The position numbers and the translations under genes are program-made. Below are positions 1 to 64,000 of a DNA stretch of 64,000 bases, piece after piece. The number at the start of each line of letters is the position of its first letter. The stretch's first letter is position 1. The DNA comes from Escherichia coli (GTDB lineage Bacteria; Pseudomonadota; Gammaproteobacteria; Enterobacterales; Enterobacteriaceae): assembly GCF_003991155.1 (NCBI RefSeq), contig NZ_CP031293.1. One strand, written 5' to 3'. Under the pieces are notes generated by a model. The model was not told the origin of the DNA. It did not search any database and worked only from the letters and a program-made list of their open reading frames with translations.

Positions 1-414
1 TCGTCTTTTGGGATCAATGTCGTGATAAACGAGCGTACGATTTTTGAGCTTGACGCAGTGGCTGAGCTGGCGCAACAGTTTGGTGCTAGTGAATTGCTGT
101 TGTTGCCTCAGCAAGCAACTAATGCAGTCGCAAGTATGGACGAATTGGTCGGCCGAGAGCTTCAAAACTGGGTCTCTAGCTATAGAGGAAAGGTTCGACT
201 TGCAGTAAGTGAGGTGGGAGCGTCAGGGCTCCCCATATGTGACCCTCTTCCTAATGAAACAGGCCTTCAAGCCTACGCGCATATAGACGCTTCCGGGATA
301 TTGCGCACGAGTTCTTATTCAACCACAGGTATGGATATTGAAGAAACTGGTGTTATGTCCGCGCTTAAACGGCTTAGAAATACCTTAGAGATTAAACAAG
401 GGACACAATCATGA
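1..414 (+). CDS. hypothetical protein, 5'-partial (reading frame open to window edge)
   Basis: Frame is open from nt 1 (no upstream in-frame stop); stop overlaps the next start as ATGA at 411-414. Confidence 0.35.
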   Translation, partial: SSFGINVVINERTIFELDAVAELAQQFGASELLLLPQQATNAVASMDELVGRELQNWVSSYRGKVRLAVSEVGASGLPICDPLPNETGLQAYAHIDASGILRTSSYSTTGMDIEETGVMSALKRLRNTLEIKQGTQS

Positions 415-818
415 AAATTTGGAACGGATACGGATCTGAGCATTCGATGAACTTAGTTCTCATCGGAAAATTCAAGCAAGAGCAAGATGCAGTGAAGGTC
501 GAGAAGGATATTAAAACGCTCAGTACTCAGGCTGAGAAAGATGAATGTTACTCGATCCCTTTTGATGAGCCAGAGAATCAACGGTTTTCATATGAAATGC
601 TCTCATTACTATGCAGCCTAAAACTCCACACTTTAGGACCAACCGATCTTGGTCAATTGGTGTCAGATCATCATCTAGATCGCGAAGGCGATAGAATAAC
701 AATAACTACTGATGAGGCAGAGGTATCCGCGTTCGTGAAGCTGTTTGTCGAGGCTGGAGCAAAGGTCGAGATTTTCTCAGCGCATGACTATCCGTCCGAT
801 TCCAGCGATGCCAGTTGA
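411..818 (+). CDS. hypothetical small protein (135 aa), translationally coupled between flanking genes
   Basis: ATG overlaps upstream stop (ATGA); its own stop at 816-818 overlaps the TTG 815 of the large downstream ORF. No family recognised. Confidence 0.4.
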   Translation: MKIWNGYGSEHSMNLVLIGKFKQEQDAVKVEKDIKTLSTQAEKDECYSIPFDEPENQRFSYEMLSLLCSLKLHTLGPTDLGQLVSDHHLDREGDRITITTDEAEVSAFVKLFVEAGAKVEIFSAHDYPSDSSDAS

Positions 819-832
819 CAGAGGATGCATTG

Positions 833-3800
833 ATGCCTGAAGTAAATTGGAAAGTATTCAACGAACTGCCCGGTGCAGCAGATGTGAACTTCGAAAACCT
901 TTGCCGCGCTCTGGTACGCCGACACTATGGTCGTTTCGGTCGCTTTAAGCAACTCGCAAATCAGCCTGGGGTGGAGTTTCACCTCGAGCTGACGGAGCCT
1001 TGTGATCTCGGTGCGCCACCAGGTTGGATTGGTTGGCAATGCAAGTGGTATGAACTGGTGAATGGACAAGATTTGGGAGCCTCCCGCCGCAACAAGATCA
1101 TCGAAGGTATCGAAAAGACGCGTAAGCATGTCCCTGGAGTGACCAATTGGAAGCTTTGGACTCATCACACGTTAACAAAAGGTGATCAAGAGTGGTTTTT
1201 CGCGCTAGAGCAAGACCGCTTCCCAGAATTGAAGTTAGAACTGCTCACAGCTACGGATATCGAAGATCTTTTGGTCGGACCGGGAGCGCTTTTACGAGAA
1301 ACCTACTTTGGTGAACTGGTTCTAACTCCAGAGCTAATTGCTGAGCAGTATAAGCTTGCAGTGGCCCCATTTAAGAACCGCTACCAGCCAGATGTTCATG
1401 TAGCGGTGGGGGCTGAGGAGAATATATTCAGGCATCTGTGCAGCCAAAACGCATGGGAATCTCTGGAAGAACTCTCAAACGCTTTAAAAAAGAATCATAC
1501 GAGCATTGCTTCGGTTACTGAGCAACTCAAAACTGAGCTCAGGGCTGAAGTTGAATTACTCCTGGCCCGGGTTATTGGGTTGACTGAGTTTATTGATGGC
1601 TTACACGCGGCGCTCGGCAAAGGTGACTTTAACTCTGTATATCAAGCGTTGGTTTCAAATCCGCGTCAGCCGGTACGTTATGACAGGCTACTTTCGAAAT
1701 TGCGTGGAGCGCGCTTTGACGGGGCTCCGTTAACCGCTAATTTGGTTGCAGATATCCACGCGGTTTCGTCAGTTCTCCGCAGTCTGGAGCAATCGATTAG
1801 TGCTCGGGCGGTTGCTGTTCTTGCGGCGGCGGGGGAAGGTAAGTCTGAACTTGCAGTCAAGGTAACACAGCCAGAAGGGGCGTTCCTAGGGGGAATCCTC
1901 CTATTAGGCAAGAATCTTCATTCAGGCCAGGGGCTTGATGATCTCGTATCTGCCTTCAAGATTTCTGGGAGACCAGCAGAAAGTTTTGACCGCCTGATTG
2001 AGGCCGTAGATGCGGCAGGCCAGCGTGCAGGTAAACGCATACCTATTGTTATTGACGGTCTGAATGAGGCGGAAGATCCGAGAAATTGGAAGGATGAATT
2101 ATCCCGAGTGGATGAGCTTCTAAAGAATTTTCCTTATGTCTTGTTAGTTGTCACTCTTCGCAATGAATTCGCCCAGATGTGTCTGCCTGAGGGGTTTCCC
2201 CAAGTTGAACATAATGGGTTTCAGGAAGATCCGAAGACAGCATTTGACAAGTATTTTGAGTACTACAAGATCGATGCTACTGATGCGGATCTACCAGTCG
2301 AACTCTTGCAGCACCCCTTAACACTGAGAATTTTTTGCGAAGTAGCAAATTCTCCTCGTCAGCATATTGTCGGAGTGGAAGCATTGCCCCGTTCGCTTGC
2401 AAGCCTGTTCGAAGCTCACTTTAACAAGGTTGCAGCACGAGTCGCTGAGCTTTCACCGACGATGCATCGCATTTATCAAGATGACGTTCAGGATGCACTA
2501 CTAACGATCGCGGGTCTTCTTTGGGATAACAATGCGAGAAGTGTGGATTTTCAGGCTACACGGATGGCAGTTCGGGATATGGGGTGGGACGACAGTATTA
2601 TTCGTGCACTGGAGTCTGAAGGCATTCTCGTTCGGACTATTTCTCCAGAAGGTAGGCAAGGAGTTGCGTTTGCATACGACCTAATGGCCGGACATATGAT
2701 GGCGCGCAACCTGCTTATGAAGCCTGAACTGGTGCAATGGCTACAAAGCGATGAAGGGAACGCAAAATTTAAATCTCATGGACCTGATTCGCATACCTTC
2801 GCTTATGACGTATTACGGGCTCTGGTTGATCTGTATCCGCAACACTCTGGTAGGCGGCAGCTTTGGCAAGACTTGTCGGATGATATACTCGTTATGAACG
2901 CTCTGCTATTGACGACGCAATCGGATCCAAGATATATCGGGCGGGCTACTGTTGAACGATTTGCTCAAGCTATGCAGGAGTCGAAGCGGTTTGCACAACT
3001 TGCCTTCGAGAGACTACGGAGCACTAGGGCTGCGCTGGCACATCCGTTTGATATGAGCTTTTTGCATGATGTGCTAATGGCTATGTCCAACACTCAGCGC
3101 GATCTTTTTTGGTCAGAGTGGATTCGTCAGAAATCTGAACAAGTTAAAGACGACTTAAAATTCTTGTCGACGAGATGGAAATCGGGTCATCTGGATGAGC
3201 GTGAACTTCGAAGAGTTCGCTGGGTAATGTGGACACTGACGACGACATCCAGAGCTTTGCGGGATATGGCTACCAAAGCCCTGTATGAATTTGCCATCAG
3301 GCGGCCAGAAGAGTTTTTCCGGTTAGCGACGGAGACAATTGTAGTTTCAGACCCATATGTCCCCGAGCGAGTGTTCGCCGCAGCCTACGGTGCAGTCCTG
3401 ACCACTTGGTCGGATATCGATGCGGTAGAGTTACATGATGCGTTGCCACGGTTCGCTCGTGAGATTTACCAAACCATGTTTGCACCTGGCGCTACAGCCC
3501 CTACCTGGCATGCATTACATCAGCAGTACTGTTTGGGAATCATTGCCATTGCGAGGATGGTCGATCCAAATTGTTTTTCAGAGGACGAAGCTGTTTATCT
3601 TCTTCCGCCATTTAGCCATCTGCCTAACGTATTTGAAAGCATTCAACCGTACGATCCAGAGATGATTGGGCGAGCGGAGAGCGCAGCGATTCAAATGGAC
3701 TTTGGTAACTATACGATTGGTGGACTTATTCCAGACAGAGCGAACTACGATGACAGTAATCCGGAGTACCAACAGGTGTTGCAGGCCATTGTTTCTCGAA

Positions 3801-4891
3801 TGCTGATGCTTGGTTATGACCCTGAGCAGTTTGAAGCTGTTGATCGGCAAATGTACTCCGGTTCTCGTATGGGAGATGACAAGCACAAAATCGATCGATA
3901 TGGCAAAAAGTACGGCTGGATAGCTTACTTCGAGATGTGGGGGATACGATACGCGCAGGGCCTCCTTTCCGAAGAACGCAGTGCTCGCCCATCAGATGCT
4001 GATATCGATCCAACGTTTCCGCAAAAAGTAGAGAGTATTAGTTTGTCACTCCCAGTCTTATTTAACGATCCGTCTGTGGATGATGGTGACTGGATCGTGG
4101 GAGGCCCGCTACCTGACTACCGTAGCATCCTTGAGATTACGGAGGTTGATGGTCTGACGGGGCCATGGATCCTACTTGACGGTTTTGTTGAGCAAAATGC
4201 TACCTCGGATGACCGACAGATTTTCACTTTCCTGCGAGGAGTATTCGTAGATAGCCAAGAAGTTGACAATCTATGTAGGTTGTTCATTGATCTTGAATAT
4301 CCTGGCAATAGCGCCATCCCTGATGCTCCTGGCTACTATTACACCTATGCGGGTGAGATGCCTTTCCCGACTATTCCGGGGCTGCTAGTCGCTAATGAAC
4401 AAGAGGATGATAGCGATGAAAATTTGGTGTTCGCAGAAAGATGGTCAGGCAATGGCGTTGCGGTAGATATCACAGTGCAGGACTACAACTGGGAGAGCTA
4501 CCATAGCGTGGAGAACCAAAGCAGCGGTGCGAGCCTGCCCTCAAAGCAACTTTGTGAGGCTTTGAATCTCAGATACTGTGCAAACAAATGGGATTTGCAT
4601 GATGCTGCAGGTGTAGCGTCACTTTACCGCAAAATTGACGAAAATGGTTCGGACGTCAGTGGCTCTGTCAGCTATCTACGTCGTGATCTACTTGACCGCT
4701 ATTTGATGCAATCCGGTAAGGTATTGGTATGGCTTATGTGGGGAGAGCGTGGTTTTCATTACCGGTCCAACAAGACACGCAATTTGCACAGGTATTACGT
4801 GAATCACCAACATATTCACAAGCGTATTCATATCCATCAGATAGCTTCGAGTACTAGTAACCCAAATATTGCGGATGGAGTCGCTATATGA
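833..4891 (+). CDS. STAND-class P-loop NTPase, Avs/NLR-like, with N-terminal Mrr-like (PD-(D/E)xK, QxK variant) nuclease-type domain
   Basis: Walker A-like AAAGEGKSELA and Walker B-like IPIVIDGLNEAED (the hhhhDGLNE form typical of NACHT/STAND NTPases); N-terminal NFENLCRALV...GWQCKWY resembles the Mrr catalytic core; long C-terminal region. ORF track starts at TTG 815; first ATG is 833. Confidence 0.55.
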   Translation: MPEVNWKVFNELPGAADVNFENLCRALVRRHYGRFGRFKQLANQPGVEFHLELTEPCDLGAPPGWIGWQCKWYELVNGQDLGASRRNKIIEGIEKTRKHVPGVTNWKLWTHHTLTKGDQEWFFALEQDRFPELKLELLTATDIEDLLVGPGALLRETYFGELVLTPELIAEQYKLAVAPFKNRYQPDVHVAVGAEENIFRHLCSQNAWESLEELSNALKKNHTSIASVTEQLKTELRAEVELLLARVIGLTEFIDGLHAALGKGDFNSVYQALVSNPRQPVRYDRLLSKLRGARFDGAPLTANLVADIHAVSSVLRSLEQSISARAVAVLAAAGEGKSELAVKVTQPEGAFLGGILLLGKNLHSGQGLDDLVSAFKISGRPAESFDRLIEAVDAAGQRAGKRIPIVIDGLNEAEDPRNWKDELSRVDELLKNFPYVLLVVTLRNEFAQMCLPEGFPQVEHNGFQEDPKTAFDKYFEYYKIDATDADLPVELLQHPLTLRIFCEVANSPRQHIVGVEALPRSLASLFEAHFNKVAARVAELSPTMHRIYQDDVQDALLTIAGLLWDNNARSVDFQATRMAVRDMGWDDSIIRALESEGILVRTISPEGRQGVAFAYDLMAGHMMARNLLMKPELVQWLQSDEGNAKFKSHGPDSHTFAYDVLRALVDLYPQHSGRRQLWQDLSDDILVMNALLLTTQSDPRYIGRATVERFAQAMQESKRFAQLAFERLRSTRAALAHPFDMSFLHDVLMAMSNTQRDLFWSEWIRQKSEQVKDDLKFLSTRWKSGHLDERELRRVRWVMWTLTTTSRALRDMATKALYEFAIRRPEEFFRLATETIVVSDPYVPERVFAAAYGAVLTTWSDIDAVELHDALPRFAREIYQTMFAPGATAPTWHALHQQYCLGIIAIARMVDPNCFSEDEAVYLLPPFSHLPNVFESIQPYDPEMIGRAESAAIQMDFGNYTIGGLIPDRANYDDSNPEYQQVLQAIVSRMLMLGYDPEQFEAVDRQMYSGSRMGDDKHKIDRYGKKYGWIAYFEMWGIRYAQGLLSEERSARPSDADIDPTFPQKVESISLSLPVLFNDPSVDDGDWIVGGPLPDYRSILEITEVDGLTGPWILLDGFVEQNATSDDRQIFTFLRGVFVDSQEVDNLCRLFIDLEYPGNSAIPDAPGYYYTYAGEMPFPTIPGLLVANEQEDDSDENLVFAERWSGNGVAVDITVQDYNWESYHSVENQSSGASLPSKQLCEALNLRYCANKWDLHDAAGVASLYRKIDENGSDVSGSVSYLRRDLLDRYLMQSGKVLVWLMWGERGFHYRSNKTRNLHRYYVNHQHIHKRIHIHQIASSTSNPNIADGVAI

Positions 4892-5049
4892 GTTACGACT
4901 TCAGAAATCTTTCATCCGCAAACTTTGAGGATCTTGTGCGGGATCTTATCGAAAAAGAAGAAGGGTTCGCTTCGAAGCATTCTCTGTGGGGGCTGATAAT
5001 GATATTGATGGCCGACACGCACATGCTGGAGGGAATGTCAGTTTATAGG
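4888..5049 (+). pseudogene. 53-codon remnant beginning a Mrr-like nuclease domain, ATGA-coupled to the STAND gene stop
   Basis: ATG 4888 overlaps the STAND stop (4889-4891); MSYDFRNLSSANFEDLVRDLIEKEEGF parallels the N-terminal motif of the upstream STAND protein, then terminates early; followed by about 1.2 kb AT-rich ORF-free DNA. Confidence 0.3.
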
Positions 5050-6264
5050 TAAAACCTTATGAAGGGGCGTCGTTTAGTATACTGATGGCTATTATGAAGT
5101 GTGAGTGGTTGTCTAAAGATAAGCTAGCCCTCACACGCTGTATCAAGCGACCTCTTGTTAGCTTACTCCAGCTAGCAAGAGTAAACTTTCCCCACTCATA
5201 GGGCTATGTTTGAAGTCCGAGTCGGAAATTGGGGGGCAGAAGACATAAAAGGTCTCCTTAAGAAGTCTTCTTGTCTGTACAAAAACTCTTATTTTGACAA
5301 AGAGCATTGTAGTTATTAACAGGCTGATTAATAAATTTAAAAATAAGTCGTCAGGAACACCAGATTAGCTACCCAAATTCTCATGCCGTGGAAGCGGAAG
5401 AAAAATACTCCCCTGAATATCTTCATATCGGATATACATAATAAGCTTGAGGTTGTATATTTGAAGAATTGAGTAGCCAGAGCCTTGTTGACATAAAGCG
5501 ACACGAACAACATGTTACTTAAAATATCACGAGTATATATTCAGACTTGTTTATGTTGCGACATGGATTCTACAGGCAGCTGGCTGAAACAGTGAGTCAG
5601 AAAAATTTACAGGAGCGCCATAGTCATTAATGGATATCCGTAATATGCTGATGCAAAAGGGTAAGGAGTTTGCCGGTAATCTGCGGTGTTAGACGACAAT
5701 TACAAAACGACCTTAGGCGTCAATTACCGCTGAAAAAAGTGACAGATCACTTTCTATAAAATGCTGCCGTATGACCGACAGATTTATTCCGCTTTATAGC
5801 CATGACTGTTCGGTGCTCACTTCGCTGCGCTCCGCCTCAGTCCTGCCTAAAAAGCGTTGCAGGTTAGTTTGTATCGGCCTAATGAAAGGCTGTTTTAGCG
5901 AAGCGTAAATGTGACATCTTATCTGGTCTAATCTCTTTGCGATAATTGACGCAAAAGCATGGGCTGTAATTGTCACGCAATACTGCGGCAAGTCTCATGA
6001 TGATGCCTCTGACAGGGATCTCCGTAGCCATTAACTGGTCGATTGGTAAGCTAAAACAAAAAAATTGAATTTGTCAAGACAGCCATAATGACTACCATTT
6101 TCGTCTCTGCTTTTCCATCCTGAAATTAATGGCTATCATATTCGCAATAGACAACATCATCTTACTTGCACTCAACTATAACTAATGCTGAGTGCAAGAA
6201 ACGGGGATTATATCCCCTATCAAGGACCTGTTGAAATATTAGTCTGGAATTTCGAGGCTGTAAT

Positions 6265-6789
6265 TTAAATTGCTCCATTTGCCTTAGCATCAAGAATGAA
6301 TTTTTCATACTCGCGTTCTGCAACAACAACAGGGACTGTTTTGCGATTATATAATTGCATTAATAACAATGTACGATGCCTTCCATCAGAAACACCAAAT
6401 TCACTGTTAGATGCCTCTGGATATTCAACATACCCTTTTGATATATATTTTTTGATTTTATGCCATCTACGCGGATCAATGCAGAATGCTCCATCTCCTA
6501 ATTTTTTAAGAAAGGCTAGCCCATCGACATATACAATCCTGGTAGGACAATGCCGATAGCGTACAGGAAGGGTAAAGATAATATTTTCAAAAACAGGGAA
6601 AGTAAGACCTGAATCATCTTTAGGTATTGACTCAAAGGAATCAAAAGGATATTTTGTCATGTAATCATTTAGTTTTTCAATATCCATATTGGAAAACCAC
6701 GATACTTCCGGGAGAAATTTTTTATCTCTTTCTCTAATTTCTTTGATCGAATCTCCAAATATATCATCTAACCTCCACCCCTCTTTCAT
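6265..6789 (-). CDS. hypothetical protein with C-terminal ParB/Srx-like DGRHR motif
   Basis: 174 aa; GVSDGRHRTLLLMQL near the C-terminus resembles the DGxHR signature of ParB/sulfiredoxin-fold nuclease domains; AT-rich gene downstream of an Rhs immunity gene. Confidence 0.45.
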   Translation of the reverse strand: MKEGWRLDDIFGDSIKEIRERDKKFLPEVSWFSNMDIEKLNDYMTKYPFDSFESIPKDDSGLTFPVFENIIFTLPVRYRHCPTRIVYVDGLAFLKKLGDGAFCIDPRRWHKIKKYISKGYVEYPEASNSEFGVSDGRHRTLLLMQLYNRKTVPVVVAEREYEKFILDAKANGAI

Positions 6790-6833
6790 TTATGCTCCTA
6801 AAATAATGTGATATTAAAAATTCTGTTAATAAG

Positions 6834-7349
6834 TCAAATTTTATGAATACTAATAAGGGGTTTGCACCACTCAACCGAGAGAATATCTTCCATTTTATAA
6901 AAAACGCCATAATCACTTTGATTATAATGCTCAATTTTATCAGCCATTTGTAATCTAATTTTGTCTTTGTAAATTCTACTTCGGATCAAACTGGCGAAAT
7001 TATATATATCAACCCTCAGATTGATAATATTATTTCTATCTGGGCGTCTTTCATGTAACATATCACGAAAAGAAACAAGTAACGTAATTAATTTTTTAGC
7101 CTCATTATTTTTAATATATCCTTTTTTAAAGATGCATAATATTAATTTTGAAATTAAGCTGATTTTTATTTGTAAATTATAGATAGCATTATCGTTTGTC
7201 AGGCAGGTTATGACTTCAATTACTTCACGTGAGCGAATATAATTGTCCAGTGCTTCCCATTCATCCATTCCTCGATGCATTGAAAGTTCCAATTGCCTTA
7301 AAAAAGCATATAACCCCAATAAGAAGTCGCTATTGCAGTATATTTTCAT
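6834..7349 (-). CDS. putative Rhs immunity protein (cognate to orphan Rhs-CT at 7346-8737)
   Basis: 171 aa, AT-rich, immediately downstream of the Rhs-CT gene with a 4-bp ATGA overlap; family not recognised. Confidence 0.5.
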   Translation of the reverse strand: MKIYCNSDFLLGLYAFLRQLELSMHRGMDEWEALDNYIRSREVIEVITCLTNDNAIYNLQIKISLISKLILCIFKKGYIKNNEAKKLITLLVSFRDMLHERRPDRNNIINLRVDIYNFASLIRSRIYKDKIRLQMADKIEHYNQSDYGVFYKMEDILSVEWCKPLISIHKI

Positions 7350-8737
7350 GAATCACATCCTTTAATAAAACTCATTATTCGTGACCAAAAAGAGTCTTTT
7401 TTGTATATAGGGTTTTTATCGTTTAATGGTAAAGGATCGTCTGTTGGTATAACGGCTGTATTTCTTGGCCCAACATTTGTTTTAGTAAGTGAATCTTTGG
7501 AAGCATCAAACTCTACATAAGAACCATTCTTCCATGCCCCTGTTTCTGCACCTGCCGTTTTAGGATCTCCAAATGGCTCCACCTCAACGTGTACACCAAC
7601 AGGATTGCCTCTGGCAGGGTTGATAGACCCATCCTTGCTAATTCCATCAATACCCTCTGTTGAAGTATGATGTCTAACTCTAACAGTATCGTCACCAGTT
7701 AACCCTAACGGATCAATAATTTTTAGCGGATTAAATACATATCCATACAGGCAATCCCCACCTCTCAGCCCCATCGGATCAGCACACAGATACTGCCCCG
7801 TATCGCAATCATAATACCTGAATCGGTTATAGTACAGGCCTGACTCAACATCCTCGTACTGCCCCGGAAAACGTAACCGGCATGTGGGCGCATCTTCTTT
7901 ACTGATGCCTTCCTCACGCCCCCAGAGCTGCTGCTTGCCTTTCCAGACTATCAGACCCTCTTCGGTCAGCAGTTCTTGTACGCGGCCAGTTGTGTCTGTT
8001 ACCGCATAATGCAGTTGCCCCTTTTCATAACGCGCAAACGGCGTGAAATCTCCCGGCTCGTATATCCAGCGGATGGCGTTTTCATCTTCCGGTTTGCCGT
8101 CAGCGCCAACCGGAATTTCCGCCGTCAACTGGTCGCCGTTCCAGTGAAAATCCATGCCGCGTTTGTCGCGGCTGGTACAGCGCTTGCTGATGCGCCTGCC
8201 GAACGGGTCATACTTATATTCCCAGCGTTCGCCCTCCGGTGTTTCCAGTCCGGTCAACTGGCTGCGTGCATCCCATTTATAACGCCATTCCAGTGGGCGA
8301 TAACCCCCTTTATCCACCAGTTTCTGTACCAGCCTGCCGTTAACATCATATTTCCAGGTGATGTTGTGCGCATTCACCACCCGGACAAATCTCCCGTCTT
8401 CCCCTTTTCCGGTGTCCGGGTTGATGCGATGCGTCGAGTGCCGCCAGCCTTCATGTTCCCGCGATACCACACGACCATGCTGCTGTTGCTGGTGCGTCTC
8501 GCTTTCCAGTACGTTATTCACCCTGATCTGGCGACGGGTAATGTTCAGGTTTTTATCGTAAGTGAACAGCTCCTCGCACAGCGGAAACTGGCTGGAATCA
8601 CCCGTCCAGGTGGCGTGGCTTATCTGGTCGTTTGCCGTGATGGTGTTGAACATGGAGCCGCGCAGCGAGTCGGCGATTGCGGTGAGGTTATACGCTTTGT
8701 CGTAGCTTCGCTGCGTCGGGAGGTTTCCATGCCGCAC
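7346..8737 (-). CDS. orphan Rhs C-terminal fragment: end of YD-repeat core plus variable C-terminal toxin domain
   Basis: YD-repeat-like segments (YKYDPFGRR, WIYEPGDFTP) and the core-terminating motif YYNRFRYYDCDTGQYLCADPMGL...DPLGL, followed by a ~115-aa unrelated C-terminal domain; GC-rich core against AT-rich tip. No full-length Rhs N-terminus upstream. Confidence 0.75.
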   Translation of the reverse strand: MRHGNLPTQRSYDKAYNLTAIADSLRGSMFNTITANDQISHATWTGDSSQFPLCEELFTYDKNLNITRRQIRVNNVLESETHQQQQHGRVVSREHEGWRHSTHRINPDTGKGEDGRFVRVVNAHNITWKYDVNGRLVQKLVDKGGYRPLEWRYKWDARSQLTGLETPEGERWEYKYDPFGRRISKRCTSRDKRGMDFHWNGDQLTAEIPVGADGKPEDENAIRWIYEPGDFTPFARYEKGQLHYAVTDTTGRVQELLTEEGLIVWKGKQQLWGREEGISKEDAPTCRLRFPGQYEDVESGLYYNRFRYYDCDTGQYLCADPMGLRGGDCLYGYVFNPLKIIDPLGLTGDDTVRVRHHTSTEGIDGISKDGSINPARGNPVGVHVEVEPFGDPKTAGAETGAWKNGSYVEFDASKDSLTKTNVGPRNTAVIPTDDPLPLNDKNPIYKKDSFWSRIMSFIKGCDS

Positions 8738-8850
8738 AGGTCGTGCTCAAATGTCAGCGGGGCATGGTCCGCTATTCGCCATGACGTAAGATGCCCCATC
8801 AGGTCGCGGGTGAAGCGTTCTGTGATACCCTCAGCCTGTAATTTTACAGG

Positions 8851-9285
8851 TTAAATGGGGAATTTTTCTTCAATGAGCTTCAAGCCAAGTAATGCCATAT
8901 CATGAATATCTTCATCATGCGATTGAGCCGAAATTTTCAACCCGTTTACCATTCTTTTATCTGGGAAAGACATTGTTAATATAGTACACCAAAGCCTAAC
9001 GCTTTTTATTGTGTTAGGATTTTCGAGTATGTTAACGATATTTATAACAACATCATTAAAATCACACTTATAGAGAAAATCCTCAACAATTTGATATACT
9101 CCAAGACCATCACCCTCACCAAAAGATCGCAAAAATAAAGGTATTGCATCTTTATCGGGATGGGAAAGAAAGTAAATTCGTACCTCATCGTATTTATCTA
9201 TAAGATCCTGAGTAATATCACAATCCGCGGGCATTGGTTGATGTAGTGACAGGAACTCTAATGCTTCTTTTTTATTCATATTCAT
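8851..9285 (-). CDS. putative Rhs immunity protein (cognate to the IS-truncated Rhs-CT at 9282-9763)
   Basis: Small ORF starting immediately after the upstream toxin stop; likely start at the internal Met (MNMNKKEALEF). Confidence 0.45.
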   Translation of the reverse strand: MNMNKKEALEFLSLHQPMPADCDITQDLIDKYDEVRIYFLSHPDKDAIPLFLRSFGEGDGLGVYQIVEDFLYKCDFNDVVINIVNILENPNTIKSVRLWCTILTMSFPDKRMVNGLKISAQSHDEDIHDMALLGLKLIEEKFPI

Positions 9286-9763
9286 ATATTTAATGATTCC
9301 CAAAGTTTTTTATTCTGTCTGGCTAACTCATATAGTTGTTCAGTGATGACCTTTTTATCATAGCCTGCATTTGTTAAGATTTTTCTTAGGTCATCTATAT
9401 CCCTTTTCAAATATTGTTCTTTTGTCAAACCTCGAACAAATGCTCGTCTGAATGTCCAGGTAAGAGCATGTAAATCTTTACGCAGATTTATCGTAATTCC
9501 CTTACATTTTGTTGTGGGGCTTACCGCATCCTGAATGGCATGATGAGGTGTATGAGTTGCATTAAGCCCTGTTTTACCATTCGCATAAATTGAAGAACCA
9601 TATGTACCAACGTATAAATCTTCTCCTGGACCAGCTAACAATCCCAAGGGATCAATCCATACCAGTGGATTTGGAGCGTAATTGTAAAGGTTTACTCCCC
9701 CCGACAGTCCAATCGGATCAGCACACAGATACTGTCCTGTCTCGCAATCATAGTACCGGAACC
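9282..9763 (-). pseudogene. Rhs core tip plus C-terminal toxin domain, 5'-truncated by the IS3-family element
   Basis: Rhs-derived coding begins at RFRYYDCETGQYLCADPIGL...DPLGL exactly at the IS left terminus (9764); the annotated Met and first ~16 codons are read from IS terminal sequence. C-terminal domain of unknown family. Confidence 0.65.
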
Positions 9764-11013
<1,250 letters not shown>

Positions 11014-11016
11014 CCA

Positions 11017-11385
11017 CTACAATGAGAGCATAAGTACACCTGCCGTCATTTCTGGTACGGCAACGCCCCCCGGTGTATAAGCTGTCCCGTTAATGATGAT
11101 GTCACAGGCGGGTTTCAGGGGGGCGAGGTCGCTTTCGCGCAGTACCGGAGATGTGTTCATCTCCCCGGCATACTCATCTTCCACACACAGCGGTAGCGGC
11201 GGGTTTTCGATAAGTTGGGTTTGCCACTGACCATTTTCGTCCCGTTGCAGCCGGAAGCCCGTTTTCATGGCGATAACGCGGTGACGTTCGCTATGTTTAT
11301 CATCCATCGCATATTCTATCGCTGAAAACGGCGTCAGGTTACGAAATTCCATATTGCACCCCGATCCCGTCTGTACCTGTCGCAA
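11017..11385 (-). pseudogene. N-terminal fragment of a gene truncated at the IS right end
   Basis: ORF runs into the IS right terminus and hits a stop inside the inverted repeat. N-terminus MEFRNLTPF... is tentatively reminiscent of T6SS-associated DUF2169-type proteins, from memory only. Confidence 0.35.
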
Positions 11386-11790
11386 AACATAATTCTACAG
11401 ATGGCACAGTATCCCCCTGATACAGGTAAAAACTTATTTCACGGAAACCGGCATAGCAAACTGGATGACACAATACCGGGCAAAACGATAAGTATGGTTA
11501 CTATATGAAACGGAATACTCCCGTTTCGTATTATTTTTTTTGACTGATATCAACGGGACGAATTAACTGACAGGATATTTACTGGAAAGTGTCTGCATAT
11601 TGCTCAATATATTTTTAATGGAAATGTATTCTCCATTAATATTTATGGTGTGATTGTGTTTCCCTGTGTGTCAGCTTCCGCTAAACCCCTTGCTGCAAAT
11701 TACCGATCATTGTATTGTTGCGCCGCGCCTGCAAAATCAGGCGTCGGGATTGGAACCCTGATAAGTGTTACAGGCGACATATAGCGCATT

Positions 11791-12426
11791 TTGCGTCTTT
11801 TTTATGTCGTGCGTCTGGCTGCATCTCAATGGTGGGCTGGACGGGGGCGTCGCAAGACGCGCCGGTTTCCTGTAACACCGGTAGTTCCAACCCCGTTCAG
11901 TTCACCACCAATGAGATTGGAACCTCTGGTGGTGGAATTACCACCCGTTACAGGAGGCTATCCTATGGTTATCATCCTTTCCCCTGACTGCGACTTACTT
12001 TCCATCCCCTTCAGTGCCACCACGGATTTCACCGATCTGGCCGACTACTGCGATCGCTTCGCTGAAACCCTGATCGAATGCCACGATCCGGCGCTGAAAA
12101 TGGCGCTTTATGGCAGGATCAACGCCAGCCTTGCGCTGCTGCGTCCCTCGTTGGGCGAGCCGATCCCGCTGCACCTGATCGACCGTTTCATTGTGGACAC
12201 GCTTCCCGACGTTTCACCGCGCTTTGAACCCGGCGCAGGGCTGCTCTGTGACTACTGTCTGGCGCTGACGCAGGTATTAAGCGGGCGGTCGCTGCTGCCG
12301 GAAACCGAAACCACACTGACCGGGTTGCTGTGCGAACTGGTCTGGTATTTTGCCGCCGACCTTAAAGCGCCGCAGTGGCTGCGCACCGCTGATGGCTTAC
12401 AGGTTATTGACGGGGGGACGGTATGA
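11791..12426 (+). CDS. hypothetical protein, translationally coupled to the downstream Ner-like gene
   Basis: GC-rich ORF whose stop overlaps the Ner-like start (ATGA at 12423-12426); true start uncertain. Confidence 0.35.
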   Translation: MRLFYVVRLAASQWWAGRGRRKTRRFPVTPVVPTPFSSPPMRLEPLVVELPPVTGGYPMVIILSPDCDLLSIPFSATTDFTDLADYCDRFAETLIECHDPALKMALYGRINASLALLRPSLGEPIPLHLIDRFIVDTLPDVSPRFEPGAGLLCDYCLALTQVLSGRSLLPETETTLTGLLCELVWYFAADLKAPQWLRTADGLQVIDGGTV

Positions 12427-12677
12427 TGCAACCGGACTGGCATCCCGCCGATATCATGGCAGCACTGCGAAAACGTGGTACGTCGCTGGCAGCGGTTTCC
12501 CGCAAAGCGGGACTGGCGTCCGCCACACTGGCAAACGCGCTGAGCCGCTCCTGGCCGCGTGGCGAAAAACTCATTGCGGATGCGCTGGAAACATCACCGG
12601 AAATTATCTGGCCGTCCAGATATTTCGATGATCAGGGCAACCGTATTGTAAGGCTCATGCGAAAGCAGTGCTCCTGA
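12423..12677 (+). CDS. Ner/Nlp-family DNA-binding protein
   Basis: DWHPADIMAALRKRGTSLAAVSRKAGLASATLANALSRSWPRGEKLIADAL...IWPSRY matches E. coli Nlp / Mu Ner closely from memory. Confidence 0.8.
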   Translation: MMQPDWHPADIMAALRKRGTSLAAVSRKAGLASATLANALSRSWPRGEKLIADALETSPEIIWPSRYFDDQGNRIVRLMRKQCS

Positions 12678-12796
12678 TGACAGAAGTGTCAGAAACACGA
12701 TTACAGTAAAATCAGGCTCTCCCGGCTCTCTGCCTGCTTCTGCTGGCGGAGAGCCGGGAGAAGACAAGCGAAGCGCGGCAGGATGCCATCCCGCTG

Positions 12797-13099
12797 TTGA
12801 TAACAGTCACAACCGGAGTCGTTTTTATGCACATGTTTAATCCACCCCATCCGGGTGACGTCCTTCGCGATTATCTGGACGGCGTGAGCATCACGCAGGC
12901 CGCTTCCCGGCTTCAGGTATCGCGCTCGCGGTTATCCCGTATCCTCAATGGACATGCACCAGTGACGGCTGATATGGCGCTACGTCTGGCGGCGCTGCTG
13001 AATACCCGCGCTGAACTGTGGACGGGGATGCAGTCTGAGTATGGCCTCTGGCAGGCGTCACAAAAACCACGACCCGTTATCCGGTCATTGCGGGGTTAA
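12797..13099 (+). CDS. HigA-family HTH (XRE-type) antitoxin-like protein, no adjacent HigB-like toxin ORF
   Basis: NPPHPGDVLRDYLDGVSITQAASRLQVSRSRLSRILNGHAPVTADMALRLAALLNT...ELW is the HigA/VapI pattern; likely start at internal Met (12827 or 12833). Confidence 0.7.
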   Translation: MITVTTGVVFMHMFNPPHPGDVLRDYLDGVSITQAASRLQVSRSRLSRILNGHAPVTADMALRLAALLNTRAELWTGMQSEYGLWQASQKPRPVIRSLRG

Positions 13100-13186
13100 C
13101 TCAGCATTTTACATTCACAAATACACGATAAAATCAGGGGGAAAACCAATATCCAGAAAAATGAGTTTCCCCTTTCTGCGCCAGAA

Positions 13187-15521
13187 ATAACGGTGTAATC
13201 TCCCTCCTGCATTGTCGCCTTCGGGCACCCTTTGGCTTCATGGTCTGCAAGAAGCCCCTGATTTATCAGGATGACCAGCCCTTACTACCGGTACGACCTC
13301 CGCAATACCGGAACGCGAAAGCGTTTGAGGCTAAGAGTACATACACCCGAACGGCTTCATCGTCATTGCTTAACGGCAACAGTCTTCACCGGCTGAACGG
13401 CTTTTCTTTGCCGGAATTTCCCGACTGCCCCATACCCAGCTGAAAACAGCGCCCTTTACATGACGGGCTGCGGCCTGCATTGCCGTCAGGCTTTGCTGCC
13501 GCGTGACCGTCATTCTGCACCAGAAACGCAACGTTTACCCCCTGCACCAGATGAGGCGTCACTTTGGTCGCGCCAGCGAAAAAGCAAAGTGACGCCGTAC
13601 AACATACCGCCGCAAGCCGCGCCAGTTCTGGCCTGCGTCCTGTTTCCGCCGTCTGACATGCCCTTTGGGGCGCTGTCAGTCCAGAGTAAAGGAGAAAAAG
13701 ATCGATACCGAGGGGGGCACGACGCCCCGGAGATACCCCTGCTTCGTCAGGCAGTCTGTACCGCGTACAGCCTGAAACTCCCTAAACCTCAACAATCAGC
13801 CACTCCGGCGTGAAGGTATCGTTCTGGCGCAGCCAAAAAGCACACGCCGGAGACTGTTTGTTTTTTGTTGCAGGGGGTAGTTATGAGCAAATTAAGCAGT
13901 GAAATGAAGGCGCTGGCGAAAAAAGCAGGCGGTAGTTTCAGAACGGTGGACTACCGTATCCATGCCACGAAGCGGTTCAGTCAGCATTTACGCGAACTGA
14001 ATATTCAGATCCAGCGGGTGGAGCAGATCAAAGTTCGCCATATCGAATGCTATATTCAGGAGCGGCTGGAGCAGGATATTGGCCTGCGCACGCTGCAAAA
14101 CGAAATGGCGGCGCTGCGGGCCGTGCTGAGGCTGGCGGGACGCCGGCAGGTGGTGGAGCATCCGCGCCTGACCAATAAGGCGCTGGGGCTGTCAGGTGCT
14201 TCGCGCAACGGCACGCGTCGCGCCATCACGCCGGAACATTATGAAAAAGTGATGGAGAACGCCCGCGCACAGGATGCGGGGCTGGCGGCAGCGGTGGAGA
14301 TCGCGCGACTGATGGGATTACGCTCGCAGGAGGCGGTACAGAGTTCACAGTCGCTGAAAACGTGGCTGAAAGCCATTTCCCGCGGCGAAACCCGGCTGAA
14401 AGTGGTGTTTGGCACCAAAGGCGGGCGTCCGCGTTACACGACGCTCCTGGACGCTGGCGCAGTCAGGAAGGCGGTGGAAAACGCATTACCGATCGCCAGA
14501 CAGCGCAATGGCAGGCTGATCGACAAGCCAGACCTTAAAACGGCGCTGGAGAGCTGGCACAAACAGGCCATTAAGGCGGGGCTGAAAGGGGAATTTTCCC
14601 CGCACTCGCTGCGTTATGCGTGGGCGCAGGACGCGATCCGCCATTATCTGGCGCAGGGATTCAGCGAAAAGGAATCGCTGGCGCTGACGGCGACGGATCT
14701 GGGTCATGGCGACGGTCGCGGCCGCTGGGTGAAACAGGTGTACGGCTACCGCTGGAAGGAGGAATAACGGCTTTCATGAATGGCGCAAAATAGTACGTTA
14801 CTGCGTAACGACAGCGATTTATCGTACCCTCTGTACCGGATCTGGCGCAGGGGGCGAGCGGGTTTGTATTGTGAAAATATCGTTACAGCATGACGAATAA
14901 ATATCAATAGCTCAGATTTTCCTGCTGAACCAATGTAGCTCGCCGGAATATTATAGTGATTACCCGGTAATCACTCGAAACGATCCCGATTAATAGCTGG
15001 TGTTTCAATCGTTTTACCGATATTACAGGTACAGGGTCGGGAAATTTTAAAATGTAAACTCACCGAGGCATCACATTAATTCTGGCGCAGGATTATATCT
15101 GAATAATTCTCTCTGTGTTTTCCTGCATCCTGTGACATATATTGCATGGTCACAGAATGTCTCATGATTTTATAAAAAATGCTGCGACGGTTTTTGACAT
15201 CATAACCTGCTGCATATAGATTAATAATTTTCGGTGCTTCATGTTATTTTTTTGCGCTCTGTGATCGTTATCTGGTGGTGAAAATACAATCTGGTGCAGA
15301 CTGTCATGGTGCATTTCTGAATAAACTGGTTGCGCCAGAAAGGGAAAGGGCCATAAAGGTTAAGGGGCGATAAGGGTAACAGCGCCTGACCGGAAAGGGC
15401 CGAAAACCAAAGAGCCAGAAACTGGCGCAGTCCTGAATGTGTGAAGTGGCGAGACGCTGGCGCAGATAACCGATCTTCCGGGGCTGGTGCAGATTATTTC
15501 GTCTCTGTATATCTGGTGCAG
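13187..15521. repeat. dispersed array of at least 10 copies of the decamer TCTGG(C/T)GCAG
   Basis: Copies at 13187-13195 (inverted), 13823-13832, 14841-14850, 15081-15090, 15289-15298, 15330-15338 (inverted, degenerate), 15421-15430, 15456-15465, 15483-15492, 15512-15521; mostly in non-coding DNA flanking the integrase-family gene. Confidence 0.7.
13883..14767 (+). CDS. tyrosine-recombinase (phage integrase) family protein, short form
   Basis: C-terminal FSPHSLRYAWAQDAIRHYL...GRWVKQVYGY has the HxxR...H...Y pattern of tyrosine recombinase catalytic domains; AGGGGG Shine-Dalgarno precedes ATG 13883. Confidence 0.5.
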   Translation: MSKLSSEMKALAKKAGGSFRTVDYRIHATKRFSQHLRELNIQIQRVEQIKVRHIECYIQERLEQDIGLRTLQNEMAALRAVLRLAGRRQVVEHPRLTNKALGLSGASRNGTRRAITPEHYEKVMENARAQDAGLAAAVEIARLMGLRSQEAVQSSQSLKTWLKAISRGETRLKVVFGTKGGRPRYTTLLDAGAVRKAVENALPIARQRNGRLIDKPDLKTALESWHKQAIKAGLKGEFSPHSLRYAWAQDAIRHYLAQGFSEKESLALTATDLGHGDGRGRWVKQVYGYRWKEE

Positions 15522-15579
15522 TTATAATATGTATCAGGGAAGGCTGTCCGGTATTTTATGACGCCTCTTTTAGAGTATA

Positions 15580-15654
15580 TTAATTGGTATTTCCGTGAAA
15601 ATATCGCTTATTGATAGTTTTTCATCTTCCGTGATTAACGCGTTAATCACGGAA
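15580..15654. promoter_or_regulatory. two adjacent palindromes (candidate operator or hairpin sites)
   Basis: Perfect 30-bp palindrome CTTCCGTGATTAACG/CGTTAATCACGGAAG, then an inverted repeat TACCTATCAA(N11)TTGATAGGTA. Confidence 0.4.
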
Positions 15655-15776
15655 GACTGTTACCTATCAAAAAAAGATATATTGATAGGTAACGGTCAAA
15701 TTTTATTTGGGGCCAAATAATTGTAGATACTTTCCGATTGGTAATAAAAAAGAACAACGGCAATACCTCTCAATAC

Positions 15777-15814
15777 AAAAAAGCAGATCCCGGCCAATCA
15801 GGATCTGCTTTTCC
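15777..15814 (-). terminator. intrinsic terminator downstream of the P4-type integrase reading frame
   Basis: Inverted repeat AAAAGCAGATCC...GGATCTGCTTTT followed on the minus strand by a T-run. Confidence 0.55.
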
Positions 15815-15841
15815 ATTTTAATGATTTCAGCTATTTATGAC

Positions 15842-17104
15842 TCAGGCTGCCTTATGCTGCCGCGCATAAATATACGGCGCGACATACCCCTCGCGGCACA
15901 CATCCAGATAATCCGACCACCACTGCATCATGGCCTTTCTGGCCTCCAGATGCTCCGCTTTATGCACATAGGCCGCCCGCACGCTGTTACGCTCCTAGTG
16001 GCTCATTTGCCGTTCCACCGTATCGCGTGACCAGAGATCCGACTCTACCAGGGCGCTACAGGCCATTGCGCGAAGTCCATGTCCGCACACATCGGTTTTC
16101 GTATCATACCCCATCAGGCGCAGCGCCCGGTTGGTTGTGTTTTCGCTCATTGGCTTGTACGGGTTATGGTCGCCGGGGAATACCAGATCCAGATGGCCGG
16201 AAAGCTCCTGTATCTGTTTCAGAATGGCAATCGCCTGGCGGGAGAGTGGCACGATATGCGGACTACGCATTTTTGCGCCACGCCCCGAAAACCGTACTTT
16301 GTCGATGGCCTCGCGGGTGGCGGGGATGGTCCAGATTTTGTGCCTGAAATCAATCTCGCTCCAGCGGGCGAAACGCAGTTCGCTGGAACGGATGAACAGG
16401 TGCAGTGTCAGCACCACCGCCAGCCGGGTTAACTCCCGGCCCTGCCGGTAATCGCCAATACGATCGAGCAATTCAGGCAACCGCTCCAGCGGTAAAGCGG
16501 GATAGTGATTCTTGACGGGAGAGGCGACTACACCATCCAGATGCTGCGCCGGGTTGCTTTCGGTCAGTCCCTGCTGAACGGCATAGCGCATGATGTTGCT
16601 GAGTTGCTGCCGGGTTCGGGACGCGACTTCCAGAAAGCCCTTATCCTCAATAACCCGCAGCAAAGCCGTGAAATCCTGCGTTTTAAGCGCAGCAACGGGC
16701 AGATGACCAATCGCCGGGAAGATATGGTTTTCCATACTGGCGAGAATACGGGCGGCATAATCAGCCGACCATTTTTTGTTGGTTTTGTGCCAGGCCAGCG
16801 CCACCGCCTTAAAGCACTTTTCAGGGGAGCAGGCGGATTTCTCTGCCATACGCTGTTGCGCCGGGTTGATATTCTGCGCCAGTAGCTTGCGGATACCGTC
16901 GCGCTGTTGCCTGGCTTCTGCCAATGAGACAAGCGGATATGCGCCAAGACTGACTCTGGATTCTTTTCCGTTGAAACGATATTTGAGATACCAGATGCGT
17001 GAACCACCCGGATTGACGAGCAGATACAGACCCTGAGAGTCGGAGAGTTTTACCGGACGGGAAGAAGACTTTAACTTGCGGATTTTAGAATCGTTTAAAG
17101 ACAT
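15842..17104 (-). pseudogene. P4-type tyrosine integrase interrupted by an in-frame amber codon (TAG at 15995-15997)
   Basis: N-terminus MSLNDSKIRKLK...GLYLLVNPGGSRIWYLKYRFNGKESRVSLGAYP is P4-integrase-like. Translation stops after ...VERQMSH, but the same frame continues ERNSVRAAYVHKAEHLEARKAMMQWWSDYLD... to a stop at 15842-15844; the catalytic-Tyr region lies after the amber. Confidence 0.75.
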
Positions 17105-17265
17105 TTGGGGGTCACTCCAGAATCGAACCAAACTGACCCCAGATCTGACCACCAAATTATCCCGATGCGGAGAGAAAATTAGATACGCACCGGGAAGGAT
17201 TTTCACGCTAACTTACTGAATCGTAAACAAATAGAGACGCATAGATAAGCATGAAAACTTGAATT

Positions 17266-17341
17266 TGGCTCCTCTGACTGGACTCGAACCAGTGACATAC
17301 GGATTAACAGTCCGCCGTTCTACCGACTGAACTACAGAGGA
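17266..17341 (-). tRNA. tRNA-Asn (GUU)
   Basis: 76-nt reverse complement of TCCTCTGTAGTTCAGTCGGTAGAACGGCGGACTGTTAATCCG...GGAGCCA; anticodon loop CUGUUAA. Confidence 0.95.
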
Positions 17342-17441
17342 ATCGTGAGAACGAGGCGAATATTAGCGACGCTCATCCACAATGTCAAAGCCTGTTTTTT
17401 AAATTTGAAATCGTTTGCTGAAATAATCTGCACTTTGTCGT

Positions 17442-19088
17442 TTATTCCGACACAACTGGCTTTTTTTCACACTTTTGCGGCTCAGGTCGAGGATATTTCC
17501 ACAGCCAACGTCCAGTAACCATTCGCCAGTAAAACAGCACGGCCCGCACAGCCCAGTCGGCAAACATTCCCATCCAGACACCAACTACACCCCAGCCAAG
17601 CATGATTCCCAGCACATAACCGACTACAACCCGGCAACCCCACATGCTCAACATAGAAACCCACATGGCGTAACGTGCATCGCGAGCACCCTTAAATCCA
17701 GCGGGTAGCACCCATGAGGCAGACCAAATAGGCATAAATAAAGCATTTAGCCAAATCAGAATCACAACGACATGTTTAACCTGTGGATCCTGGGTGTAAA
17801 ACGATGCCATAACCCCGGCAAAGGGAGCCGTTAGCCAGGCGATGGCCGTTAATCCAAGAGTGGACAGCCAGAACACATGCCGCAACTGAATCTCTGCTTG
17901 CGCTATCTGCCCTACCCCCAACCTTCGGCCTGTAATGATCGTAGAAGCAGAGCCGAGCGCACTTCCGGGTAAGTTGATAAGAGCCGCAATTGAAAACGCG
18001 ATAAAATTTCCGGCAATAACACTGGTCCCCATCCCGGCAACGAACATTTGGGTTAATAACCGACCACTGGTAAATAACACTGATTCGACACTCGCTGGAA
18101 TACCAATCCCCATGACTTCCCAGATAATGCTAAAATTCAGCGGGTTAAAATAGCTCTTTAACGAAATTCTTAGCGCAGGATTAAAACCAATCGCCAGCAC
18201 CCACAAAATTGCAACTGCGCCAATATAACGAGAAATGGTTAAACCCAACCCAGCCCCGACAAATCCCAGTCCCGGCCAGGAGAAAAGGCCGTAAATCAAT
18301 ATGCCGCTAATAATAATATTAAGAATATTCAGGCTACCGTTAATCAGTAGCGGTATTTTCGTATTCCCTGCACCACGAAGTGCCCCGCTACCAATCAAAG
18401 TGATGGCAGCTGCTGGATAACTGAGTACCGTCAGCTCCAGATAAGTCAACGCCAGTGCTTTAACTTCTGTCGTGGCATCACCCGCGACGAAATCAATAAT
18501 TTGTTCGCCAAAATGATGAATAAGCGTTGCCAACAGTACGGCAAACAACGTCATGATCACCAATGACTGCCGCGTCGCCACCCTCGCTCGTCGTCGATCC
18601 CGCTTACCGAGACAAAATGCCACAACGACAGTAGTACCAAGATCGATAGCAGCAAAAAAAGCCATAATGACCATATTGAAGCTGTCCGCCAATCCCACGC
18701 CGGCCATCGCATCTTTTCCCAGCCAGCTGACCAGAAAAGTGCTCAGGACCCCCATCAACAGGACACAGGCATTCTCCATGAAGATAGGAACAGCAAGCGG
18801 GGTTATCTCGCGCCAGAACAACACTTTGTAGCTCTTGCGTTTAGCGTGCCAGCGAGTGCCGTGAACAACCTGGCGTAAAGCAGAGGAGATATTCAAAGCC
18901 GACCTTAATTGCAGAAAGTGAAACCACATTTCAAATAATGAGGGAGAATCAGCAAAGCTGCAAAGATTTTCGCCAACAAATTGTCTGCAAATGCAACAAA
19001 CTGTTGATAGAAACGGCAAACGGTTGGGAAATTTAAAAATCGGGTTTGACAAAAGATTTTTCGCCGTTAAGATGTGCCTCAACAGCAA
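17442..19088 (-). CDS. yeeO: MATE-family efflux transporter YeeO
   Basis: 548-aa polytopic membrane protein in the yeeO position between two tRNA-Asn genes; N-terminal ~60 codons are not membrane-like, so the true start may be internal. Confidence 0.75.
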   Translation of the reverse strand: MLLRHILTAKNLLSNPIFKFPNRLPFLSTVCCICRQFVGENLCSFADSPSLFEMWFHFLQLRSALNISSALRQVVHGTRWHAKRKSYKVLFWREITPLAVPIFMENACVLLMGVLSTFLVSWLGKDAMAGVGLADSFNMVIMAFFAAIDLGTTVVVAFCLGKRDRRRARVATRQSLVIMTLFAVLLATLIHHFGEQIIDFVAGDATTEVKALALTYLELTVLSYPAAAITLIGSGALRGAGNTKIPLLINGSLNILNIIISGILIYGLFSWPGLGFVGAGLGLTISRYIGAVAILWVLAIGFNPALRISLKSYFNPLNFSIIWEVMGIGIPASVESVLFTSGRLLTQMFVAGMGTSVIAGNFIAFSIAALINLPGSALGSASTIITGRRLGVGQIAQAEIQLRHVFWLSTLGLTAIAWLTAPFAGVMASFYTQDPQVKHVVVILIWLNALFMPIWSASWVLPAGFKGARDARYAMWVSMLSMWGCRVVVGYVLGIMLGWGVVGVWMGMFADWAVRAVLFYWRMVTGRWLWKYPRPEPQKCEKKPVVSE

Positions 19089-19089
19089 T

Positions 19090-19165
19090 TCCTCTGTAGT
19101 TCAGTCGGTAGAACGGCGGACTGTTAATCCGTATGTCACTGGTTCGAGTCCAGTCAGAGGAGCCA
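19090..19165 (+). tRNA. tRNA-Asn (GUU)
   Basis: Sequence identical to the minus-strand copy at 17266-17341, ends in CCA. Confidence 0.95.
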
Positions 19166-19169
19166 AATT

Positions 19170-19203
19170 CAAAAAAGCCTGCTTTCAAGCAGGCTTTTTG
19201 CTT
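19170..19203 (+). terminator. intrinsic terminator after tRNA-Asn
   Basis: AAAAGCCTGCTTTCAAGCAGGCTTTTTGCTTTC stem-loop plus T-run. Confidence 0.6.
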
Positions 19204-19220
19204 TCTAATTACCAACGCTC

Positions 19221-20156
19221 TTAAAACATCTGTCTTGAACCAGAACTAATTTGCACAGGCATTCCCGATCGACGTTGCAACGCAGCATTTGCGCGATTTA
19301 CATCAACTTCTTGCCCGTTGATAAACGCCCGCAAAGATGGGGTTACCGGCAATGGTACTTTTCGGTCAGACTCATATTCTGCACGATTGCGCGACAGCGG
19401 CTCATGAACTTCCAGCCACTTTGAACCATCCGGTTCCGTTGTGTATTTCACTGGCTGATCAATAATTTGTACACGAGTGCCTACAGGAACATTATCAAAC
19501 AGATATTTGATATCGTCATTGCGCAGACGAATACAGCCCTGACTTACCCGGAGCCCAATACCAAAATTGGCATTGGTACCGTGGATGGCATATAGCCTGC
19601 CAATATAAATCGCATACAGCCCCATGGGATTATCAGGCCCCGCAGGAACAAATGCGGGCAAACTCTCCCCTCGTTTCGCATATTCGCGCCGAGTGTTCGG
19701 CGTTGGCGTCCAGGTTGGAGCTTCTTGTTTACGTTCAACGGTAGTCACCCAGTTACGCGGGGTTTCTCGCCCAGCCTGGCCGATACCAATAGGAAAGACT
19801 TCCACAGTATTACTGTCTGGTGGGTAGTAATAAAGACGCATCTCAGCGACGTTAACCACAATCCCTTTACGAACAGTGGCGGGCAAAATCAGTTGCTGCG
19901 GAATGGTGAGTTGCGAACCTGACTTCGGCAAGAAAACATCAGCGCCCGGATTCGCTTCCAGCATGTTACTTAACCCTTGCCCGTATTGTGCGGCAAAAGT
20001 CTCCAGCGGCTGGGTATTGTGATCAGGAACAGTTACAGTAAACGACTGCCCCACTAAACGGCTACCCTCTGGAGGTAATGGATAAGTTACCGCCAGGCTA
20101 GTATGGCTGGCAAAAAGCAGAGCAAATGAGCAAAGAATATTTACACGACGCATCAT
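19221..20156 (-). CDS. ldtA: L,D-transpeptidase LdtA (ErfK)
   Basis: 311 aa with signal peptide; YkuD-type domain motifs ([19 protein letters not shown]); position upstream of cobT as in E. coli. Confidence 0.8.
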
Positions 20157-20217
20157 GTCCCTTTCCTATGTCGCGAAAGCTATCCATTAAGTATAGCTTT
20201 TATCAGACTTTTCGTTT

Positions 20218-21297
20218 TTAACTGTTCAAATCAGAAGTCGTATTCCCCGGTAGAACAATATTACTGGCAGCAAGTTCGCCCATGTTGTTGTATATCGCAC
20301 AAGCAGCTTCGATGATGGGCATCGCCAGAGCTGCGCCACTCCCCTCACCTAAACGCATCTCCATATTGAGATAAGGCTCCAGCCCCAAATGCGACAGCGC
20401 TATACGCGCCCCTTTTTCTGCCGACAGGTGAGAAGGAATGAGATACGGTTTGATTGCAGGAGACATCTGGCAGGCTGCGAGCGCAGCAGCATAAGAAAGA
20501 AATCCATCCAGCAACACGGGTAAACCGCAGGAAGCAGCGCCTAACATCACGCCAGCCATTCCGACCAAATCAAATCCACCCACTTTTGCCAGAACATTAA
20601 CGCCATCCTGCGGATTTGGCTGATTCAACGTAATCGCCCGGCGCACAACATCAATTTTATTAGCCAGTTTATCTGTCGGCAGGTTTGCGCCAATCCCAAC
20701 CACTTCTTCAGGATCCCGGCCAGTGATTGTGCTGACTATTGCTGCTGCCGGTGTCGTGTTTGCCATCCCCAGTTCACCTACACCAAACAGCGTGACACCG
20801 TTTTTTGCCAGCTCCCGCGTATAACATATGACGTCCAAAAGCAACTTTTCAGCCTGACGGCGACTCATTGCCGGAGCTGAAGCAATATTGCCGCTACCTC
20901 GTGCGACACGCATGTTGATAAGCCCGGGGATAGGCTCAGCAGTATCAATACCAACATCAATTACGTGGACGTTAGCGCCCGCTTGTGCTGCCAGCACACA
21001 CACGCCGGTTGTTCCGCGGGTCATATTTTCAGCCTGAATGGCTGTGACTTCTTTTGGGGAAATAGCGACCCCTTCCTCCCAGACGCCGTGATCGGCACAC
21101 ATAACCAGTACCGCTTTTTTGCCCACATGCGGTATGCCATTCAACCCCGGCATTCCCGCCAGTTGTACGCCAAGCGCCTCCAGCCTTCCCAGGCTACCAA
21201 CAGGTTTGAGTAACCCGTCAATATGCCGTTGTGCACGCGACATAGCGGCAGGATCGATGGCAGGGATCGTATTCAGTAAATTGGCAAGTGTTTGCAT
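20218..21297 (-). CDS. cobT: nicotinate-nucleotide--dimethylbenzimidazole phosphoribosyltransferase CobT
   Basis: 359 aa; N-terminus [19 protein letters not shown]... and gene order cobU-cobS-cobT. Confidence 0.85.
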
Positions 21298-21308
21298 GTC
21301 ACGTCTCT

Positions 21309-22052
21309 TTATAGCAGTGCCAGCAGGAAGACCAGTTCACCAAGCTCTATGGCTGCTCCCAGCGTATCGCCGGTTTGCCCGCCCAGCGTACGTTTGAGAA
21401 GCTGACCGAGGATGAAAATCGCCACCATCGTCACCACCATAGCAGCCACACCATGCATACCCGGCAATAATACGGCAGCAAAAATAGCGGCTAAGCCGAG
21501 TGTGACGCAGGTTTGTCGCCCATCAATTTTGCCAATGAACACATTGCCAAGCCCTTCTTCCCGCGCATAACGATGACGATACATCAATAATGCGGCAGTC
21601 CCGCGGCTGACCGCACATGCTGCCGCCAGCGATGCAAGGATCGGTTCGCCACGCAGAGCCAACTCGCTTAACACCAGAATCTTTGCCAGTACCACAAAAA
21701 TCAATGCCAGACCGCCGTGGGTGCCTAAACGGCTATCACGCATGATTTCCAACATGCGATCGCGGCTACGTGCAGAAAATACGCCATCACAGGTATCAGC
21801 GAGGCCGTCCAGGTGGAATCCCCCGGTCATCAGCGCCAGCATAAGTACGCTAAACAGTGCCGCCAGTGGTACGTCACACCATGCCTGCAGCACCATGAAG
21901 ACCAGCCCGCTAATCGCGCCAAGCAATAATCCAATCAAAGGAAAAGTAATAATACCGCGAGAATAATGCTCGAAATCCAGTCCCTGGGACCAGCGACGCG
22001 GTACAGGCAGACGCGTAATAAATGAGAGCATCGCCCAAAATAATTTACTCAT
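21309..22052 (-). CDS. cobS: adenosylcobinamide-GDP ribazoletransferase (cobalamin synthase) CobS
   Basis: Polytopic membrane protein; likely start [18 protein letters not shown]; between cobU and cobT. Confidence 0.85.
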
Positions 22053-22594
22053 TTGATTTTTACTCCAATACACGAAACCACCAGCCATACTTCATTTGCC
22101 GCAGCGGCCAACTGCTGGTTTACCCGCCCGGCAATATCACGAAAATGTCGTGCCAGACGACTCTCCGGCACAATCCCCATTCCCACTTCGTTAGTCACTA
22201 ATACAACCTTTGCGGGGCAACGTTGGCAGGCAGCAATCAACGACTGAATCTCAGCATTAATCGCCTGTTCCATCGCCTGATAATCCCATTCATCAGGGTC
22301 TTTATCGCCGCCATAATCAAACAACAGATTAGTCACCATTGTGGTAACGCATTCCAGCAACACAGCCTCATTCGGGTTAATGTCTGCATGAATTAATTCA
22401 TCAAGATGTTGCCAGCGCTCCACTGTGCGCCAGTGCGCCGGGCGGCCTTTCCGATGATGTTCTATCCGTGCAGCCATCTCATCATCAAGGATTTGCGAGG
22501 TGGCGATATACAGAACCTGTGAAGAGTCCCCAATAAGCGCTTCTGCGTGGCGACTCTTCCCGCTCCGTGCTCCACCTGTCACCAAAATCATCAT
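22049..22594 (-). CDS. cobU: adenosylcobinamide kinase / adenosylcobinamide-phosphate guanylyltransferase CobU
   Basis: 181 aa; P-loop [18 protein letters not shown]. Confidence 0.85.
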
Positions 22595-22727
22595 ACCGAC
22601 TCCTGATTCAATTGTATGATGGTATTCATTGAACAGAACAATGGATCCCCCACCGTTGCTGACCGCAAAACATTTACGCGATTAATACTGCGCGTAATAT
22701 AATTAAAAATCCAGCATTCTCAATCCA

Positions 22728-23234
22728 TTACGAAAGAAGATGGCATTGCGGAATAGCCAGACTTCCTCGTGTTAACGTCCGACAAAATGCGTCATTGACA
22801 GCGGTTTCTCTGGCATGACAGATTTCATTCAGATAATGGATTAATGCTACAGCCCCACCAGCCGGACCAGTCAGCAAACGGGCATTGTGTTCTGTAATCA
22901 AAATTACCGTCGTTCCCTCAGAATGAGCGAGCCATTCTGGTACGGATATCTCGCTTTCAGCTGCTATCAATAGCAGCACTGAATAATCGCTATACGCATC
23001 TGATAACGATTGCACAGGCCCACCGTCAAAAGGCTGGAAATCTTGCTGCCAGTCCTCACCAACCAAACAGGTTATTGGCAATATTTCCGCCAGATGTTTC
23101 GCCAGATCCACATCTCCAGATAAGAGGCAAAAAAGAGCTATCGATTCGGGTTTTATCGTTTTCATGCCCCTCGCCCTCCACTTAATTTCCTGTAATGGCG
23201 GTCTGGTTGATAAGCCATGAAACAAGATTGCCAC
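22728..23234 (-). CDS. hypothetical protein upstream of cobU (possible cbi-region remnant)
   Basis: 168-aa ORF between pocR and cobU, where Salmonella carries the cbi operon; no motif recognised. Confidence 0.3.
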   Translation of the reverse strand: MAILFHGLSTRPPLQEIKWRARGMKTIKPESIALFCLLSGDVDLAKHLAEILPITCLVGEDWQQDFQPFDGGPVQSLSDAYSDYSVLLLIAAESEISVPEWLAHSEGTTVILITEHNARLLTGPAGGAVALIHYLNEICHARETAVNDAFCRTLTRGSLAIPQCHLLS

Positions 23235-23649
23235 ACCTTAAGTGCAGCCCTGGTGCCTGTCGGCACTGCGATGAAAGAACTAAATGATGCCGCCATACCC
23301 TGATCCTTTCAGGGTGGTAGGGGTATAAAGACGCGCCTGTACTCTACCGGACGCTTCCGGGCAACCCACTTCCCACCGAAGTTGTTGGTATTGACTGACT
23401 GGCTGGTCTTCTGGCTTAGCGTCATCCTCTCCCGACCTTCCCAATCTCGCGATCAGTGGCATTTTCGGGTTTGTCAGCATTACAGCAGCGGGGGCTGCGA
23501 GGGATTTTCACCCTCTTCCCAGGCACAAATGTGCCACACCTGTCAGCGTATGTTATGAGCTGATTTCACTTTTCCCATAACAGGGAAATAACGTTAATTA
23601 TTCATTCCAGAGTTTATTTAAACCGTCCTCTTTTTTTGGGGCATTTACT

Positions 23650-24564
23650 CTATACCGTTTCCATCGCCGCATTATCACTCACTTGCTGTCGATACACCTG
23701 CGGCGTAACCTGATAAGTCTGACGGAAAACTTTGCAAAAATAACTTGTTTGCGAAAAACCTAAATTACGCGCAATGCTGGCGATGCTCCAGTCACTATGG
23801 CACAGTAACTCACGAGCGCTGGCCATCCGTTGTTGGTTTACCCACGCATTAAACCCGATTCCATGGTATTTCTTAAATAACTTACTGAAATAATAAGGGC
23901 TTAGATAAACGTGCGAGGCGACATCTTCCAGACGCAAATCGTCTGATAAATGCGCATCAATATAACGTAAAGCTTTTTTCATTTTATTGTCGTGGGGACC
24001 AGGCGCACGAGTCTGGCGCAACGAATCTGACTGAGATTTGTTCTCTTTAATAACCACAAAATTGAGTTGTTTTTTTAGGCAATTTTCTACAATCAACTTC
24101 AACAAATCCGCAGAGGCCATAACTCTTGAGTAATCCATCTCAGGGACTTTGCGAAATTCATTAAGTAATTCGGGATCTGCCTGCCAGCAATCATCGACAT
24201 TCAGAATATCGACCAAATCGACATCATCATTACGCAGACGAACTTGCCCGCACAATACAAAACCAACTAAATGTCCGGCGATTACCAGTGGAATAGAGAA
24301 ATCGGTTAATCCGGCATGACAGCGATAAATACAAGGCTGATCGGATTTAGAGGCTTCCAGCCCCCCACAACGATCGCTCATGCGACATCGAGTGCTCATC
24401 TGAGGGTGTTGCCGCATCATCTGACAAAATGGAGTGAAGTTAAACAGCTCGGAAATTTCATCGCCGTGAATATTGACCACGACAACCGCAAGGCTGGTCG
24501 CCTGCGCAAAATCCTGCGCGATTTTATTAATGAGTTCTGAATTAAGTGTCGCCGCAGAAATCAT
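23650..24564 (-). CDS. pocR: AraC-family regulator PocR (propanediol / cobalamin regulon activator)
   Basis: N-terminal sensory region plus C-terminal AraC HTH (YFSKLFKK...SIASIARNLGFSQTSYFCKVFRQ); divergent from the pdu operon, adjacent to pduF. Confidence 0.85.
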   Translation of the reverse strand: MISAATLNSELINKIAQDFAQATSLAVVVVNIHGDEISELFNFTPFCQMMRQHPQMSTRCRMSDRCGGLEASKSDQPCIYRCHAGLTDFSIPLVIAGHLVGFVLCGQVRLRNDDVDLVDILNVDDCWQADPELLNEFRKVPEMDYSRVMASADLLKLIVENCLKKQLNFVVIKENKSQSDSLRQTRAPGPHDNKMKKALRYIDAHLSDDLRLEDVASHVYLSPYYFSKLFKKYHGIGFNAWVNQQRMASARELLCHSDWSIASIARNLGFSQTSYFCKVFRQTYQVTPQVYRQQVSDNAAMETV

Positions 24565-24766
24565 GATAAAACCTCCCAGTTAATTTATTGTTATAGCAAA
24601 ACAATTGTTTTACATTTAATCTTCACATCATCCTTGATGATTTACTGACGAGAAGCACAAAGGACAATAACAAAAGCCTCCGTGAAGCGGGAGACTTTTT
24701 AATAAGTTCGGAAAGCAGATCACAAACAGTAAAAAAATAAACGTTTATAACTGCCAGATTATTTCA

Positions 24767-25576
24767 TTATTCGCTGATTTCTTTAGGCGTTACACTATTG
24801 ACAGGTAAATTCTTTGCAATGAGATAGCGATAAATCGCCGCACCAACACATGCCCCAATGATCGGTGCAATAATGGGTACAATGAAATAAGGAATATTGC
24901 GTCCACCAGTCATCGCAATTTCCCCCCAACCCGCAAACCAGGTGAAAATTTTAGGTCCAAAATCACGCGCTGGATTCATGGCAAAACCGGTTAATGGTCC
25001 GGTAGAAGCACCAATAACAGCAACCAGAATACCAATAAGTAAAGGCGCAAGCGGTCCTTTGGGTACGCCATTACCGTCATCGGTCAACGCCATAATCAAC
25101 CCCATTAACATGGACGTTATGACCACTTCGACCAACGCAGCTTGCCATACATTAATCGCCGCTGCTGGATAAGTACTGAAGATACTGGCGAGTTGTAAAC
25201 TTTCTGCGCTACCACGCACTATATTGTGAGCAGATTCAAAATCGATAAACAAACTGCTGTAGAGAGAATATGCCAGAACCGCACCACCAAAGGCACCCGC
25301 TAATTGCGCCACACAAAATGGCAGCACTTTACGGGCTGGGAAAGAGGCAAACAGCCACAGAGCAATGGTAACTGCCGGGTTGAGATGAGCGCCGGAAATA
25401 CCTGCCGTAAGGTAAACAGCAAGCGAAATCCCTAACCCCCATATGATACAAATTTCCCACAGTCCCAGACTTGCCCCGGCAACTTTCAGGGCGCACAAAC
25501 AACCAATGCCAAAAAAGAGGAACAGTCCGGTGCCCAAAAACTCGGCAACGCATTGCGCCTTGAGTGAATCATTCAT
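24767..25576 (-). CDS. pduF: propanediol diffusion facilitator PduF (MIP/aquaporin family)
   Basis: NPA motif (HLNPAVT), multi-pass membrane; likely start MNDSLKAQC... at 25576. Confidence 0.85.
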   Translation of the reverse strand: MNDSLKAQCVAEFLGTGLFLFFGIGCLCALKVAGASLGLWEICIIWGLGISLAVYLTAGISGAHLNPAVTIALWLFASFPARKVLPFCVAQLAGAFGGAVLAYSLYSSLFIDFESAHNIVRGSAESLQLASIFSTYPAAAINVWQAALVEVVITSMLMGLIMALTDDGNGVPKGPLAPLLIGILVAVIGASTGPLTGFAMNPARDFGPKIFTWFAGWGEIAMTGGRNIPYFIVPIIAPIIGACVGAAIYRYLIAKNLPVNSVTPKEISE

Positions 25577-26009
25577 AGTGACACCTTCTTTACGGAGTTT
25601 TTCTTTATCAGCCAACTATGCGCTGATTGTTGTGTATACCGAGCGCAACTATAAAAAATTGCTCTGCAGAAAATATTGCCAACATGCATGACAGACTCGT
25701 GTAAAAATCGTGCTAACATAACAAATTATTGTCATTGCCGAATCATGCAACACAGCTTTAATCAGTGTTGAAGTAATAATTTCCACCAAACTTTTACAAT
25801 AAAAAATTGCCATCATGACATAATAAAATTGAAACAAATATCACAGTTCCTTCCTCGAACCAAACTCAACGAAATATTATTCGCGATTAAACTCACTAGC
25901 CAACGCAATTAATTCACATTGAAACATCCACAAAACAACCAATAAATTAACAACATATAGTTCATAAAAGCAATTTTATTATATTTGTTCTCTAGGTAAT
26001 GACTCCAAC

Positions 26010-26513
26010 TTATTGATAGTGTTTTATGTTCAGATAATGCCCGATGACTTTGTCATGCAGCTCCACCGATTTTGAAAACGACAGCGACTTCCGTCCCAGC
26101 CGTGCCAGGTGCTGCCTCAGATTCAGGTTATGCCGCTCAATTCGCTGCGTATATCGCTTGCTGATTACGTGCAGCTTTCCCTTCAGGCGGGATTCATACA
26201 GCGGCCAGCCATCCGTCATCCATATCACCACGTCAAAGGGTGACAGCAGGCTCATAAGACGCCCCAGCGTCGCCATAGTGCGTTCACCGAATACGTGCGC
26301 AACAACCGTCTTCCGGAGCCTGTCATACGCGTAAAACAGCCAGCGCTGGCGCGATTTAGCCCCGACGTATCCCCACTGTTCGTCCATTTCCGCGCAGACG
26401 ATGACGTCACTGCCCGGCTGTATGCGCGAGGTTACCGACTGCGGCCTGAGTTTTTTAAATGGCGGAAAATCGTGTTGAGGCCAACGCCCATAATGCGGGC
26501 GGTTGCCCGGCAT
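26010..26513 (-). CDS. insB: IS1 InsB (transposase catalytic part; InsAB' by -1 frameshift at the A6C motif)
   Basis: 167 aa InsB sequence; TTTAAAAAAC motif present on the coding strand. Confidence 0.9.
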
Positions 26514-26707
26514 CCAACGCCATTCATGGCCATATCAATGATTTTCTGGTGCGTACCGGGTTGAGAAGCGGTGTAAGTGAACTGCAGTTGCCATGTTTTA
26601 CGGCAATGAGAGCAGAGATAGCGCTGATGTCCGGCGGTGCTTTTGCCGTTACGCACCACTCCGTCAGTAGCTGAACAGGAGGGACAGCTGATAGAAACAG
26701 AAGCCAC
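26432..26707 (-). CDS. insA: IS1 InsA
   Basis: [43 protein letters not shown]...; 91 aa. Confidence 0.9.
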
Positions 26708-26863
26708 TGGAGCACCTCAAAAACACCATCATACACTAAATCAGTAAGTTGGCAGCATCACCTGTTCTCTATTAATTTTTCTCATTAGCCGAGTAAGTCA
26801 GCCATTCTTTTTCCTCGCTTTTTTTTATAGTCATATCGTCAAAAAAATCCAGGCGAGGTCTTT

Positions 26864-27148
26864 ATGCAACAAGAAGCGTTAGGAATGGTAGAAACCAAAG
26901 GCTTAACTGCCGCCATAGAGGCCGCAGATGCCATGGTGAAGTCGGCAAATGTTTTGCTGGTCGGCTACGAAAAAATAGGTTCCGGGCTGGTGACCGTCAT
27001 CGTTCGTGGTGATGTCGGGGCGGTAAAAGCGGCAACAGACGCGGGTGCCGCAGCTGCGCGTAACGTCGGCGAAGTAAAAGCCGTACACGTTATTCCCCGC
27101 CCACATACCGATGTCGAAAAAATCTTACCAAAGGGAATTAACCCATGA
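26864..27148 (+). CDS. pduA: BMC shell protein PduA
   Basis: 94-aa BMC-domain protein ([24 protein letters not shown]), first gene of the operon. Confidence 0.9.
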
Positions 27149-27957
27149 GCAGCAATGAACTGGTCGAACAGATCATGGCGCAGGTCATCGCTCGCGTAGC
27201 GACGCCAGAGCATGAGGTTCTCCCGAAAACCACTCATCAAATACGAGAGACGGCTATGGCAGAAAAAAGCTGCACGTTAACAGAATTTGTTGGCACCGCT
27301 ATTGGCGACACTGTAGGTCTGGTCATTGCGAACGTTGATAGCGCCCTGTTGGACGCGATGAAACTTGAAAAACGCTATCGTTCCATTGGCATTCTGGGGG
27401 CGCGTATTGGCGCAGGGCCACACATTATGGCCGCTGATGAAGCGGTAAAAGCCACCAACACTGAAGTTATTAGCATTGAACTTCCTCGCGATACTAAAGG
27501 CGGTGCCGGACACGGCTCATTGATCCTCTTAGGTGGCAACGATGTTTCCGACGTGAAACGCGGTATTGAAGTTGCCCTGAAAGAACTCGATCGGACCTTT
27601 GGTGATGTCTATGCCAACGAAGCCGGGCATCTTGAACTGCAATACACCGCCCGCGCCAGCTATGCACTGGAAAAAGCGTTTGGCGCTCCACTGGGACGGG
27701 CTTGCGGCGTTATTGTCGGCGCTCCGGCTGCGGTGGGTGTTCTGATGGCCGACACCGCGCTGAAGTCCGCCAATGTGGATGTCGTGGCATACAGCTCCCC
27801 CGCTCAAGGCACCAGCTACAGCAACGAAGTCATTCTGATTATCTCGGGTGACTCCGGCGCAGTCCGCCAGGCGGTCATCTCCGCACGCGCAATCGGTAAA
27901 ACCGTGCTTTCGACTCTCGGCGATACACCGAAAAACGATCGCCCTTCCTACATCTGA
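27145..27957 (+). CDS. pduB: BMC shell protein PduB (tandem BMC domain)
   Basis: 270 aa, position and length as PduB. Confidence 0.85.
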
Positions 27958-27975
27958 ATTCTCTGAGGCAGATTT

Positions 27976-29640
27976 ATGAGATCGAAAAGATTTGAAGCAC
28001 TGGCAAAACGCCCGGTCAACCAGGACGGTTTCGTTAAAGAGTGGATTGAAGAAGGCTTCATTGCGATGGAAAGCCCGAACGATCCTAAACCGTCAATCAA
28101 AATTGTTAACGGCGTCGTTACCGAACTGGATGGAAAACCCGCCAGTCAGTTTGACCTGATCGACCACTTTATCGCCCGCTACGGCATCAATCTCGCGCGC
28201 GCAGAAGAAGTCATCGCGATGGATTCGGTAAAACTTGCCAATATGTTGTGCGATCCAAATGTCAAACGTAGCGATATCGTTCCCCTTACCACAGCAATGA
28301 CGCCTGCAAAAATCGTCGAAGTGGTTTCGCAGATGAACGTGGTAGAGATGATGATGGCGATGCAGAAAATGCGCGCCCGTCGAACACCATCACAACAGGC
28401 TCACGTCACCAACATCAAAGATAACCCGGTACAAATTGCCGCCGACGCAGCTGAAGGCGCATGGCGCGGGTTTGATGAACAGGAAACCACTGTTGCCGTT
28501 GCTCGCTATGCACCGTTCAACGCCATCGCCCTGCTGGTCGGCTCACAGGTGGGACGTCCGGGCGTCTTGACCCAGTGTTCACTGGAAGAAGCCACCGAAC
28601 TGAAACTCGGTATGTTAGGCCACACCTGTTACGCCGAAACAATTTCTGTCTATGGTACAGAACCTGTTTTCACCGATGGCGATGATACCCCGTGGTCAAA
28701 AGGATTTCTCGCGTCATCCTATGCTTCTCGCGGCTTAAAAATGCGCTTTACTTCCGGCTCCGGCTCTGAAGTACAGATGGGTTACGCGGAAGGCAAATCA
28801 ATGCTTTATCTCGAGGCTCGATGCATTTACATCACCAAAGCCGCAGGCGTTCAGGGTCTGCAGAATGGTTCGGTAAGCTGCATCGGTGTTCCATCAGCTG
28901 TGCCATCAGGCATCCGCGCAGTATTAGCGGAAAACTTAATTTGCTCATCGCTGGATCTGGAATGCGCCTCCAGTAATGACCAGACCTTTACCCACTCGGA
29001 TATGCGCCGTACCGCACGTTTCCTGATGCAATTTCTGCCGGGTACCGACTTTATCTCGTCCGGTTTTTCCGCTGTGCCGAACTACGACAACATGTTTGCT
29101 GGTTCAAACGAAGATGCTGAAGACTTCGATGATTACAACGTCATTCAGCGTGACCTGAAGGTTGATGGCGGGCTGCGACCAGTACGCGAAGAAGATGTTA
29201 TCGCAATCCGCAATAAAGCCGCTCGCGCTTTACAGGCTGTCTTTGCCGGTATGGGACTACCGCCAATTACCGATGAAGAAGTCGAAGCGGCAACCTATGC
29301 CCACGGTTCGAAAGATATGCCTGAGCGCAATATTGTGGAAGACATCAAGTTCGCCCAGGAGATTATCAATAAAAACCGTAACAGCCTGGAAGTGGTGAAA
29401 GCCCTGGCGCAAGGCGGTTTTACCGATGTCGCCCAGGACATGCTCAACATGCAAAAAGCAAAACTGACCGGCGATTATCTCCATACCTCAGCCATCATCG
29501 TCGATGACGGACAAGTGCTCTCAGCGGTCAATGACATCAATGATTACGCCGGACCAGCTACAGGTTACCGCCTGCAAGGGGAACGCTGGGAAGAGATCAA
29601 AAATATTCCCGGTGCACTTGATCCCAACGAAATTGACTAA
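27976..29640 (+). CDS. pduC: B12-dependent diol dehydratase large subunit PduC
   Basis: 554 aa; start MRSKRFEALAKRPVNQDGFVKEWIEEG. Confidence 0.9.
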   Translation: MRSKRFEALAKRPVNQDGFVKEWIEEGFIAMESPNDPKPSIKIVNGVVTELDGKPASQFDLIDHFIARYGINLARAEEVIAMDSVKLANMLCDPNVKRSDIVPLTTAMTPAKIVEVVSQMNVVEMMMAMQKMRARRTPSQQAHVTNIKDNPVQIAADAAEGAWRGFDEQETTVAVARYAPFNAIALLVGSQVGRPGVLTQCSLEEATELKLGMLGHTCYAETISVYGTEPVFTDGDDTPWSKGFLASSYASRGLKMRFTSGSGSEVQMGYAEGKSMLYLEARCIYITKAAGVQGLQNGSVSCIGVPSAVPSGIRAVLAENLICSSLDLECASSNDQTFTHSDMRRTARFLMQFLPGTDFISSGFSAVPNYDNMFAGSNEDAEDFDDYNVIQRDLKVDGGLRPVREEDVIAIRNKAARALQAVFAGMGLPPITDEEVEAATYAHGSKDMPERNIVEDIKFAQEIINKNRNSLEVVKALAQGGFTDVAQDMLNMQKAKLTGDYLHTSAIIVDDGQVLSAVNDINDYAGPATGYRLQGERWEEIKNIPGALDPNEID

Positions 29641-29649
29641 GGGTGAGAA

Positions 29650-30318
29650 ATGGAAATTAACGAAAAATTACTGCGTCAGATTATCGAAGGCGTGCTGGCA
29701 GAAATGCAAACCAGCGACAAGTCCGTTTCATTTCGTGCACCTGTCTCTGCAACTGTCTCTTCAGTGCCAGATACCGGAAATTTTCTGACCGAAATTGGCG
29801 AAGCCCAACAAGGCACTCAGCAAGATGAAGTCATTATTGCTGTAGGCCCGGCGTTCGGCCTGGCGCAAACCGTCAATATCATCGGTATTCCGCATAAAAA
29901 CATTTTGCGCGAAGTGATTGCCGGTATCGAAGAAGAAGGCATTAAAGCCCGTGTGATTCGCTGCTTTAAATCGTCCGATGTCGCATTCGTAGCAGTCGAA
30001 GGCGATCGTCTTAGTGGTTCAGGTATTGCTATCGGTATTCAGTCGAAAGGCACAACGGTTATCCACCAGCAGGGACTTCCCCCCTTGTCTAACCTGGAAC
30101 TTTTCCCACAAGCGCCTTTGTTGACGCTGGATACTTATCGTCAGATTGGCAAAAACGCCGCGCGTTATGCGAAGCGCGAGTCTCCACAACCGGTGCCGAC
30201 CCTCAACGATCAAATGGCGCGACCGAAATACCAGGCCAAATCTGCCATTTTGCATATTAAAGAGACGAAGTACGTGGTCACTGGCAAAAAACCGCAAGAA
30301 CTGCGCGTGACGTTTTAA
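29650..30318 (+). CDS. pduD: diol dehydratase medium subunit PduD
   Basis: 222 aa following pduC. Confidence 0.85.
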
Positions 30319-30332
30319 CAAAGGAAACCTTC

Positions 30333-30851
30333 ATGAATACCGATGCAATTGAGTCGATGGTCAGGGACGTGTTGAACCGCATGAACAGTTTACAGGGTGC
30401 AGCTCCTGTTTCTGCGGTCCCCAGCGCGTCAATACAGAGCGCCAAAGTGACGGATTACCCGCTGGCAAATAAACATCCGGAATGGGTTAAAACAGCAACC
30501 AATAAAACGCTCGACGATTTCACTCTGGAAAATGTGCTCAGCGATAACGTCACCGCCCAGGATATGCGCATTACCCCTGAAACATTGCGTATTCAGGCCG
30601 CGATTGCCAGAGATGCTGGTCGCGATCGCCTGGCGATGAATTTCGAACGCGCCGCTGAGCTTACCTCAGTACCGGATGATCGCATCCTCGAAATCTACAA
30701 TGCGTTACGCCCTTATCGTTCGACTAAGCAAGAACTTATTGCCATTGCTGACGATCTTGAACGGCGTTATCAGGCCAAAATTTGTGCTGCATTTGTCCGT
30801 GAAGCTGCGGAACTTTATGTCGAGCGCAAAAAACTGAAAGGCGACGATTAA
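30333..30851 (+). CDS. pduE: diol dehydratase small subunit PduE
   Basis: 172 aa following pduD. Confidence 0.85.
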   Translation: MNTDAIESMVRDVLNRMNSLQGAAPVSAVPSASIQSAKVTDYPLANKHPEWVKTATNKTLDDFTLENVLSDNVTAQDMRITPETLRIQAAIARDAGRDRLAMNFERAAELTSVPDDRILEIYNALRPYRSTKQELIAIADDLERRYQAKICAAFVREAAELYVERKKLKGDD

Positions 30852-30887
30852 GGACGAACTATGCGATATGACGATTAAGGACGAACT

Positions 30888-32720
30888 ATGCGATATATAG
30901 CAGGCATTGATATCGGCAACTCATCAACAGAGGTTGCGCTGGCAACGCTCAGTGCAACTGGAGAGTTGTCGTTCGTGAGTAGCGCCCTGGCGGAAACCAC
31001 CGGAATTAAAGGTACGTTGCGTAACGTCCATGGTATTCAGGAGGCGCTCGCACAGGCAACGAAAAAAGTCGGCATCAATGTTAGCGATATTTCGCTTATT
31101 CGTATCAACGAAGCAACTCCGGTCATTGGTGATGTGGCGATGGAAACCATCACTGAAACTATCATCACCGAATCAACCATGATCGGTCACAACCCGAAAA
31201 CGCCGGGCGGAGTGGGGCTGGGCGTAGGGCTCACCATCACTCCGCAAGAGTTATTAACATGCCCGGCGGACACACCCTACATTCTGGTGGTGTCATCGGC
31301 ATTTGATTTTGCCGATATCGCAACAATGATAAACGCCTCCGTACGCGCCGGATATCAGCTGACTGGCGTTATTCTGCAACGCGACGATGGCGTACTGGTC
31401 AATAACCGCCTGGAAATTCCTCTCCCTATTGTTGATGAAGTCCTCTACATCGATCGTATTCCGCTCGGCATGCTGGCTGCGATTGAAGTTGCCGTTCCCG
31501 GGAAAGTTATCGAAACCCTGTCTAACCCGTATGGGATTGCCACCGTTTTCGCCCTCAATGCTGAAGAGACTAAAAATATTGTTCCTGTCGCGCGGGCGCT
31601 AATCGGCAACCGTTCAGCAGTGGTAGTGAAAACGCCTTCTGGCGACGTTAAAGCCCGTTCGATACCCGCCGGAAATATCGAACTGCTTTCTGCCGGGCGC
31701 ACAACGCGGGTTGATGTAGCTGCTGGTGCCGATGCCATTATGAAAGCGGTCGGTGAGTGCCCAAAACTGGAAAACGTGACGGGAGAACCTGGCTCCAACA
31801 TCGGCGGAATGCTGGAACATGTTCGCCAGACCATGGCTGAACTGACCAACAAACCCAGCCACGAAATTTTTATTCAGGATTTGCTGGCGATAGATACCTC
31901 TGTCCCCGTCAACGTAACCGGTGGTCTGGCAGGTGAATTTTCACTGGAACAGGCTGTGGGTATTGCCTCTATGGTGAAATCCGACCGTCTGCAAATGGCG
32001 ATGATCGCCAGTGAAATTAAGCAAAAACTGCATGTTGATGTTCAGGTCGGAGGCGCAGAAGCAGAAGCCGCCATTCAAGGGGCCTTGACTACCCCTGGAA
32101 CCACACGTCCACTGGCAATTCTGGACTTAGGTGCAGGCTCTACCGATGCCTCCATCATCAATCAGAAAGGGGAAATTGTTGCCACTCACCTTGCGGGTGC
32201 GGGCGACATGGTAACGATGATTATCGTTCGTGAGCTGGGCTTAAATGATCGTTATCTGGCAGAAGAAATCAAAAAGTACCCGTTGGCAAAAGTAGAAAGC
32301 CTGTTCCACTTACGCCATGAAGATGGCAGCGTTCAGTTCTTCCCTACTCCCCTATCCCCCTATGTATTTGCCCGCGTCTGTGTAGTGAAACCCGACGAAC
32401 TGGTGCCTATTCCCGGTGATTTGACGCTGGAAAAAGTACGCGCTGTTCGTCGCAGTGCGAAAGAGCGTGTCTTCGTAACCAATGCCCTGCGCGCGCTACG
32501 TCAGGTAAGCCCTGCCGGAAATATTCGCGACATTCCGTTCGTCGTTCTGGTGGGCGGTTCTTCGCTGGATTTCGAAGTACCACAGTTAGTCACCGATGCA
32601 TTGGCGCATTATCGACTGGTCGCCGGACGGGGGAATATCCGTGGTAGCGAAGGTCCGCGCAACGCGGTAGCTACTGGGCTACTCATCGCCTGGCACAAGG
32701 AGTCGATTCATGGAAAGTAA
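30888..32720 (+). CDS. pduG: diol dehydratase reactivase large subunit PduG
   Basis: 610 aa, MRYIAGIDIGNSSTEVALA (ASKHA-like N-terminus); preceded by a 27-bp tandem duplication of its ribosome-binding site and start. Confidence 0.85.
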   Translation: MRYIAGIDIGNSSTEVALATLSATGELSFVSSALAETTGIKGTLRNVHGIQEALAQATKKVGINVSDISLIRINEATPVIGDVAMETITETIITESTMIGHNPKTPGGVGLGVGLTITPQELLTCPADTPYILVVSSAFDFADIATMINASVRAGYQLTGVILQRDDGVLVNNRLEIPLPIVDEVLYIDRIPLGMLAAIEVAVPGKVIETLSNPYGIATVFALNAEETKNIVPVARALIGNRSAVVVKTPSGDVKARSIPAGNIELLSAGRTTRVDVAAGADAIMKAVGECPKLENVTGEPGSNIGGMLEHVRQTMAELTNKPSHEIFIQDLLAIDTSVPVNVTGGLAGEFSLEQAVGIASMVKSDRLQMAMIASEIKQKLHVDVQVGGAEAEAAIQGALTTPGTTRPLAILDLGAGSTDASIINQKGEIVATHLAGAGDMVTMIIVRELGLNDRYLAEEIKKYPLAKVESLFHLRHEDGSVQFFPTPLSPYVFARVCVVKPDELVPIPGDLTLEKVRAVRRSAKERVFVTNALRALRQVSPAGNIRDIPFVVLVGGSSLDFEVPQLVTDALAHYRLVAGRGNIRGSEGPRNAVATGLLIAWHKESIHGK

Positions 32721-33060
32721 AGAGCGTGCACCAGCCATCGTCGTCATGGAGATCGGTAACTGCATCACTATATGGGATGAGGTGCTTCTTGGCATTGAAG
32801 AGGAAGGTATTCCCTTTCGCATTCAACACATTCCGTCAGGTGAAGTTATCGATAGCGCCTGGCTGGCTGCTCGTCAATCTCCCCTGTTGGTTGGCATTGC
32901 CTGCGATCAGGAAAAACTGATTGTGCATTACAAAAACTTACCACCATCAGCGCCACTGTTTACGCTGATGTATCAACAAGATAACCATGCCCGGCGCAGC
33001 ATCGGCACTAACGCTGCCCGCCTGGTAAAAGGAATTCCCTTCCGGGAATTCCACTCATAA
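32710..33060 (+). CDS. pduH: diol dehydratase reactivase small subunit PduH
   Basis: 116 aa, overlaps pduG end. Confidence 0.8.
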
Positions 33061-33079
33061 TCCACAGGAGAAACGCAGT

Positions 33080-33355
33080 ATGAACAACGCACTAGGACTG
33101 GTTGAAACAAAAGGGTTAGTTGGCGCAATTGAAGCTGCAGATGCCATGGTTAAATCCGCCAACGTGCAGCTGGTTGGCTATGAAAAGATTGGTTCGGGTC
33201 TGATTACGGTGATGGTCCGCGGTGATGTTGGTGCAGTAAAGGCCGCCGTGGATGCGGGGAGCGCTGCGGCAAGCGCAGTTGGCGAAGTGAAATCCTGCCA
33301 TGTCATCCCGCGCCCACACAGTGATGTTGAGGCTATTTTACCTAAATCGGCATAA
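33080..33355 (+). CDS. pduJ: BMC shell protein PduJ
   Basis: 91-aa BMC-domain protein, near-paralog of PduA. Confidence 0.9.
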
Positions 33356-33378
33356 CCCCATTTGCTAAGGAGCACAGC

Positions 33379-33801
33379 GTGAAGCAATCACTGGGATTAC
33401 TTGAAGTCAGTGGTCTGGCACTCGCCATCAGTTGCGCAGATGCTATGGCAAAAGCCGCGTCCATCACGCTGGTTGGCCTTGAGAAGACCAATGGCTCAGG
33501 CTGGACGCTCATCAAAATCACCGGTGACGTCGCCTCGGTTAATGCGGCGATCGCGACGGGAGCCAGTTTCGCCGGACAGCGAAATGGCCTCGTCGCACAC
33601 AAAGTGATTGCCCGTCCGGGAGACGGCATTCTGCCCCACACAACTAAAGCATTGACTGTGACGGTTGAAACAAGCGAAACACCAGCAACAACCGTCATCT
33701 CAGAGATTATCAGTTGTAATTTGTGTCTTGACCCGGCATGTCAGCGGCAAAAAGGTGAGCCCCGCTCACTTTGCCTGCACGCCAATAAGCGAGGGGAGTA
33801 A
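33379..33801 (+). CDS. pduK: BMC shell protein PduK
   Basis: BMC domain plus C-terminal Cys-rich tail (CNLCLDPACQRQ). Confidence 0.8.
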   Translation: MKQSLGLLEVSGLALAISCADAMAKAASITLVGLEKTNGSGWTLIKITGDVASVNAAIATGASFAGQRNGLVAHKVIARPGDGILPHTTKALTVTVETSETPATTVISEIISCNLCLDPACQRQKGEPRSLCLHANKRGE

Positions 33802-33803
33802 CA

Positions 33804-34436
33804 GTGGATAAACAAACCTTGCAGGAAACAGTGAGCCAGATTCTGGATGAGATGCGCGAGCGCCCTATCCCTCTGGGTGTTTCCAGTCGTCATATTCATC
33901 TTTCAACAGCGGATTATTTGCGTCTTTTTCCTGAACAACCGATTAGCGAGAAAAAGCCGTTAATGCAACCTGGCCAATTCGCTGCTGAACAGGTTGTTAC
34001 GCTGGAGGGACCAAAAGGTAAATTGCACAACGTTCGCTTGTTGGGGCCGCTACGCAATGCAAGCCAGGTGGAAATTTCCCGGACGGACGCCAGAACGTTA
34101 GGGATCACCGCCCCGCTACGCATGTCAGGCGATCTCAGCGGCACTCCAGGGATTCGTTTGGTAAGCCCATTTGCGGAACTGGAGATCACATCTGGCGTCA
34201 TTGTCGCGCAACGGCATATTCATATGTCTCCGCTGGATGCCCTGATTTATGGCGTTACGCATGGCGATAAAGTGGCGGTTGCCATTGAAGGTGATGAGCG
34301 ACGACTGATATTCGAAAACGTCGCTGTTCGCGTCTCTCCGGATATGCGTCTTGAAATGCATATTGATACCGATGAAGCCAACGCCGCAGGGGCTGATAGC
34401 CCTGACGTTTTTGCCACACTGGTGTCAGTGCCATGA
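33804..34436 (+). CDS. pduL: phosphate propanoyltransferase PduL
   Basis: 210 aa in PduL position. Confidence 0.8.
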   Translation: MDKQTLQETVSQILDEMRERPIPLGVSSRHIHLSTADYLRLFPEQPISEKKPLMQPGQFAAEQVVTLEGPKGKLHNVRLLGPLRNASQVEISRTDARTLGITAPLRMSGDLSGTPGIRLVSPFAELEITSGVIVAQRHIHMSPLDALIYGVTHGDKVAVAIEGDERRLIFENVAVRVSPDMRLEMHIDTDEANAAGADSPDVFATLVSVP

Positions 34437-34924
34437 ATAACATGCTGATGCAACGTATTGTTGACGAAGTGGTTTTTCGCCTTAAACAACGTGCGGGAAA
34501 AACACTCGTGCTGACTGTTTTTCAACTGCGAGACGCCAGCGTTCAAGAGATAGTTCATCAGTATGCATCATTACAAATCCGATATGTCGATCTGCCGTTG
34601 TTACGACAACTTGCGGAGAACAAAACGTCAGATCGAGCAGCAATTCAGATACACGAAGCGTTAGCCTGGGGATTGCACATTCAATTGTCGTTGCAGCGTC
34701 ATTTCCTGAACGCCATTGAATTGAAGACTCTCGCCCGTCTACCGCTAAGCTGGTGCGACGAGCAAGGGCAACCGATCTACCTTCATCGTGATCGACTTTT
34801 AAGTTATGCCGATATTGCACAGTTAAGCTCGGGAATACTGGTGTTACAGCGAAAATGTTGTGTGACCGCACTGGCTCGTGAAGCGGCAATTACCCGAAAT
34901 ATTCAGTTAATCAGGCAGGAGTAA
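34433..34924 (+). CDS. pduM: microcompartment protein PduM
   Basis: 163 aa in PduM position. Confidence 0.75.
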   Translation: MNNMLMQRIVDEVVFRLKQRAGKTLVLTVFQLRDASVQEIVHQYASLQIRYVDLPLLRQLAENKTSDRAAIQIHEALAWGLHIQLSLQRHFLNAIELKTLARLPLSWCDEQGQPIYLHRDRLLSYADIAQLSSGILVLQRKCCVTALAREAAITRNIQLIRQE

Positions 34925-34927
34925 CCT

Positions 34928-35203
34928 ATGCATCTGGCTCGAGTCACTGGCGCGGTAGTATCCACGCAAAAATCACCTTCTCTGATCGGGAAAAAACTGC
35001 TGCTGGTTCGCCGGGTCAGTGCTGACGGCGAACTGCCTCTCACGCCATTAACCGGCGACGAAGTTGCCGTTGATTCCGTCGGCGCAGGCGTTGGTGAGTT
35101 GGTACTCCTCAGCAGTGGTTCCAGCGCCAGACATGTGTTTTCCGGCCCTAACGAGGCCATCGACCTGGCAGTGGTCGGCATTGTCGATACGCTTTCGCGC
35201 TAA
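34928..35203 (+). CDS. pduN: BMC vertex protein PduN (EutN/CcmL family)
   Basis: 91 aa, [15 protein letters not shown] EutN/CcmL-like N-terminus. Confidence 0.85.
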
Positions 35204-35214
35204 GGAGCTGAAAG

Positions 35215-36222
35215 ATGGCAATTTATACCCGAACAGGTGATTCAGGAAGTACGTCTTTATTTACCGGACAGCGCGTCAGCAAAACTCATCTACGTGTCGA
35301 AACCTATGGCACGCTGGATGAACTGAACGCGACACTCAGTCTGTGTTATTGCGCCACCGCCATCGAAAGCCATCGCATCTTACTGGAAGCCATTCAACAA
35401 CAGATATTTTGGTTTAGCGCCGAACTCGCCAGTGAAAGCGAACAGCCGTCAGCGCAGCAGCGTTACATCGGTACGGAAGAAATTGCCGCGCTGGAAAACG
35501 CGATCGATAGCGCAATGAACGCCGTCCCCCCGGTTCACAGCTTCATTCTGCCTGGTCGATGTGAAGCTGCAAGCCGCATGCATTTCGCCCGCACGGTGGC
35601 TCGACGGGCTGAAAGACGTCTGGTTGAACTGACAACAGAAACCACCGTCCGGAATGTTTTGCTGCACTATATCAACCGACTTTCCGATTGCCTGTATGCC
35701 CTCGCCCGCGTGGAAGACAACGTTGCTCATCAAAACCTGATGATTCAGGAAATCACAAAACGTTATCACGAAGCCAACCACACACCAGCATTGAAGGAAC
35801 GCACAATGCCGCTCACTTTTCAGGATCTTCACCAGCTCATTCGTAGTGCGGCAATGCGCGCAGATGAACTGCATATTCCCGTTGTCATCAGCATTGTTGA
35901 TGCCAACGGAACAGAAAGTGTTACCTGGCGGATGCCTGATGCCCTGTTGGTCAGCAGTGAACTGGCACCGAAAAAAGCCTGGACCGCCGTGGCGATGAAA
36001 ACGGCAACCCACAAACTTGCTGATACCGTGCAACCCGGCGCGCCGCTTTACGGGCTCGAAAGCCATATGCAAGGCAAAGTCGTCACTTTTGGTGGCGGCT
36101 TCCCCCTCTGGCGTGACGGAAAATTGCTTGGCGGGCTTGGCATCAGCGGCGGTAGCGTTGAACAAGACATGGATATTGCCCAAAGCGCAATGGCGGCAAT
36201 TAACGTGGGAGTAAACCAATGA
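35215..36222 (+). CDS. pduO: ATP:cob(I)alamin adenosyltransferase PduO
   Basis: N-terminal MAIYTRTGDSGSTSL PduO-type adenosyltransferase signature plus C-terminal domain. Confidence 0.85.
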   Translation: MAIYTRTGDSGSTSLFTGQRVSKTHLRVETYGTLDELNATLSLCYCATAIESHRILLEAIQQQIFWFSAELASESEQPSAQQRYIGTEEIAALENAIDSAMNAVPPVHSFILPGRCEAASRMHFARTVARRAERRLVELTTETTVRNVLLHYINRLSDCLYALARVEDNVAHQNLMIQEITKRYHEANHTPALKERTMPLTFQDLHQLIRSAAMRADELHIPVVISIVDANGTESVTWRMPDALLVSSELAPKKAWTAVAMKTATHKLADTVQPGAPLYGLESHMQGKVVTFGGGFPLWRDGKLLGGLGISGGSVEQDMDIAQSAMAAINVGVNQ

Positions 36223-37604
36223 ATAACTCTGAATTAGAAACACTGATCCGCAATATTCTGCGTGAGCAGCTTGCCCCCGCTACGCAACGAGCGCAAAGAA
36301 ACGCTATTTTCCAGACTGTTGATGAAGCGGTCTGCGCAGCGCACCAGGCCTTTTTACGCTTTCAACAGTGCCCGCTTAAAACCCGTAGCGCCATTATCAG
36401 CGCCATTCGCGAAGAATTAATGCCCCGCCTTACCGAACTGGCAGAAGAAAGCGCCAGTGAAACAGGGATGGGAAATAAAGAGGATAAGTATCTAAAGAAC
36501 AAAGCAGCACTCAATAATACGCCAGGAATTGAAGATTTAACCACCACTGCACTAACCGGTGATGGTGGCATGGTTTTGTTTGAATACTCCCCGTTTGGGG
36601 TTATTGGCTCGGTCACGCCAAGCACCAACCCCACGGAAACCATCATTAACAACAGCATCAGCATGCTGGCAGCAGGTAATAGCGTCTACTTCAGTCCACA
36701 CCCGGGAGCCAAATACGTTTCGTTAAAACTGATTACCACAATCGAAGACATCGCGTTTCGCTGTAGTGGCATTCACAACCTGATCGTTACCGTATCTGAA
36801 CCGACCTTTGCCGCCACCGAACAGATGATGGCGCACCCTAAAATCAGCGTTCTGGCGATTACCGGCGGTCCGGGGATCGTCGCCATGGGAATGAAAAGTG
36901 GCAAGAAAGTGATTGGTGCCGGTGCGGGTAACCCTCCGTGCATCGTCGATGAAACGGCGGATATTGTGAAAGCCGCCGAAGATATCATCAACGGCGCTTC
37001 ATTTGATTACAACCTGCCGTGTATCGCTGAAAAAAGCCTGATTGTCGTGGCATCAGTGGCAGAGTATTTAATTCAGCAGATGCAAAGTTTTGGCGCGCTT
37101 CTTCTTAACTATGAGCAAACGGAGAAATTGCGTGCAATTTGCCTGCCAGACGGTAGCGCCAACAAAAAACTGGTTGGGAAAAGCCCATCAGCCTTGCTGG
37201 AAGCGGCAGGCCTCCCTTTGCCCGCAAAAGCGCCGCGCCTACTGATTGCTGTTGTCGACGCCAATGATAGTTGGGTTACTTGTGAACAACTGATGCCAAT
37301 GCTGCCCATTGTGAAGGTCAACGATTTTGATAGCGCTCTCGCCCTGGCGTTGAAAGTGGAAGACGGCTTGCACCACACGGCAATTATGCACTCGCAGAAC
37401 GTCTCACGGCTCAACCTTGCCGCGCGCGTTATGCAAACCTCAATCTTTGTCAAAAACGGCCCCTCTTGGGCGGGTATTGGCGTCGGCGGCGAAGGCTTTA
37501 CGACCTTTACTATTGCAACACCGACCGGAGAAGGGACAACGTCAGCACGGACTTTTGCCCGCTCACGACGCTGTGTGTTAACCAGCGGCTTTTCAATTCG
37601 CTAG
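36219..37604 (+). CDS. pduP: CoA-acylating propionaldehyde dehydrogenase PduP
   Basis: 461 aa aldehyde dehydrogenase-family sequence in PduP position. Confidence 0.85.
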   Translation: MNNSELETLIRNILREQLAPATQRAQRNAIFQTVDEAVCAAHQAFLRFQQCPLKTRSAIISAIREELMPRLTELAEESASETGMGNKEDKYLKNKAALNNTPGIEDLTTTALTGDGGMVLFEYSPFGVIGSVTPSTNPTETIINNSISMLAAGNSVYFSPHPGAKYVSLKLITTIEDIAFRCSGIHNLIVTVSEPTFAATEQMMAHPKISVLAITGGPGIVAMGMKSGKKVIGAGAGNPPCIVDETADIVKAAEDIINGASFDYNLPCIAEKSLIVVASVAEYLIQQMQSFGALLLNYEQTEKLRAICLPDGSANKKLVGKSPSALLEAAGLPLPAKAPRLLIAVVDANDSWVTCEQLMPMLPIVKVNDFDSALALALKVEDGLHHTAIMHSQNVSRLNLAARVMQTSIFVKNGPSWAGIGVGGEGFTTFTIATPTGEGTTSARTFARSRRCVLTSGFSIR

Positions 37605-37614
37605 AGAAACGGAA

Positions 37615-38727
37615 ATGAATACTTTTTCACTGCAGACGCGTTTATACAGCGGACCAGGAAGTCTCAAGGTACTTAGCCGTTTCTCTCATAGACACATCTG
37701 GATTATTTGCGATGCCTTTCTGGCACACTCACCACTCATTGACACGTTGCATCAGGCGCTGCCAGACAGTAATCGTCTCAGTATTTTTAGCGAAATAACG
37801 CCCGACCCAACTATCCAGACCGTGGTGAAAGGCATTGCGCAAATGCAGACTTTACGCCCGGATGTGGTTATCGGTTTTGGCGGCGGTTCTGCCCTGGACG
37901 CCGCAAAAGCGATTGTCTGGTTTGGTCGCCAGTGTGGCATTGAAATTGAAACCTGCGTAGCCATTCCTACCACCAGCGGTACCGGTTCCGAAGTGACCAG
38001 TGCTTGTGTCATCAGCGATCCTGAGAAAGGGATTAAATATCCCCTTTTCGATAATGCACTTTATCCGGATATCGCGATCCTTGATCCATCTCTGGTCGTC
38101 AGCGTGCCACCGGCGATAACGGCCAATACCGGGATGGATGTTTTAACCCATGCGCTTGAAGCTTATGTTTCTCCTCGCGCCAGCGACTTCACGGATGCAC
38201 TGGTCGAAAAAGCCGTGCAAATTGTTTTTCAATACCTGCCCACTGCAGTGAAGAAAGGCGATTGTCTCGCCACCCGTGGCAAAATGCATAATGCATCGAC
38301 ACTTGCAGGAATGGCCTTTAGCCAGGCTGGACTGGGATTAAACCATGCAATTGCTCATCAACTCGGCGGACAGTTTCATCTGCCACACGGCCTGGCGAAT
38401 GCGCTCCTGCTCACGGCGGTTATCCGCTTTAATGCTGGCGATCCGCGCGCTGCCAAACGCTACGCCCGGCTGGCGAAAACGTGCCATTTATGCCCGGACA
38501 ACGCCAATGACACCGCCAGCCTGAATGCACTTATTCAACATATTGAACAGCTTAAAACAACCTGTACGCTGCCGACTCTTACCAATGCGCTGAAAGAAAA
38601 AAAAGCAGAATGGTCAATACGCATACCAGATATGGTTCAGGCGGCACTGGCGGATGCAACGTTGCGTACCAACCCGCGTGCGGCTGATGCCTCCGCGATT
38701 GCAGAACTGCTCGAGGAGTTGTTATGA
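37615..38727 (+). CDS. pduQ: propanol dehydrogenase PduQ (iron-containing alcohol dehydrogenase)
   Basis: Fe-ADH motifs (GFGGGSALDAAKA; HAIAHQLGG). Confidence 0.85.
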   Translation: MNTFSLQTRLYSGPGSLKVLSRFSHRHIWIICDAFLAHSPLIDTLHQALPDSNRLSIFSEITPDPTIQTVVKGIAQMQTLRPDVVIGFGGGSALDAAKAIVWFGRQCGIEIETCVAIPTTSGTGSEVTSACVISDPEKGIKYPLFDNALYPDIAILDPSLVVSVPPAITANTGMDVLTHALEAYVSPRASDFTDALVEKAVQIVFQYLPTAVKKGDCLATRGKMHNASTLAGMAFSQAGLGLNHAIAHQLGGQFHLPHGLANALLLTAVIRFNAGDPRAAKRYARLAKTCHLCPDNANDTASLNALIQHIEQLKTTCTLPTLTNALKEKKAEWSIRIPDMVQAALADATLRTNPRAADASAIAELLEELL

Positions 38728-40067
38728 ACGTCGAGTTAACCTCCTGCGACGACCAGACCATCCGCGAGCGAGTACAGGCAGCAGGTGTCGTGGGTGCTGG
38801 CGGGGCAGGTTTTCCAACCCATATTAAGCTACAAGCGCGTGTTGACACGTTCCTGGTGAATGCGGCGGAATGCGAACCCATGTTGAAAGTGGATCAACAG
38901 TTAATGGTGCAGCAAGCCAGCCGCCTGCTTCGCGGTGTTCACTATGCGATGAAAGCCACCGGGGCCAGTAGCGGAATCATCGCGCTGAAAGAGAAATATC
39001 AACGGGCAATAAACGCACTCACACCACTGTTACCACCGGATATCCGCCTGCATATTTTGCCCGATGTTTACCCCGCAGGAGACGAAGTGCTGACCATCTG
39101 GATGGCAACTGGTCGCCGCGTTCCACCCGCTGCATTACCCGTTAGCGTCGGTGTGGTGGTCAATAATGTTCAAACCGTACTTAATATTGCCAGAGCCGTC
39201 GAGCAACAGTATCCAGTGACGCGCCGCACACTCACTATTAATGGTGCAGTGGCGAAACCAATAACGGTAACCGTCCCCATCGGCATGTCTTTCCGTGAAG
39301 TCCTGGCGCTGGCGGGCGGCGCAACAGTAGATGCTCCTGGTTTTATCAATGGCGGGCCGATGATGGGAAGTTTGATCACATCGCTCGACACACCCGTCAG
39401 CAAAACCACTGGCGGCTTGCTGGTTTTACCCAACTCTCATTCACTGATCCAACGTCGAATGCAGAATGACCGCAGCGTACTTACCGTCGCGAAAACTGTT
39501 TGTGAGCAATGCCGCTTGTGTACCGATCTCTGCCCACGTCATTTAGTCGGTCACGAACTGGCCCCCCATTTATTAGTACGTGCGGTTAACTACCAACAGC
39601 TCGCTACGCCACAACTGTTACTGACGGCGCTCACCTGTTCGGAGTGCAACGTCTGCGCCAGCGTCGCCTGTCCGGTAGGAATTTTACCAATGCGCATAAA
39701 CCGCCTGCTTAAGCAGGAATTACGCGCACAAAATCTCCGCTACGAAGGTGCCTTAAATCCTGCAGATCCCTTGGCAAATTATCGACTGGTTCCCGTAAAA
39801 CGGCTGGTAACCAGACTGGGCTTAACCCCGTGGTATCAGGATGCGCCATTGTCTGAACAGGTGCCTCAGCCCGAAAAAGTGACGTTATTGTTACGCCAGC
39901 ACATCGGTGCCAGCGCAATTGCGTGTGTACAAAAAGGCGATCGCGTCGTTCATGGGCAATGTGTAGGTCAAATTCCACACGGCACATTAGGTGCCCCCAT
40001 TCATGCCAGTATTGATGGCATGGTCAGCGATGTGACAGAAAACGCGATTACGCTTGTGAGAGGTTAA
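38724..40067 (+). CDS. pduS: cobalamin reductase PduS (Fe-S flavoprotein)
   Basis: Two Cys clusters [12 protein letters not shown] and [13 protein letters not shown]; 447 aa. Confidence 0.85.
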
Positions 40068-40069
40068 CG

Positions 40070-40624
40070 ATGTCGAAAGCGGTAGGTATTTTAGAACTTA
40101 GCAGTATCGCGAAAGGGATGGAAACCGGCGACGCCATGCTGAAAAGCGCCAACGTTGAGTTACTGGTCAGCAAAACGCTATGCCCCGGAAAATTTCTGCT
40201 GATGCTCGGTGGCGATGTGGGCGCGGTGCAACAGGCCATCAACAGCGGTGCTTCCCTTGCTGGTGAAATGCTGGTCGACAGTCTTGTCCTGCCGAATATT
40301 CATCCCAGTCTCCTTTCTGCAATCAGCGGACTGAACCAAGTTGAACAGCACCGGGCTGTCGGCGTAGTCGAAACCTGGAGTGTCGCCGCCTGCATTGACG
40401 CTGCCGATTGTGCTGTCAAAGCTGCGAATGTCATTCTTGTTCGCGTGCATATGGCTTTTGGCATTGGCGGTAAATGCTACATGGTGGTTGCTGGCGATAT
40501 TTCAGATGTTAATAACGCGGTCTCTGTCGCCAGCGAGCGTGCGGGAGAAAAAGGTTTGTTGGTCTATCGGTCGGTGATTGCCCGTCCACATGAAGCCATG
40601 TGGCGTCAGATGGTGGAGGGATAA
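40070..40624 (+). CDS. pduT: BMC shell protein PduT (tandem BMC domain)
   Basis: 184 aa tandem BMC protein. Confidence 0.85.
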
Positions 40625-40974
40625 TGACAACTCAGCACACAACTGAACGGATGATTCAGGAATATGTCCCTGGTAAGCAGGTCACGCTGGCACATGTCAT
40701 CGCCAATCCAGGGAAGGATCTGTTTAAGAAATTGGGTTTACCAGACACCGTTTCTGCTATTGGCATTCTGACGATTACCCCCAGCGAAGCATCTATCATC
40801 GCATGCGATATCGCCACAAAATCAGGCGCTGTAGAGATCGGTTTTCTTGATCGTTTTACCGGTGCCGTAGTGCTGACTGGTGATGTTTCTGCCATTGAAT
40901 ATGCACTTAGCCAGGTTACCCGTACGCTGGGTGAAATGATGCGCTTTACCACCTGCCCCATTACGCGGACCTGA
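40624..40974 (+). CDS. pduU: BMC shell protein PduU
   Basis: 116 aa from the ATG that overlaps the pduT stop (TAATG). Confidence 0.8.
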
Positions 40975-40978
40975 CGTT

Positions 40979-41422
40979 ATGCAACGTATGATGCTTATCG
41001 GCCCCAGCCAGTGCGGAAAAACGTCACTCACGCAATGTCTGCGTGGCGAAAATATCCATTATCAGAAAACGCAGGCAATCGTCTGGTCCCCGACCACCAT
41101 TGATACACCAGGCGAATACCTCGAAAACCGCAGCCTCTACAGTGCATTGTTGGTCAGTGCCTGCGAAGCAGACATTATCGCGCTGGTACTTAATGCGGAC
41201 GCACCGTGGTCACCTTTTTCGCCAGGCTTTACCTCGTCAATGAATCGCCCGGTCATTGGAGTAGTAACCAAAGCAGATTTAGCCAGTATGGAACAAATAT
41301 CTTTGGTGAAATGTTGGTTACGGGAAGCTGGAGCGCACAACGTGTTAGTAACCAGTGCGGTTAATAACAATGGAGTTACAGAAGTTTTTGCCTTGCTGCA
41401 TACAGAAGAAGGCTGTCGCTAA
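40979..41422 (+). CDS. pduV: GTPase PduV (EutP/PduV family)
   Basis: P-loop [13 protein letters not shown]; last gene of the operon here. Confidence 0.85.
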
Positions 41423-41480
41423 TTTCGATAGGTTCTCAGATGAGAATGATGACGGTGATACACAGATAAGAATCAATGAG

Positions 41481-41509
41481 CAATGAGGGTTGCCGGGCAA
41501 CCCTCATTG
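41481..41509. terminator. bidirectional intrinsic terminator between convergent pduV and yeeX
   Basis: Perfect palindrome AATGAGGGTTGCC/GGGCAACCCTCATT flanked by A/T runs. Confidence 0.6.
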
Positions 41510-41522
41510 AATAAAACAGGAA

Positions 41523-41852
41523 TTACTTCGCTTCGCCGTTTTTCATTTCGCCCATAGCTTTCAGCTTTTTGGAGATATCGCGGCGTTCTTTGGAGAGCTC
41601 GGCATTTTTGATGATGTAATCGTCAACGCGATCTTCATAGTCACCTTTCATGCTGGCGATGATGCCCTGGATTGCTTCAACGCTCATCCCTGGCTTGATG
41701 TAATCGCTCAGGTTGTCCAGCAACAGGACGCGCTTCTGGTTGTCACGGATCTTTTTCTCAACGTCCTGAATTTCACGTTGCAGTTTGTTCTTACGACGGA
41801 ACAGACGAACAAATTCCAGTACGTCCTGGAATGAAGGCTTGGTAGTTTCCAT
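41523..41852 (-). CDS. yeeX: DUF496 protein YeeX
   Basis: [30 protein letters not shown]... matches YeeX from memory; start at internal Met of the longer ORF. Confidence 0.8.
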
Positions 41853-42023
41853 TTTTATACCCCTGATAATGTGAGAGTCGGATTCGTTTAAGCAACCGCT
41901 ATTCGTTAGGGCCAACATTACTCATAGCTGCCGCAGATGACAATGCTTTTATCCCTTTTCACTATCATACCCTTTATCCTTGCTGAATCGAAGCAGCAGC
42001 AAGATGATTCTGAAGTTCAGGAA

Positions 42024-43082
42024 TTATTTGCGCAAGGCCCGGCAAATCAGATTCGATAGCAACTCAAGCTGATGTGCCGTTTCCATGTTCAGCCACACAT
42101 AACCATAGATTGGTGTTTCTACGACTTTCAGGTCATGGTGGTTATCGAGCAACTGACGCAACTCTTCCACAGCATCGTTCAATTTTTCCGTATTGGCAAA
42201 AACCGGCTGCGGATTACCTTCGTACAGCGCATGAACAAGGCTCAGCAGTATTTGCTGCATCATGTGCTGGGTATCACGAAGTTTTTGCGCGTTCAATAAC
42301 ACGAAATGGCTGGGGCGCGTGGCCCAGTATGCATTGATTTGCAACTCCAGCATACAAACCAGATTGCGATTAATGGTCTGGATACCTTCATATATCGATT
42401 TGGGAATACGGGTTTCTTTGCTGGCGGGCGCAATCAGCCCACGCATTTTCACGGCATCGGTCAGCAGTTTTTGTAGATGGCTTTCCAGACGTGGGCGTTC
42501 GAGTAAGTTCGGTGAGAATGCAGATTGATAGACCCGATTATACTCGGTCAGACTTTTCGCCAGTTGAATGCGCCAGTGGATGAACGCCCGTTGTGGCCAG
42601 ATACCGGTAAACAACATTGCCAGTAAAGAGCCGAGGATCACATCGCCGCTTCGCCACAACGCCGTATCAATTTCACCTGTCGGGGAACCCACAACAATTG
42701 CCAGCGTCACCCCAATCAATAATCCTTGATACGGTTTCTTGCCCAGCGCCAGCCAACCGCAAAGAAACATCGCCGCCGCGCACCAGACTAACATCAGCGG
42801 TAACGAAATTAACTCCAGTTGCAGAGCGATAAGACCTAAAATCGAACCCAACACCGTACCGCCAATACGTTCGAAGGCACGAGGGACAACGTTACCCCAG
42901 AACGAGATTGGCCCCATAATCACCACCATGGTGACCAGCGGCCAGGTACTTTCCGGGATAGTAAACAGGCGGATAATGAGAAAAGTGAGCAGGAATGCCA
43001 GCGCGACCCGAGTACCATGCACAATGCGGTAATGGCGGTATACCCGGATTTCAAACGGGCTTAATGACTTATCGGCACGCAC
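42024..43082 (-). CDS. yeeA: inner membrane protein YeeA
   Basis: 352-aa membrane protein between yeeX and sbmC, as in E. coli. Confidence 0.75.
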   Translation of the reverse strand: MRADKSLSPFEIRVYRHYRIVHGTRVALAFLLTFLIIRLFTIPESTWPLVTMVVIMGPISFWGNVVPRAFERIGGTVLGSILGLIALQLELISLPLMLVWCAAAMFLCGWLALGKKPYQGLLIGVTLAIVVGSPTGEIDTALWRSGDVILGSLLAMLFTGIWPQRAFIHWRIQLAKSLTEYNRVYQSAFSPNLLERPRLESHLQKLLTDAVKMRGLIAPASKETRIPKSIYEGIQTINRNLVCMLELQINAYWATRPSHFVLLNAQKLRDTQHMMQQILLSLVHALYEGNPQPVFANTEKLNDAVEELRQLLDNHHDLKVVETPIYGYVWLNMETAHQLELLSNLICRALRK

Positions 43083-43279
43083 GCAGAAACTCCGTAATGA
43101 AGATTAAAAGCGCTCATAACTCATCTGTCGGCCAGAAGGCGCGCCTCTGAATTATCCGACGGACATACCGGGAACAGTGTAATTTCCCGGCAGGAGCGAA
43201 AAAATTGAAAGGCGCATCTTACTCTTTTCGCTTTCAAAAAAAGAGTGGTCATCGCGTTAACACACCGCCCTGAGATGAA

Positions 43280-43753
43280 TTAGTGATGTTTTGGCTGCAC
43301 CGCAACATACATTTCGATATCCCAGTACCCATCTTCCGCGCCATTGTTCAAGTAAACCTCGAAGCAGGGCTTTGGTAACATTTCATAGGCACTGTCCTGC
43401 AAGAGGCTATTAAAGAACTGATACCAGGGTTTAGCAAAATCATCACCGACTACACGAGCCACCGCCACCGCATACTGACCACCTGAAATTTCTGTCAGAA
43501 TGACGCCCTCACTGTTTTCGGGGAGCGTAAAGTTATTCGGTACCGTCACGACGGTGTCGCAGCGTAATTTTTCGGCGGGTGTTTCATCTGGATTGTCGTA
43601 ATAGACAGCAACCCACTCCTTCGGCACAATATTTTTGCTATCTATCCACATCATCAACTGCTCAAAACCTTTCTTTACCGTCTGCTCCCACGGGCCAACA
43701 AGATGGAAACCTGCAACGGTACGTTTATCTTCCTGCTTAATCTCGTAGTTCAT
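43280..43753 (-). CDS. sbmC: DNA gyrase inhibitor SbmC (GyrI)
   Basis: 157 aa, [26 protein letters not shown]... Confidence 0.85.
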
Positions 43754-43871
43754 GACGCCTCCATTAACACTGTTTTTATATACAGTATAGTTGCAATATT
43801 AAAACCACAAGGAATGAGTGTTGATTATGCGAGCAGACTCGCACTCCTGCCAGTCTGCTGCAAAAGAAAGG

Positions 43872-45044
43872 TCAGGCCTTATGGTGGAAATAATCACTCA
43901 GCCGGGAAAACATGCTGCCTTCCCCGACAGATTCCAGGGTAACCAGCGGCCAGTGCGCCACCTGTTTATCACGGTCGTAAAGTTCAATTTCCCCTACCCG
44001 CTGATGGGCGCTAATTGGCGCGGTGAGTTCTTTACCATCAAGGGTATATTTGGCTTTGATATGTGGAATTTCGGCTTTCGGTAGCACCATCCAGAACTCT
44101 TGTTCCGTTCCCAGGGCGATATTTTCTTTATCGCCATACCAGATGCGTTCCGTACCAACCTTTTTCCCACGGTGCAAAATTTGCACCGTAGTAAAGTTTT
44201 GTTGCCCCCAACGCAGTAATTTTCTTGCCTCTTCCTCACGACCTTTTGCGCTGTCAGCCCCCATTACCACTGCAATGAGACGACGCTGCCCATCTACAGC
44301 CGAAGCAATGAGATTAAACCCGGCACCAGAAGTATGACCCGTTTTCAGGCCGTCAACATTCATGGTTTTATCCCACAATAACCCGTTACGGTTTTGCTGG
44401 GTGATACCGTTCCAGGTGAGGCTTTTCTCACTGTACATATGATAAAACTCGGGCTCGCCGTGGATGATAGCGCGAGAAAGCACAGCTAAATCATAAGCCG
44501 AGCTATGCTGGCCAGGTGCATCCAGACCATGCACTGTTTCAAAATGCGTATCCTTGAGATGCAGCTTCTCGGCATAGTTGTTCATCATTTCAACAAACTG
44601 CCGTTGCCCACCGGCAATATAGTCAGCCAGAGCAACACAAGCGTCATTTCCGGAATCCACAATTAAACCACGGCTTAAATCACGTACCGATACGCGATCG
44701 CCCTCTTTCAGAAACATCAGTGAAGAACCGACAAACACCGGATTATCTTTCGCCCACGCATCGCGCCCCACGGTGACAATATCGTCTGGCGTAATGCGAT
44801 GACTATCGATAGCACGATCCACGACATAGCCCGTCATCAGCTTTGTCAGGCTGGCGGGATTGCGCTGTTGATGCTCATTACCCGCGGTGAGAATCTGACC
44901 GGTGGTGTAATCCATCAATACCCAGGACCCGGCATGAATCTCTGGAGGCTGAGGTGAAAAAGGAATGTTTTCCGCCGCAAAACCAGACGATAAATTAAAA
45001 ACGAACAAAGAAGCAGCAATAATAAGACGGCGTTTCAACAGCAA
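43872..45044 (-). CDS. dacD: D-alanyl-D-alanine carboxypeptidase DacD (PBP6b)
   Basis: 390 aa with signal peptide; SxxK (ASLTKLMT), SGN and KTG motifs. Confidence 0.85.
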   Translation of the reverse strand: MLLKRRLIIAASLFVFNLSSGFAAENIPFSPQPPEIHAGSWVLMDYTTGQILTAGNEHQQRNPASLTKLMTGYVVDRAIDSHRITPDDIVTVGRDAWAKDNPVFVGSSLMFLKEGDRVSVRDLSRGLIVDSGNDACVALADYIAGGQRQFVEMMNNYAEKLHLKDTHFETVHGLDAPGQHSSAYDLAVLSRAIIHGEPEFYHMYSEKSLTWNGITQQNRNGLLWDKTMNVDGLKTGHTSGAGFNLIASAVDGQRRLIAVVMGADSAKGREEEARKLLRWGQQNFTTVQILHRGKKVGTERIWYGDKENIALGTEQEFWMVLPKAEIPHIKAKYTLDGKELTAPISAHQRVGEIELYDRDKQVAHWPLVTLESVGEGSMFSRLSDYFHHKA

Positions 45045-45246
45045 ACCCTCAGGTGTTTCAAATAGCTGTTCTTTTTACGGAAATACTTATGAACTGGCTG
45101 GAATAAAGTGCAAGAAAATGTGACTACTATCTCATTTTTATCTGACATGATCTGTTGCCACTCGCTGCCAAATTGTCGCGCTAAAGCTGATTAGCACGGT
45201 GATATTTGATACTCTGGCAGACAGCAGAAACAACGGATTTAACCTA

Positions 45247-45300
45247 ATGATGAATGACGGTAAGCAACAATCTACCTTTTTGTTTCACGATTACGCGCAA
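45247..45300 (+). pseudogene. sbcB: 5' remnant of sbcB (exonuclease I) at the prophage junction
   Basis: ATGATGAATGACGGTAAGCAACAATCTACCTTTTTGTTTCACGATTAC encodes MMNDGKQQSTFLFHDY, matching the SbcB N-terminus from memory, then diverges into ...AQHP-stop. Confidence 0.55.
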
Positions 45301-45775
45301 CACCCCTGAGAACCGCCATAAACAAGGGTTTCATGATTTGTGATTTTAGTTTGGTACGCAATTTGGTACACAACACAATTTTCACTTCAGCGGGTAGTCA
45401 TCAAACTCACCATAACGCACTTCGTTGATGATGTACGTGATCACCAAAAATATCGCATCCGGACTAGTTCCATCTTCATGCGCAGGCATATGTTCATGCC
45501 TACCTGTCTGCAAACCAGTAATAAGCCATTACAGGGTGATAGTGATGCATCAACTACGTTAAGCGCAGAGAAATGATGCAGTGGTGGGCGGATTGGCTTG
45601 ATGAAAAGGTGGAGTGATCCACCTTAACCACTATCGAAGAGCACAAAGCCTTGCAATCCAGTGCAAAGCTTTGTGTGTCTCAGTTTTGTTTCATAGGTAA
45701 TCATGCGTTCACTACGATGCAAGAATCCATACCAAATTTTATTTAAAACTCACAAATACACTAGATAAAAACAAT

Positions 45776-45794
45776 CCCGCAGTTTTCATGCGGG
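45776..45794 (-). terminator. intrinsic terminator downstream of the tailspike gene
   Basis: CCCGC-N9-GCGGG hairpin followed on the minus strand by a T-rich run. Confidence 0.5.
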
Positions 45795-45814
45795 ATATAC
45801 TGCATTTATTGCAA

Positions 45815-48292
45815 CTACATTGCCATTAATATAAACATAGCCAATTCGTCATAACGAATTCCGTAGCGTCCACCTGCTTTTTTTACAAGAATCATATTTC
45901 CTGTTTTATATTGAGAATAAATTTTCTCACCTGTATCAGGATCTGTGCTCTCTTCAGTTATCACCTCTTCATCCCATACGTCTGGCCATTCATCGTAACA
46001 CCAAAAAGCATATTGCTCAGGATTTAAACCATGCTTTCTAAGAATATCTCCTACGGTTTGAGCGCCAACTCCAAAATGATACCTTGATAACTCCAATCCT
46101 TTAAAATTAATCGACTCATTAAACCTGAACTTGCATATAATTCCCTTTATTTCCAGCGCAGCATCACGCTCTGCCTGAGTAATGTCATATATTGTTTTAA
46201 GTGTTTCATCTGATGTGCTTATAGTCCCGGATGCAGAATAAATCTGAGCCCATCTAAATGATGGTGCACCAAGAGATTTGCTGTTATCAATAATTGGTGA
46301 AAAATTACCTTTAATGGCAATATTTCCAGAGTCGCCGAATATATTAATAACTGTAGAGTCATCACCATGGTTTTTTACGCTTAAGTTTCTTGATAAAATA
46401 TTTATATCTTTGTTATACCCACTAACATTAATCCATCTTTTACCATCAATGTGATACCCGTAAATATTTCCGTTTGATTGTTCGTCAGGTGACTCTCTAA
46501 GAACAATAGCATCTACTCCAGACGACCATTGTATTTTTGTATCTGTAGGCCTCCAGTTCTTTATAATGAACGAACCATCAGTAAACTCCGTTTTTATTTG
46601 TCTATTGTCTACAAATGCGTCTCTTGGTTTAAACTCACTTGTGTTAACGCTGCTCTGAAGATCAGAAGCAAAAAATCTAAGATTTCCTGTATAACCCTGA
46701 GTCTCGGTCAGGTTATACGCAATCATAATTCCATTTTCAAACTCAGATGATGTTATTTTAACATCACGGCAATCACCAAAAATGCAATTTCCTTTATCAA
46801 ATGTTGTTTGAGCTTTGAATTTATCAAACCTTAAATTACGAACAGGGAAACCATCAACCTCTAATGCAAAGGATGCATGAAGGCCAAAGTATTCTGATGG
46901 CTTACCTGATGTATGATCAAGAGTAGTGGCTACTGTATTCTCAAAAACAGTCCCGCTAAAATTATTACCAATTGACGGAAACCTGATTACACTTATTGTA
47001 CCTTGTATTTCAGGAGAAATACCAGATAGTGTGATGTTAGTTCCATCAAATGATGCATCTGAATACGTATATACTGATTCACTGCCAGCAATTTTAAACT
47101 GTTTAACTGAAGTTATTCTCATCGACTTTTTATGTTTAAATGTCACTGAGCTTTCAGTATTACTTACAAGATCAATCTGAGGGCTATTCCTTATCGCGAT
47201 TCCTGACTGGACATAAACGTTATTAAAGTGCGTTTTTTCAGGATTTCCCTTCATTGAAAGGCTCCCGTCATTTTCTGTCAGTAGTAGTCCTTTTACCCTC
47301 CAATAGCCGACAATCTGTACGTTATCAATAACTGAATCACAGCTATCGTATACATGCAACCCTATATCCCAGTTATCACCCAATGAATAAGAATCAGGGT
47401 TATTGTATCCTTCAATACCATTTTTACTTACCATTATTCTCAGATTGCGTAACTGTGATGCCCTGTTGATACTAACAGCTACGCTCATGGCTTTTGGTGT
47501 AGCAGGAGTAACACCTACAGAATCTTCATTCGTAAACTCAGTGAACTTACAAGATATCCCTTCAACAATTTTAACCGGTCTTTCATTAGAGATGTTAAAA
47601 AAATATTTGTTTTTTTCTCCATCACCAGTAAATACAAGATGGGTTCCTTTACTCCAACTTTTTAATAATCTTTCAGGCGCTGGTCTATATGTATCCCAAT
47701 AATCAATGCCAGATCCAACCAGTGAACACCCCTCAGGAATGTTAATATTCTTCTTGATGATGCATATTCCTTCCGGAATTGTTATAACCGACCTTCCAGA
47801 GTTTAAAGCTTTAATAAAAGCATCTGAATCATCTGTTTCCCCATCTATTTTTGCTCCCCACCCTCTAACATCTCCACAATCTCTCCATCGTGCCATCTGC
47901 AACTCAGGATATTTTTTAGCGCCATCTGGATCTTCTAATTGCTGCCGTAGCTGATCGGGGTCATACTTCAGCACATTAGGAAAATAGAACTGCTGCGCAC
48001 CATATGCATCATAAACAGCCATAGAATGGCCTTGCACAGTTACAAACTTGGCTATTTGCCCGTTATATACCGGGTAACCAGCAGCGTTAATGATGATTGG
48101 TTGCGAAACAGGAACGTGAGAGCCATCTTCGTTCTCCACATAAACCTGAATCTGGTTTTCAGGATTTACAGGGTCAGTGTCAATTTTACCGATATAAATT
48201 TTGCCATTGGCAACCGCTTTAAAAGAACGTGCCATAGTGAAGAGTTGAGAAGGCATACTCACTACAACATTGGCATTTATCGAATCTGTCAT
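45815..48292 (-). CDS. tailspike protein (P22 gp9-like head-binding N-terminus, divergent receptor-binding body, C-terminal chaperone-like domain)
   Basis: First ~115 aa resemble the P22 tailspike head-binding domain ([37 protein letters not shown]...[13 protein letters not shown]...VLKYDPDQ); remainder unrelated. Confidence 0.8.
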
Positions 48293-48391
48293 TTAATTTG
48301 CTCCAGATACAAGGAATCGCCGCAGCATGGCTACGGTGAATTTTGGGCATAAAAAACCCAGCCGAAGCTGGGTCGTTGCGTTGGTTATCTG

Positions 48392-49321
48392 TCAGTAGTT
48401 ATGTACTGAAGGAGGTAATTCTTTATTCTTAAGTCTCATCCATGCGGAAAGATTCGTTGGTCCGTCTGGCTCATTGATATCAACATCTCGTGTGTGATTG
48501 ATTAAAACGTCTCTCGCCATTCCGATAACATACGAGAACTCATGACCATAGTCGTAGCATCTGCCGGAATAGTTCGATTGAATTTGTTTTAATGCCGGAT
48601 ACAGTTCGCGGAATAACGCCTGTGAGCGGTTGGCATAATCCCATAACCATACAAGGCTGTTTGCTTCTTTTGCAGAAAGCTCGTTGGTTTTCTTCTCTTG
48701 TTTGCCAATGAACTCACCTTCAAGCGGAACGCGAGCAGCAAGTGACAGTGCTTCGGTAAACTGCTCATCACTGATTTCTTTGTACGAACATCCAAAATGG
48801 GATTTCAGTGACGACCACATGGTGATCATCGCCTTCGCCTGTTTTTCTTTTGGCAGAGACTGACCGCGACTCATGACGAGTTGTTTAATGGCTTCCTGCT
48901 GTTCAGTGGTGATTTTACCCGGCAACGCCTTTTTAGCTTTGCGTGGGTTAACTACATGGCCTTTAGTCCAGTACTCGTAGAGCACATCGTCACACTCTTC
49001 CTGATACTGGATTACCTTGTCGCGGATTTCAGGGCGGACTTTGTTTGGACTGATGGTTTGCAGCCAGCCAGCAAGTTTGCGAAGTGCCAAACAAATAATC
49101 TCACGGCACTGTTCATCACCAGGAAGCTGCATTGTGATTTTCACAATGGAGGTTTTAAACCGTTGCTTTATTTTCGTAAACTGTGAAGCCCAATCCATAC
49201 CCATACCTTCAACGATAGGTTTCATTGGGGTGTACGGCTCACCGTTGTGATTGACGACATAAAGCTCTGCGCCGTGGAATGGCACGTTGATAGTAGATAC
49301 TGCTGTTGCTATACTTTTCAT
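48392..49321 (-). CDS. ant: phage antirepressor Ant
   Basis: 309 aa downstream of arc in the immI arrangement. Confidence 0.7.
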
Positions 49322-49387
49322 GTCAGTTTTTCCTCAAAATTTACTGGCGATTTAAGCCCGAGCTACTCGCAATAGCTTGGGCTTTAC

Positions 49388-49534
49388 TCATTCTGGACAA
49401 ACAATTCCATCCTTAGCTACTGACTCCTTTAGTCTCCTCAATACCTCATTACTGAACGACCGATCATCCTTTTTCGCGGACTGCTCCAAAGCCTTTTCCA
49501 GCCATTCTGGCATCCTTAATGTCTTAACTTTCAT
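49388..49534 (-). CDS. arc: Arc-like ribbon-helix-helix repressor
   Basis: MKVKTLRMPEWLEKALEQSAKKDDRSFSNEVLRRLKESV... Arc/MetJ-type fold, upstream of ant. Confidence 0.7.
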   Translation of the reverse strand: MKVKTLRMPEWLEKALEQSAKKDDRSFSNEVLRRLKESVAKDGIVCPE

Positions 49535-49646
49535 TTTTGCTCCTTTGCTCCTTTGTATGTGGTACGCATACATAGTATTTAGGTACGCATTGATAGTCAA
49601 TAGATACCTACATATCCTGTGGTAAATAATTATTCAGGATGCGCCG

Positions 49647-49898
49647 ATGTCTGATCGTAAGTACAAAAACCCTCAAGTGAATCTGAGGCTTCCTGTAGAG
49701 ATAAAGGAACGTCTTATTGAGCTGGCTGAGGCTAATTCTCGTTCATTAAATGCTGAGATGGTAGCAGCACTTGAGGCATGGACTGAAAAAAATAAACATA
49801 TTCAAGCACTAGATATTGCAACTATAGCATCGCGGTTGATAGAGCTTGAGCATGAGGTTGAGAAGTTAAAATGTATGCATGGCAACGGTGAAAAATGA
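49647..49898 (+). CDS. mnt: Mnt-like maintenance repressor (ribbon-helix-helix)
   Basis: 83 aa; NPQVNLRLPVEIKERLIELAEANSRSLNAEMVAAL; divergent from arc-ant. Confidence 0.75.
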   Translation: MSDRKYKNPQVNLRLPVEIKERLIELAEANSRSLNAEMVAALEAWTEKNKHIQALDIATIASRLIELEHEVEKLKCMHGNGEK

Positions 49899-50209
49899 AA
49901 CGCATCGCTATTTTGTTAATATTGTTCTTCTCTACAATAGTTTGCGCCAAACAAAAATCAGATAATGGCGATCTTAAAGGCCTGCAAGAACTCATGATAA
50001 CTTCGAAATTTGCTGGCATGTGCGGCACAATCAAACAAATGGCAACATTTCAAGAATCAACAAAAATGCCTGGCGGAGATGAGTTCTTACAGCGTTTTCT
50101 GACCACAGAGCAAGCAAGACTTGGAATGAATCCACAGGAGTTTCTTGAAGCATGCCAGAAGTCAATTTCAGCTTATACCAATTATTACAATCTAACTTCT
50201 GATAAATAA
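49895..50209 (+). CDS. small exported protein (signal peptide), mnt-coupled prophage moron
   Basis: ATG overlaps the mnt stop (ATGA at 49895-49898); MKRIAILLILFFSTIVCA signal peptide; 104 aa. Confidence 0.55.
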   Translation: MKRIAILLILFFSTIVCAKQKSDNGDLKGLQELMITSKFAGMCGTIKQMATFQESTKMPGGDEFLQRFLTTEQARLGMNPQEFLEACQKSISAYTNYYNLTSDK

Positions 50210-50234
50210 TAGAAAGGATTTTATAAATAACTTT

Positions 50235-50720
50235 ATGAAAAAATCACTATTAATTATCCCGCTTCTGCTGGCTGGATGCGCAAAAGTAAGTGACTACCAA
50301 GCAAGTTGCGAACAACGCTATCCAAAGCTTAGTGATATGGCTAATTGCCTTGATGCCAGCGTGAAGAACGACTCACGCATGGCATCAGCACCAACACCTA
50401 AGCTGTATGTCCTTGCTGCGAAGATGCTCGGGCAAGGTGTCGATGAAGGCAAGATAAGTGACGCACAGGCAAGACTTGAGCTTCAGAATCTTTATGTTCA
50501 ATTACAAAGCCAAGAACAAGCCCAACAAATAGCGCAAAGCCAAGCATTCCAGCAGGCTTTATTGAATTATCAGGCTGTAAACACAATGCAAGCGATCGAG
50601 CAAAAAGCGCGCCAGCCTGTTATAACTCAACCTTACCCAACACGCGTTGACACATATACAAACTGCAATTCAGGATTTGGAAACACCGTCACATGCAACA
50701 GTAGCAGCAACATTAGATAA
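50235..50720 (+). CDS. lipoprotein, prophage moron at the P22 sieA position
   Basis: MKKSLLIIPLLLAGC lipobox; Gln-rich central region; 161 aa. Confidence 0.6.
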   Translation: MKKSLLIIPLLLAGCAKVSDYQASCEQRYPKLSDMANCLDASVKNDSRMASAPTPKLYVLAAKMLGQGVDEGKISDAQARLELQNLYVQLQSQEQAQQIAQSQAFQQALLNYQAVNTMQAIEQKARQPVITQPYPTRVDTYTNCNSGFGNTVTCNSSSNIR

Positions 50721-50722
50721 AG

Positions 50723-52885
50723 CTATTCATATTCATTCATACCGCTTAACGAGGCGACAATACCAGCTCTCGACAAGCGATTGAATTCATCGCTACCAAT
50801 AGCATCGCGTATTGCTTTTACGGCGGCTTTATTTGCCATAAATCTGCGTTCCGCCGCCGCTAATGCTTCTTTACTTCCGCCAGCTCTTACTGCTTTCGTG
50901 GCTTCCTGAACTGCTTTCTCTATCGCATATCGGCCGCTACGCGTGGTGGCAATTTTAGATACAGCACCTTTTAACCCGGCGCCAACTAAAGCACCTGCGG
51001 CAGCGCCTGCAATGCCCCCTCCTGCTCCACCAACAATGGCACCTGATGTTGAGTTGGCAATTGCATTTAACACTGTTGATGTGACGTTGGATAAACCGGC
51101 ATCCAGATCGCGTAGTACATTGGCAGTTCTCCCTGTTCTTTCAATATACTGCTGAGGCTTCACTGCTGCTCTTGCAAGAGTGCCATATGCATCAGCAATT
51201 CTTCCGAGTTCTGAGGAATATCTGCTAATGGCTTTTACATTTTGTGGGGTAAGTATCCCTGCGATATGGTTAATTCCTGCTGCATCAGCTTTGCCACCAC
51301 GTACACCATGCGAGATAGCATCTTGCAACATTGATGATATAGCAGGAACACGCTCTGATTCTGGCAGCGCGCGGATCATAGAATGGAACCCAGCAGGACC
51401 ATTAAGACCTTTAGCTGACGATGATTGAAGGGATTTTACTCCATTCGTAATCAGTGCATCTGTTGCCAAATCACGCCCGAAAACAGACTCTGCACTCTCT
51501 TGTGCTGATAACCTCGCTTTAGACAGATCATTAGCTTTCTGCCAGTCATCAAGAAATCCGCCGTTTTCCGCCATTGTGCGCATATCATCAGTAATTGCCC
51601 GGCGTATTTCCCCTGCTCTCCTTGCCGCATTTGCCTCTCCGCTACGCTTATATTTTTGCTCCGCATCAGCAAATTTCGCTCTCCATGCTTTCATGCCATC
51701 AAATGTTACCCCACCTTGATTGTTTGCCTGAACAAACTGTTTCATTTCAGGAGTAAGCGGTATGCCAGCAGATCGCTCTGCCTGAATAACGGCATTACCA
51801 TTTAGCATTCTTGCTTTTTGATTTGGCATTGTTGACCGCACGTCATCCCATGCCGCGCGCTCGGCATCCTTCATCTGATCAAGATTTTGAAGAATCCTTT
51901 GTTTTATAGCCGCACTTTTTTCTGATGCCGTTCCAGATGCGGCCCCAAATTCATCAAGGTTTCGACTTAACTTTGATGATATTTCGTTAAATGCTGCCTG
52001 ATGGGCGTCCTGAACAATTCCTGGTGTTGATGCCAATGCGCCTTCGGCTTGTGCAATTCCACGACTTCCAGATCGCATTCCTGGTGTTAATGCGTTTATA
52101 TCAATTCCAGCAGACTCAGCCGCTTTTGCTACATCTTCGGACACATTAGCGGCCTGACTGGCAATTGACTGACGCCCAGCACCTGACTTTGCCATCCTGG
52201 AAACATCATTAGCAGAATTCAGTGCTGCACCACCAAGAGCCTGTGAAACCCTTGGCGCAATAACGCGCCCGACACCTGAAAGAACGCCTTGAGCACCAAT
52301 ATTGATACCACCGTTAATGGCAGCATTTTGTGCAAAGTCGCCCTCCTGATTTGCAGCATCAGCAAGAGAACCTGCAATCATGTTTCCTGCGGAACCGATA
52401 TCTCCAGCGAGCTTTGCTGGCGCTCCAGCAGCTTTTGCCGCTGTGCCAATTGGCAGGAGATACCCACCAATTGTTTCACCGGCTTGCGCATAAGGGTCTG
52501 TCGGTCGATCGACTGGACGATAGACATCATCCAAAACCTTTGGGCCACCAAGCCCCTGGCTGATTGCATTAATCAGACTTGCGCCACCCTGCAATACGTC
52601 AAATGGTATGTTTACCAGACCACGACCAGCCTGTTCTGCAATTTGCCCTGCACTTTGACCACCTGTGAGCCAATCACCAGCTTGTTGCATCAATGATGGT
52701 TCTTCTTTCTGCTGCTGTGGCGGAGGGTATGCTGCATAAAACTGATCTCTTGCTTCAGCCCATTTGTCACCAGCCTTAGGGGCAACAACCTCATCAAAAT
52801 ATTGCGCTTGAGCCTGTGCTTTCTGTTCTTCAGTTAACGCCTGATACTGTGGAGAAGCGATAACATCTTTCCATGCTTTAGCCAT
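50723..52885 (-). CDS. ejection (injection) protein, P22 gp16-like
   Basis: 720 aa, Gly/Ala-rich; gene order after gp20. Confidence 0.65.
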
Positions 52886-54225
52886 TAATCACCCCATAAA
52901 GACGAGAAACCGGAATTATTGCTGTCGCTTCCTGATTTTCGCTCACTAACATATGTGTCATAACCTGATGAACTATATCCCATTGATTCAGCCTCCCTTG
53001 CTGCAACCTTTTGAAATACAGAATATTGCGATCGGATTTCAGATAACTGTTTTCTGACGACCTCTTCAGGCTGTGTTATATCGAGTTTCGCGATCAGGTT
53101 TTCCAGTTTTTGGCCTTCAGCATTGGAGAGGCTACCCATACCTCGCATAGTCTGCACGTTCTGGACAAACGCACCCGACTTTAATTCTTCTATCGCATTA
53201 CGGTTTGCAAGCCCTTCAGCACTTGTGAAGCCATCTATATTTCTTCCTTCGAAGCGACCGATACCTTCAAGCTCCTTCTTACCAAGCAAAGAATCAATTT
53301 TCTCTATCCCTCGCTCACCAGTAATCAACGCATTGTTGTAATTATTGTTGCCATCAAGCCATCTCTTAGCCTGAGACATTCTGGCTGACGTTGCAGCTTT
53401 ACCGGTTAGAGGATCAATTCCCGTCGCTGCTATCTGTGAGTTAAGAGACAAAACATCCATATCCTGAAGTTGTCCTGCTCTTTCAAGGGCCGCCTGTGAC
53501 TGCTTAAACACATACTTGTCGTGATTCAGTCTTGCCATTTGAGCCTTATAGGAAAGATCCTGCCCCCTAATAGCCCTCGCATTCGTCATGTCATTATTGC
53601 GAATGGTTTCGTTAATTCTTTGCTGTTCCTGCTGGCGACCAACCATCTTGTCCTGAACATTGAAGTAATCAATCGGACCAAGAGCAGCCATTCCGAGGTG
53701 ATCAACAAACTCACCAAATCCTGAAGGATTCTGCTGATACATCTGAGCAACGTTGTTAGGGTCAACGCCGACGCGCGCCAGTTCCTTGGCGTTGTTTTGC
53801 AGCCATGATTGCATTGCTTCTGGAGACGAGGCCGCAAGGCGTGCGCCAGCTGCTAAGGTGCCGATAGAATTACGCTGCTCTTCATCAATGAATCCCATGC
53901 CTTTACGAACGGATTCAATCTGGTCTGGATATTGAGTAGCCAACTGACGCAAAGCACCGCGATCACCAGACGCATAAGCATTAGCGTATGCCTGCTGAAA
54001 TTCTTTCTGCCGCTGAGCCTGCTTTTCCTGCTGAAACACCCCCGCAATACCTGAAAGTCCTTGCAAAGCAGTCAGCCCAACATTGTTAGCGCCTGAACGC
54101 TCAATATCATTGTTCTGCCTGATAAGCTGAAGCGTATTGCCGATGTCATTTACGCTCGGAGCGTTTGAGTTGACGCCGCCGATACCAGCCAACAATCCGC
54201 CATTTGATCCTTGCCAAGTAGCCAT
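52885..54225 (-). CDS. ejection protein, P22 gp20-like
   Basis: 446 aa in gp20 position. Confidence 0.65.
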
Positions 54226-54234
54226 GATTACCCC

Positions 54235-54927
54235 TTAAAACAACGAACCAAGCAATCCGATACCAGCACCAATGCCAGCGCCCCAAGGTGTTGATGTTCC
54301 CAAAAGGCTGGCAAGACCTGCACCGGCAATCGCACCGGACGTTCCGCCGCTAATTGCTGTCTGAAGACTTGATGGTTTATTGGCATTAGCAGCGGCAAGT
54401 GCTGCGCTTTGCTGTGCAATGCTGCTCATGTTGTTGGCGTACGTCTGCCCGGCGTTTGCCTGACCTTGCAGAGCACCAAGCCCAACGTTTGCCAGATTGT
54501 TGTAATTGCTCATCTGGTTTGATAACCAAGACTGACCGAGAGTCGGCGCGATCGTAGCCAGTTGATTGCTTGTGGCTGTCGAACCAAGTCCGCCAGTCGC
54601 CTCCGCAGCAGCAAGACTCTGGTAACGAGCCTGACCTGCAAGGTCTTTATACTGCTGAGAATTGTAATACTGATTAAGTGCCTTCCCCTGACCTTCTAAA
54701 CTGGAAAGATTCTGAAGCTGGTTAACATACTGCTCCGCAAGCGGCGTGAACGGAGCAAGGTTTTTCATGATCGTCTGCCACTGCTGATTTTGCAGGTCTG
54801 CGGCATACTTCTGGGCTTCTGCTGCATACTTTGCGCTTTTATCAGAACTGCCACCTTTCCCGCCTTTTTCAGGGCAATAAGGTTCCTCGCCGCGCAGTTT
54901 TCTGCCCAGCTTAAATGCATATAACAT
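54235..54927 (-). CDS. ejection protein, P22 gp7-like
   Basis: 230 aa in gp7 position. Confidence 0.65.
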   Translation of the reverse strand: MLYAFKLGRKLRGEEPYCPEKGGKGGSSDKSAKYAAEAQKYAADLQNQQWQTIMKNLAPFTPLAEQYVNQLQNLSSLEGQGKALNQYYNSQQYKDLAGQARYQSLAAAEATGGLGSTATSNQLATIAPTLGQSWLSNQMSNYNNLANVGLGALQGQANAGQTYANNMSSIAQQSAALAAANANKPSSLQTAISGGTSGAIAGAGLASLLGTSTPWGAGIGAGIGLLGSLF

Positions 54928-54929
54928 GG

Positions 54930-55385
54930 CTATCTCCCGTGATTCAGGAAGTCGATTAGTTCTTCGCGTGTGGCGCTGTAAAACGTCACGTCATCCACGC
55001 CTTTGAAGTATTTCTTGATGGTTCCTACACGCTTAAGGCCAATCATTGCGCAGTACATCTGACCGTGGCGGAATTTGCGCGCAGCGAACGATGTGACACA
55101 CTGAACAGTGGTGTTAGTCAGAATGTATCGCCAGAACGCCAGCCCGATTTCCTTGCTGAAGCCGCGAACCTCTGGCAGGTACATGGCGTGGCAATCGAAT
55201 GTCAGCGGCTGAATCTCCTGATAGTAAACAATGCCGCCGAACTGCCCGTGCACGTTAACTTCAAAGTAACGGCAATCAGGTTTGTAGCCGTATTCATCAC
55301 CGTTATTGCTCCCGGCGATAATGTCAGGGTGATTTCCGACTGCTTCTATCAGGTCGATGTTTCGCGTTGGTTTGAATGTAATCAT
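54930..55385 (-). CDS. P22 gp14-like protein
   Basis: 151 aa between gp7 and gp26 homologs. Confidence 0.55.
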   Translation of the reverse strand: MITFKPTRNIDLIEAVGNHPDIIAGSNNGDEYGYKPDCRYFEVNVHGQFGGIVYYQEIQPLTFDCHAMYLPEVRGFSKEIGLAFWRYILTNTTVQCVTSFAARKFRHGQMYCAMIGLKRVGTIKKYFKGVDDVTFYSATREELIDFLNHGR

Positions 55386-56086
55386 CAGTCAATCAGCCCA
55401 TGTAATCTAAGTGCTGTTTCAAGCGCCAGAATACGCTGCCGCGCCTGCTGCAAACCTGTAGCGAGAGCCGCGACTTCGGATTGCGTGTACGTAGTGCCGA
55501 CAGTGTATGACTGGTTAGCGTTGAATGAGCCAAGAAGTGGCGTACCTGTGGCTGCAGTCCATCCGGTCTGCCTTGCTCCAACGACCTGAATTCCATCAAC
55601 TGAATATGATGTTTTTACATCCAGCGGTGACGCAAGAGACTGCGATTCGGTTACGGTTTTCGATACGTAATCACTCTTAATGCCAGAGACATCGTTTTCT
55701 ACGTCATTCAGTCTTTGGTCAACAGTGACCAGATGCGCCTGAATATCGATAACCTCATCCAGCAAGTAATCAACATCGCTACGCAGTACGACTATCTTCC
55801 CTTCGGCAGTTGTTAACCTGACCTCAAGGAGATTTATCGCTTTTGTGTTTGCGGTGATTCTTGCGTCGTGATCAGCCAGTTCGACATCCTGTTCATCGTT
55901 TTTCACCTGAGCATCGTAAGCGCCCTGACCAGCCTGATTTGCCTTCCCGGCAATTGCGCCGACATCAGCCCCCTGATTAATGACATACAGCAGGTAAGAC
56001 TGGCTGAAGATATTGCGTGGAAGGATTGATGTATCGAGCCGCGTCGCCTGCACAATAACAGGAGTGTTGAGATTCGAATCCGCCAT
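55385..56086 (-). CDS. tail needle protein, P22 gp26-like
   Basis: 233 aa; [36 protein letters not shown]...[18 protein letters not shown] closely matches P22 gp26 from memory. Confidence 0.85.
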
Positions 56087-57504
56087 TACTCAATCCTTAT
56101 CTGAGCGCCAGAAAGAGTTACAGGTGACTTCGTGATAACGCGCAATTTGAAGCCGACATTTTTCCTGATGCGCCCTACTCTCTTCCACAAAACACGCTTG
56201 TCGTAAACGAACGGTTCATTCTGCTCAATCATCTGCTCACGACCGTAATTGATGCCATCAGTGGTTGCCGAGAGGAACAGGCGGTCGGCGTACTGAGCGA
56301 CACCCGTCGATGATTCCACCTCCAGATCAAAGCATCTGGCGTTATCCGCTTTGAACAACGGAGTAAACAGCAGGTGTTCCTGTTGCTTGTCGTACTGGCT
56401 GCTGATATCGAATTGCAATTTCCCGGTCACGGACTCCAGCTTATCGCCGCACGTTATCTGATTGCCTTCGTAAATGAAGTCGATAGCGCGGTACACATCG
56501 TCATACAGGCCTGTTTTCAGTACACACCATTGCGGACCATTGGCGCTTGAAGATGCGTCGTACACGAGAACATGGCGCGGAAGATGGATAATCAGCAGCT
56601 CATGCGCATCAAATCGCAGAGACTCCATCACACCATCAGCCAGTTCATCAGCAGTGTAGGAGCGGAGGATTTTCTCAATGCTCGCGCTGGCGATTGGTGA
56701 TACCTGACCGGAGCCGATGATATATACAGACGGCGCACCTGTTGCCGGATTGCTGATGAACGCATAAGAATCAGCGAATGGCGTTTTGCAGTAAGTCCCG
56801 GCGATGCCTTTTTGCACCATCAGTGATGGCTGTGCGACATACAAAGCGGCACCAACGGTAGTTGATCCTGTCAGGGAGAAATATTCAATAGTCGATGAAC
56901 CAAAGCATACGATGAAGTCTCGCCATGTTCCGATGCCGATGATGCCGTCAGGCTGCGATTCTGCGCGATATTGTGCGCTGTAGCGGTCAGGGTGCGATTC
57001 GTCTTCAAGGTCAGTGATAAACCATGAATCAGTACCGTCTTTTGACCACGCATAACGCCCACGCAAGCGCGTAATGTCGCGAACAGAACCTAACTCATAC
57101 TGCGTGAATCCGCTGTCCGTAGGCCAGTTTGAGACGGTTTTAACCGTGCCATCATAGCGATACTCGACCAGTTGACCATTAACGCCTACCGCCTGTGATG
57201 TCCGACCATGCGCCATTGATACGCGACCACTTCCGGCAACATCACCGACTTCACTTTCGCCTTTGTACAGCTTGCCACCACACACACGATAAACAGCATT
57301 CTGCGCCATGTTGTACTCGACACCGCGAGATACACCGTTCACATCAGAACGTTTTGCAATGCCCGGGAATGAGCGAAGATATCCGCTGCTGTTCAGGATT
57401 TCTTTGGGTGTAGCCAACATATTCACTGGCAGATAGTCGATATAGTCGGCATTTCGGAAGTCTTTGCCGACACCTTTCATAAGCGGAAGTTGCTGAATCG
57501 GCAT
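56086..57504 (-). CDS. tail accessory protein, P22 gp10-like
   Basis: 472 aa in gp10 position. Confidence 0.7.
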
Positions 57505-58005
57505 TTATTCGCCCCCGTTATCGCAAGGTTCCTTCCGGTGGAAGTAATTCCAACCATTCCACTTCGCCAACTGGTTACCGCTACCAACAGGCATACGGTT
57601 TGGATAACCGGACTTACATTTAGCGGCTTTTGCTCTGTCCATTGCAGACAGTTTGACGAGTCGCTCTTTCCCGTATCTGGCAGTGGTTATAAGTTTTGCA
57701 GGCGCTTCCAGCGCATAATCCGGTGCAATGCGGCAGGCAAGGTTGAAAATAACAGCATTGATAGCGTTATTTGATAAACCGTGCTCATCGCCCGGATCCG
57801 GAGCGACATCTGCATCAGCAAAAATGTAGCCAACGTTGATCCCAGGTGACGCATCACCGCCAAGCCATTCAGCCATCATCATTTCAAGGTCGTTGACGCC
57901 GTCTTCCATAGACTGCGGTTCGACATCAGTTAACGTGGCATTTGATGCCACACCGAGCTTACGTAATGCCGCAAGGACTAAATCACCCTTCGTTGTCAGG
58001 TTCAT
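57505..58005 (-). CDS. tail accessory protein, P22 gp4-like
   Basis: 166 aa from internal Met: [41 protein letters not shown]... resembles P22 gp4. Confidence 0.75.
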
Positions 58006-58219
58006 CTGATGCCGCCTTAGGTTTTCGACCAGGCTTTTTACGCTGCTTTTCTTCTGGCTCTGGCTCTTGCTTTGCAACATCCTTCAAAAGGTCATCAGGA
58101 TGTGAAAACCAGCCAGCATCCAGATATTCCTGAAGCTCTTCGGCTTTCACGATTTCAAAGTCGTAGCCAACGCCTTTCCACTTCTTCATGTCGCCATGAC
58201 GAAAGATCATGTGTGTCAT
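57983..58219 (-). CDS. small hypothetical protein between coat and gp4 genes
   Basis: Highly charged C-terminus; start uncertain; overlaps gp4 start slightly. Confidence 0.3.
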
Positions 58220-58263
58220 GCTTGTCTCCAGATAAAAACGGGAGCCGAAGCTCCCTCTGGTTA

Positions 58264-59559
58264 TCACGCGGTCTGGTTAGGCAGACCAACACCAATTGCC
58301 TCTGGCCGTACAGCACATGCTGAATACCACACAGCAATACGGCACTTACCAGACAGAGTATTGATATCACCCTGCGTTGCGAAGATGCCGTTAACACCAA
58401 TACCAGGAATGCTGAAGGAAGACGTTTTCATGCCAGCAAACAGTTCATGGGTTACCGGAATCGGCTGAGACAGCAGGCGGATTGAGTCATCAGCCCAGAA
58501 CACGTTAGCGGTGGTTGTTGCCACGTTCAGAACGTTTACCGTAGTGGAATCAGCAAGAGAGGTGTTTACGTTAGCGTAAGCCTTCTCTTCTTTTGTCAGT
58601 GACGCGTCATCCAGTGCAATCGGCTTCGGCGTGATTTCGATGTGAGTACTATCGATCACACGGGTGATTGAGAAAGTTGCATCATCAGTCAGCACGTTCT
58701 TCGCCATCTGAGACAGGAATTTCACACCAGTGAAACTGATTTTGTCGCCGCGCTTAAATCCGGTGGTGGAGGATACAGTCACCGTTGCAACACGGTTGTC
58801 GACGTTCTCTTTGTTACCATCGGTATCAAGGGTGTATGCCTGCGGCTTAAACTTCTGCGCGCCAGAAACAGTTACACCAGTAGCGGTTGACTTGGTAACT
58901 GCCGGAAGTTTCGGTGAGCGAAGAATTTCATCAAAGCCAGCAATCTGACGCTGAATAGTACCGTTGTGATACGCATCTTCAGGAACGCGCCCGAAGATGT
59001 CACCATCTACAAGATTGCGGCCTGCTTTGCGGTAATCGTCAGGGTTCAGGAAGTAACTGATACCCATGTCGCGGTTGAGTTCGCGGGAGAACATCAGTCG
59101 CTCTGCATCAGACACAAAATCCCAGCCAGACAGGCCAGTAGATGGACCAATTGCGCGGGTATCGTGAACAACAAGTGAGCCCATTTCGGTTGCCTGTTTG
59201 GCAATTGCTGACTCAATGTTATTCGCCAGTTTTTTGGCGGATGCCTGGATGCGGCGACGGTAAGAACGCTCATCACGCAGGTCATCTGCACGAAGCTCGA
59301 AGAAATCGTTATCCGGATCGCCCATGTTGCACTTCACGGAGAGTTCCAGAATCCCGGTTGCGTTGCCAGTTAAATCCCAGCCAGTCTGGGTTGGCGCTTC
59401 CTGCTCAACAGGCATCCACACGGTGTTGCTTGAACGCTGCATGGATTCTGCCGGAGGGGTGTATTTTGTCACTTTGGACGCCATTGGCGTCAGGTTCTGG
59501 ACGGTTTCGATGATTTCATCCAGAGCATACGTGACCAGTTGACCTTCATTTAATGCCAT
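58264..59559 (-). CDS. major coat protein, P22 gp5-like
   Basis: 431 aa; [23 protein letters not shown]... Confidence 0.85.
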
Positions 59560-60470
59560 TATCGAATTCCTTTATTCAGTTGCGCCTTGAGCTTGCGGTA
59601 TGTCTCCACATCACCTTTGTTTGCTGCCGCTTCCATCTGCTTTTCAATCGCAGAGATATTTGCAGCAACAGCGTGTCCCTGAATGGGTTCATCAGGTAAC
59701 GGGGCTTCTGAAACAGGCTTTGCTCGAGGCTTGAGAGTTAAACGTTCTGACAGTCGAGTGAGTTCAATCAGCGCGGATTGCCCGTCCATCGCCAGCAACT
59801 GGCGTGTTTTCTCAGGATTAGCACCAAGGTGATACATGAGAGCGGCGGATTTCTCCGGGAAGAGGCGCATGATGTCGGCACCGACTGCTGGCGGCACCAG
59901 TTGCATGAATGCATCCTCTTTCTCCTGATAGTCAGGGATATTGAGTTTTTCCGCTGCGTCGTAGTGCTTACGGGCTGCCTCGACGTATTGCGCTGATTGC
60001 TGGGTGAACTCCTGAGTTTTGCGCCCCTGCTCGGCGACAGCCCGGCTTCGTGCGTCCATAGCCTTGATCTGCCATTCACTGTTTGCCTGCTGGAAGGCAG
60101 CCAGTGCGCGGCTCTGGTCATAGTCGTACTTAGCCAGTGCATCTTCGGAAAGATAATCGTTAGGGTCTGGTTGTTTTGGTAACTCAGGGTTCACCCGCAG
60201 GTGCTCCGGCAACTCTCCACGCTTAACCGCTTCCATCTGCTGCTCAAGCTCACGCTGGCGTTTGCGTTCGATGCGGCGACGGGCAAATTCAGCATTAGTT
60301 GCCGGGTCTTGTTTTGGTTTCTCATCGTCTTTCAGGACAATCTCGAAGCCTTCTTCCTGACCTGCGTTGTCGTTGGCATTATCGACAACTAAGCCATCAG
60401 CAGATGCCGCTGCATGATTGCCGGGCAGGGTTAATTCTTCAGAAGCCTGAATGTCGGTGGTTTGGTCCAT
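59559..60470 (-). CDS. scaffolding protein, P22 gp8-like
   Basis: 303 aa, charged helical protein between portal and coat. Confidence 0.8.
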
Positions 60471-60483
60471 GATTAACTCTCTC

Positions 60484-62649
60484 TTATTGAGGTGTCTCGG
60501 CTACTCCGCCGGAGGGGATTTGAACTTGACGCATAAGATTCGCGAAATCCATGCGTTGTGAATGAGTCTGGTCTGCATCTTTAAGAAGCAGCTCAGCGTT
60601 AGCACGAGCATCTTTGCTGCGCTGTTGCTGGAATTGACCTACGAGCTTGAGGTACTCACGCAGTTCTGCCTGCTTGTCTAGGTCCATATTGTTGAAGATT
60701 TCCGCAATCTTCGCGGCGTTGAGTTGGTTTTGGGCTTCAACCTTGGCGGCTTCAACCTGAATCTGCGCCTGTTGGTTCTCTGCCTTGAGCAATTCAGCCT
60801 GACCTTGCAGAAGGATACCCTGCGCCTGAATTTGCTCTGCTGATGGCTGCTGCGGCTGCTGTTGAGCCTGCTGTACCATCTCCATCTCTTCAGGTGTTTC
60901 TGGTTTCTTCAGCCCCATCATCACCAGTTGCTTGTTCGCGTACTCTCGCATCATCTCGACGCCTTTACCGTCAAGCAGCGTGAAGTATTGCAGCATCAGC
61001 ATCTGGAACTCTGGAGTACCTTGTGGAACCTTGGTGAGTAACTCCTGAATCTCTGCGCGGTTCTGTTCCTTCATACTCTGGAAGGATGGTCCAACGTCTG
61101 TATAGCACTCATAGCGACCGCGAATGTCGTTGAGTGTGACCACATTGCCGGACTGGTAATCTACAACTTGCGCGTAGAGTTGAACGTCTTTCTCGCTTCC
61201 GTCTTCAAGAGTCAGCGTTACATGGCGAGGAACGTCATAAATATCGTTGACCATTGAGGCATAAATCTCGCCATCACGTCGCATTGCGGTAGCCAGGTTA
61301 TCCTGAAACACGTATGTCTCAAGGTCTGCCCGCATGTTCAGTTGATTGACGGTATCGAAAGCGACCTGACCATTTGCCGCCTGCGCATCAACGCCAAGAC
61401 TAGCCACCTCTTTCACTGCGTTGGTGGCTGCCTCAAGCATGTAAGCGTTGGCTTGCGGCACTTCAGGGTTTTCCATGTAGGAGATTGGACCAATCGGCAG
61501 GTCGTTACCGTTTTCATCGGTCCTGTTCTGCAGATAGTACGGATAGTCATCATTTCCACCGTACATGTATTCGTAGCCTTCGATTTGCTCAGGGAAGAAG
61601 GTCGGTTTCTTCTTCGGTGAACGAGCAACAATATCGGCGTTGAATGACATGATCATGTTACGAAGGCGCTGACCGTCTTTCGTCAGCCTTACCACTCCTT
61701 CGTAGCACTCCTTGTCACCAGCGAATGACCATTCGCCATACACTGGAACGATTGGAATATGCTCTCCGGCTATCTTCTCGCGGTCTTTCAGTATCTGCGT
61801 GCAGGTGATGATCGACTTATACACACGCCGACGCTTGACCTTACGCTCTGCCACCTTAATGAATCCACGATTAGCCAGGTCGTCGATGACGTCTTTGATA
61901 TCCTGCTGGTAATAGCTGACCGGCTCACCTGTCAGCGGGTCGCGGTAGATGAAGACTTTCTCTTTCTTCTCTTCGACCTCGTAATACTCAGCGACGTAGA
62001 CGACATCATTCGATACCCACGGAAACAGCCATGTATCGTTCGGATTCTGGAAAGATGGCAAGGTGTCAGGATCAATACCGTAATCCTCTGCGAACTCTTT
62101 CCAGCCATTGCGTGACAAAGCGTTAATCACCGTGCAGTGCTTAGCGTCGCTCTTATCCATCTGCTTGCTATTGGCGTCCCATATGACGTGTGAGCAGGCT
62201 TCATGGATTGGAAGGCGTCGGATTACCTGATTGTTGCTTGTTGGATCGTTGTCTTCGTACTGCGTGACCAGACGCCATGCACCAACGCCGGACTCTATCT
62301 GCTCACGAACGCCAACGTTAACGGCAATTTTTGCCGTGTTATGGCGCATATCAGTACGATACATCCCCATCAACACATCGGCTGCATCAGGATTAGCACC
62401 GTCTTTTGGTCGGAAGAGAACGTCGATAGGGTTCCGGCGCATCTCTGCGACCAACTTCCTGACCACCGGGCGGACAACATCGAATTGTCCGCGATATTGC
62501 AGGGTGGTGTAGTTTGATAGCCAGTCATCCCATTGCGACACTCGGCTAAAATACAGGTCATTTGTCGCCTCGGTTCTGGCTTCATCGCTCGCCATCCAGT
62601 CTGCGTCAAACTTACACAGAATGGAATTGAGTCTGTTTTCGTCGGCCAT
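60484..62649 (-). CDS. portal protein, P22 gp1-like
   Basis: 721 aa; position and length as P22 portal. Confidence 0.85.
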
Positions 62650-64000
62650 TTAAGTTCTCCGTGCGATGGGCCTGATTGGGGCTGGTATCTTTTTCTCTTT
62701 TGGCTTTTTGATGTCGCGCATCATTTTTGCGAAGCGGCGCATCATGTATGCATAGCGAACGGCGGATAGCACGTCGTCGTTAAGCTTGACGATTTTCCCG
62801 TTTTCATCACGGTGATAGAGGCGGAACTCCTCAAAGAATGGCTCACAGGTGTTGAATACTTTGAAGCGACCGTCGAGCATCATGTCTCGCAATTCAGTGA
62901 TGCCAGGCTCAACAGCGTTACCGCCATCAGGCCATGTCGCATGCTCCTGCAACATCATAAATCCAGCGTCTGCATACTGCCCTTTGAGCTGCTCACCGCC
63001 GCCCTTCTCATGCTGGTTTCCGTCATGAGGCCATGCGGTTGGCACTTTATGCGCCCATGATTTAACAGCTCCCCATGCCTGAACCGCTGTTTTTTCTTTC
63101 GCCTTCCACACGCGTGAAACGTAGATTGTGTCTGCGTCCTTATCCCACCAAAGCTGAACCTGCGCCTGTGGGTGATCCCATCCGAAATCCATCCCACCAA
63201 TTACGTAGAAGTGATCAGGACACTCGAACGGCTGACACTTAATTGTCTCTTCCGGTATCTGGAAGATTCGACCACTACCCATCGTAGGAATACCGCGAGC
63301 ACGCGCCTCTCTCTCATGCTCTGGATAGGATGCGATGATTTGCTCTTTCTGCTCGTCGGTATAGTGCTCAGCGTCATAGATGGTCATGTTGACCACTTTC
63401 TGCGACTTGCTTGGATTCTTCAGGAACTTGGTAACAACGTCAGACATCCCCATCAGCGGGGTAAACGTCAGAATTGAGAATTGACCGTATTTGTTGGTAC
63501 GGGTAAGACCTTCGCCATAAATGCTGTATGGTGGCTCTTCGTCAAACCACACGCCGTGGATTGTGTCACCCTGCCAGCGAGCACGGCCTTGCGAGTATGG
63601 TTTGAAGTAGCAGATTGAAATGCCATCTTCAACGCCATCAGCCGTGTGATGCTTAACCAGAAGATGATCAACAAGGTTCGGAAAGAAAGGAGACTTCTTC
63701 CAGCTAATGATGTCTTCTTTCGGTATGGAACCGTAGCCAGGCTCATCATTCTCTTCGATACGACCGCACAGGATGCGTTGAGTCGTTTTGGTTACAGTCT
63801 CGTTTGTCTCGCCACCAATCCAGAAGACAACGGGCTCATAGAAACGCTTACCTTTCCACTCACCGCCATATTTACCATCAGCAGGATAGCCTTTTGTGCC
63901 CGGATAACGCCCTGTAAGGTGAAACGCGACTTCAGCAGCACCAGTAAATGACTTACCAAGCTGGTTACCAGCCATAAAACATCGCTCTGGATAGTCATGC
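62650..64000 (-). CDS. terminase large subunit, P22 gp2-like (5' end beyond window)
   Basis: At least 441 aa with Walker A-like GKS near the N-terminus; start abuts portal gene. Confidence 0.75.
   Translation of the reverse strand, partial: HDYPERCFMAGNQLGKSFTGAAEVAFHLTGRYPGTKGYPADGKYGGEWKGKRFYEPVVFWIGGETNETVTKTTQRILCGRIEENDEPGYGSIPKEDIISWKKSPFFPNLVDHLLVKHHTADGVEDGISICYFKPYSQGRARWQGDTIHGVWFDEEPPYSIYGEGLTRTNKYGQFSILTFTPLMGMSDVVTKFLKNPSKSQKVVNMTIYDAEHYTDEQKEQIIASYPEHEREARARGIPTMGSGRIFQIPEETIKCQPFECPDHFYVIGGMDFGWDHPQAQVQLWWDKDADTIYVSRVWKAKEKTAVQAWGAVKSWAHKVPTAWPHDGNQHEKGGGEQLKGQYADAGFMMLQEHATWPDGGNAVEPGITELRDMMLDGRFKVFNTCEPFFEEFRLYHRDENGKIVKLNDDVLSAVRYAYMMRRFAKMMRDIKKPKEKKIPAPIRPIARRT

What the first reader, a model, noticed from the sequence alone, without database searches (positions are those of the whole stretch)
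49647..50720. Two exported-protein genes co-transcribed with the lysogenic repressor mnt at the sieA position
A 104-aa signal-peptide protein starts on the mnt stop codon (ATGA), so it should be expressed in lysogens. It is followed by a 161-aa lipoprotein (LAGC lipobox, Gln-rich region). This position in P22 holds superinfection-exclusion genes. Neither protein has a family I recognise, so they are candidates for a novel exclusion or lysogenic-conversion module.
Basis: partly seen in the sequence, partly recalled or inferred. Interest (0 to 1): 0.6.

Follow-up and report, generated by a model that had tools for sequence, protein, structure and literature searches.

The report
Two exported prophage genes replacing sieA
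A P22-like prophage of E. coli carries two real but uncharacterised genes for cell-envelope proteins where phage P22 keeps its superinfection-exclusion gene sieA, making them testable candidates for new anti-phage factors, but no function is shown.

Summary
Both are under purifying selection (dN/dS 0.02-0.17). Both fall in function-unknown PHROGs, with no Pfam, NCBIfam, PADLOC or PDB match.

They are not one module. In 5,426 complete E. coli genomes the lipoprotein is in 185, ORF104 in 60, and both in 17.

The lipoprotein is always the last gene before gene 16. In sibling prophages the DNA is 98% identical to P22 through mnt, orf59a, the terminator and the annotated PsieA promoter, up to the sieA ribosome-binding site. 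There the lipoprotein gene replaces sieA. Its 98.8%-identical copy in prophage Gally is transcribed in lysogens while late genes are silent.

ORF104 belongs to a large phage-borne periplasmic family (289 clusters). Its ATGA coupling to mnt persists down to 42% identity.

Best reading: independent prophage-expressed envelope cargo genes, most likely blocking entry of superinfecting phages. That function is inferred from position and regulation only.

The parts
49572..49630 (.). Divergent overlapping promoter-like sites: Pant/Parc-like on the - strand (49600-49572, TTGACT-17-TACTAT) and Pmnt-like on the + strand (49590-49618 and 49601-49630)
   Evidence: Consensus scan. The arrangement matches the annotated overlapping Pant/Pmnt of P22. 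These are consensus matches only.
49647..49898 (+). mnt homologue: 83-aa Arc/Mnt ribbon-helix-helix repressor
   Evidence: phrog_795, 9e-24; 47% identity to P22 Mnt over residues 8-39.
49895..50209 (+). ORF104: Sec-exported periplasmic protein whose ATG overlaps the mnt stop (ATGA). Residues 1-18 are the predicted signal peptide (49895-49948). The mature part of about 86 aa is three helices with invariant Cys43 and Cys87 and the motif FQESTKMPGGDEF.
   Evidence: AF2 pLDDT 76; 289 clusters; dN/dS 0.15-0.17. The mnt coupling is conserved in L008-L011 and L018/L019.
50210..50234 (+). 25-nt spacer that replaces the usual leader of the lipoprotein cassette (aaaactaaggagagttaaYYat); a weak AAGGA lies 15 nt before the ATG
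50235..50720 (+). ORF161: outer-membrane-type lipoprotein. Lipobox LAGC is at 50268-50279 and the +2 residue is Ala. A helical domain carries Cys25/Cys38. A long Gln-rich helix spans residues about 76-125 (Gln-rich core 50484-50573). A C-terminal hairpin carries Cys144/Cys154.
   Evidence: phrog_6067, 2.6e-110; AF2 pLDDT 65; residues 20-100 score about 80-88; dN/dS 0.02-0.07; lipobox in 33/33.
50723..52885 (-). Gene-16-type ejection ('DNA transfer') protein, convergent with ORF161. It is the invariable neighbour of ORF161 and a possible target.
   Evidence: (phrog_770, 1.5e-230).
50933..50950 (+). First, weak terminator-like hairpin on the + strand after ORF161. A transcript from the mnt side would run at least 200 nt antisense into gene 16.
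49388..49534 (-). arc homologue (48 aa), part of the immI context
48392..49321 (-). ant antirepressor, part of the immI context
   Evidence: phrog_245, 3.5e-97.
45815..48292 (-). Tailspike (825 aa), the other boundary of the variable cargo region
   Evidence: phrog_1171, 2e-203.

Best explanation
These are two independent accessory ('moron') genes of a P22-like prophage. Both encode cell-envelope proteins and both lie in the hypervariable cargo slot between mnt and ejection gene 16.

ORF161 is made as a lipoprotein. It is most likely sorted to the inner face of the outer membrane and projects a small disulfide-bonded helical domain and a long Gln-rich helix into the periplasm. It is a discrete cassette consisting of a leader of about 25 nt plus the ORF. 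In sibling prophages this cassette sits exactly where sieA sits in P22, behind the PsieA promoter. In this window it has instead been joined to mnt-ORF104, so it is probably transcribed from Pmnt.

ORF104 is a small Sec-exported, helical, disulfide-bonded periplasmic protein that is translationally coupled to mnt.

The most likely function of both is superinfection exclusion at the envelope, by blocking a step of DNA delivery by incoming P22-like phages. Candidate steps are outer-membrane or periplasmic assembly of the gp7/gp20/gp16 conduit, a secondary receptor, and cell-wall penetration. They would act from the outer membrane and periplasm rather than from the inner membrane as SieA does.

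Shown here: gene reality, export signals, cassette structure, swap with sieA, and prophage-state transcription of the ORF161 orthologue.

Inferred: outer-membrane localisation, disulfides, dependence on Pmnt in this window, and the exclusion function itself.
For: Position and swap:
- In all 80 IMG/VR loci and in 6 reference loci, ORF161 lies on the anti-late strand between the tailspike gene and gene 16. Where the gene-16 end could be located, ORF161 abuts it.
- In the orf59a class (18 of 80 loci) the DNA is 98% identical to P22 across mnt, orf59a, the mnt terminator and the annotated PsieA, up to the sieA Shine-Dalgarno sequence. From there ORF161 replaces sieA.
- No P22-type SieA was found in any of these loci, and no ORF of at least 100 aa with 3 or more hydrophobic segments lies between tailspike and ORF161 in the 78 loci that hold both anchors.

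Expression:
- The 98.8%-identical Gally gene GALLYPH_13 has 70 normalised reads against a prophage median of 15.6 in LB.
- Its log2 fpkm rises from about 6 to 10.3 in macrophages while gene 16 stays at 3-4 (PMC9928086 tables S1/S4).

Export:
- The lipobox is present in 33/33 homologues with no Asp at +2, and N-terminal hydrophobic cores are present in 25/27 ORF104 relatives.
- Cys pairs are invariant.

Recurrent envelope cargo at the slot next to gene 16:
- SieA in P22, an inner-membrane protein (PMC10883804).
- ORF161 in the loci above.
- An ORF104 relative in Kapi1.
- A further lipoprotein (GALLYPH_14 type) elsewhere in the same locus, between mnt and ORF161.

ORF104:
- The ATGA coupling to mnt is kept at 71% and at 42% protein identity.
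- The family is phage-borne in Mu-like and other temperate phages.

Other:
- GC content is lower than in the late genes.
Against: - There is no phenotype for either protein. No similarity was found to any known exclusion or defence protein in PHROGs, PADLOC, Pfam, NCBIfam or PDB.
- ORF161 stays 98-100% identical while the adjacent gene 16 varies from about 30% to 99% identity, so it does not co-vary with that putative target. SieA shows the same indifference.
- The LF82 authors scored Gally as having no moron, because GALLYPH_13 was 4.5-fold above background and their cut-off was 5-fold. Deleting Gally did not change survival in macrophages.
- mnt itself was at background in LB in that lysogen, so Pmnt-driven expression of ORF104 in vitro may be low.
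- Structure models are only moderate (pLDDT 76 and 65), and fold searches gave only generic helical matches.
Confidence: 0.42

Rival explanations
1. The genes are lysogenic-conversion or host-fitness factors rather than phage exclusion factors. ORF161 and/or ORF104 would protect or remodel the envelope of the lysogen, for example as a periplasmic or outer-membrane inhibitor of host lysozyme (as LprI, MliC and Ivy are) or as a Bor-like resistance lipoprotein. This would help the bacterium in an animal host.
For: - The ORF161 orthologue in LF82 is induced about 6- to 16-fold inside macrophages compared with LB.
- Foldseek against AFDB50 returns, after family members, one protein annotated 'Lysozyme inhibitor LprI N-terminal domain' (E 3.5e-7, 26% identity) and a DUF2799 lipoprotein.
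- The genes are common in pathogenic lineages, including O104:H4.
Against: - No Pfam LprI/DUF1311 match was found in the query or in any of 33 homologues.
- hhalign of the family against E. coli YecT, which I took from memory (not checked) to be a DUF1311 protein, gives probability 0.1%.
- Deletion of the whole Gally prophage did not alter macrophage survival.
- The strict linkage to gene 16 and to P22-like phages across at least 12 enterobacterial genera fits a phage-directed role better.
Confidence: 0.25
2. The active agent is the transcript rather than the proteins. RNA started at Pmnt or PsieA would read through ORF161 into the 3' end of gene 16 and act as an antisense RNA. This would silence the ejection or tailspike mRNAs of a closely related incoming phage, or of the resident prophage, as STnc6030 of prophage BTP1 does.
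For: - BTP1 carries a highly expressed antisense RNA of more than 700 nt at the same junction between the injection gene and the tailspike gene. It confers immunity to BTP1 but not to P22 (PMC7067206).
- In the window ORF161 ends 2 nt from the gene-16 stop. No terminator-like site occurs on the + strand before a weak one at 50933-50950.
Against: - Both ORFs are under strong purifying selection at the protein level and keep export signals and Cys pairs over deep divergence, so the proteins are functional.
- The same ORF161 sequence sits next to unrelated gene-16 sequences, so any antisense effect would be incidental and type-specific.
- This could be an additional effect, not the main one.
Confidence: 0.08
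3. The pair is a two-component spanin or other lysis function, with an inner-membrane-anchored helical protein plus an outer-membrane lipoprotein, or the genes encode virion or injection proteins.
For: There is a superficial resemblance: a protein with an N-terminal hydrophobic segment is followed by an outer-membrane lipoprotein with a coiled-coil-like helix, next to the ejection genes.
Against: - The two genes are distributed independently, with 17 genomes carrying both against 185 and 60 carrying each. Spanin partners are obligatory pairs.
- They lie on the strand opposite to the late operon, in the mnt operon or behind PsieA.
- The ORF161 orthologue is transcribed when late genes are silent.
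- ORF104 has short cleavable-type signals ending in AxA.
- From general knowledge, P22-like phages carry their own Rz/Rz1 in the lysis cassette.
Confidence: 0.03

Closest known systems
P22 SieA (superinfection exclusion A; types A-C, Leavitt et al. 2024, PMC10883804)
   Same: It occupies the same genomic slot: last gene before gene 16, on the lysogenic strand, in P22-like prophages of Enterobacterales. In sibling prophages ORF161 sits behind the same annotated PsieA promoter and leader, up to the ribosome-binding site. The sizes are similar (161 aa against 162-164 aa). The two are mutually exclusive in the loci examined. Both are found next to very different gene-16 types.
   Different: There is no sequence similarity. 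SieA is an integral inner-membrane protein with 3-4 transmembrane helices, no signal sequence and a cytoplasmic FxRYPxEAxxFNK motif. ORF161 is a lipoprotein with no transmembrane helix, predicted to face the periplasm from the outer membrane. Exclusion by ORF161 has not been tested.
T4 Spackle (Sp, gene 61.3; PMC7677548)
   Same: ORF104 resembles it in general design. Spackle is a precursor of about 100 aa with a cleavable signal, and its mature part is a compact all-helical periplasmic protein with one disulfide (mature 75 aa, Cys29-Cys81). It excludes superinfecting phage by inhibiting the tail lysozyme in the periplasm.
Receptor-blocking exclusion lipoproteins Llp (T5) and Cor (phi80/N15/T1-like)
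   Same: These are small phage-encoded outer-membrane lipoproteins that protect the cell from related phages by acting on an outer-membrane component. They are encoded next to the genes for host recognition or DNA delivery.
   Different: There is no PHROG or sequence relationship. ORF161 is larger and helical with a long Gln-rich helix. P22-like phages bind O-antigen, and any protein receptor is secondary. The function is untested.
Phage morons (lambda bor/lom; HK97 gp15)
   Same: These are discrete cassettes inserted among late genes, transcribed from the prophage independently of the late operon, with lower GC than their surroundings and variable presence among otherwise similar phages.
   Different: In the window the two cassettes have been fused into the mnt operon rather than carrying their own promoter and terminator.
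BTP1 STnc6030 antisense RNA (PMC7067206)
   Same: It is a prophage-expressed transcript at the same junction between the injection gene and the tailspike gene, and it gives immunity to superinfection.
   Different: STnc6030 is non-coding, with no ORF longer than 60 aa. Here two conserved protein-coding genes fill the slot.

Membership tests
SieA (P22 superinfection exclusion A) | Integral inner-membrane protein with 3-4 predicted transmembrane helices and no signal sequence | tested here: not met
   ORF161 and ORF104 each have only one N-terminal hydrophobic segment, a lipobox signal and a Sec signal respectively. The AF2 models show soluble helical domains. SieA features are taken from PMC10883804.
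SieA (P22 superinfection exclusion A) | Sequence homology, including the conserved FxRYPxEAxxFNK motif | tested here: not met
   The motif is absent from both translations. tblastn with P22 SieA finds nothing in the window segment or in 86 related loci. PHROG assignments differ.
SieA (P22 superinfection exclusion A) | Located between the homologues of genes 16 and 9 in a P22-like prophage, on the lysogenic strand | tested here: met
   There is an exact swap behind PsieA in the orf59a class.
SieA (P22 superinfection exclusion A) | Blocks DNA injection by P22-like phages | not testable with these tools
   This needs plating, potassium-efflux and DNA-entry assays.
Bacterial lipoproteins (signal peptidase II substrates, Lol-sorted to the outer membrane) | Basic n-region, hydrophobic core, lipobox [LVI][ASTVI][GAS]C, and no Asp at +2 | tested here: met
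   ORF161 begins MKKSLLIIPLLLAGC-A. The lipobox is present in 33 of 33 homologues, with +2 being A, V or T. Acylation and localisation themselves are not testable here.
Prophage moron / accessory cassette | Discrete unit with variable presence among related phages, flanked by unrelated sequence, transcribed in the lysogen independently of the late genes | tested here: met
   The cassette boundaries lie at the leader and at the stop codon. Seven upstream architectures were seen. ORF104 relatives are inserted in Mu-like and other phages. Transcription of the Gally orthologue occurs with late genes silent. GC is 0.38-0.45 against about 0.48-0.51 in the late genes.
LprI / DUF1311 lysozyme-inhibitor lipoproteins (Pfam PF07007) | Match to the family profile | tested here: not met
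   No Pfam hit was found for ORF161 or for any of 33 homologues. hhalign against E. coli YecT, which I took from memory (not checked) to be a DUF1311 protein, gives probability 0.1%.
LprI / DUF1311 lysozyme-inhibitor lipoproteins (Pfam PF07007) | Shared fold | tested here: inconclusive
T4 Spackle | Sequence or fold homology to Spackle | tested here: not met
Two-component spanin (Rz/Rz1) | Obligate pair of an inner-membrane and an outer-membrane component, encoded together in the lysis cassette | tested here: not met
   The two genes are distributed independently. They lie in the immI region on the lysogenic strand.
Known anti-phage defence systems (PADLOC-DB) | Match to any model | tested here: not met
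   No family matched at E up to 1 for Mnt, ORF104 or ORF161.

The most novel reading that the evidence does not exclude
ORF161 and ORF104 each found a new class of superinfection-exclusion protein. ORF161 would be an outer-membrane-anchored periplasmic lipoprotein interchangeable with the inner-membrane SieA, stopping the P22-type ejection-protein conduit or cell-wall penetration from the other side of the periplasm. ORF104 would be the prototype of a widespread family (at least 289 clusters) of Spackle-like periplasmic exclusion proteins, carried by temperate phages of many Proteobacteria and here wired directly to the maintenance repressor Mnt.
Probability: 0.3. Interest if true: 0.7.

Novelty: new variant of a known kind. 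Interest (0 to 1): 0.5.

Why it matters
How short-tailed phages get DNA across the periplasm, and how SieA stops them, is still unresolved. Leavitt et al. could not explain how SieA copes with such divergent ejection proteins.

A natural, precise replacement of sieA by an unrelated outer-membrane lipoprotein under the same promoter offers a second, independent probe of that conduit. Escape mutants against it would map which ejection protein or host component is exposed at the outer-membrane and periplasmic side.

The lipoprotein is present in about 3.4% of complete E. coli genomes, including the O104:H4 outbreak lineage and AIEC LF82, where it is induced in macrophages. It may therefore also matter for phage-therapy host range or for host interaction.

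The ORF104 family is a large protein family with no Pfam match, found in prophages or phage-like gene neighbourhoods wherever enough flanking sequence was available. Assigning it a function would annotate hundreds of phage gene clusters.

If neither protein affects phage entry, the locus is simply another pair of unknown morons.

Tried and rejected
- Pfam, NCBIfam, PADLOC and PDB sequence searches with single sequences and with family profiles gave nothing significant. The NCBIfam GspK hit (18.9 bits against a cut-off of 130) and a 'GspK' name in one database entry are artefacts of the Gln-rich helix.
- The LprI lead from Foldseek was not confirmed by Pfam on 33 members or by hhalign against YecT.
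- The spanin idea was rejected on distribution, strand and signal type.
- The structural or injection-protein idea was rejected on strand, export signals and expression while late genes are silent.
- The idea that gene 16 of this phage carries a recognisable cell-wall hydrolase domain, which the exported proteins might inhibit, has weak support only. There is a PHROG 'transglycosylase' hit but no Pfam or PDB support.
- The first search for related loci attempt failed for lack of capacity and was repeated successfully.
- Literature searches found no paper that characterises either protein.
- Two context look-ups returned contigs too short to be informative.
Full report
**What is there**

The window from about 45.8 kb to its end is the late and immI region of a P22-like (Lederbergvirus-type) prophage. 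Host genes dacD and sbmC lie just upstream.

The local order is:
- tailspike, 45815-48292 (-)
- ant, 48392-49321 (-)
- arc, 49388-49534 (-)
- divergent promoter-like sites, 49572-49630
- mnt, 49647-49898 (+)
- ORF104, 49895-50209 (+)
- ORF161, 50235-50720 (+)
- convergent ejection genes 16 (50723-52885), 20 (52885-54225) and 7 (54235-54927)

- The ORF104 ATG overlaps the mnt TGA (ATGA).
- ORF161 starts MKKSLLIIPLLLAGC.
- A Gln-rich stretch follows at about residues 84-113.

The P22 reference record shows the equivalent arrangement: gene 16, then sieA with its own annotated promoter PsieA, a terminator, orf59a, and mnt.

**Are they genes?**

Yes. Three lines of evidence support this.
- ORF161 differs from sibling alleles almost only at synonymous sites, with dN/dS of 0.02-0.07. 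ORF104 compared with variants of 42-73% protein identity gives 0.15-0.17.
- ORF161 has 94-108 homologous 90%-identity clusters, all in Enterobacterales. The genera include Escherichia, Salmonella, Citrobacter, Serratia, Klebsiella, Cronobacter, Pantoea, Pectobacterium, Yersinia, Xenorhabdus, Morganella, Providencia, Proteus and Tatumella. The lipobox Cys, Cys25, Cys38 and Cys154 are invariant, and a further C-terminal Cys (Cys144 in the window protein) is present in every homologue.
- ORF104 looked rare in the word-indexed search, with 18 hits. An exhaustive profile search found 289 clusters at 50% identity, 206 of them at E no higher than 1e-10. K38, G41, C43, F64, E72, R75 and C87 are invariant across 27 divergent members.

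**Export**

- All 33 aligned ORF161 homologues have a lipobox, and none has Asp after the lipid Cys. By the Lol sorting rule this predicts outer-membrane anchoring.
- ORF104 and 25 of 27 relatives have a short N-terminal hydrophobic core ending in an AxA-type site. The Cys in the window's signal peptide is not conserved, so ORF104 is a soluble periplasmic protein and not a lipoprotein.
- The AF2 model of ORF104 gives a signal helix plus three helices (pLDDT 76).
- The AF2 model of ORF161 gives a helical domain (residues about 18-71), a helix of about 50 residues, a disordered Pro-rich linker and a low-confidence C-terminal hairpin. Overall pLDDT is 65, and about 80-88 over residues 20-100.
- The spacing of the conserved Cys residues fits intramolecular disulfides. 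This is inferred and was not measured on the model.

**Known families**

- Both proteins fall in PHROGs of unknown function: phrog_19844 and phrog_6067.
- Nothing significant was found in Pfam, NCBIfam, PADLOC or PDB sequences, either with single sequences or with family alignments.
- Foldseek against AFDB50 returned family members, other unnamed lipoproteins at 25-30% identity, one 'LprI N-terminal domain' protein and one DUF2799 protein.
- The LprI lead was not confirmed by Pfam or by hhalign against E. coli YecT.

**The two genes are not one module**

- Among 5,426 complete E. coli genomes, ORF161 is in 185, ORF104 in 60 (53 full length), and the full mnt-ORF104-ORF161 stretch in 17. The 17 include the O104:H4 outbreak lineage.
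- Among 80 IMG/VR loci carrying ORF161 at 98-100% identity, the upstream neighbour varies:

| Upstream architecture | Loci |
|---|---|
| An mnt gene directly upstream | 32 |
| mnt plus an opposite-strand second lipoprotein (GALLYPH_14 type) | 16 |
| mnt plus P22 orf59a | 16 |
| orf59a without mnt | 2 |
| mnt-ORF104 adjacent, as in the window | 9 |
| mnt-ORF104 at a distance | 1 |
| None of these | 4 |

- In Yersinia ruckeri and Morganella prophages, ORF161 is the only gene between the tailspike gene and gene 16.
- Conversely, ORF104 relatives follow mnt with other cargo downstream. In L008-L011 that cargo is a SocA/Panacea-domain gene pair and an exported 122-aa ORF.

**ORF161 is a sieA replacement**

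- Wherever the 3' end of gene 16 could be aligned, ORF161 abuts it: a gap of 9 nt in 12 loci and 18 nt in one.
- The adjacent gene 16 ranges from about 30% to 99% identity to the window's copy.
- In the orf59a class, locus L045 is 98% identical to P22 over 693 nt. This runs from the end of mnt through orf59a, the mnt terminator hairpin and the annotated PsieA promoter, and breaks inside the AAGGAG of the sieA ribosome-binding site. After that point ORF161 follows instead of sieA.
- Most classes share the leader aaaactaaggagagttaaYYat-ATG. Downstream homology ends at the stop codon. The mobile unit is therefore the leader plus the ORF.
- No P22-type SieA was found in any of these loci, and no ORF of at least 100 aa with 3 or more hydrophobic segments lies between tailspike and ORF161 in the 78 loci that hold both anchors.
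- Leavitt et al. report that only 22 of 66 P22-like phages carry sieA. [quoted passage not shown] They do not describe what fills the slot in the others.

**Expression**

- In the window the usual leader is missing. ORF161 follows ORF104 after a 25-nt spacer.
- No promoter-like or terminator-like site was found between Pmnt and the ORF161 stop.
- Transcription from Pmnt through all three genes is therefore the simplest reading. This is inferred.
- Published RNA-seq of E. coli LF82 covers the 98.8%-identical copy in prophage Gally, where the gene is not behind mnt. It has 70 normalised reads against a prophage median of 15.6 in LB.
- Its log2(fpkm+5) is about 6.1 in LB, about 8 in the B1/B6 samples (bacteria sampled at 1 and 6 h outside macrophages, as I read the labels), 10.3 in macrophages at 1 h and 8.6 at 6 h. 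Gene 16 stays at 3.6-4.1 (PMC9928086 tables S1/S4).
- At 4.5-fold above background it just missed the authors' 5-fold threshold, which is why they called Gally moron-free.
- mnt itself was at background in LB and rose 40-fold in macrophages.

**ORF104 and mnt**

- The 4-nt ATGA overlap of mnt and an ORF104-family gene recurs in the 71%-identical class (L008-L011) and in a 42%-identical class whose Mnt is of a different sequence type (L018, L019).
- All 26 full-length E. coli hits listed overlap an Arc-family gene.
- The family also occurs in other settings:
  - As an opposite-strand insertion between head genes of Mu-like prophages.
  - In gene neighbourhoods with phage-type recombination or DNA-modification genes (ERF and YqaJ in L107; a methyltransferase and a resolvase in L007), which look like early regions of other temperate phages.
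  - In the slot adjacent to gene 16 in phage Kapi1.
- It is therefore a widely mobile phage accessory gene for a periplasmic protein.

**Mechanism**

The shown facts are export signals, prophage-state transcription, cassette exchange with sieA, strict linkage to the ejection genes, and recurrent envelope proteins in this locus. Together they point to an envelope-level function directed at incoming phages. I put this at about 0.4.

- An outer-membrane lipoprotein with a long periplasmic helix could interfere with outer-membrane or periplasmic assembly of the gp7/gp20/gp16 conduit. Alternatively it could lock a secondary receptor from the periplasmic side, as Llp does.
- ORF104 has the general design of T4 Spackle: a precursor of about 100 aa and a helical periplasmic mature protein with one disulfide, which in T4 inhibits the incoming tail lysozyme (PMC7677548). 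There is no homology.
- The main rival is a host-fitness or lysozyme-inhibitor role, at about 0.25. Macrophage induction and the single LprI-annotated fold hit support it. Failed profile tests and the unchanged macrophage survival of the Gally deletion weaken it.
- An antisense-RNA effect like BTP1 STnc6030 is possible as a side effect, because the transcript probably runs into gene 16. It cannot explain the protein-level conservation.
- Spanin or virion roles are rejected.

**Verdict**

These are uncharacterised but catalogued protein families in a known kind of locus. The new elements are:
- the exact sieA-to-lipoprotein swap behind PsieA;
- the conserved translational coupling of mnt with ORF104;
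- the size of the ORF104 family.

Function remains to be shown by the simple plating and injection assays listed under next steps.

Noticed in passing
window 49322-49388 (+): A sar-like antisense RNA or terminator lies at the arc/ant junction. The Rfam RF00262 match is below the gathering score (29.3 against 43 bits, E 0.014). It sits exactly where P22 sar lies and folds well (-24.8 kcal/mol, z = -5.9, a 12-bp hairpin).
   Followed up: partly
L001 3447-3866 (-) (phage Gally GALLYPH_14); also 16 of 80 IMG/VR loci: A second, unrelated 139-aa lipoprotein (LSGC lipobox) lies on the opposite strand between mnt and the ORF161 homologue. In LF82 it is transcribed in the lysogen and is strongly induced in macrophages (log2FC 3.84).
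   Followed up: partly
L008-L011, about 5330-7190: In E. coli prophages with the 71%-identical mnt-ORF104 pair, the space before gene 16 holds a SocA/Panacea-domain protein (PanA-type antitoxin domain), a partner of 140-147 aa, and a 122-129-aa ORF with a signal-like N-terminus next to gene 16. The locus is a general cargo and defence hotspot.
   Followed up: no
L034 and L039, immediately upstream of the ORF161 homologue: An 81-aa ORF with two hydrophobic segments (MEQQQGSPLSLIIMVIFFVFIFFIPALK...) precedes the lipoprotein gene in one class of prophages.
   Followed up: no
window 50723-52885 (-): The gene-16 homologue matches PHROG 'transglycosylase' (phrog_29864, 3e-26, residues 64-246) and 'lytic tail fiber protein'. 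It has no Pfam match at all and no relevant PDB sequence match. A cell-wall-degrading domain in this ejection protein is unconfirmed.
   Followed up: partly
window 43280-45814: The prophage end abuts host genes sbmC (43280-43753) and dacD (43872-45044). The 770-bp gap before the tailspike gene contains no tRNA gene. The attachment site was not identified.
   Followed up: partly
proteins P0163, P0281, P0294: Some members of the ORF104 family are tandem duplications of the domain (174-208 aa), each repeat keeping the conserved G-x-C ... F-x-x-R-F ... C pattern.
   Followed up: no
L102/L103 5001-5423: A 31%-identical relative of ORF161 (140 aa, LAGC lipobox) is inserted on the opposite strand between large tail or internal-protein genes of a different, non-P22-like phage. 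One neighbour has a Peptidase_S74 tail-fibre domain.
   Followed up: no
window 45815-48292 and 49647-50209: The tailspike gene (GC 0.375), mnt (0.401) and ORF104 (0.378) are markedly AT-richer than the ejection and head genes (0.47-0.51). This fits recent horizontal exchange of these modules.
   Followed up: no
L101 (phage CUS-3) 3600-5521: CUS-3 has a 93.5%-identical mnt region, followed by a second mnt copy and three other hypothetical genes (including hkcB) before gene 16. This is yet another filling of the same slot.
   Followed up: no
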